DNA of 63,917 nucleotides, the filler included, from Rhabdomonas costata (taxonomy: Eukaryota), in NCBI GenBank assembly GCA_019059605.1. It is 43 parts of 43 records of this genome, joined end to end, with 100 filler letters (N's around TTAATTAATTAA, not from the genome) between each part and the next. Parts side by side here need not be neighbours in the genome. Positions count along the whole stretch, not along the records: positions 1 to 1,388 come from JAHMHO010017414.1; 42 more parts are not named here. One strand, written 5' to 3'. How positions within the stretch are numbered: position 1 is the first letter of the stretch; the number at the start of each line of letters is the position of its first letter. Below are positions 1-63,917 of this stretch, piece after piece. Below the pieces are notes generated by a model. It saw only the letters and a list, made by a program, of their open reading frames with translations. It was not told where the DNA came from and did no database searches. Position numbers and translations under genes: made by a program.

Positions 1-1
1 G

Positions 2-484
2 TTGGGTTTTAATGTATTTGAACTTGAACATATACACAAATTAGATGTCTATTTAAAGAACCCAAAAATAAATATTCTACAAAAACATTTGTCTTATAAT
101 GATATCATTAATTTATATTATACTCATGATATTTCTATTCAAGTTTCATGTCAAGAAGGTCTCGGATTAGGATTTTATGAATCAATAAGTACAGGGACAC
201 CTGTATTAAGTTTAAATACTCCGCCACATAATGAAATTATAAAAGAAAATGTGAATGGATGGTTAATTTCATGTGATTATGAAGATATGATAGATAATAC
301 AAACGGAATAATTAAAGCTGCTGTATTTAAATCACATACATTATATGATAAGATGGTTGAAATTGTAAATAATTATAATTATGACAAAATATATACAACA
401 TTAAAAAAAAATCTTGAAGAAATTCATATTGATAAATTTAGAAAACGTTTAATTAATAGTTTAGATTTACATATATTTACATAA
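2..484 (+). CDS. Glycosyltransferase family 4 (GT-B) C-terminal domain, 5'-truncated, probably viral
   Basis: E-x7-E motif EGLGLGFYE followed by GTPVL..PPHNEII..NGWL. Very AT-rich codons, no introns, ORF open to the contig edge. Confidence 0.85.
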   Translation: MGFNVFELEHIHKLDVYLKNPKINILQKHLSYNDIINLYYTHDISIQVSCQEGLGLGFYESISTGTPVLSLNTPPHNEIIKENVNGWLISCDYEDMIDNTNGIIKAAVFKSHTLYDKMVEIVNNYNYDKIYTTLKKNLEEIHIDKFRKRLINSLDLHIFT

Positions 485-511
485 AATAATTTATAATTTA
501 TAAATTATTTT
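483..511. terminator. Perfect 13-bp A/T hairpin between convergent genes (Mimiviridae-type polyadenylation hairpin candidate)
   Basis: AAAATAATTTATA-ATT-TATAAATTATTTT; the arms are exact reverse complements and fill nearly all of the 30-nt gap between the two stop codons. Confidence 0.65.
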
Positions 512-514
512 TAA

Positions 515-1387
515 TTACATAAAACATGTATCATTATCACAATAAATATTTAATTCTTTATTATTTATCTTTCTTCTCTTTGCTTTTTGTTCTATTATGA
601 GATCATTCTTTTTAATCGAGTTAATCATTTTAATATATTGATCTTCTGTTATTTTTTCATATGGCATTTGAGGATAACAGGAAGTAAATTTTGGAAGAAA
701 ACTTATTGCTTTTAATTTTGTTTGATATTGTTTAATTAATTCACTAAAATAATTTATATTTATATCTTTGTCAATAGATATTGTTACAGATACCTGATTA
801 TCTGCCCAATATTTTTGCATTAATGCTGTTATTTCTAATTGTTCTTCTAATGATGGATCCGTTTTTACATTTTTTATTTCTACTGGAAATTCAATCACTA
901 AATTATCTTTCATTACTTCATCATCTTCAACATGATATCCTAATTCAATATATTTTTTTACAAGTTCATTTGTTTTACTAATTCTTACACGTCGTATATA
1001 ATGATTCGCAATTGGACTATGAATCCCAGATGTTGCACCTGTTAATATTGATATTGTTCCTGATGGTTTAATCGATGTTTTCTTTATACTTTCATTTATA
1101 TTCAATATCGATGATATTTTTTTATCATAATCATCTAAATGTTTATATCCAGCTTGTAACCATGAAATTAATGTTTGTTTATCATGTTTCTCTAAAAATT
1201 GTGCTATACCTGATAATGAAACACCAATACGTCTATTTTTTTCTATTATTTTATCTGTTTCTTCATATCCTGTTTTTACTAATGTAACTATTTTTCCATA
1301 TAAAAATGCATATCGTAATGTCTTTAAAAATTCCTCAAAATTTTCAATTCGATTTAAAAATACTTCTACTAGATTGCAAACTTCATT
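515..1387 (-). CDS. nrdJ: Adenosylcobalamin-dependent ribonucleotide reductase, class II monomeric (RTPR/NrdJm), 5'-truncated
   Basis: Frame is open beyond the listed ORF to the contig end: NEVCNLVEV..LRYAFLYGKIVTL..KNRRIGVSLSGIAQF..TSIKPSGTISIL..SGIH..WADNQVSVT..YPQMPYEKI, ending in the C-x4-C pair YCDNDTCFM. Confidence 0.92.
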   Translation of the reverse strand, partial: NEVCNLVEVFLNRIENFEEFLKTLRYAFLYGKIVTLVKTGYEETDKIIEKNRRIGVSLSGIAQFLEKHDKQTLISWLQAGYKHLDDYDKKISSILNINESIKKTSIKPSGTISILTGATSGIHSPIANHYIRRVRISKTNELVKKYIELGYHVEDDEVMKDNLVIEFPVEIKNVKTDPSLEEQLEITALMQKYWADNQVSVTISIDKDININYFSELIKQYQTKLKAISFLPKFTSCYPQMPYEKITEDQYIKMINSIKKNDLIIEQKAKRRKINNKELNIYCDNDTCFM

Positions 1388-1388
1388 A

Positions 1389-1488
1389 NNNNNNNNNNNN
1401 NNNNNNNNNNNNNNNNNNNNNNNNNNNNNNNNTTAATTAATTAANNNNNNNNNNNNNNNNNNNNNNNNNNNNNNNNNNNNNNNNNNNN
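1389..1488. other. Artificial contig spacer (first of about 42, recurring every ~1.49 kb)
   Basis: 44 N + TTAATTAATTAA (stops in six frames) + 44 N, identical throughout the window. Confidence 0.99.
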
Positions 1489-2265
1489 TTTTTGTGGGGC
1501 TTTTTGACTTTCAGACGTTTTTACAAAAGATACAAACGTCTGTTGACGATCCGTTGGTTTTAGGAGAGCCCGGGGTGGCCTTCCGCGGCCGTTACCCGTT
1601 ACCATTAGCAAAGGACCGGCACAGAAATTCTTTTTCACCCAAAAAACTTTTGTCCTGAAGACACAGCTGACACTACATGCTCGTATCAAATTGCTCATAT
1701 ACTTTTCTTCTCTGCGTGTATTACAGGCGCGCTAGTGCAGTTTCACGTATTTGCTGGCTTTTTTTTTGCTTCAGTTAAAATGCTAGTATTGTGTTCCTAT
1801 GCTGCAGGCCCGTCTTGTCGATTGCAGCTTTTCGTTTGTGTGAAGTACAGTTTTGTGTTTTGATTTTGTGTTTGTGCTTTGAGTTTTTCGTGTTTTCTTT
1901 TTCACGTTTTCTCTTTTCCCGCGATGCTTTCTCATAGAAAATCCGAGGATTTAGCTGCCGTCAGGTACATCAAGTTTGTTGCAAAAGACGTCGAAGAACT
2001 GGTTGACCGCGGTGATCACACCGACCTTGAACTTGCCGCACAGCTCCTTGAGGAATGAGTCTCTTCAGCTTGTGTTTTATGTGACGGCGTTTTCAGTACC
2101 CTGTGTGCGGTTCAACTTTTCCTGTTTCATGAATTATTGAATCTGACAGGATTCTGCTGTACTAATGAGGTTGTTCTCCGGTACTTTTCCTGCTCAATGC
2201 CGAGTTGGCTGCTAGGTTTACCGAGTATTGTTTTGTGTGCCTGGCATAGGCATTTTTTTCGCAGG

Positions 2266-2420
2266 ACGCTCTGGGCGAAAAAAGCATGCAAGATTACGTC
2301 AGCGAGGAACTGCGCTGCGTTCAGCGCGGTGGCTATTACAGCAGAGAACGAGACAAGATTTTAGAGAGGGAGTACAAGCCCCCTGGTTCTGAGAAGGAGG
2401 AGGAGGACAGCACACAAAAG
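2266..2420 (+). CDS. Probable internal exon of an unidentified eukaryotic gene
   Basis: ttttttcgcag| DALGEKSMQDYVSEELRC...EEEDSTQK |gtccgg; no family recognised. Confidence 0.4.
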
Positions 2421-5400
2421 GTCCGGTCCCTCTTTGTAAATTTCTGCTCCGCAACTCCTGAGTTTCATCTGGGATCAGGGTGCGTTTTTTTTTTGCTAAC
2501 TCACTGTAGGGGAATATCACTGCTGCCACGCAAGACCCCGACAATATCGTTGTGATGGCGTCTCGGCTGGACGTGTTGAGGTTCGCCGCTGCGCTCGATC
2601 TCTGTGCCTCGTTCTAGGGGTTACTCGCGTTTGTGCTCAGGGCTTGTCAAAGGTGACGCGGCTCACCATCCCCTCTTAACGAGTGAAAGTGGCACCTCTG
2701 ATTGAAGGAGTCATCTGCTTTTATTAGTGAGCTTCCAATGCAGATGATTCCTGGTCACCGGTCAAAGTGGTGCACCTGAATGTATTCGGCGAGAAAGTAT
2801 CACCGCAACACACACACACACACACACACTAAAACGATCTCCGGTGCGGGTGGTGGAACAAAGAGCCACCCCCAACNNNNNNNNNNNNNNNNNNNNNNNN
2901 NNNNNNNNNNNNNNNNNNNNTTAATTAATTAANNNNNNNNNNNNNNNNNNNNNNNNNNNNNNNNNNNNNNNNNNNNGGGTTGGGTGGTACCCGAGTGTGT
3001 GTGTGTGTGTGTGTGTGTGTTTACGGTTGTACTGTTGTATATTCCTGGCATCATCTCCAGGGCATCAGCCTGTCGGTTTGATGCAATTCTCAGACAAGGA
3101 GCAATACTCAATGTTTGTGCACACCCACCACATCGATGACGACGACAAGGTTCTTTGAGTCACGCCCGGTCGACGTCTCCCTGCCAGAGAACACCTAAAC
3201 GACAGCGACGGGGTCCCAGCAGTTTCTCTGGTAGGTGAGGAAATAACACCCGAACGAGGCCTTTTGGTGCAAAGGCACAAGAGAAAGAATGCCCCCTGTT
3301 TTACCCTTCCCAGGTGCCATCCAAAGTTTCACCACAGAACGAGACTCCGGCCATTTAAGCGCCCCAGGCAACTTATGTCCCCAACCATGCACCCGCTGAC
3401 ACCCCTTGTTTCACTGGGGAAGACCTTGATGGGGTGGGGCCAGAGTTGCCTAACGTTTAATCGAGACCAGTGTGTAAAACCGCAATATGAATTTGTGCCG
3501 ACTTCGGTGCCTGACATTATCCGTACCTATGTTTACCCTTCACACCCAACTCGGTATGTGTGTATGTACGGGTGCGTCTGCGCGGTGTCGAGTTCTCAAC
3601 TTATCTCTCTCTCTCTATGTGTAGCGTTTGTTTTGGTGCTCTGCCTGAGGATTCGATAACATGCCAAAATCTCAAAAACCTTGTGAGAATCATGCTCCAG
3701 ATTGCCATTCGCTGTTCGTATTACTGAAAGGCAGCGTTTTGTAACTCCATCGCAATGCAGAGCTCGTTCCGATCCGAAGCTCCAACCTCCATGCACCGTT
3801 TTTTTTGCACTTGGTCCGCGGACCGGCGTCGAAGGGTCTGCTTATTTCGGATCCTCCACGGCGCAGAAATTCAGTTTTTTACGTCTTTCCAGTGCAGAGT
3901 CAGGCAGCGTTTGCTGTGGTTTCGGTTGACGTAGTGAGATTCAAAGACGTTTTACGACATTTTGGAAAAAGCAGAGACACGGCTCCTTGTTCTTTATGTC
4001 AAAACCTCTAGGTTTCCATAGTGAAGCCATAAATTTCGGGCGTCCCTCAGACATCTGAAGAGGAGATTAACGGCTGTCAGCAAGCGCCTGAGCGATGTCG
4101 AGGTGGCAGTGGAGCTGAGCGTTGCCATCGCTACGTTCGACTTGGAGAAACTGGTCTTCCTGGAGTTCATCCAGGCATACCTTTTCTTCCGTCCCTGTGT
4201 GTCACCCCTTCCCCCTTGCCATACCTTTTCAGGGTGTCAGGGCGTCAGGTTGTCAAGGTGTCAGGTGCTCCGTTTTTTTCGGTTTGGATTTGTGGTATTC
4301 CCTTTCCTTTCTTAAGTTGTCTTATACATCTGGGAAACATCAGTGATGTTTCCGACCCACAAACCNNNNNNNNNNNNNNNNNNNNNNNNNNNNNNNNNNN
4401 NNNNNNNNNTTAATTAATTAANNNNNNNNNNNNNNNNNNNNNNNNNNNNNNNNNNNNNNNNNNNNGTGTTGGTGGGGGTTGAAGGGTGTGCTGAATGGTA
4501 AAGAATGTCGGCACCGGGTACAGTGCGGGATCCGCTGAAGCAATATTCTCATTTAATGGGGCACAGCAACAGAGGTGAAACGCTTGCTGTTTGAAAGGCG
4601 GGACAAAGACCTGTCCAGGGAGACACGGGGATATTCGAACCCTATCACCAAATGGTGCCGTTGTTCCGCCGATGCTGCCTCGAGACCTGTGAGTGATCGA
4701 CGGGTTGCTTTCCGGCAATTTATACACCCAGGTTCTGCGGGCGGCCATTCCTTGTAGATTGTCTCTGCACGAGCCTTCGAGGGCGGCTGTTCGTGATTCT
4801 GCAGGAGTTCAACCAGGTGAAGTCCATCAAACGGGAATAATGGGCACCTCAGCGTCCGATTTTGGTGAGGCAGAGCCCCACGGATCATCTTCACATCTTC
4901 AGATCATCCAGGCAACCCCAACAGTAAAAAGCAATCACAAGTTCACGGCGGCGCAACGTTCTGGTGCATTTTATGCCGCAGCTCTTCCTCCTCAACCCCA
5001 CCGCATTATGCCAAAAAATGGATTTCTCAAGAGCACAGGAGTGGAGTGGAACTGGCAGGAGGGGAAGCACACGACAATTGGTGAAAAAAATCCGAACAAA
5101 ACAAAAGTTTGAGGTTTCACCATGGGAAACGCGAATAGGAAACTTTCTGTACGGCGTGACAATGCGTAGCTGAAAGACCCAAGGAAGGACCCAAGGAAGG
5201 AAAAGACGGAAAGTCTGCGAGTGGCTGCTGAATCTGGAAGCAACGATTCAGTACAGAACTAGCAGGTGACAGCCGCACACGTGCGTGTAAGCGCTTTGCC
5301 AATGTTACAAAAAACTGAGGCACTCTGATATGTACAAAGCAAAGGCATTTCACTAGCAACACCGCACGAAGGCATGACAACGGGCGGGAAGAGGGAAAAT

Positions 5401-8132
5401 GAGGCGGGGAAAGAAGCTCCCAAGAGCGCAACCGTTTTCATCGTAACGCATCAACAACCATATATGGAATTCTATGCCCTCCCGGTACACTACCAGGACC
5501 ACAATTAAGGAGAAATTTTCGCAAAAACCTTCCCAGCAAATTTTTTTATGAACTCCTTACAGCTGCTGATTATGCACACGAGTAAGATGCAGTTTAGCGT
5601 CATCAACGACAACAACACCATCATGTCTCTTCACAACTGACAATTGAAAAATTGGCGGCGGACGATCAAACTCATTTTAATTAAAAAAAGGCCCACGGGC
5701 AAACCTCAACCACAATATCCAAACTGTGTGAGCTGTGATTAAGAAAGATGGCAAGCATCCGGGTGGACACCTTTGGATTGCGGAATCTGCAGCAACCGAA
5801 TATAACCTAATAATATAACCCAATAATATCCCCCAGTAGATCCAAATATGTCCNNNNNNNNNNNNNNNNNNNNNNNNNNNNNNNNNNNNNNNNNNNNTTA
5901 ATTAATTAANNNNNNNNNNNNNNNNNNNNNNNNNNNNNNNNNNNNNNNNNNNNTACAGTGCGTGAGGAGGTGAGGAGGTCAAGTGGTGTGGATGTGACAA
6001 GTGCAACGGGATGGAGGCTGCCGTCCAACTCAATGCGAAGGACCGTGCTTCGGGTCCTACTTCTGAGGTGAAATACAAAACACGAAGGGTACTAGAAAAT
6101 GAAGCTCCTCTTTACACCCAACAGGTGGTCAACGGTCTGCGGAATGTGTAATAGGAGGGGTCCTGCGGCGCAAAAATGGGAGTGGGAACAAACGAAAAAA
6201 AAACATGCAATGCATGAGTGAGTGGGTATGTGGCACGAGCGAAGGACTGTCTTCGGTGTCTTAAACTATCCAGCAATTCAAACCTTCAAAAAAAAAACTG
6301 TGGTTTTGCAGTTGATCGACACATAGTCAAGCAACGTGAGCGAGTTTCGCAGGTGCGCTCTCTACCCACAGAGCAGTAGAGTCGGCACGTCGCCGCGTCA
6401 GTGCGCTAGTCAGAAGAGTAGCTGTGCCGATCCTTCAGTCACCTCCAGGCAGTCATCAGAGCCGTTATGCTGTATGCTGTGGTGGCTTTGAGGGCATTCC
6501 TCCAAATTCACTCTTCCTGCTCTGCGTAAGTGCACCTTCTGGGCCAGCTAAAAGGCGCCGCGAGGGACAGGCTCGGAACCATGGGAGCCGCGGGATGAAG
6601 CAAGGCATCACACAAGAGAGACGGCTTAGCCACTTGGCGCCTTCTGGGCAGCTCTGACAAAGGGCATCACGTACCGCTCCTGAAAACAGCAGCAAGGTCA
6701 AAAGTCCTCTCGTCCGTCAAACGAGGTGGGATTGAGGGGATCGCAGTGAAGGTTCCGAGATCCGCAAATGTTGCAAGGGCGGATCCTAGCTGACAGAAAA
6801 ATCAATACAATACTAATCATTTGGGGTTTTTTGGGAGGGCTACTTACCTCATTGTTTTGCAGTCGCCCAAACAATTATTGGCTGTTTCCAGACCAATGTG
6901 CGGAGTGTACCTTTTTCAAGGTTCAAGACCGAAGCGTTTCCTTCCAAACGCACTTTGCTGTTATCCCATGTGCGTTTCAAATGAAGAACTTCCCTGATGT
7001 TCTCTTGTTTTACGTTTGTGGGCGCGTTTGGGTGAAAACTCGACAGCAGCTGACGCTTTACGAAGAAACCCTGCGCATTTTGTGGTTTCTACCACCAAGC
7101 TCCCCAACAGTTCTGTCGCTGCGCCACCGATGTAGTGGCTGCATTGGGAAAAAGAGAATAATTCAGAATATCGCATTATTTATTCGTCTTTCTTCGTCTT
7201 TCTTGCCGCACCGTCCAGTTCGTGATGGTGTAGCGGCTGAGAGCCTTCTGGCGAGCCCTCTGGGCCATCGCGAAATAGGTCGTGTTGAAATTCGCCAGCA
7301 CCTCTCGGATCCGGAGGTGCTGGCGAATTTCAACACACCCCNNNNNNNNNNNNNNNNNNNNNNNNNNNNNNNNNNNNNNNNNNNNTTAATTAATTAANNN
7401 NNNNNNNNNNNNNNNNNNNNNNNNNNNNNNNNNNNNNNNNNTTTGTTGTGTGCGAAGAGTTCAGGGCGCGTACAGTTTGTCAATCTTTCATCATGCCTTC
7501 TTTAATGTTCTCCCCAGAAGCCCCAGCATCCGCCATGATGAAAGATTGACAAACTGTACGCGCCCTGAACTCTTCGCACACAATTATACTCACTCGTTTA
7601 TGTCGACTGACGGCCACCACTTGCGCATCACAGCCACGACCACACAAATCAACTGTTGGCTCCGATTCATTGCGGGTGTGCCAACGATCATGAGCATTTT
7701 TTAAAAAGTGAACGGGTACCAACAAACTAGATGGAACCCTGTGGATCTCTGATCGGTAAAATGGGGTGAAGTCGCCGTTACGAGGACCAGTAACAGCTAC
7801 CCAAGTTGTGGAGAAGCCTCCCCTTATCCATGTGACGTGTGTTGCTTGTGTCGCACTGATCCAGACTGACCGAAACTTGAGAAGTATGAGGGCGATTCAG
7901 ATGTCTTCTTGGACTCCAATAAGTGTGCATGCGGTCAGAGGGTGTGCAAAGGGTGTAAAGTGTCAGAGGGACCATGTTGAAAGCACAGTACAGTGGTGTC
8001 AGCGGGTGTTGAATGTTCCTAGAGATTCAGAAAAGATTCACGAAGTACCACATACCAATGATGAGTTTGGGTTTGTGGCACCCAGTGGGTTTACCAGTGG
8101 ATGTCCAAAAACTATTTTGAGAGTGTGCATAC

Positions 8133-8297
8133 CCCCAGCGCTACCTCCTCGACCCCGGCCGTGGCGCTGTAGACGCGCTCCTGGCTCTCCTCCAGGACGA
8201 GGTTCACGCACTGGTCGAACCCACGCAGAGTGCCCACGATGTGCCTCCCGTCGTTGGTGAGGCAGCTGACGAGTTTATCCACGAAGGGCTCCAAAGC
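8133..8297 (-). CDS. LSM8: U6 snRNA-associated Sm-like protein LSm8, internal exon
   Basis: cag| ALEPFVDKLVSCLTNDGRHIVGTLRGFDQCVNLVLEESQERVYSATAGVEEVALG |gtatgc; Sm1 motif with the LSm8-type ERVYS...GVE.V.LG. Confidence 0.9.
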
Positions 8298-9093
8298 CTG
8301 CCACGGAAGCCGTCCACACGGTGCACACTCGTATCCCATATCCCATATCATCCTCCCTCCTCACTCAGACATCTTCCTGAATCGAATCAATTGCTAATCT
8401 GGAGGCAGGAGCTTCAGCTTTTTATATTGGCGAAGCAGCGGCCGTGCCAGTGTCCAATGTTCTCAGACAAAGAAAAAACCCGGGGAAGAGCATCAAACAT
8501 GGTGTATTTTGAGTAATAGGAGCCTTGACTTGCTGGTGTGTGGGACAGGCATCTGGGATATAGTAGATAGGTTGCAAGGGGATAAGGGCAATGTAATTAC
8601 GGTGGAGTGGGGGTGGGTGGCGAAGCCTCTGCAGCAACTTCCCAGAGTAAGCGAGTTTACACTGACGTATTTCCGCATTTCCGGGGTGAGGTGGCATTTA
8701 AGCCAAACCATGCCGAATCAAAATGCATAATCTGATAATGATGTAAGGAACCAGGCAGAGATGTAAATTCCCACCTGAATGTCATGGAAGACTGGAGCAC
8801 CTCTGTTGCAGCAAAGTGGCCACACCCCCNNNNNNNNNNNNNNNNNNNNNNNNNNNNNNNNNNNNNNNNNNNNTTAATTAATTAANNNNNNNNNNNNNNN
8901 NNNNNNNNNNNNNNNNNNNNNNNNNNNNNGTGTTGGGTGTGTGTGGGGGTGGGGTGTCTGGGGTTTGTTTGGGTTGCAGCCTAAGGCGGCCTACTGTTCT
9001 TTCCAGTTCCCCTCTGTCAGTTTCCGTCGGATCCACTTCCTCGATTCTCGCAGGGTTTTTGTACTTTTTTTTCTCTTCTTTTTCTTTCCCACA

Positions 9094-10276
9094 GCGGAGG
9101 TCCTGAGCCTTCTGTGTGCGGGGTTTCGCGGCCTGAGGGGCGTGCAAGTCGCCCTTAGCCGCGCCGTGGCCCGGTTTGTGCGCTCGCAGAGGAAGGCACC
9201 CCGGCTGCTGCTCACCAACGCAGGTTCAGAGTTCCCATCCTCCGACCTTCTCTCCTCCCTCAGGTCCTCCTCCGCCTCCTCCTCCCTGGCCTTGTACGGA
9301 TCAGCGTAACACATCACTCGAGCTTGAGAAGAAAATATTGGGTTTTATGCCATGGGTTTTATGTTTTTTTTTGTGAATTGTGTTTTTTTGAAAGCAAATA
9401 TATTCTTGCAACTACATTATTTGATGAGCATTTCAGAGTCGGCGGAATTCCCTAAAGTTCCATGCGGATTCGCATTTAGCCTGGCTACCTAAACTTACGA
9501 CGAGCCCACAGCTGCGTCCTGCCTTTCGCAGAGGCCGAGTCTTCGTTTCTTGAGGAGACCTCCTCGAGTGCTGCCCCGACGGCCGTGGCGCAGCTGCAGG
9601 CATGGGCGCAGCCTGACCTGCGGGCCGCCGATGAGCTCTGGAAGGCTCTGGTGCAGCTCTTGTCTGGCCTGCTGGGCAGCGCCCACAATGCCCAGGGGCT
9701 GTGGAGCTGGGTGCGTTGTGCGCTGGCTATGAAAGGGAGATGGGAGTGGTTCCCCCTCGCCCCTGCGTCACCTTTCGAAGGCGGAGACACAGATACATGC
9801 AATACGGAGATACATGCCACATCGGCACAGCAGTTGGCGCAGCGGTTGGGTGCTAACTGTATTTTCCAGATGCAATTGATGCCTCCGGAAAATGCGAGCG
9901 AGCTCTGGTGTGTTGAGGATTGGCTGTGGCTTGCTGTGCCTCGTAGATCGTGTCGTTTCGCCAACTTTAAGTTTTTTATAACTTCAGTGTTTTTATCATC
10001 TTTGAGGTTTTGATCGAAGTTATGCACCATTGCGGGAGACATCTTTACGCTGTGGATTTCTGCGGTCAGCGCGCGCGCGCGCGGACCTGTCTGTGGGTTT
10101 GATGGCACCTCCTTGAGGGGGTGTGGGGTGTTGGGCAGGTCCTCTGTGGAGTTGACCTGAGCTTCGTCGCACTGCTGTCCCGGCTTCAGCTGCAGGAAGT
10201 GAGTTTGCTGCACGCTGTGGCCAGCCTTCACCGCAATCAGGCGGGCTGGACTGGCCCAGGCGGCGCCTCGTCTCAG
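9094..10276 (+). CDS. Three probable exons of an unidentified Leu/Ala-rich helical protein (~9094-9222, 9532-9710, 10139-10276)
   Basis: GC3-rich open blocks with pyrimidine-AG acceptors and GT donors (last possibly GC); phases are compatible. Confidence 0.45.
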
Positions 10277-10523
10277 GCGCATTTCGCTTTCCCCACCTTC
10301 CTCCCCTTCCCAACACANNNNNNNNNNNNNNNNNNNNNNNNNNNNNNNNNNNNNNNNNNNNTTAATTAATTAANNNNNNNNNNNNNNNNNNNNNNNNNNN
10401 NNNNNNNNNNNNNNNNNGGATAGTTGGCGAGAGTATCCTTGGCTTTGCGTTACCGCTGGTGGTGAAGCGATTCTGGACACCTCGTAGCTCCATTCCATGT
10501 CCATTTCGTGTTTCCGTGCTCAG

Positions 10524-11735
10524 GGGGATTCCAGCGCCCGAGCAAGTGTGCTCTGCGCTTCTAACTGCTTCGCTGACCGGCTCACGGGAGAGCTACAAGG
10601 TGAGGTGCTCAATTTCTATTCAGTCCGGGTGCTCCCAAAGATGTGGTGAGCTTGTCCACGAAGGCTGTGTTTTTGGTTAAGCAGCCCTCTTCGATGGTGC
10701 TTCTTGCTACACAGTTGCTCTGCGGTTCGTGAACGGATTGAGGAGTGAAAGGTGTAACCACCCCTCGAACCCACGCCACCACCAGACCTTCACTTCTCAC
10801 TCAGGTCAAGTGCAACGTTGTCCGAGCGCTGGGCAACCTGGGCCACTCCGCTTCTGCGAGCTGGCTGCTGCAGCCCTTCGACATGGCCCGTGAAGCCCAG
10901 ACCCTCCTGTCGCCCAAACGGAAAGGTGTTCCCCACCACGCATATGTTTCAGCGAATGGGTTGTCATTACTGCGTTGGGAAATGTAAAAGGAGCATCATC
11001 CATTTTTTTCTGCGTGGTCGCTGTGCCGGCGATTTGACGTTGACTTTCTTCTAGTGAAACAACTGGTCAACGCAGATGCAGACGAGTGCGTCTGCGATAC
11101 GCCTTTTATGGAACTGCGTCATTTTCGGTCACCGGCTGTCGATTTCTACTTGGAAAATTGCAGGCAGTATGGAGGTGAACTGGAGGGCCGTGGGGCAACA
11201 TTCCAGCTACAGCCCGATTACCGCAACCCCAGGCGCGAACTTCTCTGTTCCACCCCGCGGGGGCTCCCCCGCCCCGATGTACAGCCGTCTCCACACAATG
11301 CTTACCGAGCTTGTCGCGGCACTGTCGGATGCCAACGTGAAGGTTGGCATTCACTTTATTTGCGAAGGGCCTTCCCTTTTCGTGTGTGTAATGTTCGAAA
11401 ACCTTCATAGGTAATGTTCAGGTTGGTGTTTGGCAGGTTGGTTTCAGCGGTTTTACTCGGTCCATCGGTCCCGATGCGGTCTGCTCGTTTGCTTTTTTTC
11501 TTTTCGCCAATGCACATTCTGATTAGCTTGATCGGCAGCTGTTTTCACATCATACATAGGCAAGTGAGGGGATGCTGGGGCGCATATTCATCAGGTGCGC
11601 TGGAATGGATGCTACGGCATCGGCAAGGTTATCTCGAATCCCAGCCTTGTGCATGTTGCTGAAGCCGTGGCCAGCCTCACAGCCACAGCGATGCAGTCCA
11701 TGTGCACGGCGATCCAGTGCGATCCGAACTTCAAG
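10524..11735 (+). CDS. HEATR6: HEAT repeat-containing protein 6-like, exons ~10524-10599, 10805-10925, 11164-11342, 11595-11735
   Basis: Spliced peptides K|VKCNVVRALGNL, NVK|VRWNGCYGIGK and DPNFK|, matching the HEATR6 motifs KVKSNAVRALGNL, KVRWNACYA.GN and NFKVR; GT-AG boundaries. Confidence 0.8.
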
Positions 11736-14700
11736 GTCCCAAGGGCCTCCCACCAACCCTCTCTCTCTCCGCCTCGCTGCTGTTGAGCAAGTTTTCACCA
11801 CCTCCNNNNNNNNNNNNNNNNNNNNNNNNNNNNNNNNNNNNNNNNNNNNTTAATTAATTAANNNNNNNNNNNNNNNNNNNNNNNNNNNNNNNNNNNNNNN
11901 NNNNNGTTGTGGGGGTGTAAAGGGCTGTATGTCAGAGTTCAAAACGTTCGAGGAGCGAGGGGAGGACCTTCCATTGTTTGACTATCGCACGAAAGACGCA
12001 CGAAAGACGGAACCTGTGGTGCGCATGTCGGAAAAAAGTGACACCGGTGTTGGCTTTTGAGCGTACTACCCACTATCATTCGTGGTAAGGAACGACTTTC
12101 ACTTCCACGCTTGATGAGTGTGGGTTCCACTCAGTTTTGATGCACAGCGCGTTGACTGATTCAAAATCAAAGTGCGTGCATTGCCCAGCATAGCATGCCA
12201 TTGCGCAGCAATACTGCCGCTAAGGTTGAGGTTCTGGGAATACGAGACAAAGTAATGCTTCGCGATGTACCTATGACATTGTCGGTTATGTGCTGCACTT
12301 TTGCACGCGCACGCGCGCACAGTTCCTCCGCGGCCGATCTGACACCGCTTCGCCTCGGGGCGCTTAGAAGAACCTTGTTGCACATCTGACTTCCTTGTTG
12401 TGTGTTTTTGCCGCATTGAGCAGAGCCATTGCGCGGAACCCTTCCCTCAGCAATTTGGGTACTGCAGAATCGAAACTCAAACGGTTCAATGAACCTTCTC
12501 TGGCGTGAGGCCCTGAAATCAGGGATGCCTTTACTCCTGCCTTTTTCTAACAGGAAGCAGAAAACGTGCCCGAAGGAGGTAACACGTCGTTCTTGCAACC
12601 CAGGTCCACGCCGAAGCATAAGCCCTTCTTCTATGCCGTTGTCGGCTCCATCCGTTCCTGCTGCCGAGGTCGCAAACGCTGAGCAATCGCCGACTTTCCG
12701 ATCCAGGGGCCAAAGCCCCAAGATACGAACAACCCGGCCAGCAGCACGAGAGGAAGATAAAGAAGGCCACAATCGACGCTCGCCAGCTCTTGCGGCATCC
12801 CCAACAAACCATGGGGAGTGGTATTTCCGCGCCTCAAAACGCTTTCCCCGTAAACCGTGTTGACGCTGTTGCCCATCTGAACTCCGCTTTCAGTGCCTCG
12901 CGCCGCAGAGCAAGGGGGGCATCTCAAGCCGAACACAGTGGAGGGCGACCGCCTACTAGAGCCAAAGGCCCGGGCGTTAGGTTCCGACGGTGTGCGCCGC
13001 ACCGTTTTAAATGGCATTGGTCGCGTGGCAAGCGCCGAACGGCATGTCCTGGGGGGCCATTGGTGGGTTAACGCCCCACCTTATTTGGGTCGGTACCCGA
13101 GAAAGCATGCCCAAACCATATGATGAATGAAATTCCAGTACCAAAACACCCATACCCATCAGAAGCCGGAACGCCAAAATACCAAATTTTGAAAGCGACA
13201 ATTGGGGTCCACACAGCAAAAATCCACAACACTTTCTTCTGCAAGAACAAGCGCCGAAAAAAGCCGGAACACCCCGCTTCCAACACTCTGGGTNNNNNNN
13301 NNNNNNNNNNNNNNNNNNNNNNNNNNNNNNNNNNNNNTTAATTAATTAANNNNNNNNNNNNNNNNNNNNNNNNNNNNNNNNNNNNNNNNNNNNTAGGGTG
13401 GGGGGACGAACACTGCATGGGAAATTCATTCGTGCAGCATGGCAGCACTTGAATGGAAGGTACTGCGAAGAGGCGAAGGCCCTACGGCCGACGGGGCCAA
13501 AGGACGGAGACTGTGGGGTCGGCGACAAAACCTCTCCGTTAAACTCTTAAACCCTCGGTGCGAGAGATTGGTTGCTGTCTGTTCGGGGGCCAGGGTACCA
13601 GTACAAGTTCAACTGTTATTAAAAAGTAGGGAATGGTCCAGAGGTGGATACGGGATTGGACGGTAATGCTCCAATGCGGTGAGAGGGCGATGCAAGTGTC
13701 CCTAGGATTCGATTCGAAAGAAGATTTTGCATGGGATTGTAGGGCGGAGTATGGCTCCAGAAACGCAAAATGATTCCACATTGTTCAGGATGTTCGGCAA
13801 CGCTACGCGGCCCGAGACCCTGGGTGTTTAAGGCTCGACAACTTAATATGTTTGGAATAATACCGAATAGAACCGGCATCACCGGTGCCAAGAATTTTTC
13901 CTCCCCCCAACACACACATACTACTTTACTTGACTGGATTGGAAGGGTATCAAGGAACCTTAAAGATGCGAAGATTAACTAATGCACAGCTGCAGTCCTG
14001 TATGCAACCATTGACGCTCCAGTGCTCCAGTGCAATGCATCTTACTGCCCTCAACGTCTCCAAGAGTGGGTTTGGTGCGTGACGTTTTGGGGTGGGTGAA
14101 GGGAACCAAGTAAACACTGCATCTTCCCAACTCCACCGCAAACAGGGAAGACGTTCGCCCAGAGAGCAATTTAAAAAAAAGCAGGAAAGTGGGTCCTCCT
14201 CCATGCAGGAGGCAAGGCCAAATTCAGAGTAACCATTTCCAAGGCATGCACGAACGAACGGCATGCAAACAGGTCCTGAAGCGCTCGTTCAGGACACGCT
14301 AGCGGGGTCCTCCCCGCCGTGCTGCTGCTGGTGCTGTTGCTGGGCGCACTGGCGCCGCAGTTTGGCCTCCCTCTCGCACCCCGCAAAGTACTCCTGCTCC
14401 ACGCGCCGTAGAACGCACTCCATTCGCAACCTTACATCCACACAGCCACAGAGTGAATGGAGCATCAGCGAAAGACAAGATGATTGGAAAGAGAGAGAGA
14501 GAGATAGGGCGCTCGACAAAAGGTTGAGCTCAAATGAAGATCGCCTTCAGCGAGGGCCCAGACACACAAATTCATTCAGAGAGTCACAGCCAGGCCTACA
14601 TAGTGGTCTTCCAATACCTATGGCGGTCAAAAAGCCTAATTCCTCCCGAAAAAACCCTGCTTGTACCTTGGGACCCTAAGCGTGCTGAACCAACAATCCT

Positions 14701-16787
14701 AATCTGCACCATTGTCATTAGTTTCACCAAAAGGAGCACCTGCACCCAATTCGGTGGAATCAGCGGTGGCACCCAAAACAANNNNNNNNNNNNNNNNNNN
14801 NNNNNNNNNNNNNNNNNNNNNNNNNTTAATTAATTAANNNNNNNNNNNNNNNNNNNNNNNNNNNNNNNNNNNNNNNNNNNNGTTGTGGTGGTGACTTATT
14901 TCGAGGCTCCTTCCTTCTCTTTAGAATTTCGAGGCGGGTCGACATCTCTCTGCCTCGAAATTCTAAAGAGAAGGAAGGAGCCTCGAAATAAGTCACCATC
15001 ACTTCACCACCACTCAAGCCCACTCATGCCCTCCCGCCTTCCAAGCGCAGGCTGGTAATGAGAGGGGAGATGAGCAGAAACCTCCTGAAACTTCGAGGCG
15101 TGGCCAAGAAACCGCAACGCCCTTTGCAGCACAGTGCGGTACTCCACACATAACAGATTCGCTGGACACGTCAGCAACAGGCTGTGCGAAAACCTGTGAA
15201 GAGAGTAACAGGGGGTAATTCACCCCCCCTTGGCACAAAACGGCCGGCACCACAGAACATCGCCCTAGACATGAGACATACGCCGTACAGAACCGTCCTG
15301 ACACGTTTTCTACATCGAAAAATACCCACTCAACGAGCGCAGGCACACTTTAAAACCATTTAGAGGATGCTGGGACACTTCATTTGTGTCCTTTTCAATC
15401 AAAAATCCTCTAAATGAAATTCTTGGCTACCAGTGGGAACCGTAACCAATCCCGCCACCCCAAATCAGGTGGTGAAGAAACAAGAACCCGCACCCTTTGG
15501 CACGTTTCTAACTCGAATCCCACGAACCGGCCGGTTGCTGCACGCTCTTTTTGAAAACACTTATTCTTGAAAACACTTATGTGGTTTGAAATCCTTTCAG
15601 TACCGCTTCCGACCGAAGGACCATAGGTATTGAACAGGGTTGCAGTGACATCAGAATTCGATGTGGGGCTCAATGGTCAATTCAAAGTTGAGTGTCACAA
15701 CCGTAACAGAAATAAAAACTCAAACATTTACATAACTGGGCCATACTTCAGGTTCATAAGTTCAGAGTTTAACGTTCAACGTGACGAGGTCGAGTTCAAT
15801 AAAGTTCAAGGTGGGGTAGTTCAATTCAAAGTTCAATGCAACCCTGCTTAAGATGAGCAGCTGAATCTTTTTTCAGTGCACTGCTTAACTTTCCGCAGAA
15901 CTTTTGCTTGCTAATAATCTTAATAGTAATGTGCCTTATTCCTTGAATGAATGAAAGCCGCTCTTGCGGAGGGATTGACCCACACAGGCCTTCGACAAAG
16001 TCAGCTAGGAACTGCTCTGGCACGCACTCAGCCTCAGCGCCTCAGTGGGACAAAGGACCTCTTAGCCCTCTCGAGCATTGCCAAAATGTTAAAATGTTCG
16101 TAGCACATGTTGTGTTTCACAATCATCTTACTCAGGTTTTTAAAAACCATAGCAAACGCCACGGCGACACGGCCAACAGCCAACAGCAGTTTTTTGTGAG
16201 GACGTCAACCCGCAGTGCGCCGACATGGGGGTGGAGGTGTCGGCCTGAGACCAACCTGTGGTACTGCGCNNNNNNNNNNNNNNNNNNNNNNNNNNNNNNN
16301 NNNNNNNNNNNNNTTAATTAATTAANNNNNNNNNNNNNNNNNNNNNNNNNNNNNNNNNNNNNNNNNNNNTGGTGGGACGGCGTTAAATGGTATTACGCCG
16401 TATATATCCGGTAAAATAGCGCTATACGGTATACCGTATAGCGCTATTTTACCGGATATATACGGCGTAATACCATTTAACGCCGTCCCCCCTCCAATAG
16501 ACCGGACCCAGATCCTGTCTGCGACGGTAAAAACTGCAAGAACGATGATGATAAGAACATTTCGCCTTGCAAAATTGCCTTTCTTTGTGTTTCATCCCTC
16601 TGTCCTGCAACCCTCGGTAATAAGCACAAAAATACCAGCAGAAAGAAACGTGCGTCCAATCAAGAGAATTTGGGCATTACTCTCAGCAGGTATACCCGGT
16701 GTGTGTACGTTTCTCTATGCACAATCGACAGTTAGTGGAAAAAAGTACAACGCTGTGCACATTTCCTGTATAATTTGCGGGCGGCAT

Positions 16788-17633
16788 CTAGCTGTGACGA
16801 CCGCAGGGTTGCGGCTTCCCTTTGGAGTACTTCAGCGTCAGCATATCCCCGACCTCGTCCATGGCATCGAGAACCTGAACAGATTGACAGAACACAATGC
16901 TCCTTCCACTTCCACTTTTTGAGGCCAACGAAAAAACCAACACCACAGTAACCCTTACCCGTATCTGAAATGCAGCGGCACAAGGCGTTGTTGACGTATG
17001 CCAAACCCACCCTCACACAAAAACTGAATTGTGCGGATGGACTGGGCAGAGTTGATGGGGGGATGCGATGATCCAGCGTGTTCTGTCGCCTCCCCACTGG
17101 CGGCGTGCGTGGCCTCGCACGGATTTCAGATTTCGGATGCCCCCCCACACACAAACACACAATGGCTTAAACCTGAACCAGCTGCTCACGGGTGTGCGCC
17201 GCGCTGAGACAGAAGCGAACTCGTGGCTCCATCACAGGGCAGGCAGGGTACCCCACCATGACAACCGCCACCTGAGCACACCCAGGCAACGCAGACAGCC
17301 GACAGTCGCCCCATTGTGGGTGTGCATCACATACACATAAGTACAATCCCAATGAACAAACCACAAACTCCTGTATTTCTTTCTCGCGCGCGCGCACACG
17401 CACGCACACACACGCACCCCTCGCTTGAGGCACTCCCGGGACACCGCGACAATCTTTGTAGGGACGTAAACCAGCACGATCACCACGGGGCTGGCGGGGT
17501 CCCCTTTCACGGTGAAACCTAAGTCAATCAGCCCGCGGCGTAGGAACTCGGAGTTGGCTTTCAGTGTGGCCAGGCGCCTGGCCCCGGTGTCCGTGCCATC
17601 CTCACCGCAGATCACTTTAAGTGCAGAAATAAC
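16788..17633 (-). CDS. LCB2: Serine palmitoyltransferase LCB2/SPTLC2, last three exons (17633-17418, 17271-17173, 16874-16788)
   Basis: VISALKVICGEDGT..GARRLATLKANS..GF.VKGDPASPV..KIVAVSRECLKRG | VAVVMVGYPA..RVRFCLSAAHTREQL | VLDAMDEVGDMLTLKYS...stop; all phase-0 GT-AG. Confidence 0.93.
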
Positions 17634-18539
17634 CTGTGCGCGCGCGAAAGAGATGACAGGAACTGCAAATAGCACACGGAGAATTAGCATGCTTCTCCTG
17701 TGAAAATACATAACGGATCCCTTTTACCTGTCACCCGTTTTGCTGTCACCACCAACANNNNNNNNNNNNNNNNNNNNNNNNNNNNNNNNNNNNNNNNNNN
17801 NTTAATTAATTAANNNNNNNNNNNNNNNNNNNNNNNNNNNNNNNNNNNNNNNNNNNNACCTGCAGTCTACTCCCGGGCAGCCCCACACTGCGGGCAGAAG
17901 CGGGCGTTGGACTGCCGGAACCTCTGCGCGAATGCGAAGGGCAAAATTAACTTTTGTTTGTGCAGAAATGAATCGAAGTGAATGTAACTCGGGCGATTTG
18001 TGGTGCAACAATGCTTGCACTGAAGGCCTTAGGGTTTTCGGACACACGCTGTGTGATCGGTCATTGGGGGGGTTTCTGACACGTCCCCCTCCCGTTATGG
18101 TGCCCCTTTGGAACACCTTCTTGCACGCTTCTTGTCCCACGGAACAGAGGGCTTACCGAAGACACCCACAACGTGTTTAAACAAGATGTGTCCTTGCCCT
18201 CTGCCTTTACTCCGCCACCAACACAGCGACTGACACACAAAAGAAGCACATATAGCACAAGGCACGATTACATGAATGCTTTTCCTCACAAACCGCAGCC
18301 ACCTCACCTCTCCAGAGTTACCACCCCCCGATCATTGAAAACACACTGGACATTGAACAACAGCTGTTTTCGAATGTGAACGATCAGGTCGCAGTGCTTG
18401 AAAACGGACCTCCGGGAGAAATGCCGATCTTTTCAAAAACGCACAGACAGGGAACATATCCATCCTTTCCACTTCTTGGGCAAAATGTACAACCACAACC
18501 ACATTTACACACATACACACACAGGCAAACGGGGGGTAC

Positions 18540-18670
18540 CTCTCCGCAGTTCACGCAGAACTTCGAGGCCCTCGTGACGGTGGCGCTGCCGCTCTCCACC
18601 GATGGCCGCGTCGACGGTGTGGTACTGGCCACAACAGTGGCCGCCGCTCCCACTCCAACGTCCCCGAAGC
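18540..18670 (-). CDS. Exon ending in a zinc-ribbon half-site
   Basis: Low-complexity linker then ASKFCVNCGE |gtaccc; KFCxxCG is typical of double zinc ribbon repeats. Confidence 0.5.
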
Positions 18671-19615
18671 CTAAGGCAAGGGAAGGAGAGAAAGGTCCGA
18701 AGGACTGATGAGAACTTGCCACCAAAAACACTGATACGAGAGGGGGATGTTCAGCTTTGGGTTTCGGCACAAAGCTTGCAATAAAAGGTGGACACGCACA
18801 AGCTTTTCACGAGGCTTCACACGCATCAGAAGTGCAGACTATGTGAAGTGTGACGTCGATGCGACAAAGTGGGCACGCATCGAGGGCACAGACCACAAGT
18901 TAGAACCCAGCCAATGATTAAGGCAGTATATGGTCACCGGAAGGTGTATGTGAATGATGCATATTGCACCACCACAGTATATATACCTCATCATCCGGAA
19001 AGCTTGACGCCATACACACATCCCAGTACGCACCTGTTCCAAGTGTTCCTGTAGCTGGGCTACCGGGTGCACGTGTGTCACTGAAAATGCGAACCCAACA
19101 CAGCACCAGCACAAGAAACCGAAATAAAACCAGCGATAAGGAAAAGGGCACCTTTTCCTGGGCGCCGGACGCCCCGAGGAGATCGAATCACACTGCCACC
19201 GGCACCGCTACTCACCCCCGAGGGCGGGGGCGTGCCCGTGCCCACNNNNNNNNNNNNNNNNNNNNNNNNNNNNNNNNNNNNNNNNNNNNTTAATTAATTA
19301 ANNNNNNNNNNNNNNNNNNNNNNNNNNNNNNNNNNNNNNNNNNNNTGTGGGTTGTTGTTGCCCTGGTCTGTTATGGTCTGTTCCAAGTGTAAGCATGTTA
19401 CGCTAGGGTAGGTCACTCAGCGAATAGGGTAAGGGCCTTGCATTTGGGGTGAGACCCCCAATGATTGGTGAGGGTCCGGAGGCCTGAAGAGCACGATAAG
19501 CCCATCTGGATGGACCCAAAACATCTATGGAATTCAAAGAACCGATAGGTGTAAACACGAGCCGAACCGGAAAAACCAGATCACCACCACCCGAAGCCAC
19601 ACAACGCCCGCAGAC

Positions 19616-20158
19616 CTGCTGAACGCTGTCGGCCTGCTCCTGCGAGGTGCCGTGCCTCTGGGGCTGCTTGCGAACGATCTTCGCAGCATAAGTCTGATTG
19701 CTTTTGTTGCAGACCACCAGCTTGATCTTACCATAGGCCCCTCGTCCTGCACGGGAAGAGGGTGCGACCCCTGACAGGAACAGGACAGCAAAGCTCTGAG
19801 ACTCCGCAAAAGTACCGAACTCGCTGTGGTGCTAAAAGTATTACGCAAACAACAAACCAGCACGTGAAGGTTGTGGAGGACAAAAAAAAGACGCAACGAT
19901 GATGCGCATGCAAGTCCACGCCGAGCTTCAGTCCCCACCCCCCCACACACACGCAGTGGTCGCGGTCACCAACAACTTAGTCAACCAGGCAACAGCCAGC
20001 GCGCAGTGCGCCCAGGACAGGCATCTTTTCAGCTGGGGGGGGGTAACCTGTACCAGTACCTGAACTCGTTTCCATATAAGCCCCTTAGGCCCCCACGTTC
20101 CCGCCCTGGTCACAGGCTCTTGCTGCGTCCAGGCGCTGGCCTCCATCCTTGAATCCAT
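19616..20158 (-). CDS. Ser/Thr protein kinase N-lobe (MAP3K/STE11-like), exons ~20158-20054 and ~19747-19616
   Basis: WKRVQVL + GRGAYGKIKLVVCNKSNQTYAAKIV gives the glycine loop and subdomain II Lys. Second exon ends CAG|gtctgc. The first junction is irregular (see findings). Confidence 0.8.
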
Positions 20159-21483
20159 GCTTCCTGTTTCCCATTTGCCAGTGTTTTGGGTCTCCGCTGC
20201 CGAATCACTGATGTTGTATCATTGCTGATTCTATCCGTATTCTTTATATCGCGGTTAAAGTTTCCACCTTCCTTGCCCTCACAGGAAATGCTGAACCGCC
20301 TCTTCCGTGCACACTCCGAGGTTTTGTTTGGGGTCGTATTGTATTGCAGGGGTCTTCTGTTCTCATTTGTTTTCGATGCCTCTCCCTTTTCCCTGGGTCC
20401 CTTTTGGGAGATGTCGTGTGAATCTGACTATTTAAATATTTCGGGCTCTGCCCGGTCGCACCAGCCATGCCGACAGTCCCTTATGTGCAGGATCACTTTG
20501 GGCGGGTGGGCGCTGTGGTTCCTTTGGATGCAGACTTTTTATCCCCGCTGAAGTGCCGTGAATTCCTAATCTCCTAAGGCTCACCCTCGTCCTCTACCTT
20601 TTCGTATGCCTCTCTTTGGACGCTGAATTCGAGTTTGACAGAGGCAGCCACACCGGTAAACCGTCGAAGCATGTATGTTTGTACACACACAGCATAACCA
20701 GTATGTTTGGTTACCTCCCTCCACAACCCAACCNNNNNNNNNNNNNNNNNNNNNNNNNNNNNNNNNNNNNNNNNNNNTTAATTAATTAANNNNNNNNNNN
20801 NNNNNNNNNNNNNNNNNNNNNNNNNNNNNNNNNTGTTGTTGGTAGGCCTCCGTTTATAGCCGTTTATAGCCGCAGAGACAATGATTCAGGAAGGGACTTC
20901 AGGCAGTTTAACAACAAGATAATCAGTATTCTTTTTTTATGAAGCGTGGACATACGCGTACGACGGAACAGAAGTGAAGCTTCGCAAACTCCTATACGGG
21001 CTACACCGGTGATGTCCGAGTTCTATGTGATTTTGGCGTGAACATGTTTCCAAACCTTTGCGGTTCGTTGCGCCAGCACCTTTAGGCGTGCGCGTCCTTG
21101 AATGCTCTCTGATACAGCGCCGTGGAGAGACCTTCCGTCTGGACCCCAACACGTGAACTTCTTTTCAGATAGGAAGGATAATTGCAGTCAAGTCGTGTGT
21201 GTTTTCAGAGTGATGGTCTTCTAGCGGGATGTCATGGAGTGGGCACCATTGCTTTGCGTCATAACGCAATCATTTGCTTTCGAGTGATTTTGGAGTTAGT
21301 AGCCAGATGGCGGAGTTTATGAAACTCTAAGTCTTGTTATGAACACGTGGAGATGATGGTAGGTCTCCACACCTGAGAGGGCTTGTTGGATCTCACTGTG
21401 GGGGCAAAACTTGATTGTAACTTCAGTAGAGATGAAGGCAATCTTTTGGGGTTGATCGCTGAGGGCGCGTGTTCTGTTGATAG

Positions 21484-22076
21484 GAGCACCAGGCTGTGGA
21501 AGAGCTGCGGGCGCAGGCCCAGGCGAGCTATGACGATCTCCTGAAACAGCTGCAGGCCCAGCACGAGCAGAAGGCTGCGGAGCTGGCCCGCGAGCACGGC
21601 GAGATGACCAAGACCAAGGCCTCCCTCGTTAGGGTTTGGACCCCCCCCCCCTTGCATTCCAACCTAACTTCCGACACAGGTCCATGTTGCTGGCAGTGCC
21701 ATATCCCCGTTTATTTGGTCCGCAAGGTCCCAAACCAGAACCAGAAAGCTCCAGCTGTCAGTATTTCACGTAATGACCACTTGCACTGTTGTTTTATTAG
21801 TTGCCCGTGCCTTCGAGCAGAAGTTTGAAGGCGACCACCAACACCACCCAAACTTGGCAGCTCATCGTCGCTCGCTCACATTGCCCCCAAGACTTACCTC
21901 TCCTAACTGGCTCACCCCCTGTACCACAGGAGAAGGAGGAACTTCAGGTGAAGCGGGAGGCCCACGACGGGGCCGTGGGGAAAGTCCAGGAGGCCACCCA
22001 GCAGCTCGAAGTGCAGCGGCAGCAGCTCGAGAAGGACCGCGCCATGCTGGCCGCAGCACGGGCGGACGCTGAGCGG
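21484..22076 (+). CDS. Coiled-coil protein, two exons (21484-21633, 21930-22076)
   Basis: E/Q/K/A-rich heptads (EELRAQAQASYDDLLKQLQ; EKEELQVKRE..QQLEVQRQQLEK), phase-0 GT-AG. Confidence 0.75.
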
Positions 22077-22765
22077 GTCTCCCCCATACCACGCACCCCA
22101 CCTCCTACTTGCACTCTTTGCAGGGACCACCGTTCCCGGAAACTTCATATAAAACCTTTGGGGTACCCTCGTGGCACGGGCGGACGCTGAGCGGGTCTCC
22201 CCCATACCACGCACAACCCCCNNNNNNNNNNNNNNNNNNNNNNNNNNNNNNNNNNNNNNNNNNNNTTAATTAATTAANNNNNNNNNNNNNNNNNNNNNNN
22301 NNNNNNNNNNNNNNNNNNNNNTTTGTGTGTTAGAAGAGAGTCTTTGGACAGAACAGTCTCCGTCGCCACCACGATCACACCCCAAATCTAATTCACGGAG
22401 GCAATGACCCCCCCCTCCCATTCCCTCCTCAAGCGACGACTCCACAAACGGGACCACTCCAAGGTCCAAAGTGTTAGAAGGGTGGATTCTGTTTTTTTGA
22501 ACGAACCACGAAACCATGAGGGCTGAGGGCCCATCATTGAGGTGTTGACTCTCCTCCAGGCCTTTTTTTTGTCATTATATCTCAGCAGGTAGCCAGAAGA
22601 GAGAGAGAGAGAGAGAGAGAGGCGCTGTTCTGGCCGAGGCTACACTGGGACTATGTGTCCGCACAGTGTTTCCGGGGCTTGTATTTACGTGCGGTTGAGG
22701 CACATAGTGCATACAGAGTGTACAAAAACGAAAAAAACTGTCGCAGGTGGTGGGGGAGTCCACAC

Positions 22766-23245
22766 CCTGCGGTAGGCCTCGTTCTCGTCCTTAAGGTCCT
22801 CGACGATCTTGGTGATGATCTCCGTGGCCCCGACCTTGTTGGCGATCCCCACGGTGGTGTCAACCAGCTGGCGGTAGTTGCGGCGGTCCAGAGCCATCCG
22901 CTTCACCCAGAAGTTCTTGAAGTATGGCGGTAGGATCTCATCCTTGACGTAATTCCTGGGAACAGAAAGATAACGAAAACAGCCCTCAAAATGCTGAGCT
23001 TTTCTCCCTCGACTGAATGCTCCCATATCATCAAATTCATCAAGTCAAGCGCAGGCCAAGCTGCAGGGCTCTGATCCGCGCAAGAGTTGGCTTACCAGTA
23101 GAGCCAAAAAGGCGAGTGGGCGAGGGAGAGACAGAGAGCGAGAAAGCAGGAGAAAGAGGTTCGCAGCATACTTCTCCACACCCTCCGTGGATACGCACTG
23201 TTTCACCACCTTCAGCACAATCTTTTTCATCTCTTCGTCCGGACT
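22766..23245 (-). CDS. SF3B1: Splicing factor 3B subunit 1, two exons (23245-23172, 22955-22766)
   Basis: [25 protein letters not shown] | [63 protein letters not shown], a highly conserved HEAT region; GT-AG. Confidence 0.97.
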
Positions 23246-24147
23246 CTGAACAATTACATATACTGCAGGGGTCCACACATACAACCACACGCACACACTT
23301 GTGCGCAAACAGTGAGCAAGACAGAAAACTGACCCACCCTGCTTGCTTCAGAGTGACAATCCTGTCCTGCCGCTTTATTGCGCACGGTTGGCATCCTGAA
23401 GAATCTTTGCTCGGTGATGCTGTTTTGTTCCTGGGGTGGAGTGAAAACCGTCAGAGAAAAATGAAACCTGTCGCTCAATAATGGAAGGGCCCTTCGGGAG
23501 AAAGATCCAGCGCAACGCACGGATAAGTCAACATCTACCCAGCTCACCCCATTCCCATCCTTCTGGCGACCTCTGAGGGCGCTTTGGCATGCGGGCAGTG
23601 GTCAGTGTGTGAAAATATGTGCGGGTGGGGTGAGGATAGGGGTGCGAAAAAAGCAAAAGTCCTCAACGCTGCGGGGTTCACTACTACCCCTGTGCATGAA
23701 ACCACAAACNNNNNNNNNNNNNNNNNNNNNNNNNNNNNNNNNNNNNNNNNNNNTTAATTAATTAANNNNNNNNNNNNNNNNNNNNNNNNNNNNNNNNNNN
23801 NNNNNNNNNGCTCGTTGTGAATTGCGGATTTTGGGTGTGTGATTGAGAGAGGTGAGATGTTACCACGTACTTCCTGCTACGAGTTGTCCAAAGATTCATG
23901 GACGAGCCCGTTACACCAGTAGCCGCTACCGGTGGTGCCTCAGTTCCTTCCATCACGTAAATTGCGATGCATGCCCGCATGAATGAACGCAGAATCTTCT
24001 CGCCCCACCTACCGATGCATCTCGGGGCACCTAGAAGAGGCTCCTAGCCCACTCAGCGTCGATCGGGTGTGGTTGATCATGCCCCTCGCTTATGCTCGTG
24101 CCCTTCGCTTTCTCGCACCGAAACTGTCTGTTGCGGTCGCATTGCAG

Positions 24148-24977
24148 AGCAGCAGCGCTTGAGCTTTGCCAGGCTGTTCTTCCACAAGCCGCGGTTCTGC
24201 CTCATGGACGAAGCCACGTCCTGCATGGACATGCACATGGTGTGCATCTCTGTGTTCTCTGGGTGCCCTGCCGCGTGACCACCCCCCACTGCCTTTTGGA
24301 ATCAGACGGGGAGTCTCTTCCTTGGTATCGTTTTCTTGTGGTCCGAGGGAGGAGTGGCTGCGGGCTACCGGGTGACCGCTCCTTTTCTCCCGAGGCCGCA
24401 TGGGCGAATAGTGGAGCTCACACCTGTGTAATCTACCCTTCTACACATCAAAAAGAAGATACGCCGGGGAACGGGTGAACCAGAGCCGTTTGGAACGGTC
24501 TTTGCACGCACGGAGGCTCAATCGCTCGTCCACGCAACTCACACGCAAAGCTTAGAAACACCCCGAAGCTGAGAATTCAGCATTGACATTTCGAACAGAA
24601 GTCTTTCTGGCCTATACTTTTGCCGCTGGGTGTTCCCAAAGTCCGGTAATATGCGTTGTTGAAGACTCACGGATCGTGGGGTAGCCAGTCGGGGTAGCTT
24701 ATCGGTTGGGACTACTTATTGGGGATCCCGGTGAGTTGGGTTTTTGGGAGATGCGCCTGCTATTAACTTGCTTTCCCAAAACCCAAAGGAGAACAAGTGC
24801 CTCCGAAAATGTGCCGAGATGGGGATCACCTTGATCTCCGTGGCGCACCGGCCCTCAGTGATCCCGCACCACGAGTTCGTGTTCCAGTTCAACTCCGAGC
24901 AGCGCGTTTGGGACCTCGTCCCGGCCTCTCAGGTGGAGACCTCCACGGGACTGCACGGCGATGAGGAGGCCGTGGAG
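24148..24977 (+). CDS. ABC transporter subfamily D nucleotide-binding domain, exons 24148-24239 and 24789-24977
   Basis: EQQRLSFARLFFHKPRFCLMDEATSCMD (post-signature, Walker B) and GITLISVAHRPS (H-loop), characteristic of ABCD. Confidence 0.9.
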
Positions 24978-25510
24978 GTGCACACACACACACACGCTAG
25001 CAATGTGTCGGGACGAGTTATAGGTTTTCCCATAGGGTCACACACATGTGCTGTCGCGGTATCGCTGGAATTGTTCGACATACGCGCATCGCAAATTCAT
25101 ACCGCACCCACATCGTAGCGAGAGCCCCCAACAGCTCCCCTTCGGTGCTTCATTGGGATCCGTCGGGATTGCACGCAGCCACGCAGAACCACACAANNNN
25201 NNNNNNNNNNNNNNNNNNNNNNNNNNNNNNNNNNNNNNNNTTAATTAATTAANNNNNNNNNNNNNNNNNNNNNNNNNNNNNNNNNNNNNNNNNNNNTTTG
25301 GGTCAGCGCAAAGATTGGATTGAAACTGAGCATTCAAGCATAGACATACCGAAAGCATTTCAAAGATAACAATGCTCACTGCTTGAAGATGCGTTGGAAA
25401 GCATTTCGTCAGAATACACAACCCGATCCATCGCGTCTGCAAAGGGACTGAGGGCATTGATTCATTGGGTCGTTGGTTGGACACTGCCCAAGGTTATGTG
25501 TGCTTTCTAT

Positions 25511-25552
<42 letters not shown>

Positions 25553-25569
25553 CTAGTTCTACGCCGCAG

Positions 25570-26106
25570 CCAACGGGACCCAAGCGTTGGGACTGCCTGT
25601 GGTATTGGTCAGCCCCAATCTGTTGCCTTACTGGGATTTTGTGTACGGCGTGGCCACCAAGCCCGTGGGTGTGCCCCCCCCCACCGCCGCGCAACCCACC
25701 GACCCCACGGTTTTGGCTATAGATAGACGTGTCTTTGGTCCTGTGTCTCAGTACACGTCTTGCCCAGCCGTGTCATCCCAAAGTGGAAAAGGGTGTGAAT
25801 GCAGAGGTCTTGGTCTCCTCGATTGCACGCTTTCCAAGGTGTTGCCCGTCTTCGGCGGAGTCGAAGGAAGTCACCTGTTCTTTCTAACAGAAGCGATTGT
25901 GCTGTGGATACTTGGTTGCAAGGAAGTTTCTGCGAAAAAATCACCCCAGCGGTCCTGTATACAACTGGTTGCTGTTGTGATACTGCTGCTCCCGCTGCTC
26001 AAATTACCGCTCTCTGTTGCTGACTCTGTGCATTCCACAGGAGCTCGCTCCGCTGCGGTTACGTTGGTCTCCGTCCGGCGCACTGGCTTTGACGAAATCT
26101 TCTTCG
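25570..26106 (+). CDS. Probable exons of an unidentified gene
   Basis: cgcag|..GLPVVLVSPNLLPYWDFVYGVATKP|gtgggt and ccacag|ELAPLRLRWSPSG..|gtgcac; no family recognised. Confidence 0.35.
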
Positions 26107-28924
26107 GTGCACCCCCCCCCGCTTGCCCCCAGGCTATTGTTCTTGACTGGGCCGTGGCGTTGTGAACAACAGTGTGAAACAACATTCACTAATTGGGGAA
26201 AGGGGTACAGGTATGCTTTGCACAGCAACCGCAAAAGTGGCCTAATAATTTCCAGCTAAAAAGACCAACGTTAGGGGTAAAACGGTGGTTGTCCGGCCAA
26301 AATTGATGAAAAAAGAAGCAAATTACAAGTGCATGCGGATGAGTGGGATGGTGACGACACAAAATAACTTGAGGACAGGCCTCGTCGTGGGGAGGGTAAG
26401 AGGAGTTCCGGTGAATAATTGACCATTTTTTGCTGTGTGATAAGGCATTTTAAAATCGGGCTGTGTCTGCTCCTGGTGACTCTCCAGGACCGCTAAACCG
26501 GACCTTGCGTTGGCTCACGTTTTTATTTTCGGGCACCGAACCACCTAACTCACCACGTCTCCTAAGTTGTTGAAGTGCCGTTGCCTGCTTTCTCTTTCTC
26601 TTTTGTTTTTAGTGCTTTCTCATTGTCTGTTGCCACGCCCTCCACAGGATACTACCCCCTGCCCAGCGTCAGCCTAGGAAATTCTCTCACCGTCCGGCTC
26701 NNNNNNNNNNNNNNNNNNNNNNNNNNNNNNNNNNNNNNNNNNNNTTAATTAATTAANNNNNNNNNNNNNNNNNNNNNNNNNNNNNNNNNNNNNNNNNNNN
26801 TCTGCTGAGAGAGAGACCTCTTCCCTTTGGGGTTGAGATACGCACCGTTTCCTCGTGTTAGCAGTGTTGTTCGTCGGGTAGCCTGTACTATAGGAAGCTT
26901 GCGTGTTTATGCACGTGTACAGATTAACGTTTTTTCACTGAATGTTGTTGGTTAAAGACTTGAACCTCGCGGACTCCACATTTTTGCGTGTTCAAAGTCA
27001 CAGGTTGAACAAGTGAAGCAGCGGGAAGCAACACCCTGCCAGCCTTAGTCATTGAATGAGTGAGACGAAAGAACCACCAAAGAAAAATGAAACGAGGATT
27101 AGGAGAGTGTGAGCACATTTCCAAAACTCACTTTTTGCGTGCCGAAAACAAAATAAATGGCGTTAATGAAACATCGGACACCGCCCTCAGGTAAGTCACC
27201 ACCACAATGAGGAGTATGGAAAACTCCATTTGGCTCCATTTAGGCCATTTAAGCTAATATTCTGACACACGCCGGAGGAATTCATTCCTCTGTTGAATCT
27301 CTTCGGATTACTCCAAAGCGGTGGGCGAAGTTTTTCGCTGTCTGACCTCCAAAGCGCCACCTATCCTCCCAGCGTGGGCCAAAAGGAATCTTATTCCGAG
27401 TGCATGCGGCTCGGGGAGGAGCTGGTGGTTTCCTCTAAGCGGCTGTGGAGGCGCCTCTCCCCAGGGGGTGGCCCGGTCGCTGCTGCGCGGTATTGGGACG
27501 GGTCCTGGGCAGTCCGCTCCGGGTTCCGAGCCAGCGGAACGCTGAACGCTAACCAGCAGCCTTGCGCTGAAACCCGTAAGTGGGTAGGTTCCTTGAGCTT
27601 CCACTCCTGGTAGTTGTTCATGCTGCCGCCTCGCGACAGCCCATTGCCCTTTGTTTTTTCCTTCGTCCCCCAGCTTGCGGGCTCCCCTTCTTTCCTTCTT
27701 CCTTGCCATTCGCTGCAAGTTTGTTCTCTCTGTGTGGACCCCCACTGTCGAGACAAAATTTGAAGAAGAAAAAAAATCAGAAAATCAATGCAAAACGGCC
27801 AGGGGTGAAACGACCGGCGGCAGTGGGTCCCTCTCTGCAAAGGCTGTCTGCCTTCCGCAGCCGCCGCAAGCATTGTACAGCGGAAGCATGATTTTAAATC
27901 ACGTAAATCACATTAAATCACGTAAAGCTGAAGTAAGGGTGGGTGTGCTTTCCCTCTTTGCCACGTCTTTCCGATGCGCACTGTGTCCGAACGTGTACTT
28001 GGTGCTGGTTTGTTTGTAAATGCTCTGCGGTGTTTGCCGAACACTTCGCTCGGTCTTGAAATTGCAGTTGTGTTAAACCTAATGACAAATATGAAACAAA
28101 AATGCAAAATATTCATGTTTATTCGCGACTGGAATTTCAAGACCGAGCGAAGTGTTCAGCAAACACCGCAGAGCATTTACCAACAAAANNNNNNNNNNNN
28201 NNNNNNNNNNNNNNNNNNNNNNNNNNNNNNNNTTAATTAATTAANNNNNNNNNNNNNNNNNNNNNNNNNNNNNNNNNNNNNNNNNNNNGGTGGGTTTTAT
28301 GTTCGTTTCAGGTTCACTTGTGTGCTGTTGTGCGATCCAACACTGCCTTGTGCCCGTAGTACGTGTGCACGCTCCTGTTCTTTGTTGTAATGCGGCGCAC
28401 CTTCAGCTTCAAAATTTGGTACTCTTTTGCCACAACAACACCCTCACCAGTGAACAGGGATGTCCCGTGAGGGGATGTCCCGTCGAACTTGAAACCTGTT
28501 TTCACATCTTTTCGGCGTCTGTGTGTGTCCGTGGGCGTCAATTCTGCGTGCGGGTCCGGAACTGTTTGTTTGGCCGTCTCACTCGATTTCTCTCTGGCTC
28601 CCAGGAATGCCCCTGAACCTAAGCGGAACAACATACTGGTTCCAGCTTTAGCAGCCTTCAGATGCCTTTACATCCTCCATTCCTCCCCAGTTTCCGCAAA
28701 TTGTGTGATGTTCATAAAAGCATGCCTGCAGCGCCAGCTTCTGTTGAACTGAGGGGAATGTCTTCAGCTTCAGATTTGACCTCGCCCGCTTTGCGAAAAG
28801 CCCCTCGCGCTAGATGGTAAACAGGTAAAGTTGATGTTTGCAGGGCCGGAACTGCTTTTCGCACGAGTATCTTGCCCTGCATCAATTCGCTTCCTCTCCC
28901 CCTGTCTCACTCTCGCTCCCCCAG

Positions 28925-29108
28925 GAATGCCCCTGACCCGGTGCGGCTGTACGGCTACTCCGCCGTCTTGGCCGCGGTGCGGTGCCAGGAGAGGCTGGAG
29001 GACCTGCAGCAGCAGTGGATGAGCGCCGACCTTCCTGTGCTGCGGTGTCGGGTGGGGATCCACTGCGGCTGTGTGCTGGTGGGGAACTACGGGTGCACGG
29101 AGAAGATG
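28925..29108 (+). CDS. Class III adenylate/guanylate cyclase catalytic domain exon
   Basis: (W)NAPDPV..AVLAAVRCQERL..LPVLRCRVGIHCGCVLVGNYGCTEKM, matching the FWNAP and R.GIH.G...VGN.G motifs; AG/GT bounded. Confidence 0.88.
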
Positions 29109-30194
29109 GTGCCTGCCTGCCAACCTGCCTCCCTGCCTCCTTGCCTGCCCGTCTTTGTACGTGTGTTTACATTGTGCTGGCGGCTCTTGGCTCTTGGGAC
29201 TGTTGCCGAGCCTATACTTGGCTTTCACTGCTCCACTTTGTTCTCGATACCAGTGACAACAGTTCCTTCATGGTCTGTATTGTGATGTTTTGTATTCCAA
29301 ATGGGTTGGGCCCTTGGAACCGGCGATCCGAGACGTGTCTAATTTTCCCGTTGCCCGGTACCCTTATTAATGGTATTCTGTAGTATAACGGAGACCTGTC
29401 ATTTTCCACTGCGAAACTTAATATAGAACTCTTCCAGAACGTAATAAAACGCTGGATTCCAGAAGTTTCCCGATCTAGCAGGGACAGAAATCACCTCCCT
29501 CCCTCTAGGCATCATTTTTGTTCCTAAAAGCATGGCTGTGTGCGCAAACTGAAACTAAAACGCGAGCGGTCTAATGTCATCATGGGCACTAATGGTGAGA
29601 GTTTCATGTAAGATTCAATTAAGACTATGATCCATATCAAGGACATACGAGGACAAACCATGTTGCCCCAACAACNNNNNNNNNNNNNNNNNNNNNNNNN
29701 NNNNNNNNNNNNNNNNNNNTTAATTAATTAANNNNNNNNNNNNNNNNNNNNNNNNNNNNNNNNNNNNNNNNNNNNTTTTTTGGCATGCATGCGTGTGTGT
29801 TTGGCTACTGCTCCAGTGCTTTGTTTTCCGTTTGATAAAACTTGAGAGAGAAAGAAAATATCAATTGATAATAATGGGGATCGTAACGGTGACACACTCC
29901 CAGGTTCCAATGTGGTATCAGTGCCTCAAGATGCCTTAGGCAGTTGTTCCCGAGATGAGGTTTTTGGTCTCACATGAGATTAGAGGGCATTCCCCAAGAT
30001 GAGGATATTGGTGTCCGTTTTTTGGGGCGCGATAAACGTGCCCCATTTATAGGTTTTTGACTTTTGTGAATCCTGCACGGAAAAAAGGGAATGGGGGCAT
30101 ATCTTTACATGGGCTGAGGATGCGTCTTCGTTAGGTCTCTACATTTGTATGAGGGGAATGTATGACGTCGGGGGTGGGGTGGTTTGCCTTTTAG

Positions 30195-30346
30195 ATCCTT
30201 GTCGCCAGCATGGTCATCGTGCTCTTCCTGATCTACCCCACACTGCTGCAGAGCTGTGCGAACATGTTCAAGTGTCAGGACATCGAAGTGGCGAAGGGGG
30301 AGGTCCGGTCCTACCTCACCGTGGATATGAGGTCTGCCTGCACCTG
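30195..30346 (+). CDS. Exon of a protist-type multipass membrane protein
   Basis: ttttag| ILVASMVIVLFLIYPTLLQSCANMFKCQDI..SYLTVDMRSAC; TM helix plus YP..F.C..YL..D...C pattern. 3' boundary uncertain. Confidence 0.65.
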
Positions 30347-31110
30347 GTACCGTTAAGTATCAGTAAAGGATCAGACAGGGTTCAATCGATCAGGGTCCTG
30401 GACGATTCATTGTTAAGTTAAATTGACAAATCTCAAAATAAAAGTGATCTGAAACGGCTAATACTTCTGCATCTCTATCCCCTTGGGGGGCAATCTGAGG
30501 ACAAAAAATGTGTGCAGATTTTGTCTGCCTATCTGTGCATTGATTTTTTTGGGGTGGATAGGAGGTCGTATCGAAGAAACAAACGCAATTTAAGCGCACC
30601 TGTTCCCTGTGGTCGAAATTTGGCCTCACATTCAGCTCACGCGCAAGCAAGCAAAGAAGAATTTTCGAGTGAGTACTCTGTATCGGATCAAAAAGGGGCA
30701 CTCAGAATGGGCCAAGAAAGACCCGAAGTTCTTTGCCGAGTATCTTTAGTAGAAAACCTCGGCTCGGGTATTGATTGCAGTATGGAGTTTTTTCTGCTGG
30801 ACAGCAGTTGATAACAAAACACATTAGAAATCCTGATGTTTTTTCTATGCAGTTCGCCGGTGGCAGTCGCGTGTATTGCAATCAATTACTCAATTCCCGT
30901 GGTTACCCGTTTGATGATCACAAGTGGGTGGTCATGGTTACAGTGTGTATTTGATTCTTCATTCCTTTTTATTCGATTAGAAATGAGCCTTCGATTCTTT
31001 TTTAATTTTGATCCGTTAATCGATCCATTGCAGTCTGCAGTTGACCGTGAAGTGTGTGAATATTGGCTTGAAGTGCATGAGAATATTGAGGCCGTTTTGC
31101 CCCGCCTGTG

Positions 31111-31111
<1 letters not shown>

Positions 31112-31166
<55 letters not shown>
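31112..31166. repeat. (CA)n microsatellite; similar tracts near 2808, 2995, 25513, 33137, 39261, 47633 and 55872
   Basis: Directly visible dinucleotide runs. Confidence 0.97.
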
Positions 31167-31167
<1 letters not shown>

Positions 31168-31372
31168 NNNNNNNNNNNNNNNNNNNNNNNNNNNNNNNNN
31201 NNNNNNNNNNNTTAATTAATTAANNNNNNNNNNNNNNNNNNNNNNNNNNNNNNNNNNNNNNNNNNNNGGTGAGTTTTGTACACATTTTGTTATAAACGTT
31301 TGCCATTGAAACGCATTTAAACTCGGCCACAACGGCCATCAACACCCCAGACTTCTGTGCCAGTGCTGAGAC

Positions 31373-32314
31373 CTGGATTGTGGTCCCTCCAGGGGAGCAC
31401 ACGGAGTCCTTAACAATGGCGGGGTGCCTGCCCCGAAGCACCATCATCGCCGTTCCCAGCACCGTCTGGGCGGCCTGTTTGGGAAGGGTAGGATGGCCCG
31501 CTCTCTCCACCGGAGGTGCAGAACACCAAACAGAACGCCCAGGAGAAGTTGCGAGGCAGGGTGGTGGAACACGCACCAGAAAGAGAGGGACTAGCGGAAC
31601 TTTGGAGGAATCAGAGTCAGTCGGAGCCAGTAGGTAGATGCGTGAGAAAGCCATACGAAGATAAGTCCACGATAAAATGAGGGAAAACATGAATTTAGCA
31701 ACCAGAAAATGCGCAGTGGAGTATAGTGGGTATAGATTCAGAGATTCTGGCGGGAGCAGGGAGCAGGGGGGGAGGGTTGCAGGGCAACAGAGAGCACCAA
31801 GGACTGCGCCACAGCCCGGGGAAGGCCAGAGCGAACCCCACCATCCGTGAGGGCCTCAATGAACATCGCCACAAAGGCTGCAATCGTGCGTGCGTGTGCG
31901 TCCGTGTGTGTGCGTGGGGGGGGGGGTATGTGCGTGCGTGCATGTGTGTTAACCTCATGGTGCACTGGTTGAAGCAAGGGCTGTTGTCACCACCTCTAAC
32001 TGCCCACTGTTTGTGCCCTGTGCTTTGGGCTGGTGCATCCTGGCTGATGTCGCAGAGGCAAGGTTGAAGGCCAGGGCGCTCGTCCCCCTCTCTCCCCATA
32101 AGCCCCATGGTGAGGGGTGCGTGTGTGCATACTGGGGGTGAGAAGAAGGAAGAGAGTCACTGGTGCTCATTCCCCGTGCCCACTACCATACCAGGGCCAC
32201 TTCCACTGAGCCCAGTGACGGCGTCCAGGAGCCTCTCCGGGACCTCGAAGGCCACCCCGACGCTCTCCAGGAAGGCCTTGATCACCGCACCCTCCTCTGG
32301 GGCGAATCCAGGGC
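31373..32314 (-). CDS. proC: Pyrroline-5-carboxylate reductase, exons 32314-32192, 31877-31798, 31474-31373
   Basis: SVG...VPERLLDAVTGLSGSGP | AFVAMFIEALTDGGVRSGLPRAVAQSL | AAQTVLGTAMMV..HPAIVKDSVCSPGGTTIQ; GT-AG, phases consistent. Confidence 0.96.
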
Positions 32315-33487
32315 CTGGTGAGCGAACAGAGATACTAATTGGAGAAGAGCTACGACTGAAATTCATACCACCCCAGAGGCAAACCAAAAACGACAGAGCC
32401 ATAAGAGGGCGGAGGTGCACGTGTAAGGAGGGCGGAGACACTCTCAGGTCTCAGGTATTAGGTTCAACCTGTGAAGAGAGTTCCTCCAAGAAAGCAAATG
32501 ACAACCAGGACTAGGACTGACGCCAGAGGATCCATCGCCAGCCCTTTCTGAGTTCAGCTGTAGAGGGTGTGCGTGTGTTTGCAGATGCCCAGACGTGTAC
32601 CCAGATGTCCGAAGTCTGTGACCGTGCCACCAGTCCCCCAGTCGCTTCCCCCCCNNNNNNNNNNNNNNNNNNNNNNNNNNNNNNNNNNNNNNNNNNNNTT
32701 AATTAATTAANNNNNNNNNNNNNNNNNNNNNNNNNNNNNNNNNNNNNNNNNNNNGTGGTGTGGGGCAACACTTTGGGAGAGGTTGAGGGATCGACATGAC
32801 CGGCCGAAGCAAGCTAGACTAATAATCAATCGACTTGCATTTGTAAACACACTGTGCTGAAGGCTGCCGTTGCCTCCTTCGTATATGGGAATGACAAAGT
32901 TCAGCGCAAACGAATGATCGCAGTACGATTGCGGAAGCACAGTTACTGAGGCTGAGCAGGGCGGGGGGAGGGGGCTCCAGGTCGTAACGGTTTTCTGGAA
33001 GTAGATATCAACGGCATTTCTGGGATGTTTTCGATAATTGCGAAAATTTTGGGAATTCTCAACTTTCCTCAATCCTGGTCCATCCAGCATATAGCGTTAG
33101 CTCCTGTTAGCGAACGGCGGCCAAAAGCCGCACACAAACACACACACACACACACACATACACACACAAACACACACGCCGTAAATGCAGCGGCGTAAAG
33201 GGCTGCCAACCCCAAAATCCGGACATTCACGGAAAAAAGTCTGTCATGGGCAAAATCCGGATTTGCAAGAACGGGCACACGCACTGGAATCGGCCTACGA
33301 CGAGGAGCGAACATTCACTGGGACTCACATACGGAAGCACCCACTGATCTGACGTGCGGTACTGTGCGATGAATGCCCCGCTCAGCAATAGAACCTCTGA
33401 TCTGCCCCCCCCCCTGTCGCCAACTGCAGTCAAAGAAGCTCGTTGGCTTTCTTTCAGAATGCGCGCAGTTGCAAAACGCTCATACAC

Positions 33488-33613
33488 CTTGGTCCCACTT
33501 GCAGCGGGCAAAGTCTGACATAACTACGTTGTAAGGAGGGACGTTGTAAGGCAGATCTGGCTCCGTGTCGAAGCTCGAATGGTACCAGGACATAACCGGC
33601 ACCACCCAGACTC
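33488..33613 (-). CDS. Calcineurin-like metallophosphoesterase (PptH-like) exon
   Basis: GVWVVPVMSWYHSSFDTEPD...MSDFARCKW matches the P..SWYH.SFD.E.D...DF..CKW pattern as I recall it; AG/GT bounded. Confidence 0.7.
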
Positions 33614-36298
33614 CTGTGGGAAACATGCAAAATGCACAAAAAAAACGTGCTTGCCAAAAAAGTCGCAAAATGAGTTTTCAGACTCAAAATAATGACCCCA
33701 TCAACTATCAACCAGATATCTGCGACCAACCGACCCTGCAACCGATACTGTCAATATATAGTGGAATGCGGACTCCTAATTCCACACCAACAACGTCGCT
33801 AGGGTTGCAATGGCGACAGCGAGGCTGAATAATAATATGCAGGGCTTTCAGCTTGGAGGGACGTCATCCAAGCTCATGGAGCGCGCAGTGGGTGTGGGTG
33901 TGCGCGCTTTCCTGAAGTGCACTTTTCAGCCCTTTGCCCGCGAACTTCCTCCTTTCTTTCTGTCCCAAAAACTGTATGCGTTTGCGCGCGCCTTTTTTTC
34001 TCCAAAAGAGCAAGAGGAGTTCTTACACTCAGTCACGCACCATTGTCATGACGGTTCAATTGCGATCGCGATTGTGCAATCGCAAAATTATCAACCCAAA
34101 AAAATAACCTGTTGTTGTTGTTGTTGTTGTTGTTGCAATCAANNNNNNNNNNNNNNNNNNNNNNNNNNNNNNNNNNNNNNNNNNNNTTAATTAATTAANN
34201 NNNNNNNNNNNNNNNNNNNNNNNNNNNNNNNNNNNNNNNNNNTCATGCGGTAAAGGTGGACTTCATGGAAAACTCTTGTGAGATGAGGGAACAACTCACC
34301 GGAGGGAGGTTGGGCGGAATAGCGAGGTGACCACTTGTGCAGTTCTTGTGTGTGGACCAAGGTGACCACTTGGGTGTGGGGACAGCAAACTTCGTGTACA
34401 GGTTTGTTTCGCTGACGAAGTCCCCTTTGTTTTCTCGTCCTCACGCGCTAGCGTGTGTGGAAACTCGAAAGCAATCACACACACCTCAGAAACGGCACCC
34501 ACACAACGCCCAACCATCGGAACGTGTGCACACCGCGAAGCAGCGAAGCTGGACATTCAGAAGGCGGGCGGCCACCCGCATGGCGGAGAGGGTTTGCATT
34601 GGCTCTGGGGTGACAGCGGAGTCGGGTACTCACAAATTTACAGAGATAGAGCGGGAAAAAGGAAACAGGAACGGAAGGATAATCGGTGAGGAACCTGACA
34701 AAAGGATGAGAAGGGAGGTAAACTTCTCTGGTCAAGCAGGAGTTGTGGAGATTATAGTACGTGCGAACATCCCTGAGATTGGTGCCGCCTCGTGCGGAAA
34801 GCTGGCACGGAGCGTTTCCCGATTAAGTGGAACTTATCGATTTCAATACCAACATTTCCAGCAGTTTCAACAGTATTTTTAACTAACATGGCTGCTTTCC
34901 AGATGCTGTTTTTTTTAAGTACAGCACTAGACTTGGCGGCCACGCAGCGAAGCGGGGGAGGGTGTGTGTGGTTTGCAGGTGACAGCGAAACAGCAAACAA
35001 GCATATCCACAGAAAACCATAGTACCAACTGCTGCACCATTTTGCAGCGGGGAGGGGGGGGGCAAACCTTGCAGGACATAAATCTAACGGGCTCAGCAAT
35101 TACCAAAATTCAAGTTTGATAGCAGGGAAAGCAGGCCGAGATAAAAAATGACTGTTTGCTTAGTCACTGCCTGCCCACAAAAAAGTCCCCCCCCCAAAAA
35201 GCAGAGTTCAGGGAGCCTTCCTATGGAACTTACTTGACAACGAACAGTGAACTTTTCTCCTCCGTCTCACAAGAAACCGAATCTAAGCAATGAGTGCGCT
35301 CGGCCACAGCCAAAACCTCAAGGTCTCAAAAAACACGCCAAAGCACACAGAGCCCGATAAACGATTGAGGCTCGGCTACTCATCACAGAATTGGATTAAT
35401 TACGAATATGCTCAGCAATTGCACACACACACACACACAGCGACAAAGAATGTGTATTTACAAAAGAAATGTGTATTTACAAAAAAAGAGGAGGAGCAGG
35501 AGACCGAACGAGATGCGTCCCTGGACTCTTGTCTCCTTGCTCTCAGCAAATCCCTCAGAAGACAGAAGTGCAATGGAAGGGTCCTCTAACAGTCTACAGC
35601 CCTCATTGCAGCGAACCACCAACACCCCCNNNNNNNNNNNNNNNNNNNNNNNNNNNNNNNNNNNNNNNNNNNNTTAATTAATTAANNNNNNNNNNNNNNN
35701 NNNNNNNNNNNNNNNNNNNNNNNNNNNNNTTTTTTTGAGTTCCTTGCGTTGAGTCATAGTGATTTCGTTTCGCGATTTGTGGTTAGGTTTATTTTTGTTT
35801 GATTGGGTATGTGCCAACCTTTTGCCACCCCCTATTATCGGAAGGGAAGGACTTGTTCGCGGTGCATGGCCCAATGAAGATGAAGGGATGCTTAGGGGCT
35901 GTGTGTTTCTTGGTTGCATGAGCATTAATTGGCCCATCTTTGATCTTTTTGGTGCCTCTGCACATCTTTGACGTTACTGGCTCTGAATCTTCTCGCTGGA
36001 GTATTCGGCCCGGTGCTTGCGCAGTTGTTGCTGTTGCATAATCGAACTCCTGGACTCCTGGTTCTCTTGGGTAAATTACTTTCGACACGGAGAAGAACCC
36101 GAACTCTAGATTGCCACCATCATTGTCTGACGGTGGAAGCTGCTTTAAGCACGAATACTTGCACCGGTGGCTCTGCTGGTGGTGCAAATGGACTTGCGTT
36201 TCGTCATTGCCGTTTCGGGTGGGTTTTCGCTCCTGCACATGGATACTGGTGAGATGTACTTGCCCTTTACTTCCAGTTCTGGTTCCCGTTCCTCTCAG

Positions 36299-36928
36299 TT
36301 GTGGACTGCGGCCCTGCCCTTCCGCCCTCGCCCGTCTACACTATGCCGGTGTGCCCCTCGGGCACGACCTATGGGCAGGCCTGCAGCTTCGGCTGCGCGG
36401 CGGGGTACCCCGGCGGGGGCAACCTGACGTGCAACGCGAGCGGGACGTGGACGCAGAGTGGCTGCTGCACGCAGGGTAGGCCTTTTGCCCATTTGCCACC
36501 AGACCTCTCATTTGCTTGAACCCTAGTTGGGGGCAGAGCCGGAGTTGCTTGTATCCCTTCGTTCGGGGGAGTTTCTTTTCGCTGATATGTTTCATCATTT
36601 TTGTGGTCGAAAGAACATATCTGCCTCTCTCTCTGTTCCTCTGTCAGCTCGGCTCGTTTATCACGCGCTATCAGGGAAGAGCCGTGTCTCCTTTTCATTC
36701 CGCATTTCGCTCATTGTGTAGCGTCACCCCCTTCGCTTGACGTTCTTCTAGGCGGTGGCTAGACCTGGGCCTGACATTCCTTCACTCTGTGCTGTTTTGC
36801 CCTTTGCCCAATCATGGGAATTGCAGGCCTGTGCGGGAGCGACGTGGTGTGCCCGCTAGGCTACGGGGCGCTGAACCCATCGATGAGGTGCTGCTTGCCG
36901 ACCTGCACCATGGACGAGTGCTGCGAAC
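36299..36928 (+). CDS. Extracellular Sushi/CCP domain exon (36299-36475) plus Cys-rich repeat exon (36827-36928)
   Basis: VDCGP..GTTYGQACSFGCAAGY..G.LTCNASGTW; then LCGSDVVCPLGYG..CCLPTCTMDECC; both are phase 1-1 exons. Confidence 0.8.
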
Positions 36929-39259
36929 GTATGCACCCTTATCGTACACACATGCGCACTTAGTCACAGACGCTCGCTTTTCTGTAGGCTCCAGAGACCC
37001 GATGAAGTCAGATTGCGGCTCAGCCTGCACCTGCTACCATCCCCAGAGTCAGTGGGTGAGCAATCTGGCAACTATGACAAACCACCCTCTAGTCACACTG
37101 AGCCCCCCACCCCCCCNNNNNNNNNNNNNNNNNNNNNNNNNNNNNNNNNNNNNNNNNNNNTTAATTAATTAANNNNNNNNNNNNNNNNNNNNNNNNNNNN
37201 NNNNNNNNNNNNNNNNGGGTGGGTGTATCCCAACTTGTCCAGCTGAAGTCTAACCCTCCCACAGACAAGGAACTGCACAAGTTGGGATACACCCGCATTC
37301 TCGAGATTAGCGGCTGATCTTAGCTAAACTTTTTGCCAGTGTTTTGCTAAGCAACTGAAAACTACTTCTGACTAAGGACTAGCCATTGGCTGGTACATAC
37401 GCGGACGAGTAGGACGGTATTGGTGGGGGGTCTGAAGGCCAGTAACGTGACCTGAATGCCTTTATCGAAAATGCATTTCAATACTTGTTGCCAGTGGTAA
37501 CCGCTAACCCCCACCCTTCCAACGTCCAGCGGATGGAAAAATAATAGTAGTTCGAGCTGTTGTTTCTTCCTAATCCCAGCAGGTTGTACCAAGCTCTTCA
37601 ACCCTTTTTAGGCTGCATACAGGGAGACGCGGGAGACAACGCCAACAACACTATGATGTGCTGTGCTGTGGGTGTTTCTATCAAAGCCGAGGGCCTGAAA
37701 CCCAGAAGACTGAGGGACCAGCGCCATCACCCCATCACCTGTGCAGCGGATGGGAGGGAATGGTTTCTCAACCTGCTGCAGAACGTGCTCGAGCAGTTGC
37801 CTGTGACCGAATAGCCTTGGGGTCAAACCTACCCAAAAGAAACAATAGTAGCCGGGCTAATAATAGAACATTTACGGTATTACCACCTTCCCCAATTACT
37901 GGGCCAGCTTTTTTTAACGCGATCAGTTTTTCTCGTCTGCCTCTCATTGTTTGATGAAGTTTGTGTTGACCCGCCATCTCTCTATGCGCTGTGCGTTTTG
38001 GGGTGCGGAGGGAGATGAACGGTTTCTGGGAGATTGTCGATTAATGGGGCGGGATTGTCGATTATTTCAGCGGCAAAGGCTAGCACCGGGTAAGCCAGTG
38101 CGGAATTTGCGGCCGGAGCGGGCGGCTGAGCGGGGACGATGTCCCAATCTACCAGCCCAAGTCACCACCGCACCGTTTTATAACTTTAATCCGTTTCAGG
38201 ATTTCCCACCTACCCACACCCGCACACATTCAAAGTGCATCTAATCGTAGCACTTGTCTGTGACCCCTTGTCCTTCGCAGTGACCCGTCAGGTGGCGAGG
38301 CAAGCAGCGAAGCCTCCGCGTACACGCCCTTTCTTTGGCCGCGAGGTACTCACTCTGTGCCCTGCGCTGTAGTGCTATTCCATGTCTGTGCACAGAGCCA
38401 CCCCGGATGTATTCTCCCTCCACTGCCATCGGCGGGGTGCACAGCCCTGCCGGAAGGGGCCCTCCCAGTGAGGCCGGCACGGTGACCTCGACGGCCTCAA
38501 CTGCGGCCGCCCGAAGCGTGTTCAACCCCGCCAAGCTGCGGCCCACGGCTGCGGCTGCAGTGAGAGGGCGTTCGGGTGTGCCCTCCCCCACCCACCCACC
38601 ACCNNNNNNNNNNNNNNNNNNNNNNNNNNNNNNNNNNNNNNNNNNNNTTAATTAATTAANNNNNNNNNNNNNNNNNNNNNNNNNNNNNNNNNNNNNNNNN
38701 NNNGGTTTTGGACCATCCGGGTGAAGACATTCACGCTCTCGATGCCCCAAAACGCTTGATCCCCTCCTCCAACTGGGGAATCGTATCCTTCTCCCGCAGG
38801 GCGTCCTCGATATGCTGGAGGATCCACACGAGGGCCTTGAGGGCCTCGTGAAGGGGTTGTCGGGGAGAGCTGGCTTCCTGGCAGTGTCGGGGAACCGGTC
38901 ACTCGTCAATGCAGCGGAACTTCGAGCGACCTCCCGCCCTTGCCCCCACGGCCTGACGACACGCTTCGTTGCAGCCTTGCGGGTGACGAGGACTTGGGCT
39001 TGGGTGCCTGTCCAGTCCTCTGGAAGGGACGGGCGGGCGACGACGAGTGCTGGGTGCTGGTCGTTTTCTGGTGGTGGCCCCCGGGCCGGGTTTCCCTGTG
39101 CACGGAGAGGCGACCGACCGGGGCCGCCGTCACACACAGGGCGCCTTGGCGCGGTGTGCTGTGGCGTGAACTTATGCTTCAAGTTCTGCACACCTGTTCG
39201 TGCTGGACGACCCGACGGCATTGGGGTGATGGTGTGTGCCGTGCCTATACACACACACG

Positions 39260-39302
<43 letters not shown>

Positions 39303-42172
39303 GCAAAGGAGTACGGGGAATGGACGTAGCGGGTGGACATTGGTTCCGACACGGCGCAGCGGCAGGGCAAGCAAGAGAGAAAGAGAAGCAGAACTGTGAG
39401 CCGAAGACAGAAGACTGCACCAGGACTTGTCCGAGAGTGCGAAGAGAATCGCTGGCTTGGAGTCATTGACACATTGCAGCTGGAGAATCTCATCCGGGGG
39501 GGTGGGTATGCTCTTTCCGGTCGGCCGTTGCCTTCACCTTGAATGAATCATCAGAGCCAAACTCCGCATTATCATCAACTTGCTTGACACCCCGCCCCCC
39601 ATCCATGCCCTCCGACTGAATGTCTGGATGTGTAGGAAACGGATTTGCATTGCACTGGCCAGAGTAGAAAAACGCATCCCGAGGGGAAATCTCCAATAAA
39701 GGAGGAAACACTTGAGTTCTTCACCACAGGCTCGGGAAGGAAACCCAAACAAATCGAAAAGTCAAAGATCTTGCGCGCCTGTCTCTGTGTCTCCTTTGAG
39801 AACAGAGGGGACTGCCTCCAATCCCAACCCCAATTCCCACGTCTCGTCAGAATAGTGCTGACCCACCCTTTCACTTGACTTGTGATGGTTGCCTTAGGTC
39901 CCCGAACCAACCAAAGCAAGGCTGAGAACCAGAACGCGCATGGGGCAGCAGGGCTGTTTGTAAACTTCAGCCTTCTCTGTGACGCACACGCGCCTCTGGC
40001 ATGACAAAAGAGCACAAGACACCACACGAAGTCCACGGAGCCTGACAACGGCAGACCCCCCCGGCGAAAAGGATAAAAACACCCCCAACACANNNNNNNN
40101 NNNNNNNNNNNNNNNNNNNNNNNNNNNNNNNNNNNNTTAATTAATTAANNNNNNNNNNNNNNNNNNNNNNNNNNNNNNNNNNNNNNNNNNNNGTGGGGTG
40201 GGGGGGGTAAGGACAGAACAGACAAATACACGCTGGTGATGCTCCCGTTGAGTGCCGAAGTTGGGGTCGAGACTATGTGAGCCGGAACCAACTGGGAAGG
40301 AAGAGGGCATTCACTCCATATACTGACCACGGAAAAAAGAACACCCTTGATCACGCTCCTCACTCACTCACACTCACTTTCTCTCTCGACTCCGGTCCCG
40401 CAACGTTTGGCAGGAACAGTGGCAGATGGGGGAGAGAGAGCGCTCCCCCAGATAGAGGCACACACACAAACCAAAGCAACACCTTCCTTACACAGCAGTT
40501 TGCCTGCTAAGCGAAGAAGAGGGGCGCACCACAAACAAAAAACAGGGCCCATCCCGATGTCACAAGGTTGGGGGGACGTCGCCCACCACGACGTTGCCTT
40601 TTCAGGGTGTCAGGCGTCGCCTGCAACCAAGGTTGGAATAGGACAACACCACACCACAAGGGCCCGTGACTCCCTATGCCAAAAGGTATTTCTATTCTCA
40701 CGTTTAAGCCTCTAAGCCGTGGCAGGTTTCAAGCAAGGAGGGAACGCGGAGAGAGAGGGGTTGCATTAAGTGAGAATGATGAGGCACTCAACACTGGAGC
40801 GAGGCAAGAGAACGGGATCCGGGGGGTATGCGGCATGTCGCCTGATTTGTCGAATGGTCCCGGGGAGCCATGAGGTGAATGCACAGCGATAAAAAAAGCG
40901 CACGTGTGCCGAGTTCTCAGAGATGCCACTCATGTGCGCTTCAGTTTGAAAGAGGGCATCGCGGGGAAGTCAGCGTGGTGCCTGCACCAGCACTGCGGCG
41001 CAGTGTGAGCGAGAAAAAAAACAGATGAAAAACGAGGCAGAACGGCATCACGACGTCACCACCACCTCGCAAAAACCGCAGCACTCAGAAGTGTTGTTGT
41101 CTTGATTGGAGGTTGGGAGCGCGTGAAGGGAGGGAAGGAGGCAGAGCAGCCGTCCAGCAGCAGGATCTATAAACGCAGGAAAATGAAGCGCCCGAACCAT
41201 GTGAATGAAGCAGACGTGTGAAGGCGTGGCTGGGTGTGTGAAGGAAGTCATGACCGAGAGAAAAGCAGAACTCCAACAGCGAAAGTCCTCTCCTTCCTTT
41301 TGACGGGCAAATGCGCGACACGAACGCTTGAGAAGAGGAGACAAGCAAAACAAGCGAGAAAGAAGAAACAAAAAACAACTTAGGGGAGGGAGACAAGGAC
41401 TCACATAACGCAATACCCCCCTCCGCTCTCACGGTCCCCAGAGCTCGCCTTGCAATCCACTGTTTCTGGAGAAAAAACGGACAAAAGAAATCTAAAAACG
41501 TGTCCTGCAGCCAGGAACAGAGAGAAAAATCAATAAGCACTGAGGGCACACGATCGACCACCTTTCCCGGAACCCACCCNNNNNNNNNNNNNNNNNNNNN
41601 NNNNNNNNNNNNNNNNNNNNNNNTTAATTAATTAANNNNNNNNNNNNNNNNNNNNNNNNNNNNNNNNNNNNNNNNNNNNTGTGGTGTGGGTTTCGATGTT
41701 CAAAAGGTTAAGAGAATATGAATAATCGAAAAGGCGAAATGCATAATGATCCACTTTATGCTGCTTTACTGAGTGTAATCATTTTCGGTTTCATTTGACT
41801 GACGACCTCCCCTTTTTGCTCTCTTGTTTTCGCTTGCGCGCGCGCGCGCATTTGACTCCGAAAATCTTTTATCTTCATCGTTCTTCTTCCTTTCCTTTGC
41901 AGGTCAGAACGTCTGCTCTGTGCAAGCACGTACACTTGCACATCACAAGTTACGGTGACGTGAATTGTGTGTGTGCGTGTGTGTGCCCGCATCGTCACAT
42001 CGAAGGAACAATCCCATTTGATTCCGCGGATTAGTTTAATTTTGGTAGTCAAGTGGAGATATAAGCTCATAACATAAAGCGCAAATCATCAAAAGAGCTT
42101 TTGCGTTTGCCAGCCAAACAAGGTCATCCAACCCACTTCGAAACATGTGTGAGGGCCCCCCTCTCCTCGAAC

Positions 42173-42465
42173 CTGCGACGTTCCCTGGGCAAGCTTTCCA
42201 TGGCCATTTCGATACACGTCTGGCAATTCGTGGCGATCTCCACGGGGCTGTGCTCCACCCAGCCCGGGTGAGGGGTGAGCTGAGTATGCGGGACTTGGGC
42301 GTGGGCAACCGCGCGCAGTCTGCTGTCGTAAACCACAAACCGAGTCGAGGTGGTGCCCTGGTCAAGCGCCCCGATGAGCGGGGACGAGGAGGAGCACGAC
42401 GACACAGCAGAGGAGAAGGAAGACGCCCGCCGGGAAAGCAGCGCGGGCAGCCGCGACGTGAGCAT
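42173..42465 (-). CDS. glpK: Glycerol kinase first exon with N-terminal extension
   Basis: [18 protein letters not shown]...[18 protein letters not shown] (FGGY N-terminus), preceded by [23 protein letters not shown]; probable donor AG|gttcga. Confidence 0.92.
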
Positions 42466-44970
42466 CTTGAGAGGGCAACCACGGACCACATCTTGAAGGG
42501 ATCCCAGCATTGCGTCGCGACAGCCACTCAGTATCTCAAGAAGCAGTCTATTGGGTTACAAAGCGTGGGACCAGAACATTAGAAGCAAATTTCTGGCATA
42601 GTAAAAGAAGAACATACAAAAAGAAAGGTGAAGATACAAAAACGAGCAGTAAAGCCGACCAGTTCCTGCAAACGCGGCTACTTCTTTTGAATGCTCGTGC
42701 CACATCAATGGTAAATGCTGAATATGGAGCTACTGACCACCAGCTTCATCACAGCTTTCAAACCAGTGGTGCTGAGAGAGAAAGTCTGCGTCCCTGAAAT
42801 TATTAAAAGTCGGAAAGGCCATAATGGACCTACATGCGGCCAAATCTCATGGAGGAGCGCTCAACCAACGTATCTCGCGAGCAACACCACCCCACCCCAA
42901 CGTAACCAGCAAGTTTTGACCAGTTTTGACCAACGTAACCAGTTTTGATGCAATTGATAATGACAATAATTGCTCTCGGGTCTGGACTGGACAGGTCTGG
43001 TATCTAAAGTGCAAGACGTTCAACCAACCACAATGATTAGGTGGTCTTTCAAAGAATAAAAGCAAANNNNNNNNNNNNNNNNNNNNNNNNNNNNNNNNNN
43101 NNNNNNNNNNTTAATTAATTAANNNNNNNNNNNNNNNNNNNNNNNNNNNNNNNNNNNNNNNNNNNNTGGTGTAAAAGCATTGCCGATGAACATGGAGACA
43201 GAGCTTTTTGATCGACAATGCTTTTACACCGCGAGCTTGCACAGACAGATAGAGAGAGACTCTTTCGTTTTGTTTTGCATTCTGGCTTTCTTCCGCAGGG
43301 CGGTGGCCTCATGTACGGGTTCGGGGATTCCCTGCGGCCCGCGACAGGTCCTTTTATTTTTTTGTTTTCCTGATTTGCATAGAAGTGTGGGGACGAAGCT
43401 TTTGGATTTGGGGTTTTACGGATGTTTTGCCACGATTCTTTCGGAAAGTGTGTTGCTTCTGTGATTTCTTTCAGGCGGCGACGAAGCCTTGGGTGCTACT
43501 TCCAGGTATCCTCAGAAACTCATACTCGCACATGAATGTTGCCGGGTTTCTTCCAATTCCTAGGAATGGTGTTGGGTTGAGAACAACGTCCTTGTCCGCG
43601 TTAGTATGCATGCAGGTGCCGTTGCTGTGGTTGGCTGGATGAATCTGTCCGATGAATGTCTGCTTGCTTTGCGGTGGGTAGCGCCTTCCTTGCTGTCCCA
43701 TCCGCAAAGCGCATCAGAAAACAGATGTCAAAGATAATTGGCTCAGATGCGAAAGTTTCCTGGTGCTTTGCTGATGTCGATTGATATTTAAGCAAACTTG
43801 GACAGAAAAATACTAAAGAACTAGTAGAGTATTGCGGTCGGAAGGCTAGGCGTGCTCGGCGGCTGAGACGGATGCAAATGATCTTTATTATACAAAACGC
43901 ATACTCCGTCACCGTGGTGAGGAAGTTTGCACCTTTCCGGAACTCTTCTTCACCATTGATGTCTGCCCTTTTGTGGGTGGAGGCATTGCTCATCCCCTTC
44001 CAGAAAGTTTTTGCCGTTTTGCGGTGTCAAAGTTGCGCGAATGGGTTTCAACTCCCTCCAATGTGACTGCTTTTTGTCGGGGGGGGGGTCAGTCTTCAGC
44101 TCGTTTCCTCCGAGCTCACGTCCACTGCGGCAGCAGCACGGCAGGTACTCCTCGACAGCACTCCCGCCAGTTTTGTCTCTACTTCTCGCGCACACACCGG
44201 CAACCCTATGCACCTTGCTGTGTTTTTTGTAAGGTTGCTGGGCGGTGGGAATCAAGGCAGAAGGGTACGGTCCCTAGGCTATAAAAGCATCTTTGACGGC
44301 CATCTGGGAGCGTCTTCTCTTGCCCGGTAGGTCCAAGGTTCCACTCATGTTATTGCAAAAACACTGCTGGGCCGAGGCAGGAGACCAGGCAGTGGAGGAC
44401 GGCAAACTTCCGTCTCCACGGTGCCCCCACCCAAAAATATTAGCAGACGGACTGCCGTCGGAAGATCCATCTGGGGCTTTAGAACTCCCGGACCGTTCAC
44501 AGAAAAGGAGTGGACAACCAAATTCCAGCTGTCGCTGAAAGGTTCAATAAGTNNNNNNNNNNNNNNNNNNNNNNNNNNNNNNNNNNNNNNNNNNNNTTAA
44601 TTAATTAANNNNNNNNNNNNNNNNNNNNNNNNNNNNNNNNNNNNNNNNNNNNTGGGGGGGGGTGGAAGAATTGGAATAATGGAGCAGAGGACCCTGGCAC
44701 AGGAAGCGCCCCCGTTTCTCCCACTGCCAGGGTCCTCTGCTCCATTATTCCAATTCTTCCACTCTCCACTGTTCTTTTGTGTTCTGCCGGACTTTGGACA
44801 CCCTAATGTACTTTGGACCTAATGGACTTGTGTTCCTGTGATGTCAATTCTGTCTTCTCTGTACCTGAGACCCAATGTGCCACCACCTATAAACCTTCAA
44901 AGGGCATTTTTTGATCGTCTGTCAAAATAGCAAACAGGAGGGCAAGTGGGGTTTTTCTGAGCAGACATAC

Positions 44971-45985
44971 AGCACACCAGGTTAGGGAGACATAGCCTTC
45001 CATGCTGAACCGCTGAAAAAGAGAAGAGGAGAAAGTCAGAAAGCCGGTAGAAATTGCGTGCCGCCCGGCGGTATTGAAAAGGCACGAGCGCCTAACGGCA
45101 GAAACAATACCAATCTACAGCAGTACACGCATGCCGAATTTCTCACCTTCTGGAGGGGAAAAACACGAGGCCTTTCCTCGTAAAAAAGGAACAGCGATTC
45201 CTTACCCATGCGCATCTCAGAAATTTAAAAACTTATCAGAAGGCGTTGTGCGAAGGCATCCAAGAAAAGGCTGGCAGCCCACTGGCCTTGAGATCATGGC
45301 GAAGCACTGGCAGAAGCCCGAACAGTACAATGGCCAGGGCGACCAGAGCAAACGTGTGTGTCGGCGACGGCAACCGCGACGCCTGTGAGAAACAAAAAAG
45401 ACGCAAAGAGAAGCAGTTTGAGGCGTGATCAACGGGCACAAAATGCGACGCAGAATCAGCACAACAGGTTGTTAGCAACGACGCTTCTATGTGAAAAAAC
45501 AGCTGCACATATCACCTTCTTCAATGGGGCCGTTGAGAAAGTAGGCAACCTGTGAATTTGCCTCGGTCCCCTTCTCAAAAGAAAAGGACAAAGGAGGGGG
45601 CTGAAACATACCAGCAAAACCGCAGAGAAGGTCGCCGCATTGATGGAGACAGCGCCATTGTGCCTGTGAAGAAAGCATAATTGATGTTAACCCAATACAC
45701 AGTTCCAAGTTTCAGTGTTCAAACACTTGGCAACACGATAATGTCAGTCGTGACAGATACGTCCCAAACCAACTGCACCCATCTTAGGAAACTCACAAAC
45801 AAACAAAACTGCCACCGGGAATGCCTTTCCTACATTGTCCAATAGCCCAAAAGCGCTCATACGTATCCGTGCATCCGTTGATGTATTGGAAGTCCGTGAA
45901 GACCACGTGAAGAACAAGCAGGGTGCTAGACAGCGCCCAGATCGTGTCGCTCGAGTAGCTCGAGGTTAGGGTGTGCATGACTGGG
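44971..45985 (-). CDS. PIGC: GPI-GlcNAc transferase subunit C (PIG-C/GPI2), exons ~45985-45863, 45663-45612, 45382-45287, 45012-44971
   Basis: PVMHTLTSSYSSDTIWAL..LHVVFTDF | NGAVSINAATFSAVLL | ASRLPSPTHTFAL..LFGLLPVLRHDLK | RFSMEGYVSLT, matching the TLT.S.S.DTI, S.NAA.F and LASRL motifs. Confidence 0.9.
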
Positions 45986-46431
45986 CGCTGTCTAGCACCC
46001 TGCTTGTTCTTCACGTGGTCTTCACGGACTTCCAAACAANNNNNNNNNNNNNNNNNNNNNNNNNNNNNNNNNNNNNNNNNNNNTTAATTAATTAANNNNN
46101 NNNNNNNNNNNNNNNNNNNNNNNNNNNNNNNNNNNNNNNGGGGGGTAATTGCGGTTTGTGCGGTTTTTCACGTTTGCTTCTTCTCCGACGTTCTCGTTCT
46201 GTCGGGGCGAAGAGAGGGTTTTCACAACGTTTGGCCCCTCTTGTCGCATCTCGCACACTTTTTTTCGGAAAGGTGTGGCTTTGTTCTGCAGGGTTGCTTT
46301 GGGGTGGTGATTGATTGTTTTACTCTTCATGCTTGGAATGGGTTTCTGGTAACGGCTTTACTTTGACTCTGAGTCTGCGGCTCGGTGGCCACTTCTTGAG
46401 GGATCCCTGTGCATTTATCTGCGCGGGGTGG

Positions 46432-47526
46432 ATGGCCACACTGCCGCTTTCGGTGAGCCAGCGCGACTTTGTACTCAGCGCGCTGCGGTGCGGGCTGCGC
46501 GTCGATGGCCGGCCTCTGCACGCGATGCGCCCGCCCTCGGTGACCTTTGGGGTCAACACAGGTCCGTTCGCCGTGCCCCACAGGCTTACTTATGTCTGCC
46601 GCATCGCCACCTCGATCGCCTGCCAAGACGAAGTGCAAGATTGTAGCTGCTTTCAGACGAGTGTTTGAACACGGATGATTGAATAGAGATGCTTTGTGTA
46701 GTTCTTGTGTGTGTGTTAGTGCGTGAGCATGCGTGTTTTGTCGTCATGATTGAGAGTTTCACCAATATTGGGTCTGTTTCATTGATGTTTCACTGGTGCG
46801 CGCGGATTTGAGTTGAAACTCGAAAAAAAATCACTCTAATAAGAGTGTGGATGCTGGTTTGCCTAGCTTGGATCGTCATTGAGTTTGTGGTGTTCTTTCC
46901 ATTCTGGATTAAGTGGATGGCAAAACGTCACTACTAGAAAAATTCAATTTTTGGGGGGGAGGCAAGGTACTTTCCTCCTCCACCCTGTACTGCCGCCCAG
47001 CCCTTTTCTATATTTCGCATCCCACAGGTATCCTGGATCTGTCACTCTGTCTTTGTTGTCCATCAGGGCACGCCGAGGTGTCCTTGGGGAAAACTCGCGT
47101 GCTGGGGGCCGCTGCCTCGGACATCGTTGAGCCCAGGGCAGAGCGTCCGAACACCGGGTTTTTGTTGATCCCCCCCTCCTCTTTCTTAAGTGGGGCAGAG
47201 GAATGGTGAAAGATAGCATTGTTCGGGTAGTTTCTGTATTTCTTATTCTTTTACAAAACGAGCAGGCGCGGGTCTTGTACACATTAATGTATGGAATATG
47301 CCAGGGATAAAAGAAAGCGTCAGAAGAACGTCGAGAGCTTTCAGGCTCACTATGAGACTGTAATTTCAATCCTTCGGGTCAACCGAGAGCCAACCAAGGA
47401 AAACTGTTCAGTCTCACAGGGCTCTGGTCAGACATTATGCAAGTAAATAAAGAAGTTCAATGGATGCTGCAACTGCGCCTGAGCTTTTTTTTGCTTCCGC
47501 AGGTTTCTGAACTTTAACGTGGATTT
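46432..47526 (+). CDS. RRP45: Exosome complex component RRP45/EXOSC9, exons 46432-46561, 47067-47157, 47503-47526
   Basis: LSVSQRDFVLSALRCGLRVDGR..MRPPSVTFG | GHAEVSLGKTRVL..IVEPRAERPNTG | FLNFNVD; RNase PH family, GT-AG. Confidence 0.88.
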
Positions 47527-47631
47527 NNNNNNNNNNNNNNNNNNNNNNNNNNNNNNNNNNNNNNNNNNNNTTAATTAATTAANNNNNNNNNNNNNNNNNN
47601 NNNNNNNNNNNNNNNNNNNNNNNNNNGTTGT

Positions 47632-47682
<51 letters not shown>

Positions 47683-48088
47683 TATGCGCGCGCGCGCGCG
47701 AATTCCTCTTTAGTTTTTTATTCAAGCAGACACAACTGCCCAGACACAACTTGTCAACAGAAATCGTCCTGCCTTCCAGCAGCATGGGGGGGAGGGGAGG
47801 ACTGGAGGACCTGGCCCTGCCGGAACTGGAGCTAAACTGGCCGGTTTGGGCCGATACTTGGTGGTGCAATGGTGGTCTTTCTGAGTTGAGTTCACTAGCA
47901 GTTTCTCAGCCTGCAGCGGCATCTGTCCTGTGTATATGGCTGCAGGGTACATACCTCCTATGTGCACATTCGCCTCGGACTGGGCCTGGGATGGCCTTCC
48001 TGCTAGTCTGCACTCTCGCAACCAAAATGTACAGGTATGTGTTGTTCTGTTTGCCTTATTCTTGTTTGTTTTCTTTTGTGGAAATCAG

Positions 48089-48323
48089 GTACGCTGTCAT
48101 CCTGATGGACTGCTCCCTGCCCACGATGTCCGGGATGGAGGCCACTCGTCGGATCCGCCAGATGCCCCACCACCGGCGCACCCCGATCATCGCGGTGACG
48201 GCGAACCAGTCGGCGGAGAGCCGGCTGAGCTGCGCGGAGGCCGGCATGAGCGAGTTCATGCCGAAGCCCTTGACGGCGCAAAACTGGCAGGCCATCGCGG
48301 CGCTGTATGCAGGGCACCAGTAG
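48089..48323 (+). CDS. Response-regulator receiver domain, terminal exon (likely a hybrid histidine kinase)
   Basis: YAVILMDCSLPTMSGMEATRRIR..TPIIAVTAN..CAEAGMSEFMPKP: phospho-acceptor Asp, Thr and KP all present; stop at 48321-48323. Confidence 0.92.
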
Positions 48324-51300
48324 ACATACTAAATACAGACATCTCTCTGGCGCTATCCTGCTCTTCCTGGCTTTGTGTACTTTTGCATTCGGGTTTTTTT
48401 CTTGTTCACAGTACTTCTGCTTCTTGTCGTTGTTGTTGTGCGAACTCCTGCATACCTGTCCCCATCTGCCCTCCTACTGCCGCCGGGACGGAGGTGTATC
48501 AGAGAGACGGAGGCCATCACCGATCTTTTCGCCAGAAAGGGAGCACGTTAAGTTCGTCCGCGTATTTATTTTTATACTCTTCATTTTTTCCGTGTTTTTT
48601 TTGGTATTAAAATTCTGAAAGTTTGGGTGGACGAAAATGAGGCTGCCAGGCTGTCAATCTGCGGACTCATGTTGTCTTCCCAGGAACTACCCACTGCTTC
48701 CGGTGTGTATCTCACCCCCCACCACACACACACTCACTCCGATTCTTTTTCGGTTTCTTCCTCTGCTCTTCCATCCGCTGCATAATTCCAATTGTTCCCT
48801 TCTCCAATCTTCTCCGTTGCTGTTGCTGTTGTTGTGCCGGACTTCCGACACTTCTGCGCCACTTGCGTCCTGACTCTGCTCGCTGTGTCGTGGGTACTGA
48901 TGCATCCCTTCACACTTCTTTTAAGAAGAAAAAGCGAAGCCGACGATACCGACGAATCCACGTGTTCTCATCTCTCTCCTCACTCGCTGCCCCCCCCCCT
49001 CCCCCCTCAGCTGCATTTTTGATTGGGGGGCCGTGNNNNNNNNNNNNNNNNNNNNNNNNNNNNNNNNNNNNNNNNNNNNTTAATTAATTAANNNNNNNNN
49101 NNNNNNNNNNNNNNNNNNNNNNNNNNNNNNNNNNNCGTTAGCTCTTACTTGTGCTCCCACATATTACTGGGATTATTGGTCTGCGTCACTCGCTTTTTGT
49201 TTTTCTCTCCCAACTCACTGGCGTTCGAAGAGGGGAGCATTGGAGGTCTACCACCGTGGGATGTTTGATGTGATGGTTAATCTCTTGCAAGGCCGGCTAG
49301 TCGAGCACTTCTTTTCATGGTTTCATGGTTACCCCCTGAACTTCATCCCCAGACCCCTCCTTTCCCGATCCGCCTTCGTCTCTTGTGCTCTCGTGTCAGT
49401 TTCGCCGCCGATTAATCGACTAATCCTGTGCCCGGCTGCATGGCTTCATGTTTAGTAGTGCTTAGTAGACCCAGAATGAGGCGTGAAATTAGTAAGGCAG
49501 TAATTGCATGTGTTTCGTCCGTTCTTGCGGCGAGGTGATTGTACTTTCCAATGAATGGAGCCAAGTGCACTGGCAAGAGCTTTTCTAGAGGTGTGGATGC
49601 CCCCGTTGCTACTGCCAGCCTAAGCGTCACAGGATTGCACGGGGTTACTCCAGGGTTACTACATACCGCATATAAGCGGCCAGAGATGTTAGTGTGATGG
49701 TCCGTTAGTTCCGGCGCAGCTGATGCTGGTTGCGATCCTCTCCCTCTGTCATTGTTGGGGCGACTACAAAAAGGAGCCCGTCTTGGCACGGATTGTGGTG
49801 GGCGCGACCTCGGTGACCGCCGCGGGGCCCTCGTGGGGGCGAATGTCTGGAGCCACAGCGGCCGCGTCTGGAAAAGGCACTTCCGAGCCCGCGGCCACGC
49901 CCACGGCTCAGCCCAAGTTAGTGAGCTTTTGCGTGGGTTGTTGTCATTAGTATTTGTTTTCCGAAAGAAGCCTTTTTCGATGTTTCGGCATATACATGTA
50001 TTTTGGGTGCGAGATTCACTGTCAGCAGTTTTGGTGAATGGACTTCGGTGATTGGGGGGTGATTATTCGCTGTTTTCGGATTGTTTTGGTTGGTTTTGGC
50101 GCACTTGTTGAGTAGTTGTGGCGTTTGAACGTCACTGTTGAAAAGGCAGCACTCTGCTCAAAATTGTGTGATTCGGTGAAGAATGTGAGGAATATATGTG
50201 GTGGAGTGCTGGGAGGCTGTGAAGGCGAACCAAGCACTGCATCCTTTCAGTTTCCAAACGGGAGGGCCAAACTTCTGTGCTATCGTCATAGAATTCGGGC
50301 ACCGGAATCCCGCCCCATTGCGGCGTACGTCAGTGGCACCCATCTCCCTGGGCTGAAGGGCGCGTTTCCCGGAGGAGCACCGAAGGTTCGTATGGTTTTT
50401 CTGTTCGGTTTGCGTTGAAAAGGGTCCGGCGTTTGATGTGATGTGATTGAAGATGTTGCCGGTGTTCTTTCCACTGGGTTTGGAAATTCGTTAAAAAGCC
50501 GGACCCTTTTCAACACAAACAANNNNNNNNNNNNNNNNNNNNNNNNNNNNNNNNNNNNNNNNNNNNTTAATTAATTAANNNNNNNNNNNNNNNNNNNNNN
50601 NNNNNNNNNNNNNNNNNNNNNNATGTGTGTTTGCGTGCGTGTGCGAGCTCTGTTTCCCCTGTTACTGTGCTTTTGCATTTGGGTGGTTTGGATTTGTCCT
50701 TTGTTCATTGCATTCGTTTTCTTTCATTTGCTTCCCAAAGCCGTGGCGTTCAGACAGTGCTGCCGAGCGGCAAGTCAGAGCGCACACCTAACGCACACCC
50801 CTCCCTTTCATCACATGCGCAACCTTCCCCACCCCTCCCCTCGAGGACGCCAGCCGCTTTTGGTGTGGCCGCTGGCTTATCCCTGTCATCTCACTCTGTA
50901 TTGCTCCCCTCTACATATTACCTTCCCCGTCCTCCCCTTTCGCGTTGTACAATGGTGTGCTTCAAGAGCGAGGTGAAGTGCTCGCTTTTTTTCTGGGGGT
51001 TTGTATCGGAATACAGGCACCTAAAGGGTGAGCGGCACACCTCTTCAATTGCCGTTTACATCAATTCTTCCTTATCTTACAAGCATTCCTTTCCTCCTTC
51101 AGCCCGGCGTAGTCACATGCAGGTTCTGAAATCACCCTTTTCCATTTTCCACCTTTCTCGGTTTCTCCCTCGGCACAGCCTCCATAACTCCATAACAAGT
51201 CATAACTCCACCTGTCCCGTGGCCTTGAGAAATCCCTCCCGCCATTGCCTCGACCATTCCTTTACTACTTCGTCTTTCCAGCAGTACTCGTCACCATTAT

Positions 51301-52736
51301 ACAGGTGTAGGCAGGTTTTCACTCTCAGACGGGCTTTGAGATCGATGCACGTTCATGACCCTTGGGTGGACGGGACCTAGGCCCGGAATTCGCTTAGATG
51401 ACGAGGCAATGCGACAAAGCGGTGGGGGACGGTGCCAACATCATGATCGTGGGATTGCCCATGCCCATATATATCGCGTTCGCTTTCGATTTAAAAGGAT
51501 AGGACTGTGTCCAATCTAGTGCACAACTTACCATCAGTTGTTCCCCTGGGAAAATTGTGAAAACCCAAATTCAGTCCAAAATGTTAAAACGCGGCTTTGA
51601 AAATAAACTCAAATCAAAGCGACGCACTTCTGGTGGACATACCAAGCTCGGTTGCTGTACTTTTCAGAACATAGAGATGCCGCGACCATTTTGCAGCACA
51701 GTGTGTAGATCCCCCCCCCCCCGAAAAAGCCTCGATTAAGTCCTATTTGGACAAAAAGGCACAAGAAGTAAGAGCGTCATAAGTTCGAGAAACAAAAGTG
51801 TCCACCGCGATATGATTCATGATCGCCCTGCCTGTCGTTTTCCTTCGTGACCAATTTTGATCGCCTCGCCGTCCCCCGTCCCCGCTCCTGTGGAGCCGAG
51901 TGATCACGAGTCAGGACCTCCTGCTTTCCGGCTTCTTTTCTTTCAGGTGGCCTCGCTCCCCTGCGTGCGGTTCCGCTCCGTGTTAGAGACAAAGGGGAGC
52001 GAGGCCACCNNNNNNNNNNNNNNNNNNNNNNNNNNNNNNNNNNNNNNNNNNNNTTAATTAATTAANNNNNNNNNNNNNNNNNNNNNNNNNNNNNNNNNNN
52101 NNNNNNNNNTGTTGGTTTTAAGAGCGGCTTTAGGTTTAAAGGATAAGGGATGACAAAGCAAAGTTCGCAGCGTCATGGGACAAACAAAAATTTCCACTGC
52201 CAGAGCCGCGACAAAGGTGCAGTTGAAGTGAGACCTATTGGTGGGCACATTCCTTGGGGAAAACGGGACGAACATTGCTATTCTTGCCTCCGTTGTGGAC
52301 AGCAGTGACTGTGTCTGCAATCCCCCCCCCCCGGAATGCAAAGCTCTTCGCGGCAGCTCTGTACGACTCAAAAATGTCAGAGAATCACCGGCCCTCCAAT
52401 GCACCATCGGTCCTGTGCTGCAGTCACCGGTCCTCCAACGCAATTCAGCCGCAAACATGACCCGGACCTTTGGGCAGGCCACGGGCAACGAAGGAAAGGA
52501 TGGAGAGGAGTGACGAGTCCAAAATAGCCTGACCATGGATTTCAGTGCCACCGAAATACATATCTTTGAAATAGCGTGCGTGCGGGTGTTCTGGTAAGCC
52601 CGTGGCCAGCTCTGCAGTGAGAGCGCTCGCGTGTGAATTATCCGGGTTAGTGAGGGGGAGGCTTCCTGTCTCGGTCACTGCCGCTTCCCATTTTCCATGT
52701 TTTCCCTGGCTCTTTTTTTTTTATTGTTTTTTGCAG

Positions 52737-52835
52737 GACATTAAGGGGCTGAGGTCCATTCACGTCGCCGCGCAACGCGGCAGTGAGGATGCTGAGGTGG
52801 CTCTGATCGAGTTCAAGGCGGATGTCAACGTGATG
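52737..52835 (+). CDS. Ankyrin repeat exon (99 nt, one 33-aa repeat)
   Basis: ttgcag| DIKGLRSIHVAAQRGSEDAEVALIEFKADVNVM |gtagcc. Confidence 0.85.
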
Positions 52836-52846
52836 GTAGCCGCGTG

Positions 52847-52921
52847 TTTGCTTTGCTTTGCTTTGCTTTGCTTTGCTTTGCTTTGCTTTGCTTTGCTTTG
52901 CTTTGCTTTGCTTTGCTTTGC
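52847..52921. repeat. (CTTTG)n pentanucleotide microsatellite, intronic
   Basis: About 15 consecutive units right after the ankyrin exon donor. Confidence 0.97.
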
Positions 52922-55869
52922 CTGTCCCTGGGAATGAGCTTGTGCACAAGGATGGTCGTTTCCGGGCCTGCACAGAGCTGTCTGTGGAAGTGTGTGAGTG
53001 GGTGATTGCGTGTTTGGTTGTTAGTGTCGGTGGTGGGTGGGTGATTGCCAGTGTCAGACGAAAAGACATTATAAACTTCAAAACGAAATAGCAAAGTGGT
53101 AGAACAGAAAACGTTGTAGAAACCCCACCTCTTGCATTGACGTTGCCCAATGATTACGTTGGTATCTTGATGACGGAGTGCTGGCGGGCCCGGTAGGCGC
53201 TGGCTGCTGCTGTGGAGGTTTTCGAGCCGCTAGCGGCGGGTTTGCGGTTGAATCGCGCTAAAATTTAAGCTGTGGGGTCTCCACCGGAGACCTTGGTGAG
53301 CTTGGAGACATCACCCCTGCGGCTCTAGCTGGAATTCCTTGGGCTTCGTGGACTGCTGGTATCCGTGTCCTCGGAACCCCCATTGGGCGTGCCCCGTTTG
53401 TCAAAAAGGATCTGGCCGACGCTGCTTCGGCTATCCAGCATGTTGGAGAGGCTTCAGTCACTCGCGTGCCCCCAACCCCCCAAACACTCTCAACACANNN
53501 NNNNNNNNNNNNNNNNNNNNNNNNNNNNNNNNNNNNNNNNNTTAATTAATTAANNNNNNNNNNNNNNNNNNNNNNNNNNNNNNNNNNNNNNNNNNNNGGA
53601 TTTTGGTTCCTGACAGTGTCCGTACCAGTGTTTACCCTCCACCTCTCAGTCTTTGTGTAATATATATGTGCGCAACTTCCTATTTTTGTCATTATTTCCG
53701 CCGTGGCAAGCGCAGTTCCTGATATGTGGGAATGAAGAGCCCTACGCGTACGAGCGGTCACACCTTCAGGCTTTGGGAAGAGCAGAATAAAGCGCAGGAC
53801 AACTTCAACTGGCCCACTGTCATAAGAACGCTGAGTGCGCTGTGGTCGTCGCCTTTCGTGGTGTGGGTGGGGGTCTCACGCGCAGCGACGGGGAGCCCAT
53901 CACCGTTGAGGTGCAGAGCGCAGAGGTGGAGCGTGACAGCTTCACCCCGGGTACCAAGCACGTCAACAAGGCACGCCTGTGTGTCTGTGTGCAGTGCACT
54001 TGAGCGGTTTTTTTTGTGTGGGGGGGTCTCGCTTCTGGGCAAATCGGGGGGCTGAGGTTGTGTGCGTGAGTGGTGTCTGCCTGGTTTCTCTCTCTGTCTC
54101 TCTCTCTGTTCGTAGCCCCATCATAAAGCCTCTGTTTTGATGTACAACTAGACCTTATTCCTCTCACTGGGACCGAGGTCAGTTGTTGATCAGTAGCGTG
54201 TCACATCGCCATCTTTCGCCCATTGCTCGGGAAGCTGAGAGGGCGGGGACAAAGCTGCTCAACGAGGCATGCTTCTCTGTGTATCCAGATGTTGCACAAT
54301 ACTTCGTTCAGCAGAGGTTACGTGCCACTTGCATTTTGGGACTCATTTTGTGAGGGAAGTTTATTGTTACCCCAACCCCGCACTCTTCCGAATAACCCGC
54401 CCTCTGTTTCTGGGTTTTCGCGTTTTCGTAGTCAGCACAAGCCAAGCGCTCCGGGAGAGGGTAGCCTGGTATAGGTTTATCTTACCCCCCTTGGATGCCT
54501 CCTCTCTCACACAGAGAATCCAAGCAACAGCAACGGGAGCGAGGGACAGAGGCAGGGAACGTGGGAGAGAGGCCAGGAGCCGAGAGCAGAGAAGGGGCGG
54601 AGAAAGAGGGCGGCGGGGATCAAGCACGGAGCATCCAGGGAGAACAGAGACGCAGAGCGGGAGAGGCCGACGGCAGGAAAGGCACCCCCGACACTCCCAG
54701 GGGCGAGACGTGAAAGCCGTAGCCGAAAGCAGGTGGAAGACGAGCACGTGTGCCCCAGGAGTGCGTTGCTGGCACGCGACGGCATGCAAGTTCCAAAGGT
54801 GAACCTGTGTGCACCCGAGGGAGGAGCACCTAGAACGAACCCGCATAGAGACGGACCCAGTGCGCAGAAGTAAAAGCGGACCATCGAGCATCGCAAGAAA
54901 GCAGAGCCCTTATGCTTGGGCCAATGGGAAGCCAAAGTACTCGCAGACTCACAGGGCAAGGAGTCAGTGAGGACCACCCAACCCNNNNNNNNNNNNNNNN
55001 NNNNNNNNNNNNNNNNNNNNNNNNNNNNTTAATTAATTAANNNNNNNNNNNNNNNNNNNNNNNNNNNNNNNNNNNNNNNNNNNNGTGGGTTGTGTGTTGG
55101 GAACGTGGCACATACTGAACCACTTTTTTCTCATGTAGAAGTACTCTGTTGCACTCCCAGTCAACACGCGTCTTCGCACGATGTTTTAGTGGGTGTACCG
55201 CAGGTCCTGCAAAAAATTCTCTCCCGCCTGGTGCCATTCAGAGTGCGATTTCCATTTGGTCCTCAGTGGACCCTATTTGATATTTGACTCTTTTGGTTTT
55301 GAGTGATGAGACTCCCCATCACTAGCCCCGCTGAGTGATGGAGTGGCCGGATATGGCTCCTTTCAGCCAAATAACAGACTCTTGCAGAAGGGCAAAGCCG
55401 AAGCAGGCCCGGTATCTTTTCTATATGTATTGGGCCTCCCGAAACGCTGCCTGGCCGGTCCATGCACCCTCAGGCCGGTACCCACCCGTGCTCCTTGGCG
55501 GCTCTTCCTTGTGCTGCTTCTTTGTCCTGCACAGCGGAGAATTTATCGACGGCACCCACAACGCATGTACAAAAAATCCACCTGGCTCCTTTTTCATTTG
55601 TCGGAGTTCATTTTTCAACTTGTCATGATTGCAACATGCAATTGGCAATCTTTTTACTCCCTCTGTGATCAGATGAGGAAGTCAGCGGAGGTGGGCTGAG
55701 CACGGCTCTATTCCTGACCGATGTGGTGGAGTGCCGTGGGGCGGAGTCTCTTGGGGGCTTCCATGGAAAGCTCTTCGAACTGCTGCCAGAGGCCGCGGCG
55801 GCGGCGTCGGATGGCGGGGAGGGTGTGCGCACCGCCTCACCGTGCTTTCTTTCTGTGAGATGCATGGTG

Positions 55870-55908
<39 letters not shown>

Positions 55909-58111
55909 TGAGCGAAATCGCCAGAGTGGGAGACGAAAGAATGGGAAGCTGACACCGAGTTGCTGTCACCTTAGAGCTGTGGTGGGGGACACTCTACATG
56001 TTGGCTCGCCACTTTTTTAAATGGCTTGACGATGGGGCGTGAGATATGCAGCCCAGAGTCTGAATTTTTGGTGGGAATGTAGCTTTATTTGGGCACCGCC
56101 TAGCCAATGCCTCGGGGATTTTTACGCTACCTCTACTTTCCTCCCCATACGCAAGAATACCTACAAGCCTCTGAGCTTGGTGTTTACCTTTTTCTGTTCT
56201 AGCGCGAGGGGAACAGTCTAGAGTGCCATTGCTGCTCTTTTTGACTGAGTACTGTGGAACTTTTCCTTGTGCAACGGTTTTTTTGTGCTCTTCTCTGCTT
56301 CTCTTGTGTGTTACGCACACGCTGGATCTGTGTCAAGCCATTTTGCAAACTTTTAGTTTTGGCTGGCGGCTCTGTTTATATTGCTCCACTTTGTGATGAC
56401 CCAACTTTTTTCGGTAGGGGGTAAGGTTCTGTTTGGTCGCCTTTGATTCCGTTGAACAGTTGTTATGCGTTCCTGTGCGTGGNNNNNNNNNNNNNNNNNN
56501 NNNNNNNNNNNNNNNNNNNNNNNNNNTTAATTAATTAANNNNNNNNNNNNNNNNNNNNNNNNNNNNNNNNNNNNNNNNNNNNGGGGTTGTGGGTTTTTTC
56601 CTGCTACACTTGCTCGGGTTGCCTTCGGAAATATCTGCGTTTTTGTTGATGTACCCGCTGTAAAGTGATCAATCATGTTCTCCATTATCTGGGCGCAGGC
56701 ACTGGTGCTGGGGGGGGGGGCAGTGGAGCCCAACGCTGTCGCTTTTGCTTAAGAAAATCCATCCATTGTGTTAAGTTGTTTGTGTGCGATTCGTGGCTGT
56801 CTTAAATTGCTGTTTTTTGTCCACCCATTTTGCCGGAAATCTGAGGCAGGGTGGTTGTTGGCAAAAAGGCCGTTTTGCTGAAGCGAACCGTCCCCAACCA
56901 CAACCCAGATTTCTACGTTGCGGCGGTGCTTTGTGTAGGGTGCAGGAAGTCCCCGTTAAAAACCTTAACAACGGCGCTCACCGGCCGATGGAAAAATGAT
57001 CCTAAGTAATGTCACTGATTTGCGCGCAAATGCCCCGTTTTTTGCATTGCAAGCTTTGTGACGTAGCAGTTGCTGACGTCATCAGAAATGAATGCCCGGC
57101 ATACAAACCATTCATGCAAACCCTCACGTTTTCTCTTTCATTCTAAGTGCAGCCGTGGAAGCCGAAGAAAGCCTTCATCGTTCTGGGGAGTCTTCGGAAC
57201 AGGGACGCACAGCAGCAGAGATAAGCCCGCAGGACGAACGACGGCCCAATGTGATGGAAGGAGATGCGATTTTACTGTTACAGTGAAACTTGGTGGGAAA
57301 GGGATCAGTTTGCAGAGTTTGCAGGTGTGGTGCCCAATGAGACCTCATGAGCTCGCTCCTCGCCTCCAACTCGCGGTTCAGTGAGAAGCATGCTGTTGCC
57401 TTCCTTCAGGTAGCCAGCTAACCATGACCCCATCTTTTTTTTTTTTTGCAGTTTTACAGCGGTGACTAAGGGGTCGGAAGCTCTGAGGCGGCGCCACTGG
57501 AGGTTACGAGCTCCGTGTGTCGGTTTGGGTCTCGGCGCAGCTGCGCGGTGTCGAAGGGCTTGAACGCTCAGAGGCGGTGGGGGCTGGAGGTCTCTGAGCT
57601 CCCTGCATCGGCTTGGGCCTCAACGCGGCTGCGCAGCAGGTCTGCAAGCTGAGCCACACCCACAAACATGACAAGGCTAGTGACAGAGAATATGGCAATG
57701 CTATGCCAGAAACACTGCGGTACGTCAGCCAGGCTGAGAAATTCAAGGAGAGACGCGCGCACTTGGAAAGATGAGCTCACGTGCATTCGGAACCACAAGG
57801 CATTGCCCGGCGTGTGTAATATCTCTGACCGCCACCCAAATGTGTGAGCTTGAAAGTGGTGCAGGGAGCTGAGGTGCGGTACGTTTTTTTCGGAGAAAAG
57901 CGCGCCCGGAAGCTAAAAAAAAAGAGAGTGCAAAGAGAGCACCAGTCACGCATACGTCCACCCCACACCNNNNNNNNNNNNNNNNNNNNNNNNNNNNNNN
58001 NNNNNNNNNNNNNTTAATTAATTAANNNNNNNNNNNNNNNNNNNNNNNNNNNNNNNNNNNNNNNNNNNNCTTCACTACGTTGCGGCCATCCCTCCATCCT
58101 TTATGCTGATA

Positions 58112-58575
58112 CCCCATGTCTTACTCGATGCCTCGTAAGTCATGGGGCCCCTGTATGAGAAGAAGGCCCTCCGGGCCACGCTCTCGCTACGCTCGTCACT
58201 CCTACGTCGTTCCTCGCTACGCTCGTAATGCAGTGGTTCAGTCGCTCCCCGCTGCGCGGTACGCTCCTTCACCTTCCTACGCACCCCACTCATGCTCGTA
58301 CCTCGCATGGTGGGCAGCGATGATGAGGATACACATTTGAGTCGTCAGTCAGTCGCTACGCTCCTTCCTTCCTCCGACGTCGTGACTCTCCGTACGTCGA
58401 GTCCCTCCTCTGTATGGTGGTTCACTCCACCGCCACGCGGCTACGTTCACGGGTCACTCACTCGCATCAGTTCATTCGCTCCTGACGTCCTCGCTCGCTA
58501 CGCTTCGCTCGTCCTCTGCATCTTTCTTTTGATCACGGGTTCACATTCGTTCTCGTCGCGATGCTCCTCGTACTC
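58112..58575 (-). other. Array of GNA-triloop / tandem G·A hairpins; putative ssDNA-structured element
   Basis: Recurrent minus-strand module N-GA-GC-[GTA]-GC-GA-N' and longer variants; CTCGCTACGCTCGT is repeated exactly at 58183 and 58213. Confidence 0.75.
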
Positions 58576-58599
58576 ATTCAAAGGGGGGGCTGCACGCAG

Positions 58600-59230
58600 G
58601 CCTTGGCACAGATCCCGTCCTTCGCGGTGGGGGGAACTGCGGGCAGCGGACCCCCCGAGGGCCTCACCCCCCGCGGCGGCGCCCCTGCAGATGGGCAGGC
58701 GCCGGACTCACTGAGTGGTGGGGGGCGGCTGAGCCTCTCGGAATTCCTGCAGTGCTGTGTGGCGGGGCCCTTCCGTGCCCTGCGCCACCACAGTCACACC
58801 CCTGAGGGCACCCCCGAGGCACGCCTCCAACCCACACGCCTCCTTGTTTTGGGGGGGCTGCTCCTTCTTTTTCCTTTTGATTTGACTTGGGTGCCGTTGT
58901 CCAAGCAAAAGACAACACACGAAAGGAAAGTCGCCACTGTTCCCCGCAACCACGTCTCCAACGTTCTCCGATTTTCCTTGAGTTCCAGCAAAGTTGCTGT
59001 TCTGTTACTTACGCTGATCGCTCATTGGCTTTGGCTGGGCACGTAACCATATGGATGGGTTGTGCGTGGTGTGGTGTGTGTTGCAGGGCTTTGGCGGTGG
59101 GGACGAGGAGTGCCTGGCCGAGCTGGAGCGCCAGCGGGTGGCGTTCGTTTATGAGGAGGACTGCCGGGGGCTTGGGGTCAGCCCCTGCTCAGCAGTGCTG
59201 AGCGCTTTGCGTGATCCTACCACCGCCAAG
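58600..59230 (+). CDS. Two probable exons (~58600-58758, 59087-59230), possibly the N-terminal region of an LRR protein
   Basis: AG/GT-bounded GC3-rich blocks; VYEEDCRGLGVSPCSAVLSAL resembles the Y...C...GV.P cap that precedes RNI-like LRRs. Confidence 0.5.
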
Positions 59231-59577
59231 GTGTCGCTGTGGGCTGCCCCTCTCCATCGCCCACCCAAGCAGTAACTCAGTCATGTGAAAATCTCGCAGA
59301 GTGCAACTTTCAGCAATGGGATTACGAAGAGGAGCAGAATGCTTATACCAATGGGGTGGTCAGGAAAAGGAAACTACGCTGATACACTGATGAAGTTGCT
59401 GCTTAGTTGTCCGTGTCCCCACCATGTTACGCTGGGGAGTTTCTGTTTTGGTTTTCNNNNNNNNNNNNNNNNNNNNNNNNNNNNNNNNNNNNNNNNNNNN
59501 TTAATTAATTAANNNNNNNNNNNNNNNNNNNNNNNNNNNNNNNNNNNNNNNNNNNNGAAGGATCTTTGGGCGCGGCT

Positions 59578-60612
59578 CCCCGCCTGCCCCGTGAGGAGTC
59601 CCTCTCCGAGTGCTCCACCACGCCGCGCCCAAAGATCCTTCCCAAAAACACACAAAGAACTCTCAAAGGAACTGAGCAATCCCATGGTACTTCCATTTCT
59701 GATCATAGGCAACAGAAATGGTGGTGCAACCCGACCAAAGGTTTCCTCAAGAATTCTCTGTTGGTAGTGAAGCAGCGCCAACGCCAGCCCTTTCAGATAC
59801 ACAAGCGCCTGGCAAGCAAAGCAACCCAGCACATCACAGCGTTAGGCTTCCACAGAAAGAAAGTCCCACAAGCAAAAATGAGAAGGGGCGTATTTCGGGT
59901 TCCACCTCCGCATCTCGCCGTTGGGATCTATGGACTGCACCGAGGCCGCGAGAACATAGTCCAGAGTGCACTGCAGGCAGCGCGGGCACCCCAGGTCGTC
60001 CTCCGAACTGTCGCTCTCGTGCTTCGACCCTGCCAGGGCACCTCCACCTTTTCGCTTTTCCCCTGCCGGGTGGTGTTGGTTCGGGCGGCCACGGCCCTCT
60101 TTCCGCCTCACAATTCCCAAGCCTGAGTCAGGGAGAGGAGGCCCTTTATTGGAGCTGCCGGATCCGCGGGATCGCATCCCTTCCGGTGCTGCTGTTCTGT
60201 GCTTGCCCTCGAGCGAGTGTTCGCTCTTCTGCATTTCTGCCTCGCCGTCCCCCTCAACGAATTGTGCTTCCTCGCAACCTTCTTCGTGCTGGTCATCCAC
60301 CTTTTCATCACTACTACCGTTGTCATTATCATGATCGTTGTCGTCGTCGTCTTCACCGTTGTTCTCGCTAGCCTCCTCCTCCTCCTCGCCGTCGTCGTCC
60401 TGGTCCTCCTCTTCCTTGTCAGGTGGCTGCTCTTCCGCCTCGGGGTCACTGCCCCTCATCAGCTGCATGTCTTTGGCACGAAAGAACCCGCGCCGGCGCG
60501 TAGCCCCAGAGGAAAATGCCGGCGCGCTAGCGCTATCCCCCTCCCCGGTGCCCTCACCCGGAGGAAGCCCCAGCTCCTCCCTCAGAAGACGGCGCATCTG
60601 CCGCCGCGACAT
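59578..60612 (-). CDS. TCF25: TCF25/Rqc1 (ribosome quality control) N-terminus, exons 60612-59906 and 59637 onward
   Basis: MSRRQMRRL start, long acidic tract, then IDPNGEMRR|IFGRGVV across a GT-AG intron, matching the L.P..ELRRIFG..VV motif. Confidence 0.78.
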
Positions 60613-63600
60613 TGGGGCTATCACACACACGCACACACACTCTCTCTCGGAACACACTGAGAACACGGCTCAACGTGGGGTTACTGAAGAACGGGAGGAA
60701 ATAGCAGGCGACATATGGCGCATCCCTTTGAGGGCCAGAGCAACAGCAAACAGTTACTCACAATTCTGGGTATCATGGTAAATGTTCAAAAGGGTGAAGT
60801 GATGACATTACATCACCGTCTAAACCGCTTCCTGCCAGCCCAGGGTCACCCTGAAGATGTCCGTGATCAGATCACGAATTACTCCTCTCCTCTTTCACCC
60901 AACCAGCTCCAGCCAGCACTGAGACTTTGCATCAAACAAAAACNNNNNNNNNNNNNNNNNNNNNNNNNNNNNNNNNNNNNNNNNNNNTTAATTAATTAAN
61001 NNNNNNNNNNNNNNNNNNNNNNNNNNNNNNNNNNNNNNNNNNNGGGGGGTGGTGCATCATCAACCACTTGGTACTGCGGATGTCTTACTCTCTCGAAAGA
61101 AATCCGGAGTAACAAGTGGTTGATGATGCAGAAAAGGTCAAAACACCAGGGTCTGAATTGGACCGCCCATGTGGTCTCGGTGGTGGTCGCCCTGGTATCC
61201 GTGATCCTGAAGTGATCTCGATGAAACATAGAAACTGTAGGAGAGGTAAGACAGGTCGGTGGTGAGTCGATGAATGGAACATAATGTAAAGGTCAGCGCG
61301 CTGTTAGTATTTGACCAAGTCCTTTGTGGACGATTGGTCGAAGGAGGCCCAGGTTGCCAATGTGGTCTTCGGGGCGTCCACCGTCAGTGTGGGATGGTTC
61401 ATCTCTTGGAGCTTGTGCTAATACTTTTTGAGGGAAACTTCGGGGTGTTTGGCGTGAGCAGTGTAGTTCGACGAAGCCAGGACTAAAAAAGGGGCCGCCT
61501 TATTGACCTTCACGGCTCGGCGTTGCTCGAGAACTTCTTGTGGTCTAGCTCAAAAAACTCACAAAAAAATCCGAAAGAGAATATGTGCAAGTGAATTGAG
61601 CAGAGGGAAAAGAAAAGGAGGGGATCCTGGTGGGCTTCGCAGGGACCGGGAGAAGTCAGTTCTGTGTCCATGGAGTCGTTCAGTTTGGGCTTTGGCTGGG
61701 CACTCGTCGATGTCGGCTTCTTGGGCTTCGAGGTTGACCGCCAGGTTGTCTTGGTCGTCGGTGGTGGCATTACAGATGCCTTCAGATTTCCTCTGTATTG
61801 GCGTTCTTGACGCCTTGTAATTCCAGGTGCATTGGCATTCGCGAGTTTTTTTTGCATTCCCAAAAGTTCTGACAGAGTTACAGAGGCACATATAGTGCCG
61901 AATGCTTCAGTTACCTTGTCGGTAAGCCTTGGTGGCATTAGTCAAATCGGCTCACTACTCGTACTCGTACTCACTACATCGTAAACTCAGTCCTGCAGAC
62001 CGCACCATACCCAGAAAAGATGACCCTCTATCTTTGTTGTCTTTTATTGCCTTTGATTGGGTTTTACCACCCATTTTTCCATTCGTTTCACGTATTGGGT
62101 TGGTTCATCCATCAGGAGCAAGTGGGCACACCAACAGATACATCTTCAAAAGCCTGGGTTTTGTACCGAGTGTGCTCAAGCCGCCCTTCTTCCACTAACG
62201 TCACATTCGTTGGGCCGGGCGAGCTCGGCGAGGGGAAGTGTGTCGATGGGGTTTCCGAATCTTTTGCGGAGGAGGAGCAAGGGGATAGCAAACCAGATCC
62301 TCCAGGAAGAATTGTAGAGATCGAGGAACCGAGAGAGAGACGGAAAAATCCCTTCTTTACCTTCTTTTGACCGAATGCTTGAAAGGTCTGCCCTGGTGGA
62401 TCTGGTTTGCTATCCCCTTGCACCACCCCCNNNNNNNNNNNNNNNNNNNNNNNNNNNNNNNNNNNNNNNNNNNNTTAATTAATTAANNNNNNNNNNNNNN
62501 NNNNNNNNNNNNNNNNNNNNNNNNNNNNNNGGGTTGGTGTGGATAATGATGCGAGGATGCTTTGCTTCAATGTGATGACCAGCTGTCACGAGTGCGATTA
62601 ACTCCGATACGCGAGTCGAAGGGTTTTTCACTGTTGGAGTGGTGTGGACCAAGGCAGCGGTGGCCGTTAGGACCCATTAGGGCTGCTGTGGGTTGAGATG
62701 TCGGAGGGAATGTTGGCGGTGACGTAGTATTTGCCGCGTCACCTCAAAGGTGAGAATTTTGCTTTGCTGTACAAGAAAAGTTTACGATCTCGGACTTCTA
62801 GAACGAAAAAGTGGTGTGAAGCCCTGCTTTTTCGCTGCATAACAGCTCAAAAGGGGCCTTTATCCGTGCATGCGTTCGGCTTTGACCGGGACCTCAGTTT
62901 TGACCTGACGCGGAGCATATCAACTCATTCCATTTTAACTACTTTTTGCTTTGCTTTTTGAGAGTGCTCTTCCAGCATGTTTGCCACGTTTGCTCTTCGC
63001 CGATTTGGCGAGCAGGGCTGCAATGCCCGTCACCTCGGAAGGGGAAGGTTGGGTCCTGGGTGCGAGCTGGCCTCTGCAGGGCACCCAGGATATGCGCACC
63101 GGAGCCGGCTTGTACCCATGGTAGAGGAATCGCACTCGACCTGCGGCCCATCATCAACCACCAAACCCTCCAAAAGGCTCGTTGTCCTTTTCATGGGTAC
63201 GCATATTTGGGGGCTGGATGGGGCCTTCCGGGGGTCCCCCTGGGGGAGGGGGCCTATGAACCCGAATAGGGCAGGCGTATAGGCCGGGTAAATGGGCAAT
63301 GGGGAAGGTATGGCCAATATTCGCCGAAAAACAGCTGAAAACGGCCGAAAGGTGCCTGTTTTACACTTCAGACTGGATCGAAGTTGTGGTTGTCCTTATG
63401 TCATCCATATGACCCATTAGCCATTGGTGGTGGTGGTGATGATGGTGGTATGTACTAATGGGGATCTTTAAAACTAGTCCTTTCGTGATCGTATCAAGGC
63501 TCCGAAAGGTGCTTTTTGTGTTCCTAAAATAATTTGATACGGTTTGAAGTCTTTATCTGCTTCGGTAAGGTTCCAAAACAATTATTAGTGTTTCAGGCCC

Positions 63601-63917
63601 AGTCCGGTAACGTTTTAATCAGCTTGAACAACGGCCACAACCCCTCAGGAACTTAATTGCAAAACGCTTTCGAAAAAACATTTCAAAAAATTGACAGACA
63701 CAAAATAGGTGAAAGGCCCCAACAAAGCTGAAATGGACCCTTTAAGATGCCATCTCACTTGGCGCAGAGATGCCCGTCAAGGCGCCGTTCACCTTGCCCC
63801 ACTCCTGTCGGATGTGCTTGAGTTGCGGCGGGATAGCGTTGATTCGTCCCCCGCTGTCTCGATGCCGACAGCAAGGAGGAGGACGCGGAGGACGAATCAA
63901 CGCTATCCCCCAACCAC

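Follow-up and report, generated by a model that had tools for sequence, protein, structure and literature searches.

The assembly of Rhabdomonas costata includes a short, AT-rich contig on which one open frame resembles a vitamin B12-dependent ribonucleotide reductase (RNR). This raises the question of what kind of genome the contig comes from, and whether the reductase belongs to a giant virus. The window analysed here, that is the whole stretch of 63,917 nucleotides, consists of 43 unlinked contigs of equal length, and contig 1 (positions 1-1388; 1,388 bp) is joined to none of the other 42. With 23.1% GC it is an outlier, the GC content of the other 42 contigs lying between 45.5 and 59%. Long open frames are few in these other contigs, and one of the 11 such frames that were scanned gave a Pfam match. 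An Rfam search of the whole window returned no match. The content of contig 1 is the 3' ends of two convergent genes, one for the reductase and one for a GT4 glycosyltransferase (Table 1), and no NCLDV marker is found on its 1,388 bp.

Table 1. Features of contig 1, in window coordinates
Feature	Position	Strand	Remarks
GT4 glycosyltransferase, 3' part, 160 codons + stop	2..484	+	PF00534 E 4.1e-11, PF13692 E 6.7e-08
AT-only perfect palindrome, 14-nt arms, 1 nt between	483..511	.	483-496 pairs with 498-511, 100% complementary
Reductase, 3' part, predicted RTPR-type adenosylcobalamin-dependent class II RNR	515..1387	-	open frame, TIGR02505, PDB 1L1L
C-terminal C-D-N-D-T-C, C-x4-C, Cys283 and Cys288 of 290	524..541	-	
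K-P-S-G-T, residues 107-111	1055..1069	-	conserved barrel motif of RNR catalytic subunits
Cys4 codon of E-V-C-N-L-V-E	1376..1378	-	aligned to Cys419 of the L. leichmannii enzyme

In the case of the reductase, the frame translates into 290 residues and a stop codon (515-517) with zero internal stops, and it is still open at the contig end, where a 5' part of about 360 codons is missing. The fragment corresponds to the C-terminal 45% of RTPR/NrdJm. Because the contig end cuts the gene at about residue 416 in L. leichmannii numbering, the loop of the radical cysteine, the second active-site cysteine and the insertion domain are not on the contig. Against the NCBIfam profile TIGR02505 (RTPR), the fragment was found to score 158 bits (E 2.8e-46). 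Its residues 2-289 cover positions 386-722 of the 724 in the profile, and it is this limited coverage that explains a score so far from the whole-protein equivalog cut-off of 340.05 bits. The profiles of rival families gave 37.6 bits (TIGR02504, dimeric NrdJ) and 23.8 bits (TIGR02506, class I NrdA/E). The Pfam RNR barrel PF02867 was matched at E 1.6e-08, and PDB 1L1L (E 3.4e-31) was the sole solved chain at E ≤ 0.001. Judged by these profile and structure matches, the fragment is an RTPR-type monomeric class II RNR, which is by far its best family.

To place the fragment within this family, trees were calculated. In a careful tree (IQ-TREE, 59 rows) the fragment lies inside a clade of nine rows with support of 100/99, and in a FastTree analysis of 208 rows the support of its clade is 99. 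The other eight members of the clade are the proteins P0003-P0008, P0011 and P0013, with DNA context seen for P0008 only. The fragment is 50-56% identical to P0003-P0008, all of which have PF21995 in their precomputed Pfam list; this domain lies outside the fragment. PF21995 is the insertion domain found in place of the dimer interface, and it underlies the monomeric state. When TIGR02505 was run on the eight full-length clade mates, three scored above the cut-off (345-353 bits) and five reached 290-339 bits.

The clade can be told apart by the signature E.CNLVEVFLN.I, as against E.CCL.ETFP..H in most other rows. Searched as a DNA pattern, this signature was found in 0 contigs of IMG/VR. In 185,579 prokaryote species genomes it gave six matches, all of them out of frame and none in a reductase. 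A single-protein scan of IMG/VR for clade members found none, and the best 80 loci of an alignment scan of IMG/VR are 38.7-45.7% identical to the fragment.

At the residue level, the fragment contains EVCNLVE (residues 2-8), YAFLYGKIVTL, NRRIGVSLSG, KPSGT, WADNQVSVT and CDNDTC. In the HMMER alignment to 1l1l_A, query residue 2 falls on chain residue 417 and residue 4 on 419, and Cys419 of the L. leichmannii enzyme is a residue that we take to be a member of the active-site redox pair. This cysteine is kept in 192 of the 194 other family rows, while the K, P and G of KPSGT are invariant (194/194). Both cysteines of the C-x4-C motif are conserved in 191 of these 194 rows and in each of the eight full-length clade mates; the motif forms the mobile tail of RTPR, which presumably re-reduces the active site via thioredoxin. 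The same eight proteins also retain LN[SN]C, N-x-C-x-E and the cysteine of E.CNL.E. In the numbering of the 1L1L alignment, N-x-C-x-E corresponds to N406, C408 and E410, residues common to the L. leichmannii enzyme and the full-length clade mates, and the E.CNL.E cysteine to C419. The N-x-C-x-E motif is the thiyl-radical loop, and together with its partner cysteine C119 it is present in 8/8 of the full-length clade mates, upstream of the region covered by the fragment. By analogy, the missing N-terminal half would be catalytically competent; an intact gene is an assumption here because the radical-generating half is missing from the contig.

The fragment aligns to chain residues 417-708 of L. 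leichmannii RTPR (1L1L, TIGR02505) and shares with it E-x-C-N-L-x-E-V-F, NRRIG-S-SG, KPSGT and W-x-DN-x-S-x-T. In both proteins the C-x4-C lies two to three residues off the C-terminus. However, the likeness is only distant. The proteins of the putative viral clade are shorter (645-712 residues compared to 739), about 28 residues (chain 483-510) are missing from them, and they score around the equivalog cut-off. Moreover, the bearer would be a eukaryotic virus and not a bacterium. A sequence-only reading of this DNA had described a very AT-rich contig with an RTPR-type monomeric class II enzyme, placed tail-to-tail with a GT4 gene across a perfect hairpin. The GC content, the matches to TIGR02505 and PDB 1L1L and the gene arrangement are all in agreement with that description, and every motif that it had listed was found in the 290-residue translation.

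The second gene also gives insight into the possible bearer. At E ≤ 0.001 the glycosyltransferase (GT) has 67 relatives, which are two-domain proteins of about 750 residues in Klosneuvirinae-like giant viruses. The organism names among these 67 are Yasminevirus (49% identity), Dasosvirus (53%) and Fadolivirus (46%), all of them Klosneuvirinae. The fragment on contig 1 represents only the last fifth of such a protein; it is 46-53% identical to the C-termini of the Klosneuvirinae proteins and has the invariant EGLGLGFYE and PPHNEI in common with them. In IMG/VR, 32 loci with this GT were found, 23 of which carry giant-virus-bin names. The pairing of the two genes is not conserved, because a reductase lies within 10 kb of the GT in 0 of the 32 giant-virus GT loci, and a search of five GT-bearing records, of which three are giant-virus bins and two are single contigs, gave no RTPR above the cut-off and one weak match of 18.5 bits.

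Additional insight can be gained from P0008, which is 51% identical to the fragment and is encoded on a 24-kb contig (L081) of about 31% GC. Its neighbours there are a D5 helicase-primase, eIF-1A and a DEAD/DSHCT (Ski2-like) helicase. Of the 120 matches listed for this D5 protein, a single one has an organism name, namely Bodo saltans virus (57% identity, E 1e-187). In IMG/VR the best relative of the D5 protein (53%) sits in the giant-virus bin G001. On L081 no hairpin follows the reductase gene.

On contig 1, the palindrome fills the 30-bp spacer that separates the two convergent stop codons. When the contig was shuffled 500 times with its dinucleotides preserved, a perfect arm of 14 nt never arose, and the RNA fold z-scores of the hairpin are -3.6 on the plus strand and -2.2 on the minus strand. 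Mimivirus transcripts follow a ‘hairpin rule’, with a hairpin at the 3' end, in a genome that is AT-rich and intron-less with short spacers. Contig 1 fits this pattern of AT-richness, absence of introns, short spacer and 3' hairpin. By this rule, the hairpin is probably a 3'-end or termination signal shared by both transcripts. When perfect hairpins after the orthologous GT genes were crudely counted, no clear enrichment was seen (mean arm 6.1, compared to 5.2 in controls), and arms of at least 9 nt were seen in 3 of 32 cases, compared to 3.75% in controls.

As far as their sequences tell, both genes of the contig are akin to giant-virus genes. A giant-virus origin is well supported because the named relatives of the GT are all Klosneuvirinae and because the clade mate P0008 lies beside an NCLDV D5 gene. 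Contig 1 is thus in good probability a genome fragment of a Mimiviridae-like (Klosneuvirinae-like) giant virus with an RTPR-type reductase and a GT4 gene, be it free in the sample or integrated into the eukaryote that was sequenced. The Mimiviridae-like origin had been proposed at the outset, and the Klosneuvirinae names, the giant-virus-bin loci and the context of P0008 have strengthened it. A variant of this explanation is an endogenous giant-virus element, maybe silent or decaying, in the nuclear genome of the eukaryote of about 50% GC to which the rest of the assembly would belong. Contig 1 was indeed assembled together with the 42 contigs of higher GC content in which long open frames are few; giant-virus insertions are documented in protist genomes (PMC8204020); and 1,388 bp make free and integrated DNA indistinguishable. 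Yet both frames are intact across all 450 codons present, the contig shows no junction with higher-GC DNA, and its 23% GC is undiluted. Taken on its own, such an element appears unlikely.

The source might also be cellular and AT-rich, namely a protist possessing an RTPR of its own, or else a bacterium or its phage, in which case the likeness of the GT would reflect gene exchange. Enzymes of this kind do occur in eukaryotes: those of Anaeramoeba flamelloides, Blepharisma stoltei and Halteria grandinella belong to the same family and length class and are 44-45% identical to the fragment, and further eukaryotes with RTPR are Euglena gracilis and Dictyostelium. RTPR is likewise known from bacteria and from 1,226 phage records, and bacteria too have convergent genes with a terminator-like hairpin. 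In a quick tree, the clade of the fragment was grouped with ciliate sequences (SH-aLRT 95). However, this grouping dissolved in the careful tree, and the eukaryotic enzymes fall outside the nine-row clade. The earlier suggestion that the reductase was possibly acquired from a protist did not hold up in this respect, as the careful tree leaves the deeper position of the clade unresolved. Named cellular proteins do not exceed 45% identity to the fragment. The phage enzymes, e.g. those of Actinomycetia phage DSL-LC01, Mycobacterium phage Gaia and Maribacter phage Panino, are monomeric B12 reductases that viruses encode and that belong to the same family, but they stay at or below 39.7% identity, form separate clades and have bacterial hosts. 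The clade signature was found in the reductase of 0 prokaryote reference genomes, the organism-named relatives of the GT are giant viruses only, and P0008, whose DNA context is the only one visible among the clade mates, adjoins an NCLDV helicase-primase. A cellular source consequently appears quite improbable, even more so than an endogenous element, and the Klosneuvirinae-like giant virus remains the preferred origin.

A second giant-virus RTPR was detected in the public bin G001 (IMG/VR GVMAG-M, Mimiviridae-like), which comprises 753 kb, is 94% complete and contains NCLDV capsid genes. Its RTPR (locus L058) scores 342.5 bits, above the cut-off, and has a eukaryotic-type topoisomerase IB and a RING protein as neighbours. 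It is 43% identical to the fragment and belongs to a different clade, together with P0029 (support 99/96). Among three IMG/VR relatives of this protein (54-59% identical to it) that had their neighbours scanned, two show phage-type replication genes; the phage-type genes found near these relatives are gp32, RecA, DnaB, a 5'-3' exonuclease and Mom. Independent acquisition of RTPR by the two giant-virus clades was considered and is not established, as the AU test did not reject a single origin (p 0.08). Going by the gene content of G001, contig 1 is not alone among giant viruses in having an RTPR, the one in G001 being a different one. The sequence-only reading had noted that its novelty would be lowered if NrdJm were common in Imitervirales. 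At least one public giant-virus bin (G001) does contain RTPR, which lowers the novelty to that extent.

Class Ia RNR, composed of R1 and R2, has the same role of viral dNTP supply in described NCLDVs and has the barrel fold PF02867 in common with RTPR. In contrast to RTPR, class Ia depends on oxygen and on R2, a di-iron protein. R2 (PF00268) occurs in the three giant-virus bins with the nearest GTs, which lack RTPR, whereas in G001, which has RTPR, neither the class I small subunit (R2) nor a second RNR barrel was matched. In the parts of an NCLDV pangenome survey that concern RNR, class Ia is reported in all NCLDV families, and the strictly aerobic enzyme is taken as a dating marker (PMC10598087). 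This matches the starting assumption that described NCLDVs use class Ia. In our literature search, no paper was found that describes giant viruses with a class II RNR.

Regarding the mechanism, family membership suggests that adenosylcobalamin would generate the thiyl radical in the viral RTPR. The enzyme would then turn ribonucleoside triphosphates into dNTPs without oxygen, a di-iron/tyrosyl small subunit or a partner protein, and the C-terminal C-x4-C tail would take electrons from thioredoxin and hand them to the two cysteines of the active site. To our knowledge, cobalamin is synthesised by prokaryotes only. The dNTPs would accordingly be made in an infected protist with a cofactor acquired by the host, e.g. 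from bacterial prey, and the viral reductase would depend on B12 in vivo. The eukaryotic RTPRs imply that there are protists able to supply adenosylcobalamin for such an enzyme. The adenosyltransferase PduO (PF01923) was found in none of four giant-virus bins, G001 included, and in half of L081 it gave no match even at E ≤ 1.

With its truncated gene and 1.4 kb, contig 1 is of limited value by itself. A Klosneuvirinae-like lineage in which a clade of monomeric B12 reductases is long resident and is used in place of class Ia is a tentative idea that we hold to be rather doubtful. The class of an RNR mirrors the conditions in which a replicon synthesises its DNA, as regards oxygen, iron and cofactors. 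If the replacement were true, genome replication in these viruses would be independent of oxygen and iron and dependent on a vitamin made by prokaryotes. Such viruses would be tied to protists that feed on bacteria or live at low oxygen, and class Ia RNR could no longer be used as an ‘aerobic marker’ valid for all NCLDVs. A giant-virus clade with an oxygen-independent B12 reductase would stand against the RNR-related parts of PMC10598087, which state that class Ia is present in every NCLDV family. It would also link giant-virus replication to the bacterial supply of a vitamin, and may hint at low-oxygen or bacterivorous niches.

The window (63,917 bases) consists of 43 contigs of 1,386-1,409 bp each, linked by N runs and the TTAATTAATTAA linker. 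Apparently this chain is the assembly in order of length, and since it joins separate contigs, the adjacency of positions is biologically meaningless. Contig 1 (1-1388) is the sole AT-rich one, with a GC content of 23.1% versus 45.5-59% in the remaining 42. Nothing links it to these other contigs; therefore the case consists of 1,388 bases plus relatives from elsewhere. Among 11 long frames scanned from the other contigs, one gave a Pfam match, a 231-aa open frame at 47628-48323 (+) on a contig of ~54% GC that encodes a response-regulator receiver domain (PF00072, E 2.8e-14). An Rfam scan of the whole window gave no match.

Features of contig 1
Feature	Position	Strand	Remarks
C-terminal part of monomeric class II ribonucleotide reductase (RTPR)	515-1387	-	290 residues plus stop, no internal stop
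GT4-type glycosyltransferase (GT), last 160 residues	2-484	+	PF00534, E 4.1e-11
Perfect palindrome	483-496 paired with 498-511		fills 30-bp spacer between two stop codons

The reductase frame runs past the contig end and the gene is therefore cut short on its 5' side, so that contig 1 carries only the C-terminal 45% of the protein. The fragment matched NCBIfam TIGR02505 (adenosylcobalamin-dependent ribonucleoside-triphosphate reductase) with an E-value of 2.8e-46 and 158 bits, in an alignment that spans positions 386-722 of the 724-position profile; the competing models reached 37.6 bits (dimeric NrdJ) and 23.8 bits (class I). The only solved structure with a match at E<=0.001 was the L. leichmannii RTPR 1L1L (E 3.4e-31, chain residues 417-708). 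All the RTPR-type motifs claimed in the sequence-only reading are present in the translation (EVCNLVE, YAFLYGKIVTL, NRRIGVSLSG, KPSGT, WADNQVSVT and the terminal CDNDTC), and the claimed tail-to-tail GT4 neighbor across a perfect hairpin is borne out by the PF00534 match and the 14-nt arms of the palindrome in the spacer. The reductase itself belongs to a known family and is unremarkable within it; it is the carrier that is unusual.

When 1.84 billion representatives were searched exhaustively, 3,528 reductase relatives came up at E<=0.001. The closest showed 56% identity over the full fragment (database protein P0005) and 61% over a 197-aa fragment. Named cellular proteins, from Anaeramoeba, Blepharisma, Halteria and Sediminitomix, reached up to 44-45%, and the best 80 IMG/VR loci 38.7-45.7%. 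Trees were calculated with FastTree (208 rows) and with IQ-TREE (LG+C20 PMSF, 59 chosen rows). In both, the fragment fell into one tight clade, with a support of 99 (FastTree, 10 rows including one duplicate) and 100/99 (IQ-TREE, 9 rows). This clade carries the signature E.CNLVEVFLN.I, most other rows having E.CCL.ETFP..H. When back-translated, the signature was found in none of the IMG/VR contigs, and its six matches in 185,579 prokaryote species genomes were all out of frame, stop-filled and non-reductase. Homology and phylogeny of the ~290-aa fragment, the course proposed from the sequence alone, thus yielded a distinct, well-supported clade, with phages no closer than 39.7% identity (best of 1,226 matching records). 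A protist donor of the gene, also proposed from the sequence alone, may at most be considered: a quick tree grouped the clade with ciliate sequences, but this grouping dissolved in the IQ-TREE.

Regarding catalysis, the fragment retains a Cys at the position aligned to Cys419 in 1L1L, as well as the C-x4-C tail; the radical loop and partner Cys positions lie upstream of the contig end, outside the fragment. The roles of the radical cofactor, the thiyl radical and the C-terminal Cys pair we take to be those of the L. leichmannii enzyme. All eight full-length clade mates have LN[SN]C, N-x-C-x-E (N406, C408 and E410 by alignment to 1L1L), the Cys of E.CNL.E and the terminal C-x4-C, and a precomputed Pfam list assigns the class II insertion domain PF21995 to six of the clade mates (P0003-P0008). 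Three of the eight score above the RTPR equivalog cut-off of 340.05 bits and five at 290-339. Because the catalytic motifs are kept throughout and the scores straddle this threshold, the clade is, as judged from sequence, a divergent yet catalytically complete RTPR lineage. From these clade mates we infer that the reductase gene of contig 1 would be complete as well.

In the case of the glycosyltransferase, the fragment had 67 protein matches at E<=0.001, mostly of ~750 aa, and the only organism names among them were Yasminevirus (49% identity), Dasosvirus (53%) and Fadolivirus (46%), all Klosneuvirinae. In IMG/VR the family comprised 32 loci, 23 of which carry giant-virus-bin names. The GT stop codon is directly followed by AAAATTGA in three giant-virus bins (L093 2405-2420, L094 12212-12227, L095 12242-12257); we take this to be the Mimiviridae early-promoter octamer, and presumably it serves the next gene. 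At two further giant-virus loci, short tandem repeats (~16-13 nt) start right after the GT stop codon (L102 12214-12277, L114 2827-2890).

The DNA context of the reductase clade comes from one member, P0008 (51% identical), encoded on L081, a 24-kb metagenome contig of ~31% GC. Its neighbors are a D5-type helicase-primase, eIF-1A, a DEAD/DSHCT (Ski2-like) helicase and an LRR protein. One organism name appeared among the 120 D5 matches listed, Bodo saltans virus (its D5, 57% identity, E 1e-187), and three of the four IMG/VR relatives of this D5 are in named giant-virus bins, the best of them in the public metagenome bin G001. The eIF-1A homologue and the DEAD/DSHCT helicase, which is 796 aa long and Ski2/Mtr4-like, are encoded at L081 4232-7213. 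No PduO adenosyltransferase was detected in the searched half of L081 or downstream of the reductase on contig 1. Taken together, the named GT relatives and the P0008 context mean that both genes of contig 1 independently indicate Klosneuvirinae-like Mimiviridae. The main proposal of the sequence-only reading, that a monomeric B12 reductase is carried by a Mimiviridae-like virus, is thereby well supported by independent evidence, and contig 1 probably derives from a giant virus, as either free virus or integrated viral DNA.

The palindrome at 483-511 is the longest in contig 1, and none of 500 dinucleotide-preserving shuffles of the contig reached its 14-nt arms. Folded as RNA, it gives z-scores of -3.6 for the + strand and -2.2 for the - strand. 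By analogy, it would fit the Mimivirus 'hairpin rule', by which hairpins are said to lie at transcript 3' ends. Because perfect hairpins showed little enrichment after GT orthologues in a crude count, and none lies 3' of the reductase gene on L081, we treat this role as putative only.

RTPR in a giant virus is not unique to contig 1, as the same phenomenon occurs in G001 (753 kb, 94% complete, three NCLDV capsid matches; loci L058, L131 and L135). Its own RTPR, at L058, scores 342.5 bits, above the curated cut-off, and its neighbors are a topoisomerase IB of eukaryotic type and a RING protein. The class I small subunit (PF00268), a second RNR barrel and a PduO adenosyltransferase were all searched for in G001, and none gave a match. 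Going by gene content, class II may have taken the place of class Ia in G001. The three giant-virus bins with the nearest GTs (G006, G007, G009) all have a class I small subunit, and none has an RTPR above the cut-off. The RTPR of G001 and the reductase of contig 1 fall into separate clades. IMG/VR relatives of the former are 54-59% identical, and neighbors were scanned at three of them. At L214 and L173 the reductase lies in rows of genes that all run one way, together with gp32, RecA, DnaB, 5'-3' exonuclease, family B polymerase and Mom-family genes, and these phage-type replication genes mark both contigs as phage-type; L160 gave a peptidase M23 match only. Thus two separate acquisitions of RTPR by giant viruses are likely, though a single clade holding both giant-virus groups was not rejected by an AU test (p 0.08).

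A passage of one study (PMC10598087) places class Ia RNR in all NCLDV families and class II in prokaryotes and phages. In the literature searched, no description of class II RNR in giant viruses was found; gene tables of giant-virus MAGs may well list such genes uncommented. What the window adds is a distinct virus-linked RTPR clade, though the gene is cut short and its contig is only 1.4 kb long. By homology, the enzyme would be a single-chain reductase that makes its thiyl radical with adenosylcobalamin and converts NTPs to dNTPs without oxygen and without a di-iron subunit, thioredoxin recycling it through the C-terminal cysteine pair. A giant virus with RTPR would putatively tap the B12 pool of its host, and the hosts for which this is most plausible are protists that eat bacteria or live at low oxygen.

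What the first reader, a model, noticed from the sequence alone, without database searches (positions are those of the whole stretch)
58112..58575. ~460-bp strand-specific array of GNA-triloop hairpins zipped by tandem sheared G·A pairs, next to a host exon
Seen: on the minus strand this stretch parses into about 10 consecutive hairpins with one shared design. Examples: C-GA-GC-[GTA]-GC-GA-G twice, flanking AC-GA-C-[GTA]-G-GA-GT (~58183-58226); GGT-GA-AG-GA-GC..CCGC-[GCA]-GCGG..GC-GA-CT-GA-ACC (~58235-58273); CCCAC-CATGC-GA-G-[GTA]-C-GA-GCATG-A-GTGGG (~58286-58314); G-GA-G-GA-AG-GA-AG-GA-GC-[GTA]-GC-GA-CT-GA-CT-GA-C-GA-C with four GA/GA steps (~58341-58375); and others near 58112-58147, 58384-58403, 58418-58450, 58488-58514 and 58546-58570. 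The Watson-Crick pairs differ between hairpins while the GA/GA steps and GNA loops persist. On the plus strand the same positions are TC/TC mismatches, so folding is one-sided. Established: GNA triloops and tandem sheared G·A pairs are unusually stable in single-stranded DNA, and such mini-hairpins occur at ssDNA phage and plasmid origins. Inference: this is the non-coding structural region or terminus of an element with an ssDNA phase (HUH/Rep, Helitron- or CRESS-like, or reverse-transcribed DNA) inserted just upstream of the acceptor at 58599. Its left part runs off the contig and no associated protein is visible.
Basis: partly seen in the sequence, partly recalled or inferred. Interest (0 to 1): 0.85.

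Follow-up and report, generated by a model that had tools for sequence, protein, structure and literature searches.

The report
One-strand G·A-zipped DNA hairpin array
A 466-base non-coding stretch at the end of a short unplaced contig of an unidentified eukaryote is built so that only its purine-rich strand can fold into about twelve tiny, DNA-type hairpins held by G·A pairs; the design is real and far beyond chance, but what it serves could not be settled.

Summary
On the minus strand, 58112-58577 parses into 12 hairpins. Ten contain 5'-GA/5'-GA steps, 20 steps in all, and G-N-A triloops dominate (mostly GTA).

- **Significance:** a hairpin score that allows GA/GA steps gives 263. Shuffles that keep 2-, 3- or 4-mer counts give 84-98 (0 of 200 each reach 263). 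The other 42 contigs give 66 on average, 151 at most.
- **Specificity:** without GA/GA steps the score is ordinary (78 against 62). Of the 16 possible dinucleotide steps only GA gives a signal (z 8.2; the rest at most 1.1). The plus strand has no such fold.
- **Not coding, not a satellite:** no ORF spans it, and it has no protein, Rfam, phage or plasmid match.

The same hairpin tip (GA-GC-GNA-GC-GA) is over-represented in viral contigs, with covarying Watson-Crick flanks. It also occurs in prokaryotic genomes and in the Cycas mitochondrial Bpu element. It is therefore a real natural module, but not one that marks single-stranded-DNA elements.

No Rep gene, origin nonamer or second copy was found. 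The neighbouring "exon" has no homologue. Reads and the whole genome were not available.

My best reading (0.35) is a cis-acting single-strand signal of a virus-like or mobile replicon. A host-intrinsic non-B region is nearly as likely (0.30).

The parts
58112..58147 (-). H1: 13 Watson-Crick pairs, one GA/GA step, symmetric A/A mismatch, GCAT loop
58165..58177 (-). H2: GGCCC-GGA-GGGCC, 5 Watson-Crick pairs and a GGA triloop, no GA step
58183..58195 (-). H3: C-GA-GC-GTA-GC-GA-G, a GCGTAGC mini-hairpin core with one GA/GA step
58196..58212 (-). H4: GA-AC-GA-C-GTA-G-GA-GT-GA. H3, H4 and H5 can also stack into one 43-nt hairpin (58183-58225)
58213..58225 (-). H5: exact second copy of H3
58235..58273 (-). 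H6: GGT-GA-AG-GA-GC outer stem, 3x3 G..A/G..A internal loop, inner CCGC-GCA-GCGG mini-hairpin. It looks like an H8-type hairpin with a second mini-hairpin nested behind its loop
   Evidence: same outer arms in viral locus L507
58285..58314 (-). H7: CCCAC-CATGC-GA-G-GTA-C-GA-GCATG-(A)-GTGGG
58341..58375 (-). H8: 35 nt, 8 Watson-Crick pairs alternating with four GA/GA steps around GC-GTA-GC
   Evidence: also recovered in the RNA-parameter fold
58376..58410 (-). H9: 10 Watson-Crick pairs, two GA/GA steps, GTAC loop
58430..58440 (-). H10: CCGC-GTG-GCGG, Watson-Crick only
58490..58511 (-). H11: C-GA-GC-GA-(A)-GC-GTA-GC-GA-GC-GA-G, two GA/GA steps, one bulged A
   Evidence: read by eye; not found by the programme
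58545..58577 (-). H12: 8 Watson-Crick pairs, three GA/GA steps, ATC loop (not GNA)
58600..59456 (+). Rest of the contig, with host-like composition (CpG o/e 0.64, G/C runs). It holds two exon-like open stretches, 58600-58857 and 59087-59230, that have no homologues

Best explanation
58112-58577 is non-coding DNA whose purine-rich minus strand is built to fold whenever it is unpaired. It collapses into a row of about twelve DNA-type mini-hairpins. Each starts at a G-N-A triloop (mostly GTA) closed by a C:G or G:C pair, and is lengthened by Watson-Crick pairs alternating with tandem 5'-GA/5'-GA steps ('CGAG blocks'). The pyrimidine-rich plus strand cannot fold in this way.

I read it as a cis-acting single-strand signal. 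Most likely it is the structured non-coding part (second-strand priming site, origin or end region) of a virus-like or mobile replicon that lies in the host's DNA or was assembled with it.

Shown: the design, its statistical weight, its restriction to one strand, the lack of coding capacity, and the fact that the same tip is a natural, covarying module in viruses.

Inferred: that it folds in the cell, what it does there, and that it belongs to a replicon other than the host chromosome.
For: - **Design beyond chance, specific to GA steps:**
- **Not coding, not a satellite:** only two small tandem arrays were found, one of period 15 (2.9 copies; also listed with period 7) and one of period 17 (2.3 copies). 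No ORF spans the stretch, and there is no family or homologue.
- **DNA-type rather than RNA-type loops:** six of the twelve hairpins have a GTA triloop and two more have GCA or GGA. There are four GCGTAGC cores and eight CGTAG in the 530 nt scanned. PMC13037366 passages report these as very stable in DNA and weak in RNA.
- **The tip is over-represented in viral contigs:** Two order-scrambled controls gave 10 and 15.
- **Its flanks covary:** in the 68 GTA loci, 130 of 160 distinct contexts have at least 1 Watson-Crick pair flanking the GA step, and 47 of 160 have at least 3, with different sequences. The control had 0 of 17 with at least 3.
- **Two-step zippers exist in viruses:** 65 of 108 distinct matches have both spacer pairs complementary, where about 6.8 are expected.
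- **One-strand arrays exist in viral loci:** L190 7/0, L261 12/0, L248 9/1, L168 6/0.
- **A clear ssDNA case:** in the microvirus L006 the hairpins lie on the strand that carries all ORFs.
- **Local composition:** the array sits at a contig end. It has a CpG excess (o/e 1.31) in a genome sample that is otherwise CpG-poor (0.55-0.99).
Against: - There is no replication, recombination or capsid gene on the contig, though only 857 nt lie beside the array.
- No second copy occurs in the other 58 kb of the window, and there is no similarity to phage or plasmid records.
- No viral contig encodes a relative of the two flanking ORFs.
- The flank looks like host DNA: CpG o/e 0.64, and G/C runs like those of other contigs.
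- The viral arrays have one GA step per hairpin, and the viral windows I scored rest mainly on Watson-Crick stems. In the 25 top rows printed, the GA-minus-Watson-Crick difference was at most 135, against 185 here. This array is therefore not simply a member of those.
- The one phage region that shares a 20-mer with H8 is not significant under my score (75 against 50 +/- 19.6).
- The module also occurs in cellular genomes and in dsDNA phages, so it does not point to one kind of replicon.
- Viral counts are of stretches, not lineages. Several loci are near-duplicates, and I ran only two controls.
Confidence: 0.35

Rival explanations
1. Host-intrinsic non-B DNA. On this reading the stretch is a CpG-rich promoter-proximal or intronic region of a host gene. 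Its purine strand folds when opened by transcription or replication and acts on the host's own processes. Possible roles are factor binding, polymerase pausing through hairpins in the exposed strand, or a replication barrier.
For: - The flank is host-like in composition, and the array itself is CpG-rich like an unmethylated island.
- The one eukaryotic nuclear precedent I found is a 60-nt CGAG-rich stretch about 150 nt upstream of a human transcription start. It forms CGAG-block hairpins (PMC10085684, abstract and passages).
- GCGAAGC/GCGTAGC in the non-template strand are the recognition sites of NusG paralogues in Bacteroides, like the RfaH ops hairpin (PMC11685472, passages).
- The plus strand is pyrimidine-rich up to an AG at 58599, as the 3' part of an intron might be.
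Against: - Twelve different hairpins over 466 nt is far more than any such site described.
- No gene could be shown next to it.
- If the plus strand is the sense strand, the folding strand is the template strand, which is not the exposed one in a transcription bubble.
Confidence: 0.3
2. No function. On this reading the stretch is a low-complexity, purine-rich region that grew by local duplication of a core that is self-complementary under the GA rule, such as C-GA-GC-GTA-GC-GA-G. The hairpins are then a by-product.
For: - Five hairpins (H3, H5, H6, H8, H11) share the GAGCGTA(G/C)CG core, and short direct repeats link them.
- (GGAA)n-like and (GACT)n-like runs make up H8.
- Words such as CGAG pair with their own direct repeats under the GA rule, so duplication alone can create 'stems'.
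Against: - Shuffles that keep all 4-mer counts still give 97.7 +/- 25.4 against 263.
- H1, H7, H9 and H12 do not share the core.
- H7 and H8 have arms in inverted order, not direct order.
- The pair closing the first GA step changes from C:G (H3, H5, H11) to G:C (H6, H8) on both sides.
- Tandem Repeats Finder sees only two small arrays.
Confidence: 0.15
3. Structured RNA. On this reading a transcript of the minus strand folds into the same hairpins, since tandem G·A pairs are also stable in RNA.
For: With RNA parameters, which reward 2x2 GA loops, the minimum-energy fold recovers H1, H6, H7 and H8.
Against: - The overall z-score is only -1.74, no better than the plus strand at -1.80.
- There is no Rfam match; the best is 22.4 bits against a threshold of 44.
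- Triloops on two-pair stems are DNA-type. The review passage gives Tm 39 C for the RNA octamer r(GCGAAAGC) against 76.5 C for the DNA octamer d(GCGAAAGC) and heptamer d(GCGAAGC).
- No G·U pairs are needed anywhere in the parse.
Confidence: 0.1
4. Assembly artefact. On this reading the contig is a chimera, or a stray piece of phage or bacterial DNA in a eukaryote assembly, so the neighbourhood means nothing.
For: - The window is a bin of unplaced 1.39-kb contigs, and at least one of them (1-1388, 23% GC, ribonucleotide-reductase ORF) is foreign to the rest.
- This contig has the highest GC of the 43.
- The hairpin module is common in phages and bacteria.
Against: - The 857 nt beside the array have no long ORF and no phage or Pfam family.
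- That flank shares the host sample's CpG depletion and homopolymer runs.
- An artefact would not create a GA-specific symmetry.
Confidence: 0.1

Closest known systems
DNA mini-hairpins d(GCGNAGC) and their natural sites: phage G4 complementary-strand origin, RSF1010 ssiA, N4 early promoters (review PMC13037366, passages read)
   Same: - Four exact GCGTAGC cores and further C-GNA-G tips.
- Function only as single-stranded DNA, on one strand only.
   Different: - Known sites hold one to three hairpins on a defined replicon with known enzymes.
- Here there are twelve hairpins, most of them extended by GA/GA steps, on a contig with no recognisable gene.
CGAG-block hairpins of the CGAG-rich region in the human AUTS2 promoter (PMC10085684, abstract and passages read)
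   Same: - Stems made of C:G, sheared G·A, A·G and G:C in series, in eukaryotic nuclear DNA.
- 10 of the 38 GA-step sides here have the C-GA-G context.
   Different: - AUTS2 has a 60-nt simple (CGAG)n repeat around one site.
- Here the region is 466 nt of non-repetitive, individually different hairpins with mixed contexts (G-GA-G/C-GA-C, T-GA-A and others).
One-strand arrays of GA-zipped GNA mini-hairpins in viral contigs
   Same: - A row of 6-12 small hairpins on one strand only.
- The same tip, GA-GC-GNA-GC-GA.
- Variable Watson-Crick closing pairs.
   Different: - Viral hairpins have one GA step, nearly one core sequence, and mostly GAA or GCA loops.
- Here there are up to four GA steps, varied cores and mostly GTA loops.
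- There is no sequence homology.
Bpu short interspersed elements of Cycas and Ginkgo mitochondria (consensus printed in PMC8297867, passages read; original description Chaw et al. 2008 not read)
   Same: The 36-bp consensus holds the same 11-nt core as H3/H5, flanked by complementary arms. It is a mobile hairpin with a GA-zipped GTA tip.
   Different: - Bpu is one 36-bp unit in about 500 dispersed copies in an organelle.
- Here there is a single cluster of unlike hairpins, with no sign of organelle genes and no tRNA.
Fold-back centromeric satellites with tandem G·A pairs (Drosophila dodeca-satellite, human satellite III; recalled, except the abstract of PMC11014236 seen in the listing)
   Same: The purine-rich strand folds through G·A pairs and the complement does not.
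   Different: Those are long tandem arrays of one short unit. This stretch is not tandemly repeated.

Membership tests
DNA mini-hairpin (GCGNAGC) motif | Heptamer GC-GNA-GC, or C-GNA-G closed by a C:G pair | tested here: met
   GCGTAGC occurs four times (5' ends, on the minus strand, at 58503, 58361, 58222 and 58192). Two further matches to GCG-N-AGC have 5' ends at 58508 and 58257. CGTAG occurs eight times.
DNA mini-hairpin (GCGNAGC) motif | Sheared G·A pair in the loop and unusually high melting temperature | not testable with these tools
   This needs melting or NMR on oligonucleotides. Nearest-neighbour folding does not model it.
CGAG-block hairpins | Consecutive blocks of a Watson-Crick pair, tandem GA/GA and a Watson-Crick pair in a hairpin stem | tested here: met
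   There are 20 GA/GA steps in ten hairpins and up to four in series in H8. Only the GA step gives a signal.
Single-strand origins or initiation signals (G4 ori(-), ssi, sso of rolling-circle plasmids) | Strand- and orientation-specific folding of a non-coding region | tested here: met
   The minus strand scores 263 and the plus strand 78.
Single-strand origins or initiation signals (G4 ori(-), ssi, sso of rolling-circle plasmids) | Lies on a replicon with a single-stranded stage (linked Rep/HUH initiator or virion genes) | tested here: inconclusive
   No such ORF occurs in the 1387-nt contig, but the contig ends at the array and the genome is not held.
CRESS-DNA virus or geminivirus-type origin | Conserved origin nonamer in the loop of a stem-loop, next to a Rep gene | tested here: not met
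   The consensus pattern (recalled) has one match in the window, at 19837, and none in this contig. There is no Rep.
Helitron | Rep/helicase ORF, or the defined ends with a subterminal hairpin before the 3' end | tested here: inconclusive
   There is no ORF family. I saw no such end at the right border on reading. The left end is missing.
Tandem satellite with G·A fold-back | Head-to-tail repetition of one unit | tested here: not met
   Only two small arrays were found, one of period 15 (2.9 copies; also listed with period 7) and one of period 17 (2.3 copies).
Small interspersed palindromic elements (Bpu, REP/MITE-like) | Many dispersed copies of one unit in the genome | tested here: inconclusive
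   There are no copies in the other 42 contigs, about 58 kb. The genome is not available.
Known structured RNA family | Match to an Rfam model at its gathering score | tested here: not met
   The best match is 22.4 bits against a threshold of 44, E 0.19.

The most novel reading that the evidence does not exclude
The array is the origin or terminus of an undescribed kind of eukaryotic replicon or mobile element with a single-stranded stage. Its cis-signals are purine-purine 'zipped' hairpins, with up to four tandem G·A steps, instead of Watson-Crick stems, so ordinary folding and repeat tools cannot see them. More broadly, GA-zipped GNA mini-hairpins would then be a common structural currency of selfish DNA in bacteria, archaea, phages, giant viruses, plant mitochondria and protist nuclei.
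Probability: 0.12. Interest if true: 0.85.

Novelty: new variant of a known kind. Interest (0 to 1): 0.55.

Why it matters
If the fold forms in cells, this is the longest and most G·A-dependent natural hairpin array I could find. It lies in a eukaryote, where only a 60-nt promoter repeat has been described.

It shows that strand-specific DNA signals can be invisible to Watson-Crick-based tools. The Watson-Crick-only score and the ViennaRNA z-scores are both ordinary.

It gives a simple grammar for finding such signals: a GNA loop, Watson-Crick pairs and GA/GA steps.

It also offers well-defined oligonucleotides for biophysics. H8 has eight pairs and four GA steps, and H6 is a nested hairpin.

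Such arrays may also explain contig breaks, because mini-hairpins disturb sequencing (review abstract).

Tried and rejected
- **Coding exon, rejected.** No frame is open across the stretch. Pfam and PHROGs found nothing. phmmer against 1.84 billion proteins gave one low-complexity hit at E 6e-4.
- **Simple satellite, rejected**.
- **Known RNA, rejected**.
- **Homology to phage or plasmid records:** none. The L261 array also has no annotated phage relative.
- **Copies elsewhere in the window:** none.
- **Host identification failed.** A P5CR exon from another contig has no close relative; the best is 76% over a third of the query. Earlier notes of the scan hold nothing on this genome.
- **Metagenome scan with the 19-mer of H7** gave six loci. 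Five are orthologous bacterial sites just upstream of rplN, where the hairpin holds the ribosome-binding site and the start codon; I take these as a chance match. The sixth is an organelle-like contig, L084.
- **Relatives of the flanking ORFs in viral contigs:** none.
- **T7-type phage end region (L218) as a true analogue:** it shares a 20-mer with H8 but is not significant under the GA score.
- **Organelle origin:** there is no tRNA and no organelle gene.
- **Literature.** Word and sequence searches found no description of such an array in a eukaryote. The library does not hold most subscription journals, and supplements are closed.

Full report
**Setting.**
The window is not a chromosome stretch. 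It is a chain of 43 contigs of 1386-1409 bases, sorted by length and joined by 44 N, a 12-base stop linker and 44 N.
- The finding lies in contig 58070-59456 (1387 nt, GC 0.59, the highest of the 43). The array starts about 40 nt from the contig's left end, so the remark that it runs off the contig is correct.
- Other contigs carry pieces of a response-regulator receiver and a P5C reductase, interrupted as by introns. The source is therefore an intron-bearing eukaryote of about 52% GC.
- I could not name the organism. The reductase exon has no close relative among 5.8 billion proteins.

**The observation.**
Reading the minus strand gives twelve hairpins between 58112 and 58577. They cover 297 of 466 nt.
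- Ten hairpins contain 5'-GA/5'-GA steps, 20 steps in all and up to four in series in H8.
- Eight have G-N-A triloops: six GTA, one GCA, one GGA.

A strict grammar (GNA loop, Watson-Crick pairs, GA/GA steps, no bulge) gives these results.
- It finds 5 hairpins on the minus strand and none on the plus strand.
- 2000 dinucleotide shuffles give a mean of 0.13 and at most 2.
- The rest of the window, both strands, holds five trivial ones.

A scoring scheme that tolerates bulges gives these results.
- The GA model scores 263.
- Shuffles that keep 2-, 3- or 4-mer counts give 84.0, 92.5 and 97.7 (sd 24-25, maxima 140, 172, 187). 0 of 200 reach 263 in each set.
- 252 windows from the other 42 contigs give 65.9 +/- 27.8, maximum 151.
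- Without GA steps the score is 78 against 61.6 +/- 22.0. The plus strand scores the same 78.
- Of the 16 possible dinucleotide steps only GA stands out (z 8.2; next best 1.06).

The symmetry is therefore real, is invisible as Watson-Crick pairing, and is specific to the one mismatch known to be stabilising.

The other side must be stated too. ViennaRNA sees nothing unusual.
- As DNA, z is -1.14 for the minus strand and -1.35 for the plus strand.
- As RNA, z is -1.74 and -1.80.

The claim of stability thus rests on published chemistry, not on a computation here.

**What it is not.**
- **Not a satellite.** Only two small arrays were found, one of period 15 (2.9 copies; also listed with period 7) and one of period 17 (2.3 copies).
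- **Not an exon.**
  - No frame stays open across it.
  - Pfam and PHROGs give nothing.
  - The longest overlapping ORF has one low-complexity hit at E 6e-4 among 1.84 billion proteins.
- **Not a known RNA**.
- **No similarity** to phage or plasmid records or to the other contigs.
- **No CRESS-type nonamer** and no tRNA on the contig.

**The neighbourhood.**
The two exon-like stretches (58600-58857 and 59087-59230) have no homologues, so the 'host exon' is unproven.

The 857 nt beside the array do look like the rest of the sample. Their CpG o/e is 0.64, where the other contigs range from 0.55 to 0.99, and they have similar G/C homopolymer runs.

The array itself has CpG o/e 1.31. This argues weakly that the array sits in host DNA, and that it is either young, unmethylated or under selection for its CG-containing blocks.

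**Related sequence elsewhere.**
Two copies of the H3/H5 tip (an 11-mer) within 8-38 nt occur as follows in IMG/VR.

| Pattern | Stretches |
|---|---|
| GTA loop | 68 |
| GCA loop | 76 |
| Control: motif reversed | 10 |
| Control: loop order changed | 15 |

Further results on these loci:
- In the 68 GTA loci, 130 of 160 distinct contexts have at least one Watson-Crick pair continuing the stem outside the GA step, and 47 of 160 have at least three, with many different sequences. The control had 0 of 17 with at least three.
In 65 of them both spacer pairs are complementary, where about 6.8 are expected. One of these, L507, has the same outer arms as H6.
- The carriers are mixed:
  - a microvirus, whose hairpins lie on the gene-bearing strand;
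  - two Rep-encoding small genomes;
  - many tailed-phage fragments next to terminase or portal genes;
  - giant-virus bins;
  - a 191,100-nt virus.
- Some loci hold one-strand arrays: L261 12/0, L190 7/0, L248 9/1, L168 6/0.
- The same core sits in the printed consensus of the Cycas mitochondrial Bpu element (PMC8297867, passages).

Caveats: the counts are of stretches, several loci are near-duplicates, and only two controls were run.

**How far the analogy goes.**
The tip is a genuine, recurrent natural module whose flanks covary. That supports reading the window's hairpins as real structures.

The window's array nevertheless differs.
- Viral hairpins have one GA step, and the viral windows I scored rest mainly on Watson-Crick stems. 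In the 25 top rows printed, the gain from GA steps was at most 135, against 185 here.
- There is no sequence homology beyond 20-26 nt.
- The phage region that shares a 20-mer with H8 is not significant under my score.

Because the module occurs in dsDNA phages and in cells as well as in ssDNA viruses, it does not show an ssDNA life stage.

**Mechanism.**
Published work supports these points.
- GCGNAGC folds with two G:C pairs and a sheared G·A. It resists urea and nucleases, and it is far weaker as RNA.
- It occurs at the G4 complementary-strand origin, at ssiA and at N4 promoters (PMC13037366, passages).
- Consecutive C-GA-G blocks give hairpins with Tm 50-77 C in a human promoter repeat (PMC10085684, abstract and passages).
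- GCGAAGC/GCGTAGC in the exposed non-template strand recruit NusG paralogues (PMC11685472, passages).

From this I infer that the minus strand, once unpaired, would fold into a beads-on-a-string row that single-strand binding proteins and nucleases handle poorly, while the plus strand would stay open.

I rank the readings as follows.

| Reading | Confidence |
|---|---|
| Cis-signal of a virus-like or mobile replicon (priming site, origin or end region) | 0.35 |
| Host-intrinsic non-B region | 0.30 |
| By-product of local duplication | 0.15 |
| Structured RNA | 0.10 |
| Chimera or contaminant | 0.10 |

The first ranks highest because rows of about a dozen such hairpins are so far seen in viral genomes, and because unplaced contig ends are enriched for repeats. 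The margin is small.

**Internal hints of evolution.**
- H3 and H5 are identical.
- H6, H8 and H11 share their core.
- The pair closing the first GA step is C:G in H3, H5 and H11 and G:C in H6 and H8, a change on both sides.
- H6 reads as an H8-type hairpin with a second mini-hairpin inserted behind the GTA loop.

This fits either duplication with selection for pairing or nested insertion of small hairpin elements. The sample is too small to test.

**Earlier notes of this scan.**
Searches returned earlier notes, which are AI notes and unchecked. They describe mini-hairpin caps and one-strand G·A arrays in phages, giant viruses and a microvirus. They agree with what I found independently, but they are not evidence.

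**Verdict.**
- It is a new variant of a known kind.
- Function and origin remain open until reads or the full assembly can be examined.

Noticed in passing
window 1-63917: The window is a bin of 43 unplaced contigs of 1386-1409 nt, sorted by length and joined by N44, a 12-nt stop linker and N44. Neighbouring contigs are therefore not neighbours in the genome.
   Followed up: yes
window 1-1388: This contig has 23% GC and a 290-aa ORF with a ribonucleotide-reductase barrel domain (E 1.6e-8). It is foreign to the other contigs, which have about 52% GC. It could come from a contaminant, a symbiont, an organelle or a giant virus.
   Followed up: partly
window 47628-48320 (+) and 31268-31855 (-): These hold exon-like pieces of a response-regulator receiver domain and of pyrroline-5-carboxylate reductase. 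The reductase piece has no close relative in the protein collection (at best 76% over a third of the query).
   Followed up: partly
window 58112-58577: CpG observed/expected is 1.31 in the array, against 0.64 in the rest of the contig and 0.55-0.99 in the other 42 contigs.
   Followed up: partly
viral loci L001-L068, L085-L273, L403 onwards: The tip GA-GC-GNA-GC-GA is 5-10 times more frequent as a close pair than two scrambled controls. Its Watson-Crick flanks covary, and two-step GA zippers are also kept (65 of 108). The carriers range from microviruses and Rep-encoding genomes to tailed phages and giant-virus bins.
   Followed up: partly
L261 2612-2744 and 7261-7393: Two identical rows of six mini-hairpins with GAA, GCA, GCA, GTA, GGA and GAA loops lie on one strand, 4649 nt apart in an 8513-nt viral contig. 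They could be a repeated end or a genome assembled more than once round.
   Followed up: no
L283-L402 (bacterial and archaeal genomes): The same 11-mer pair occurs in at least 120 stretches across many phyla. It is often in tandem units in which a 5-bp stem encloses the GA-zipped tip. Nine of these loci were among 13 searched against Rfam, and none of the nine matched a family for it.
   Followed up: partly
L084 (metagenome contig, 3069 nt): This organelle-like contig is full of GC-rich palindromes in AT-rich spacers. Three have C-GA-G-GNA-C-GA-G tips, all on one strand, and one shares 26 nt with hairpin H7.
   Followed up: partly
L079-L083 (bacterial metagenome contigs): The exact 19-mer of H7 lies just upstream of rplN in five related high-GC bacteria. 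There the hairpin encloses the ribosome-binding site and ends in the start codon, and a second GA-rich hairpin lies upstream.
   Followed up: no
L050-L062 (one 191,100-nt viral genome): Several regions consist of purine-rich degenerate repeats built from the same GCGTAGC core, on both strands at different places in the genome.
   Followed up: no
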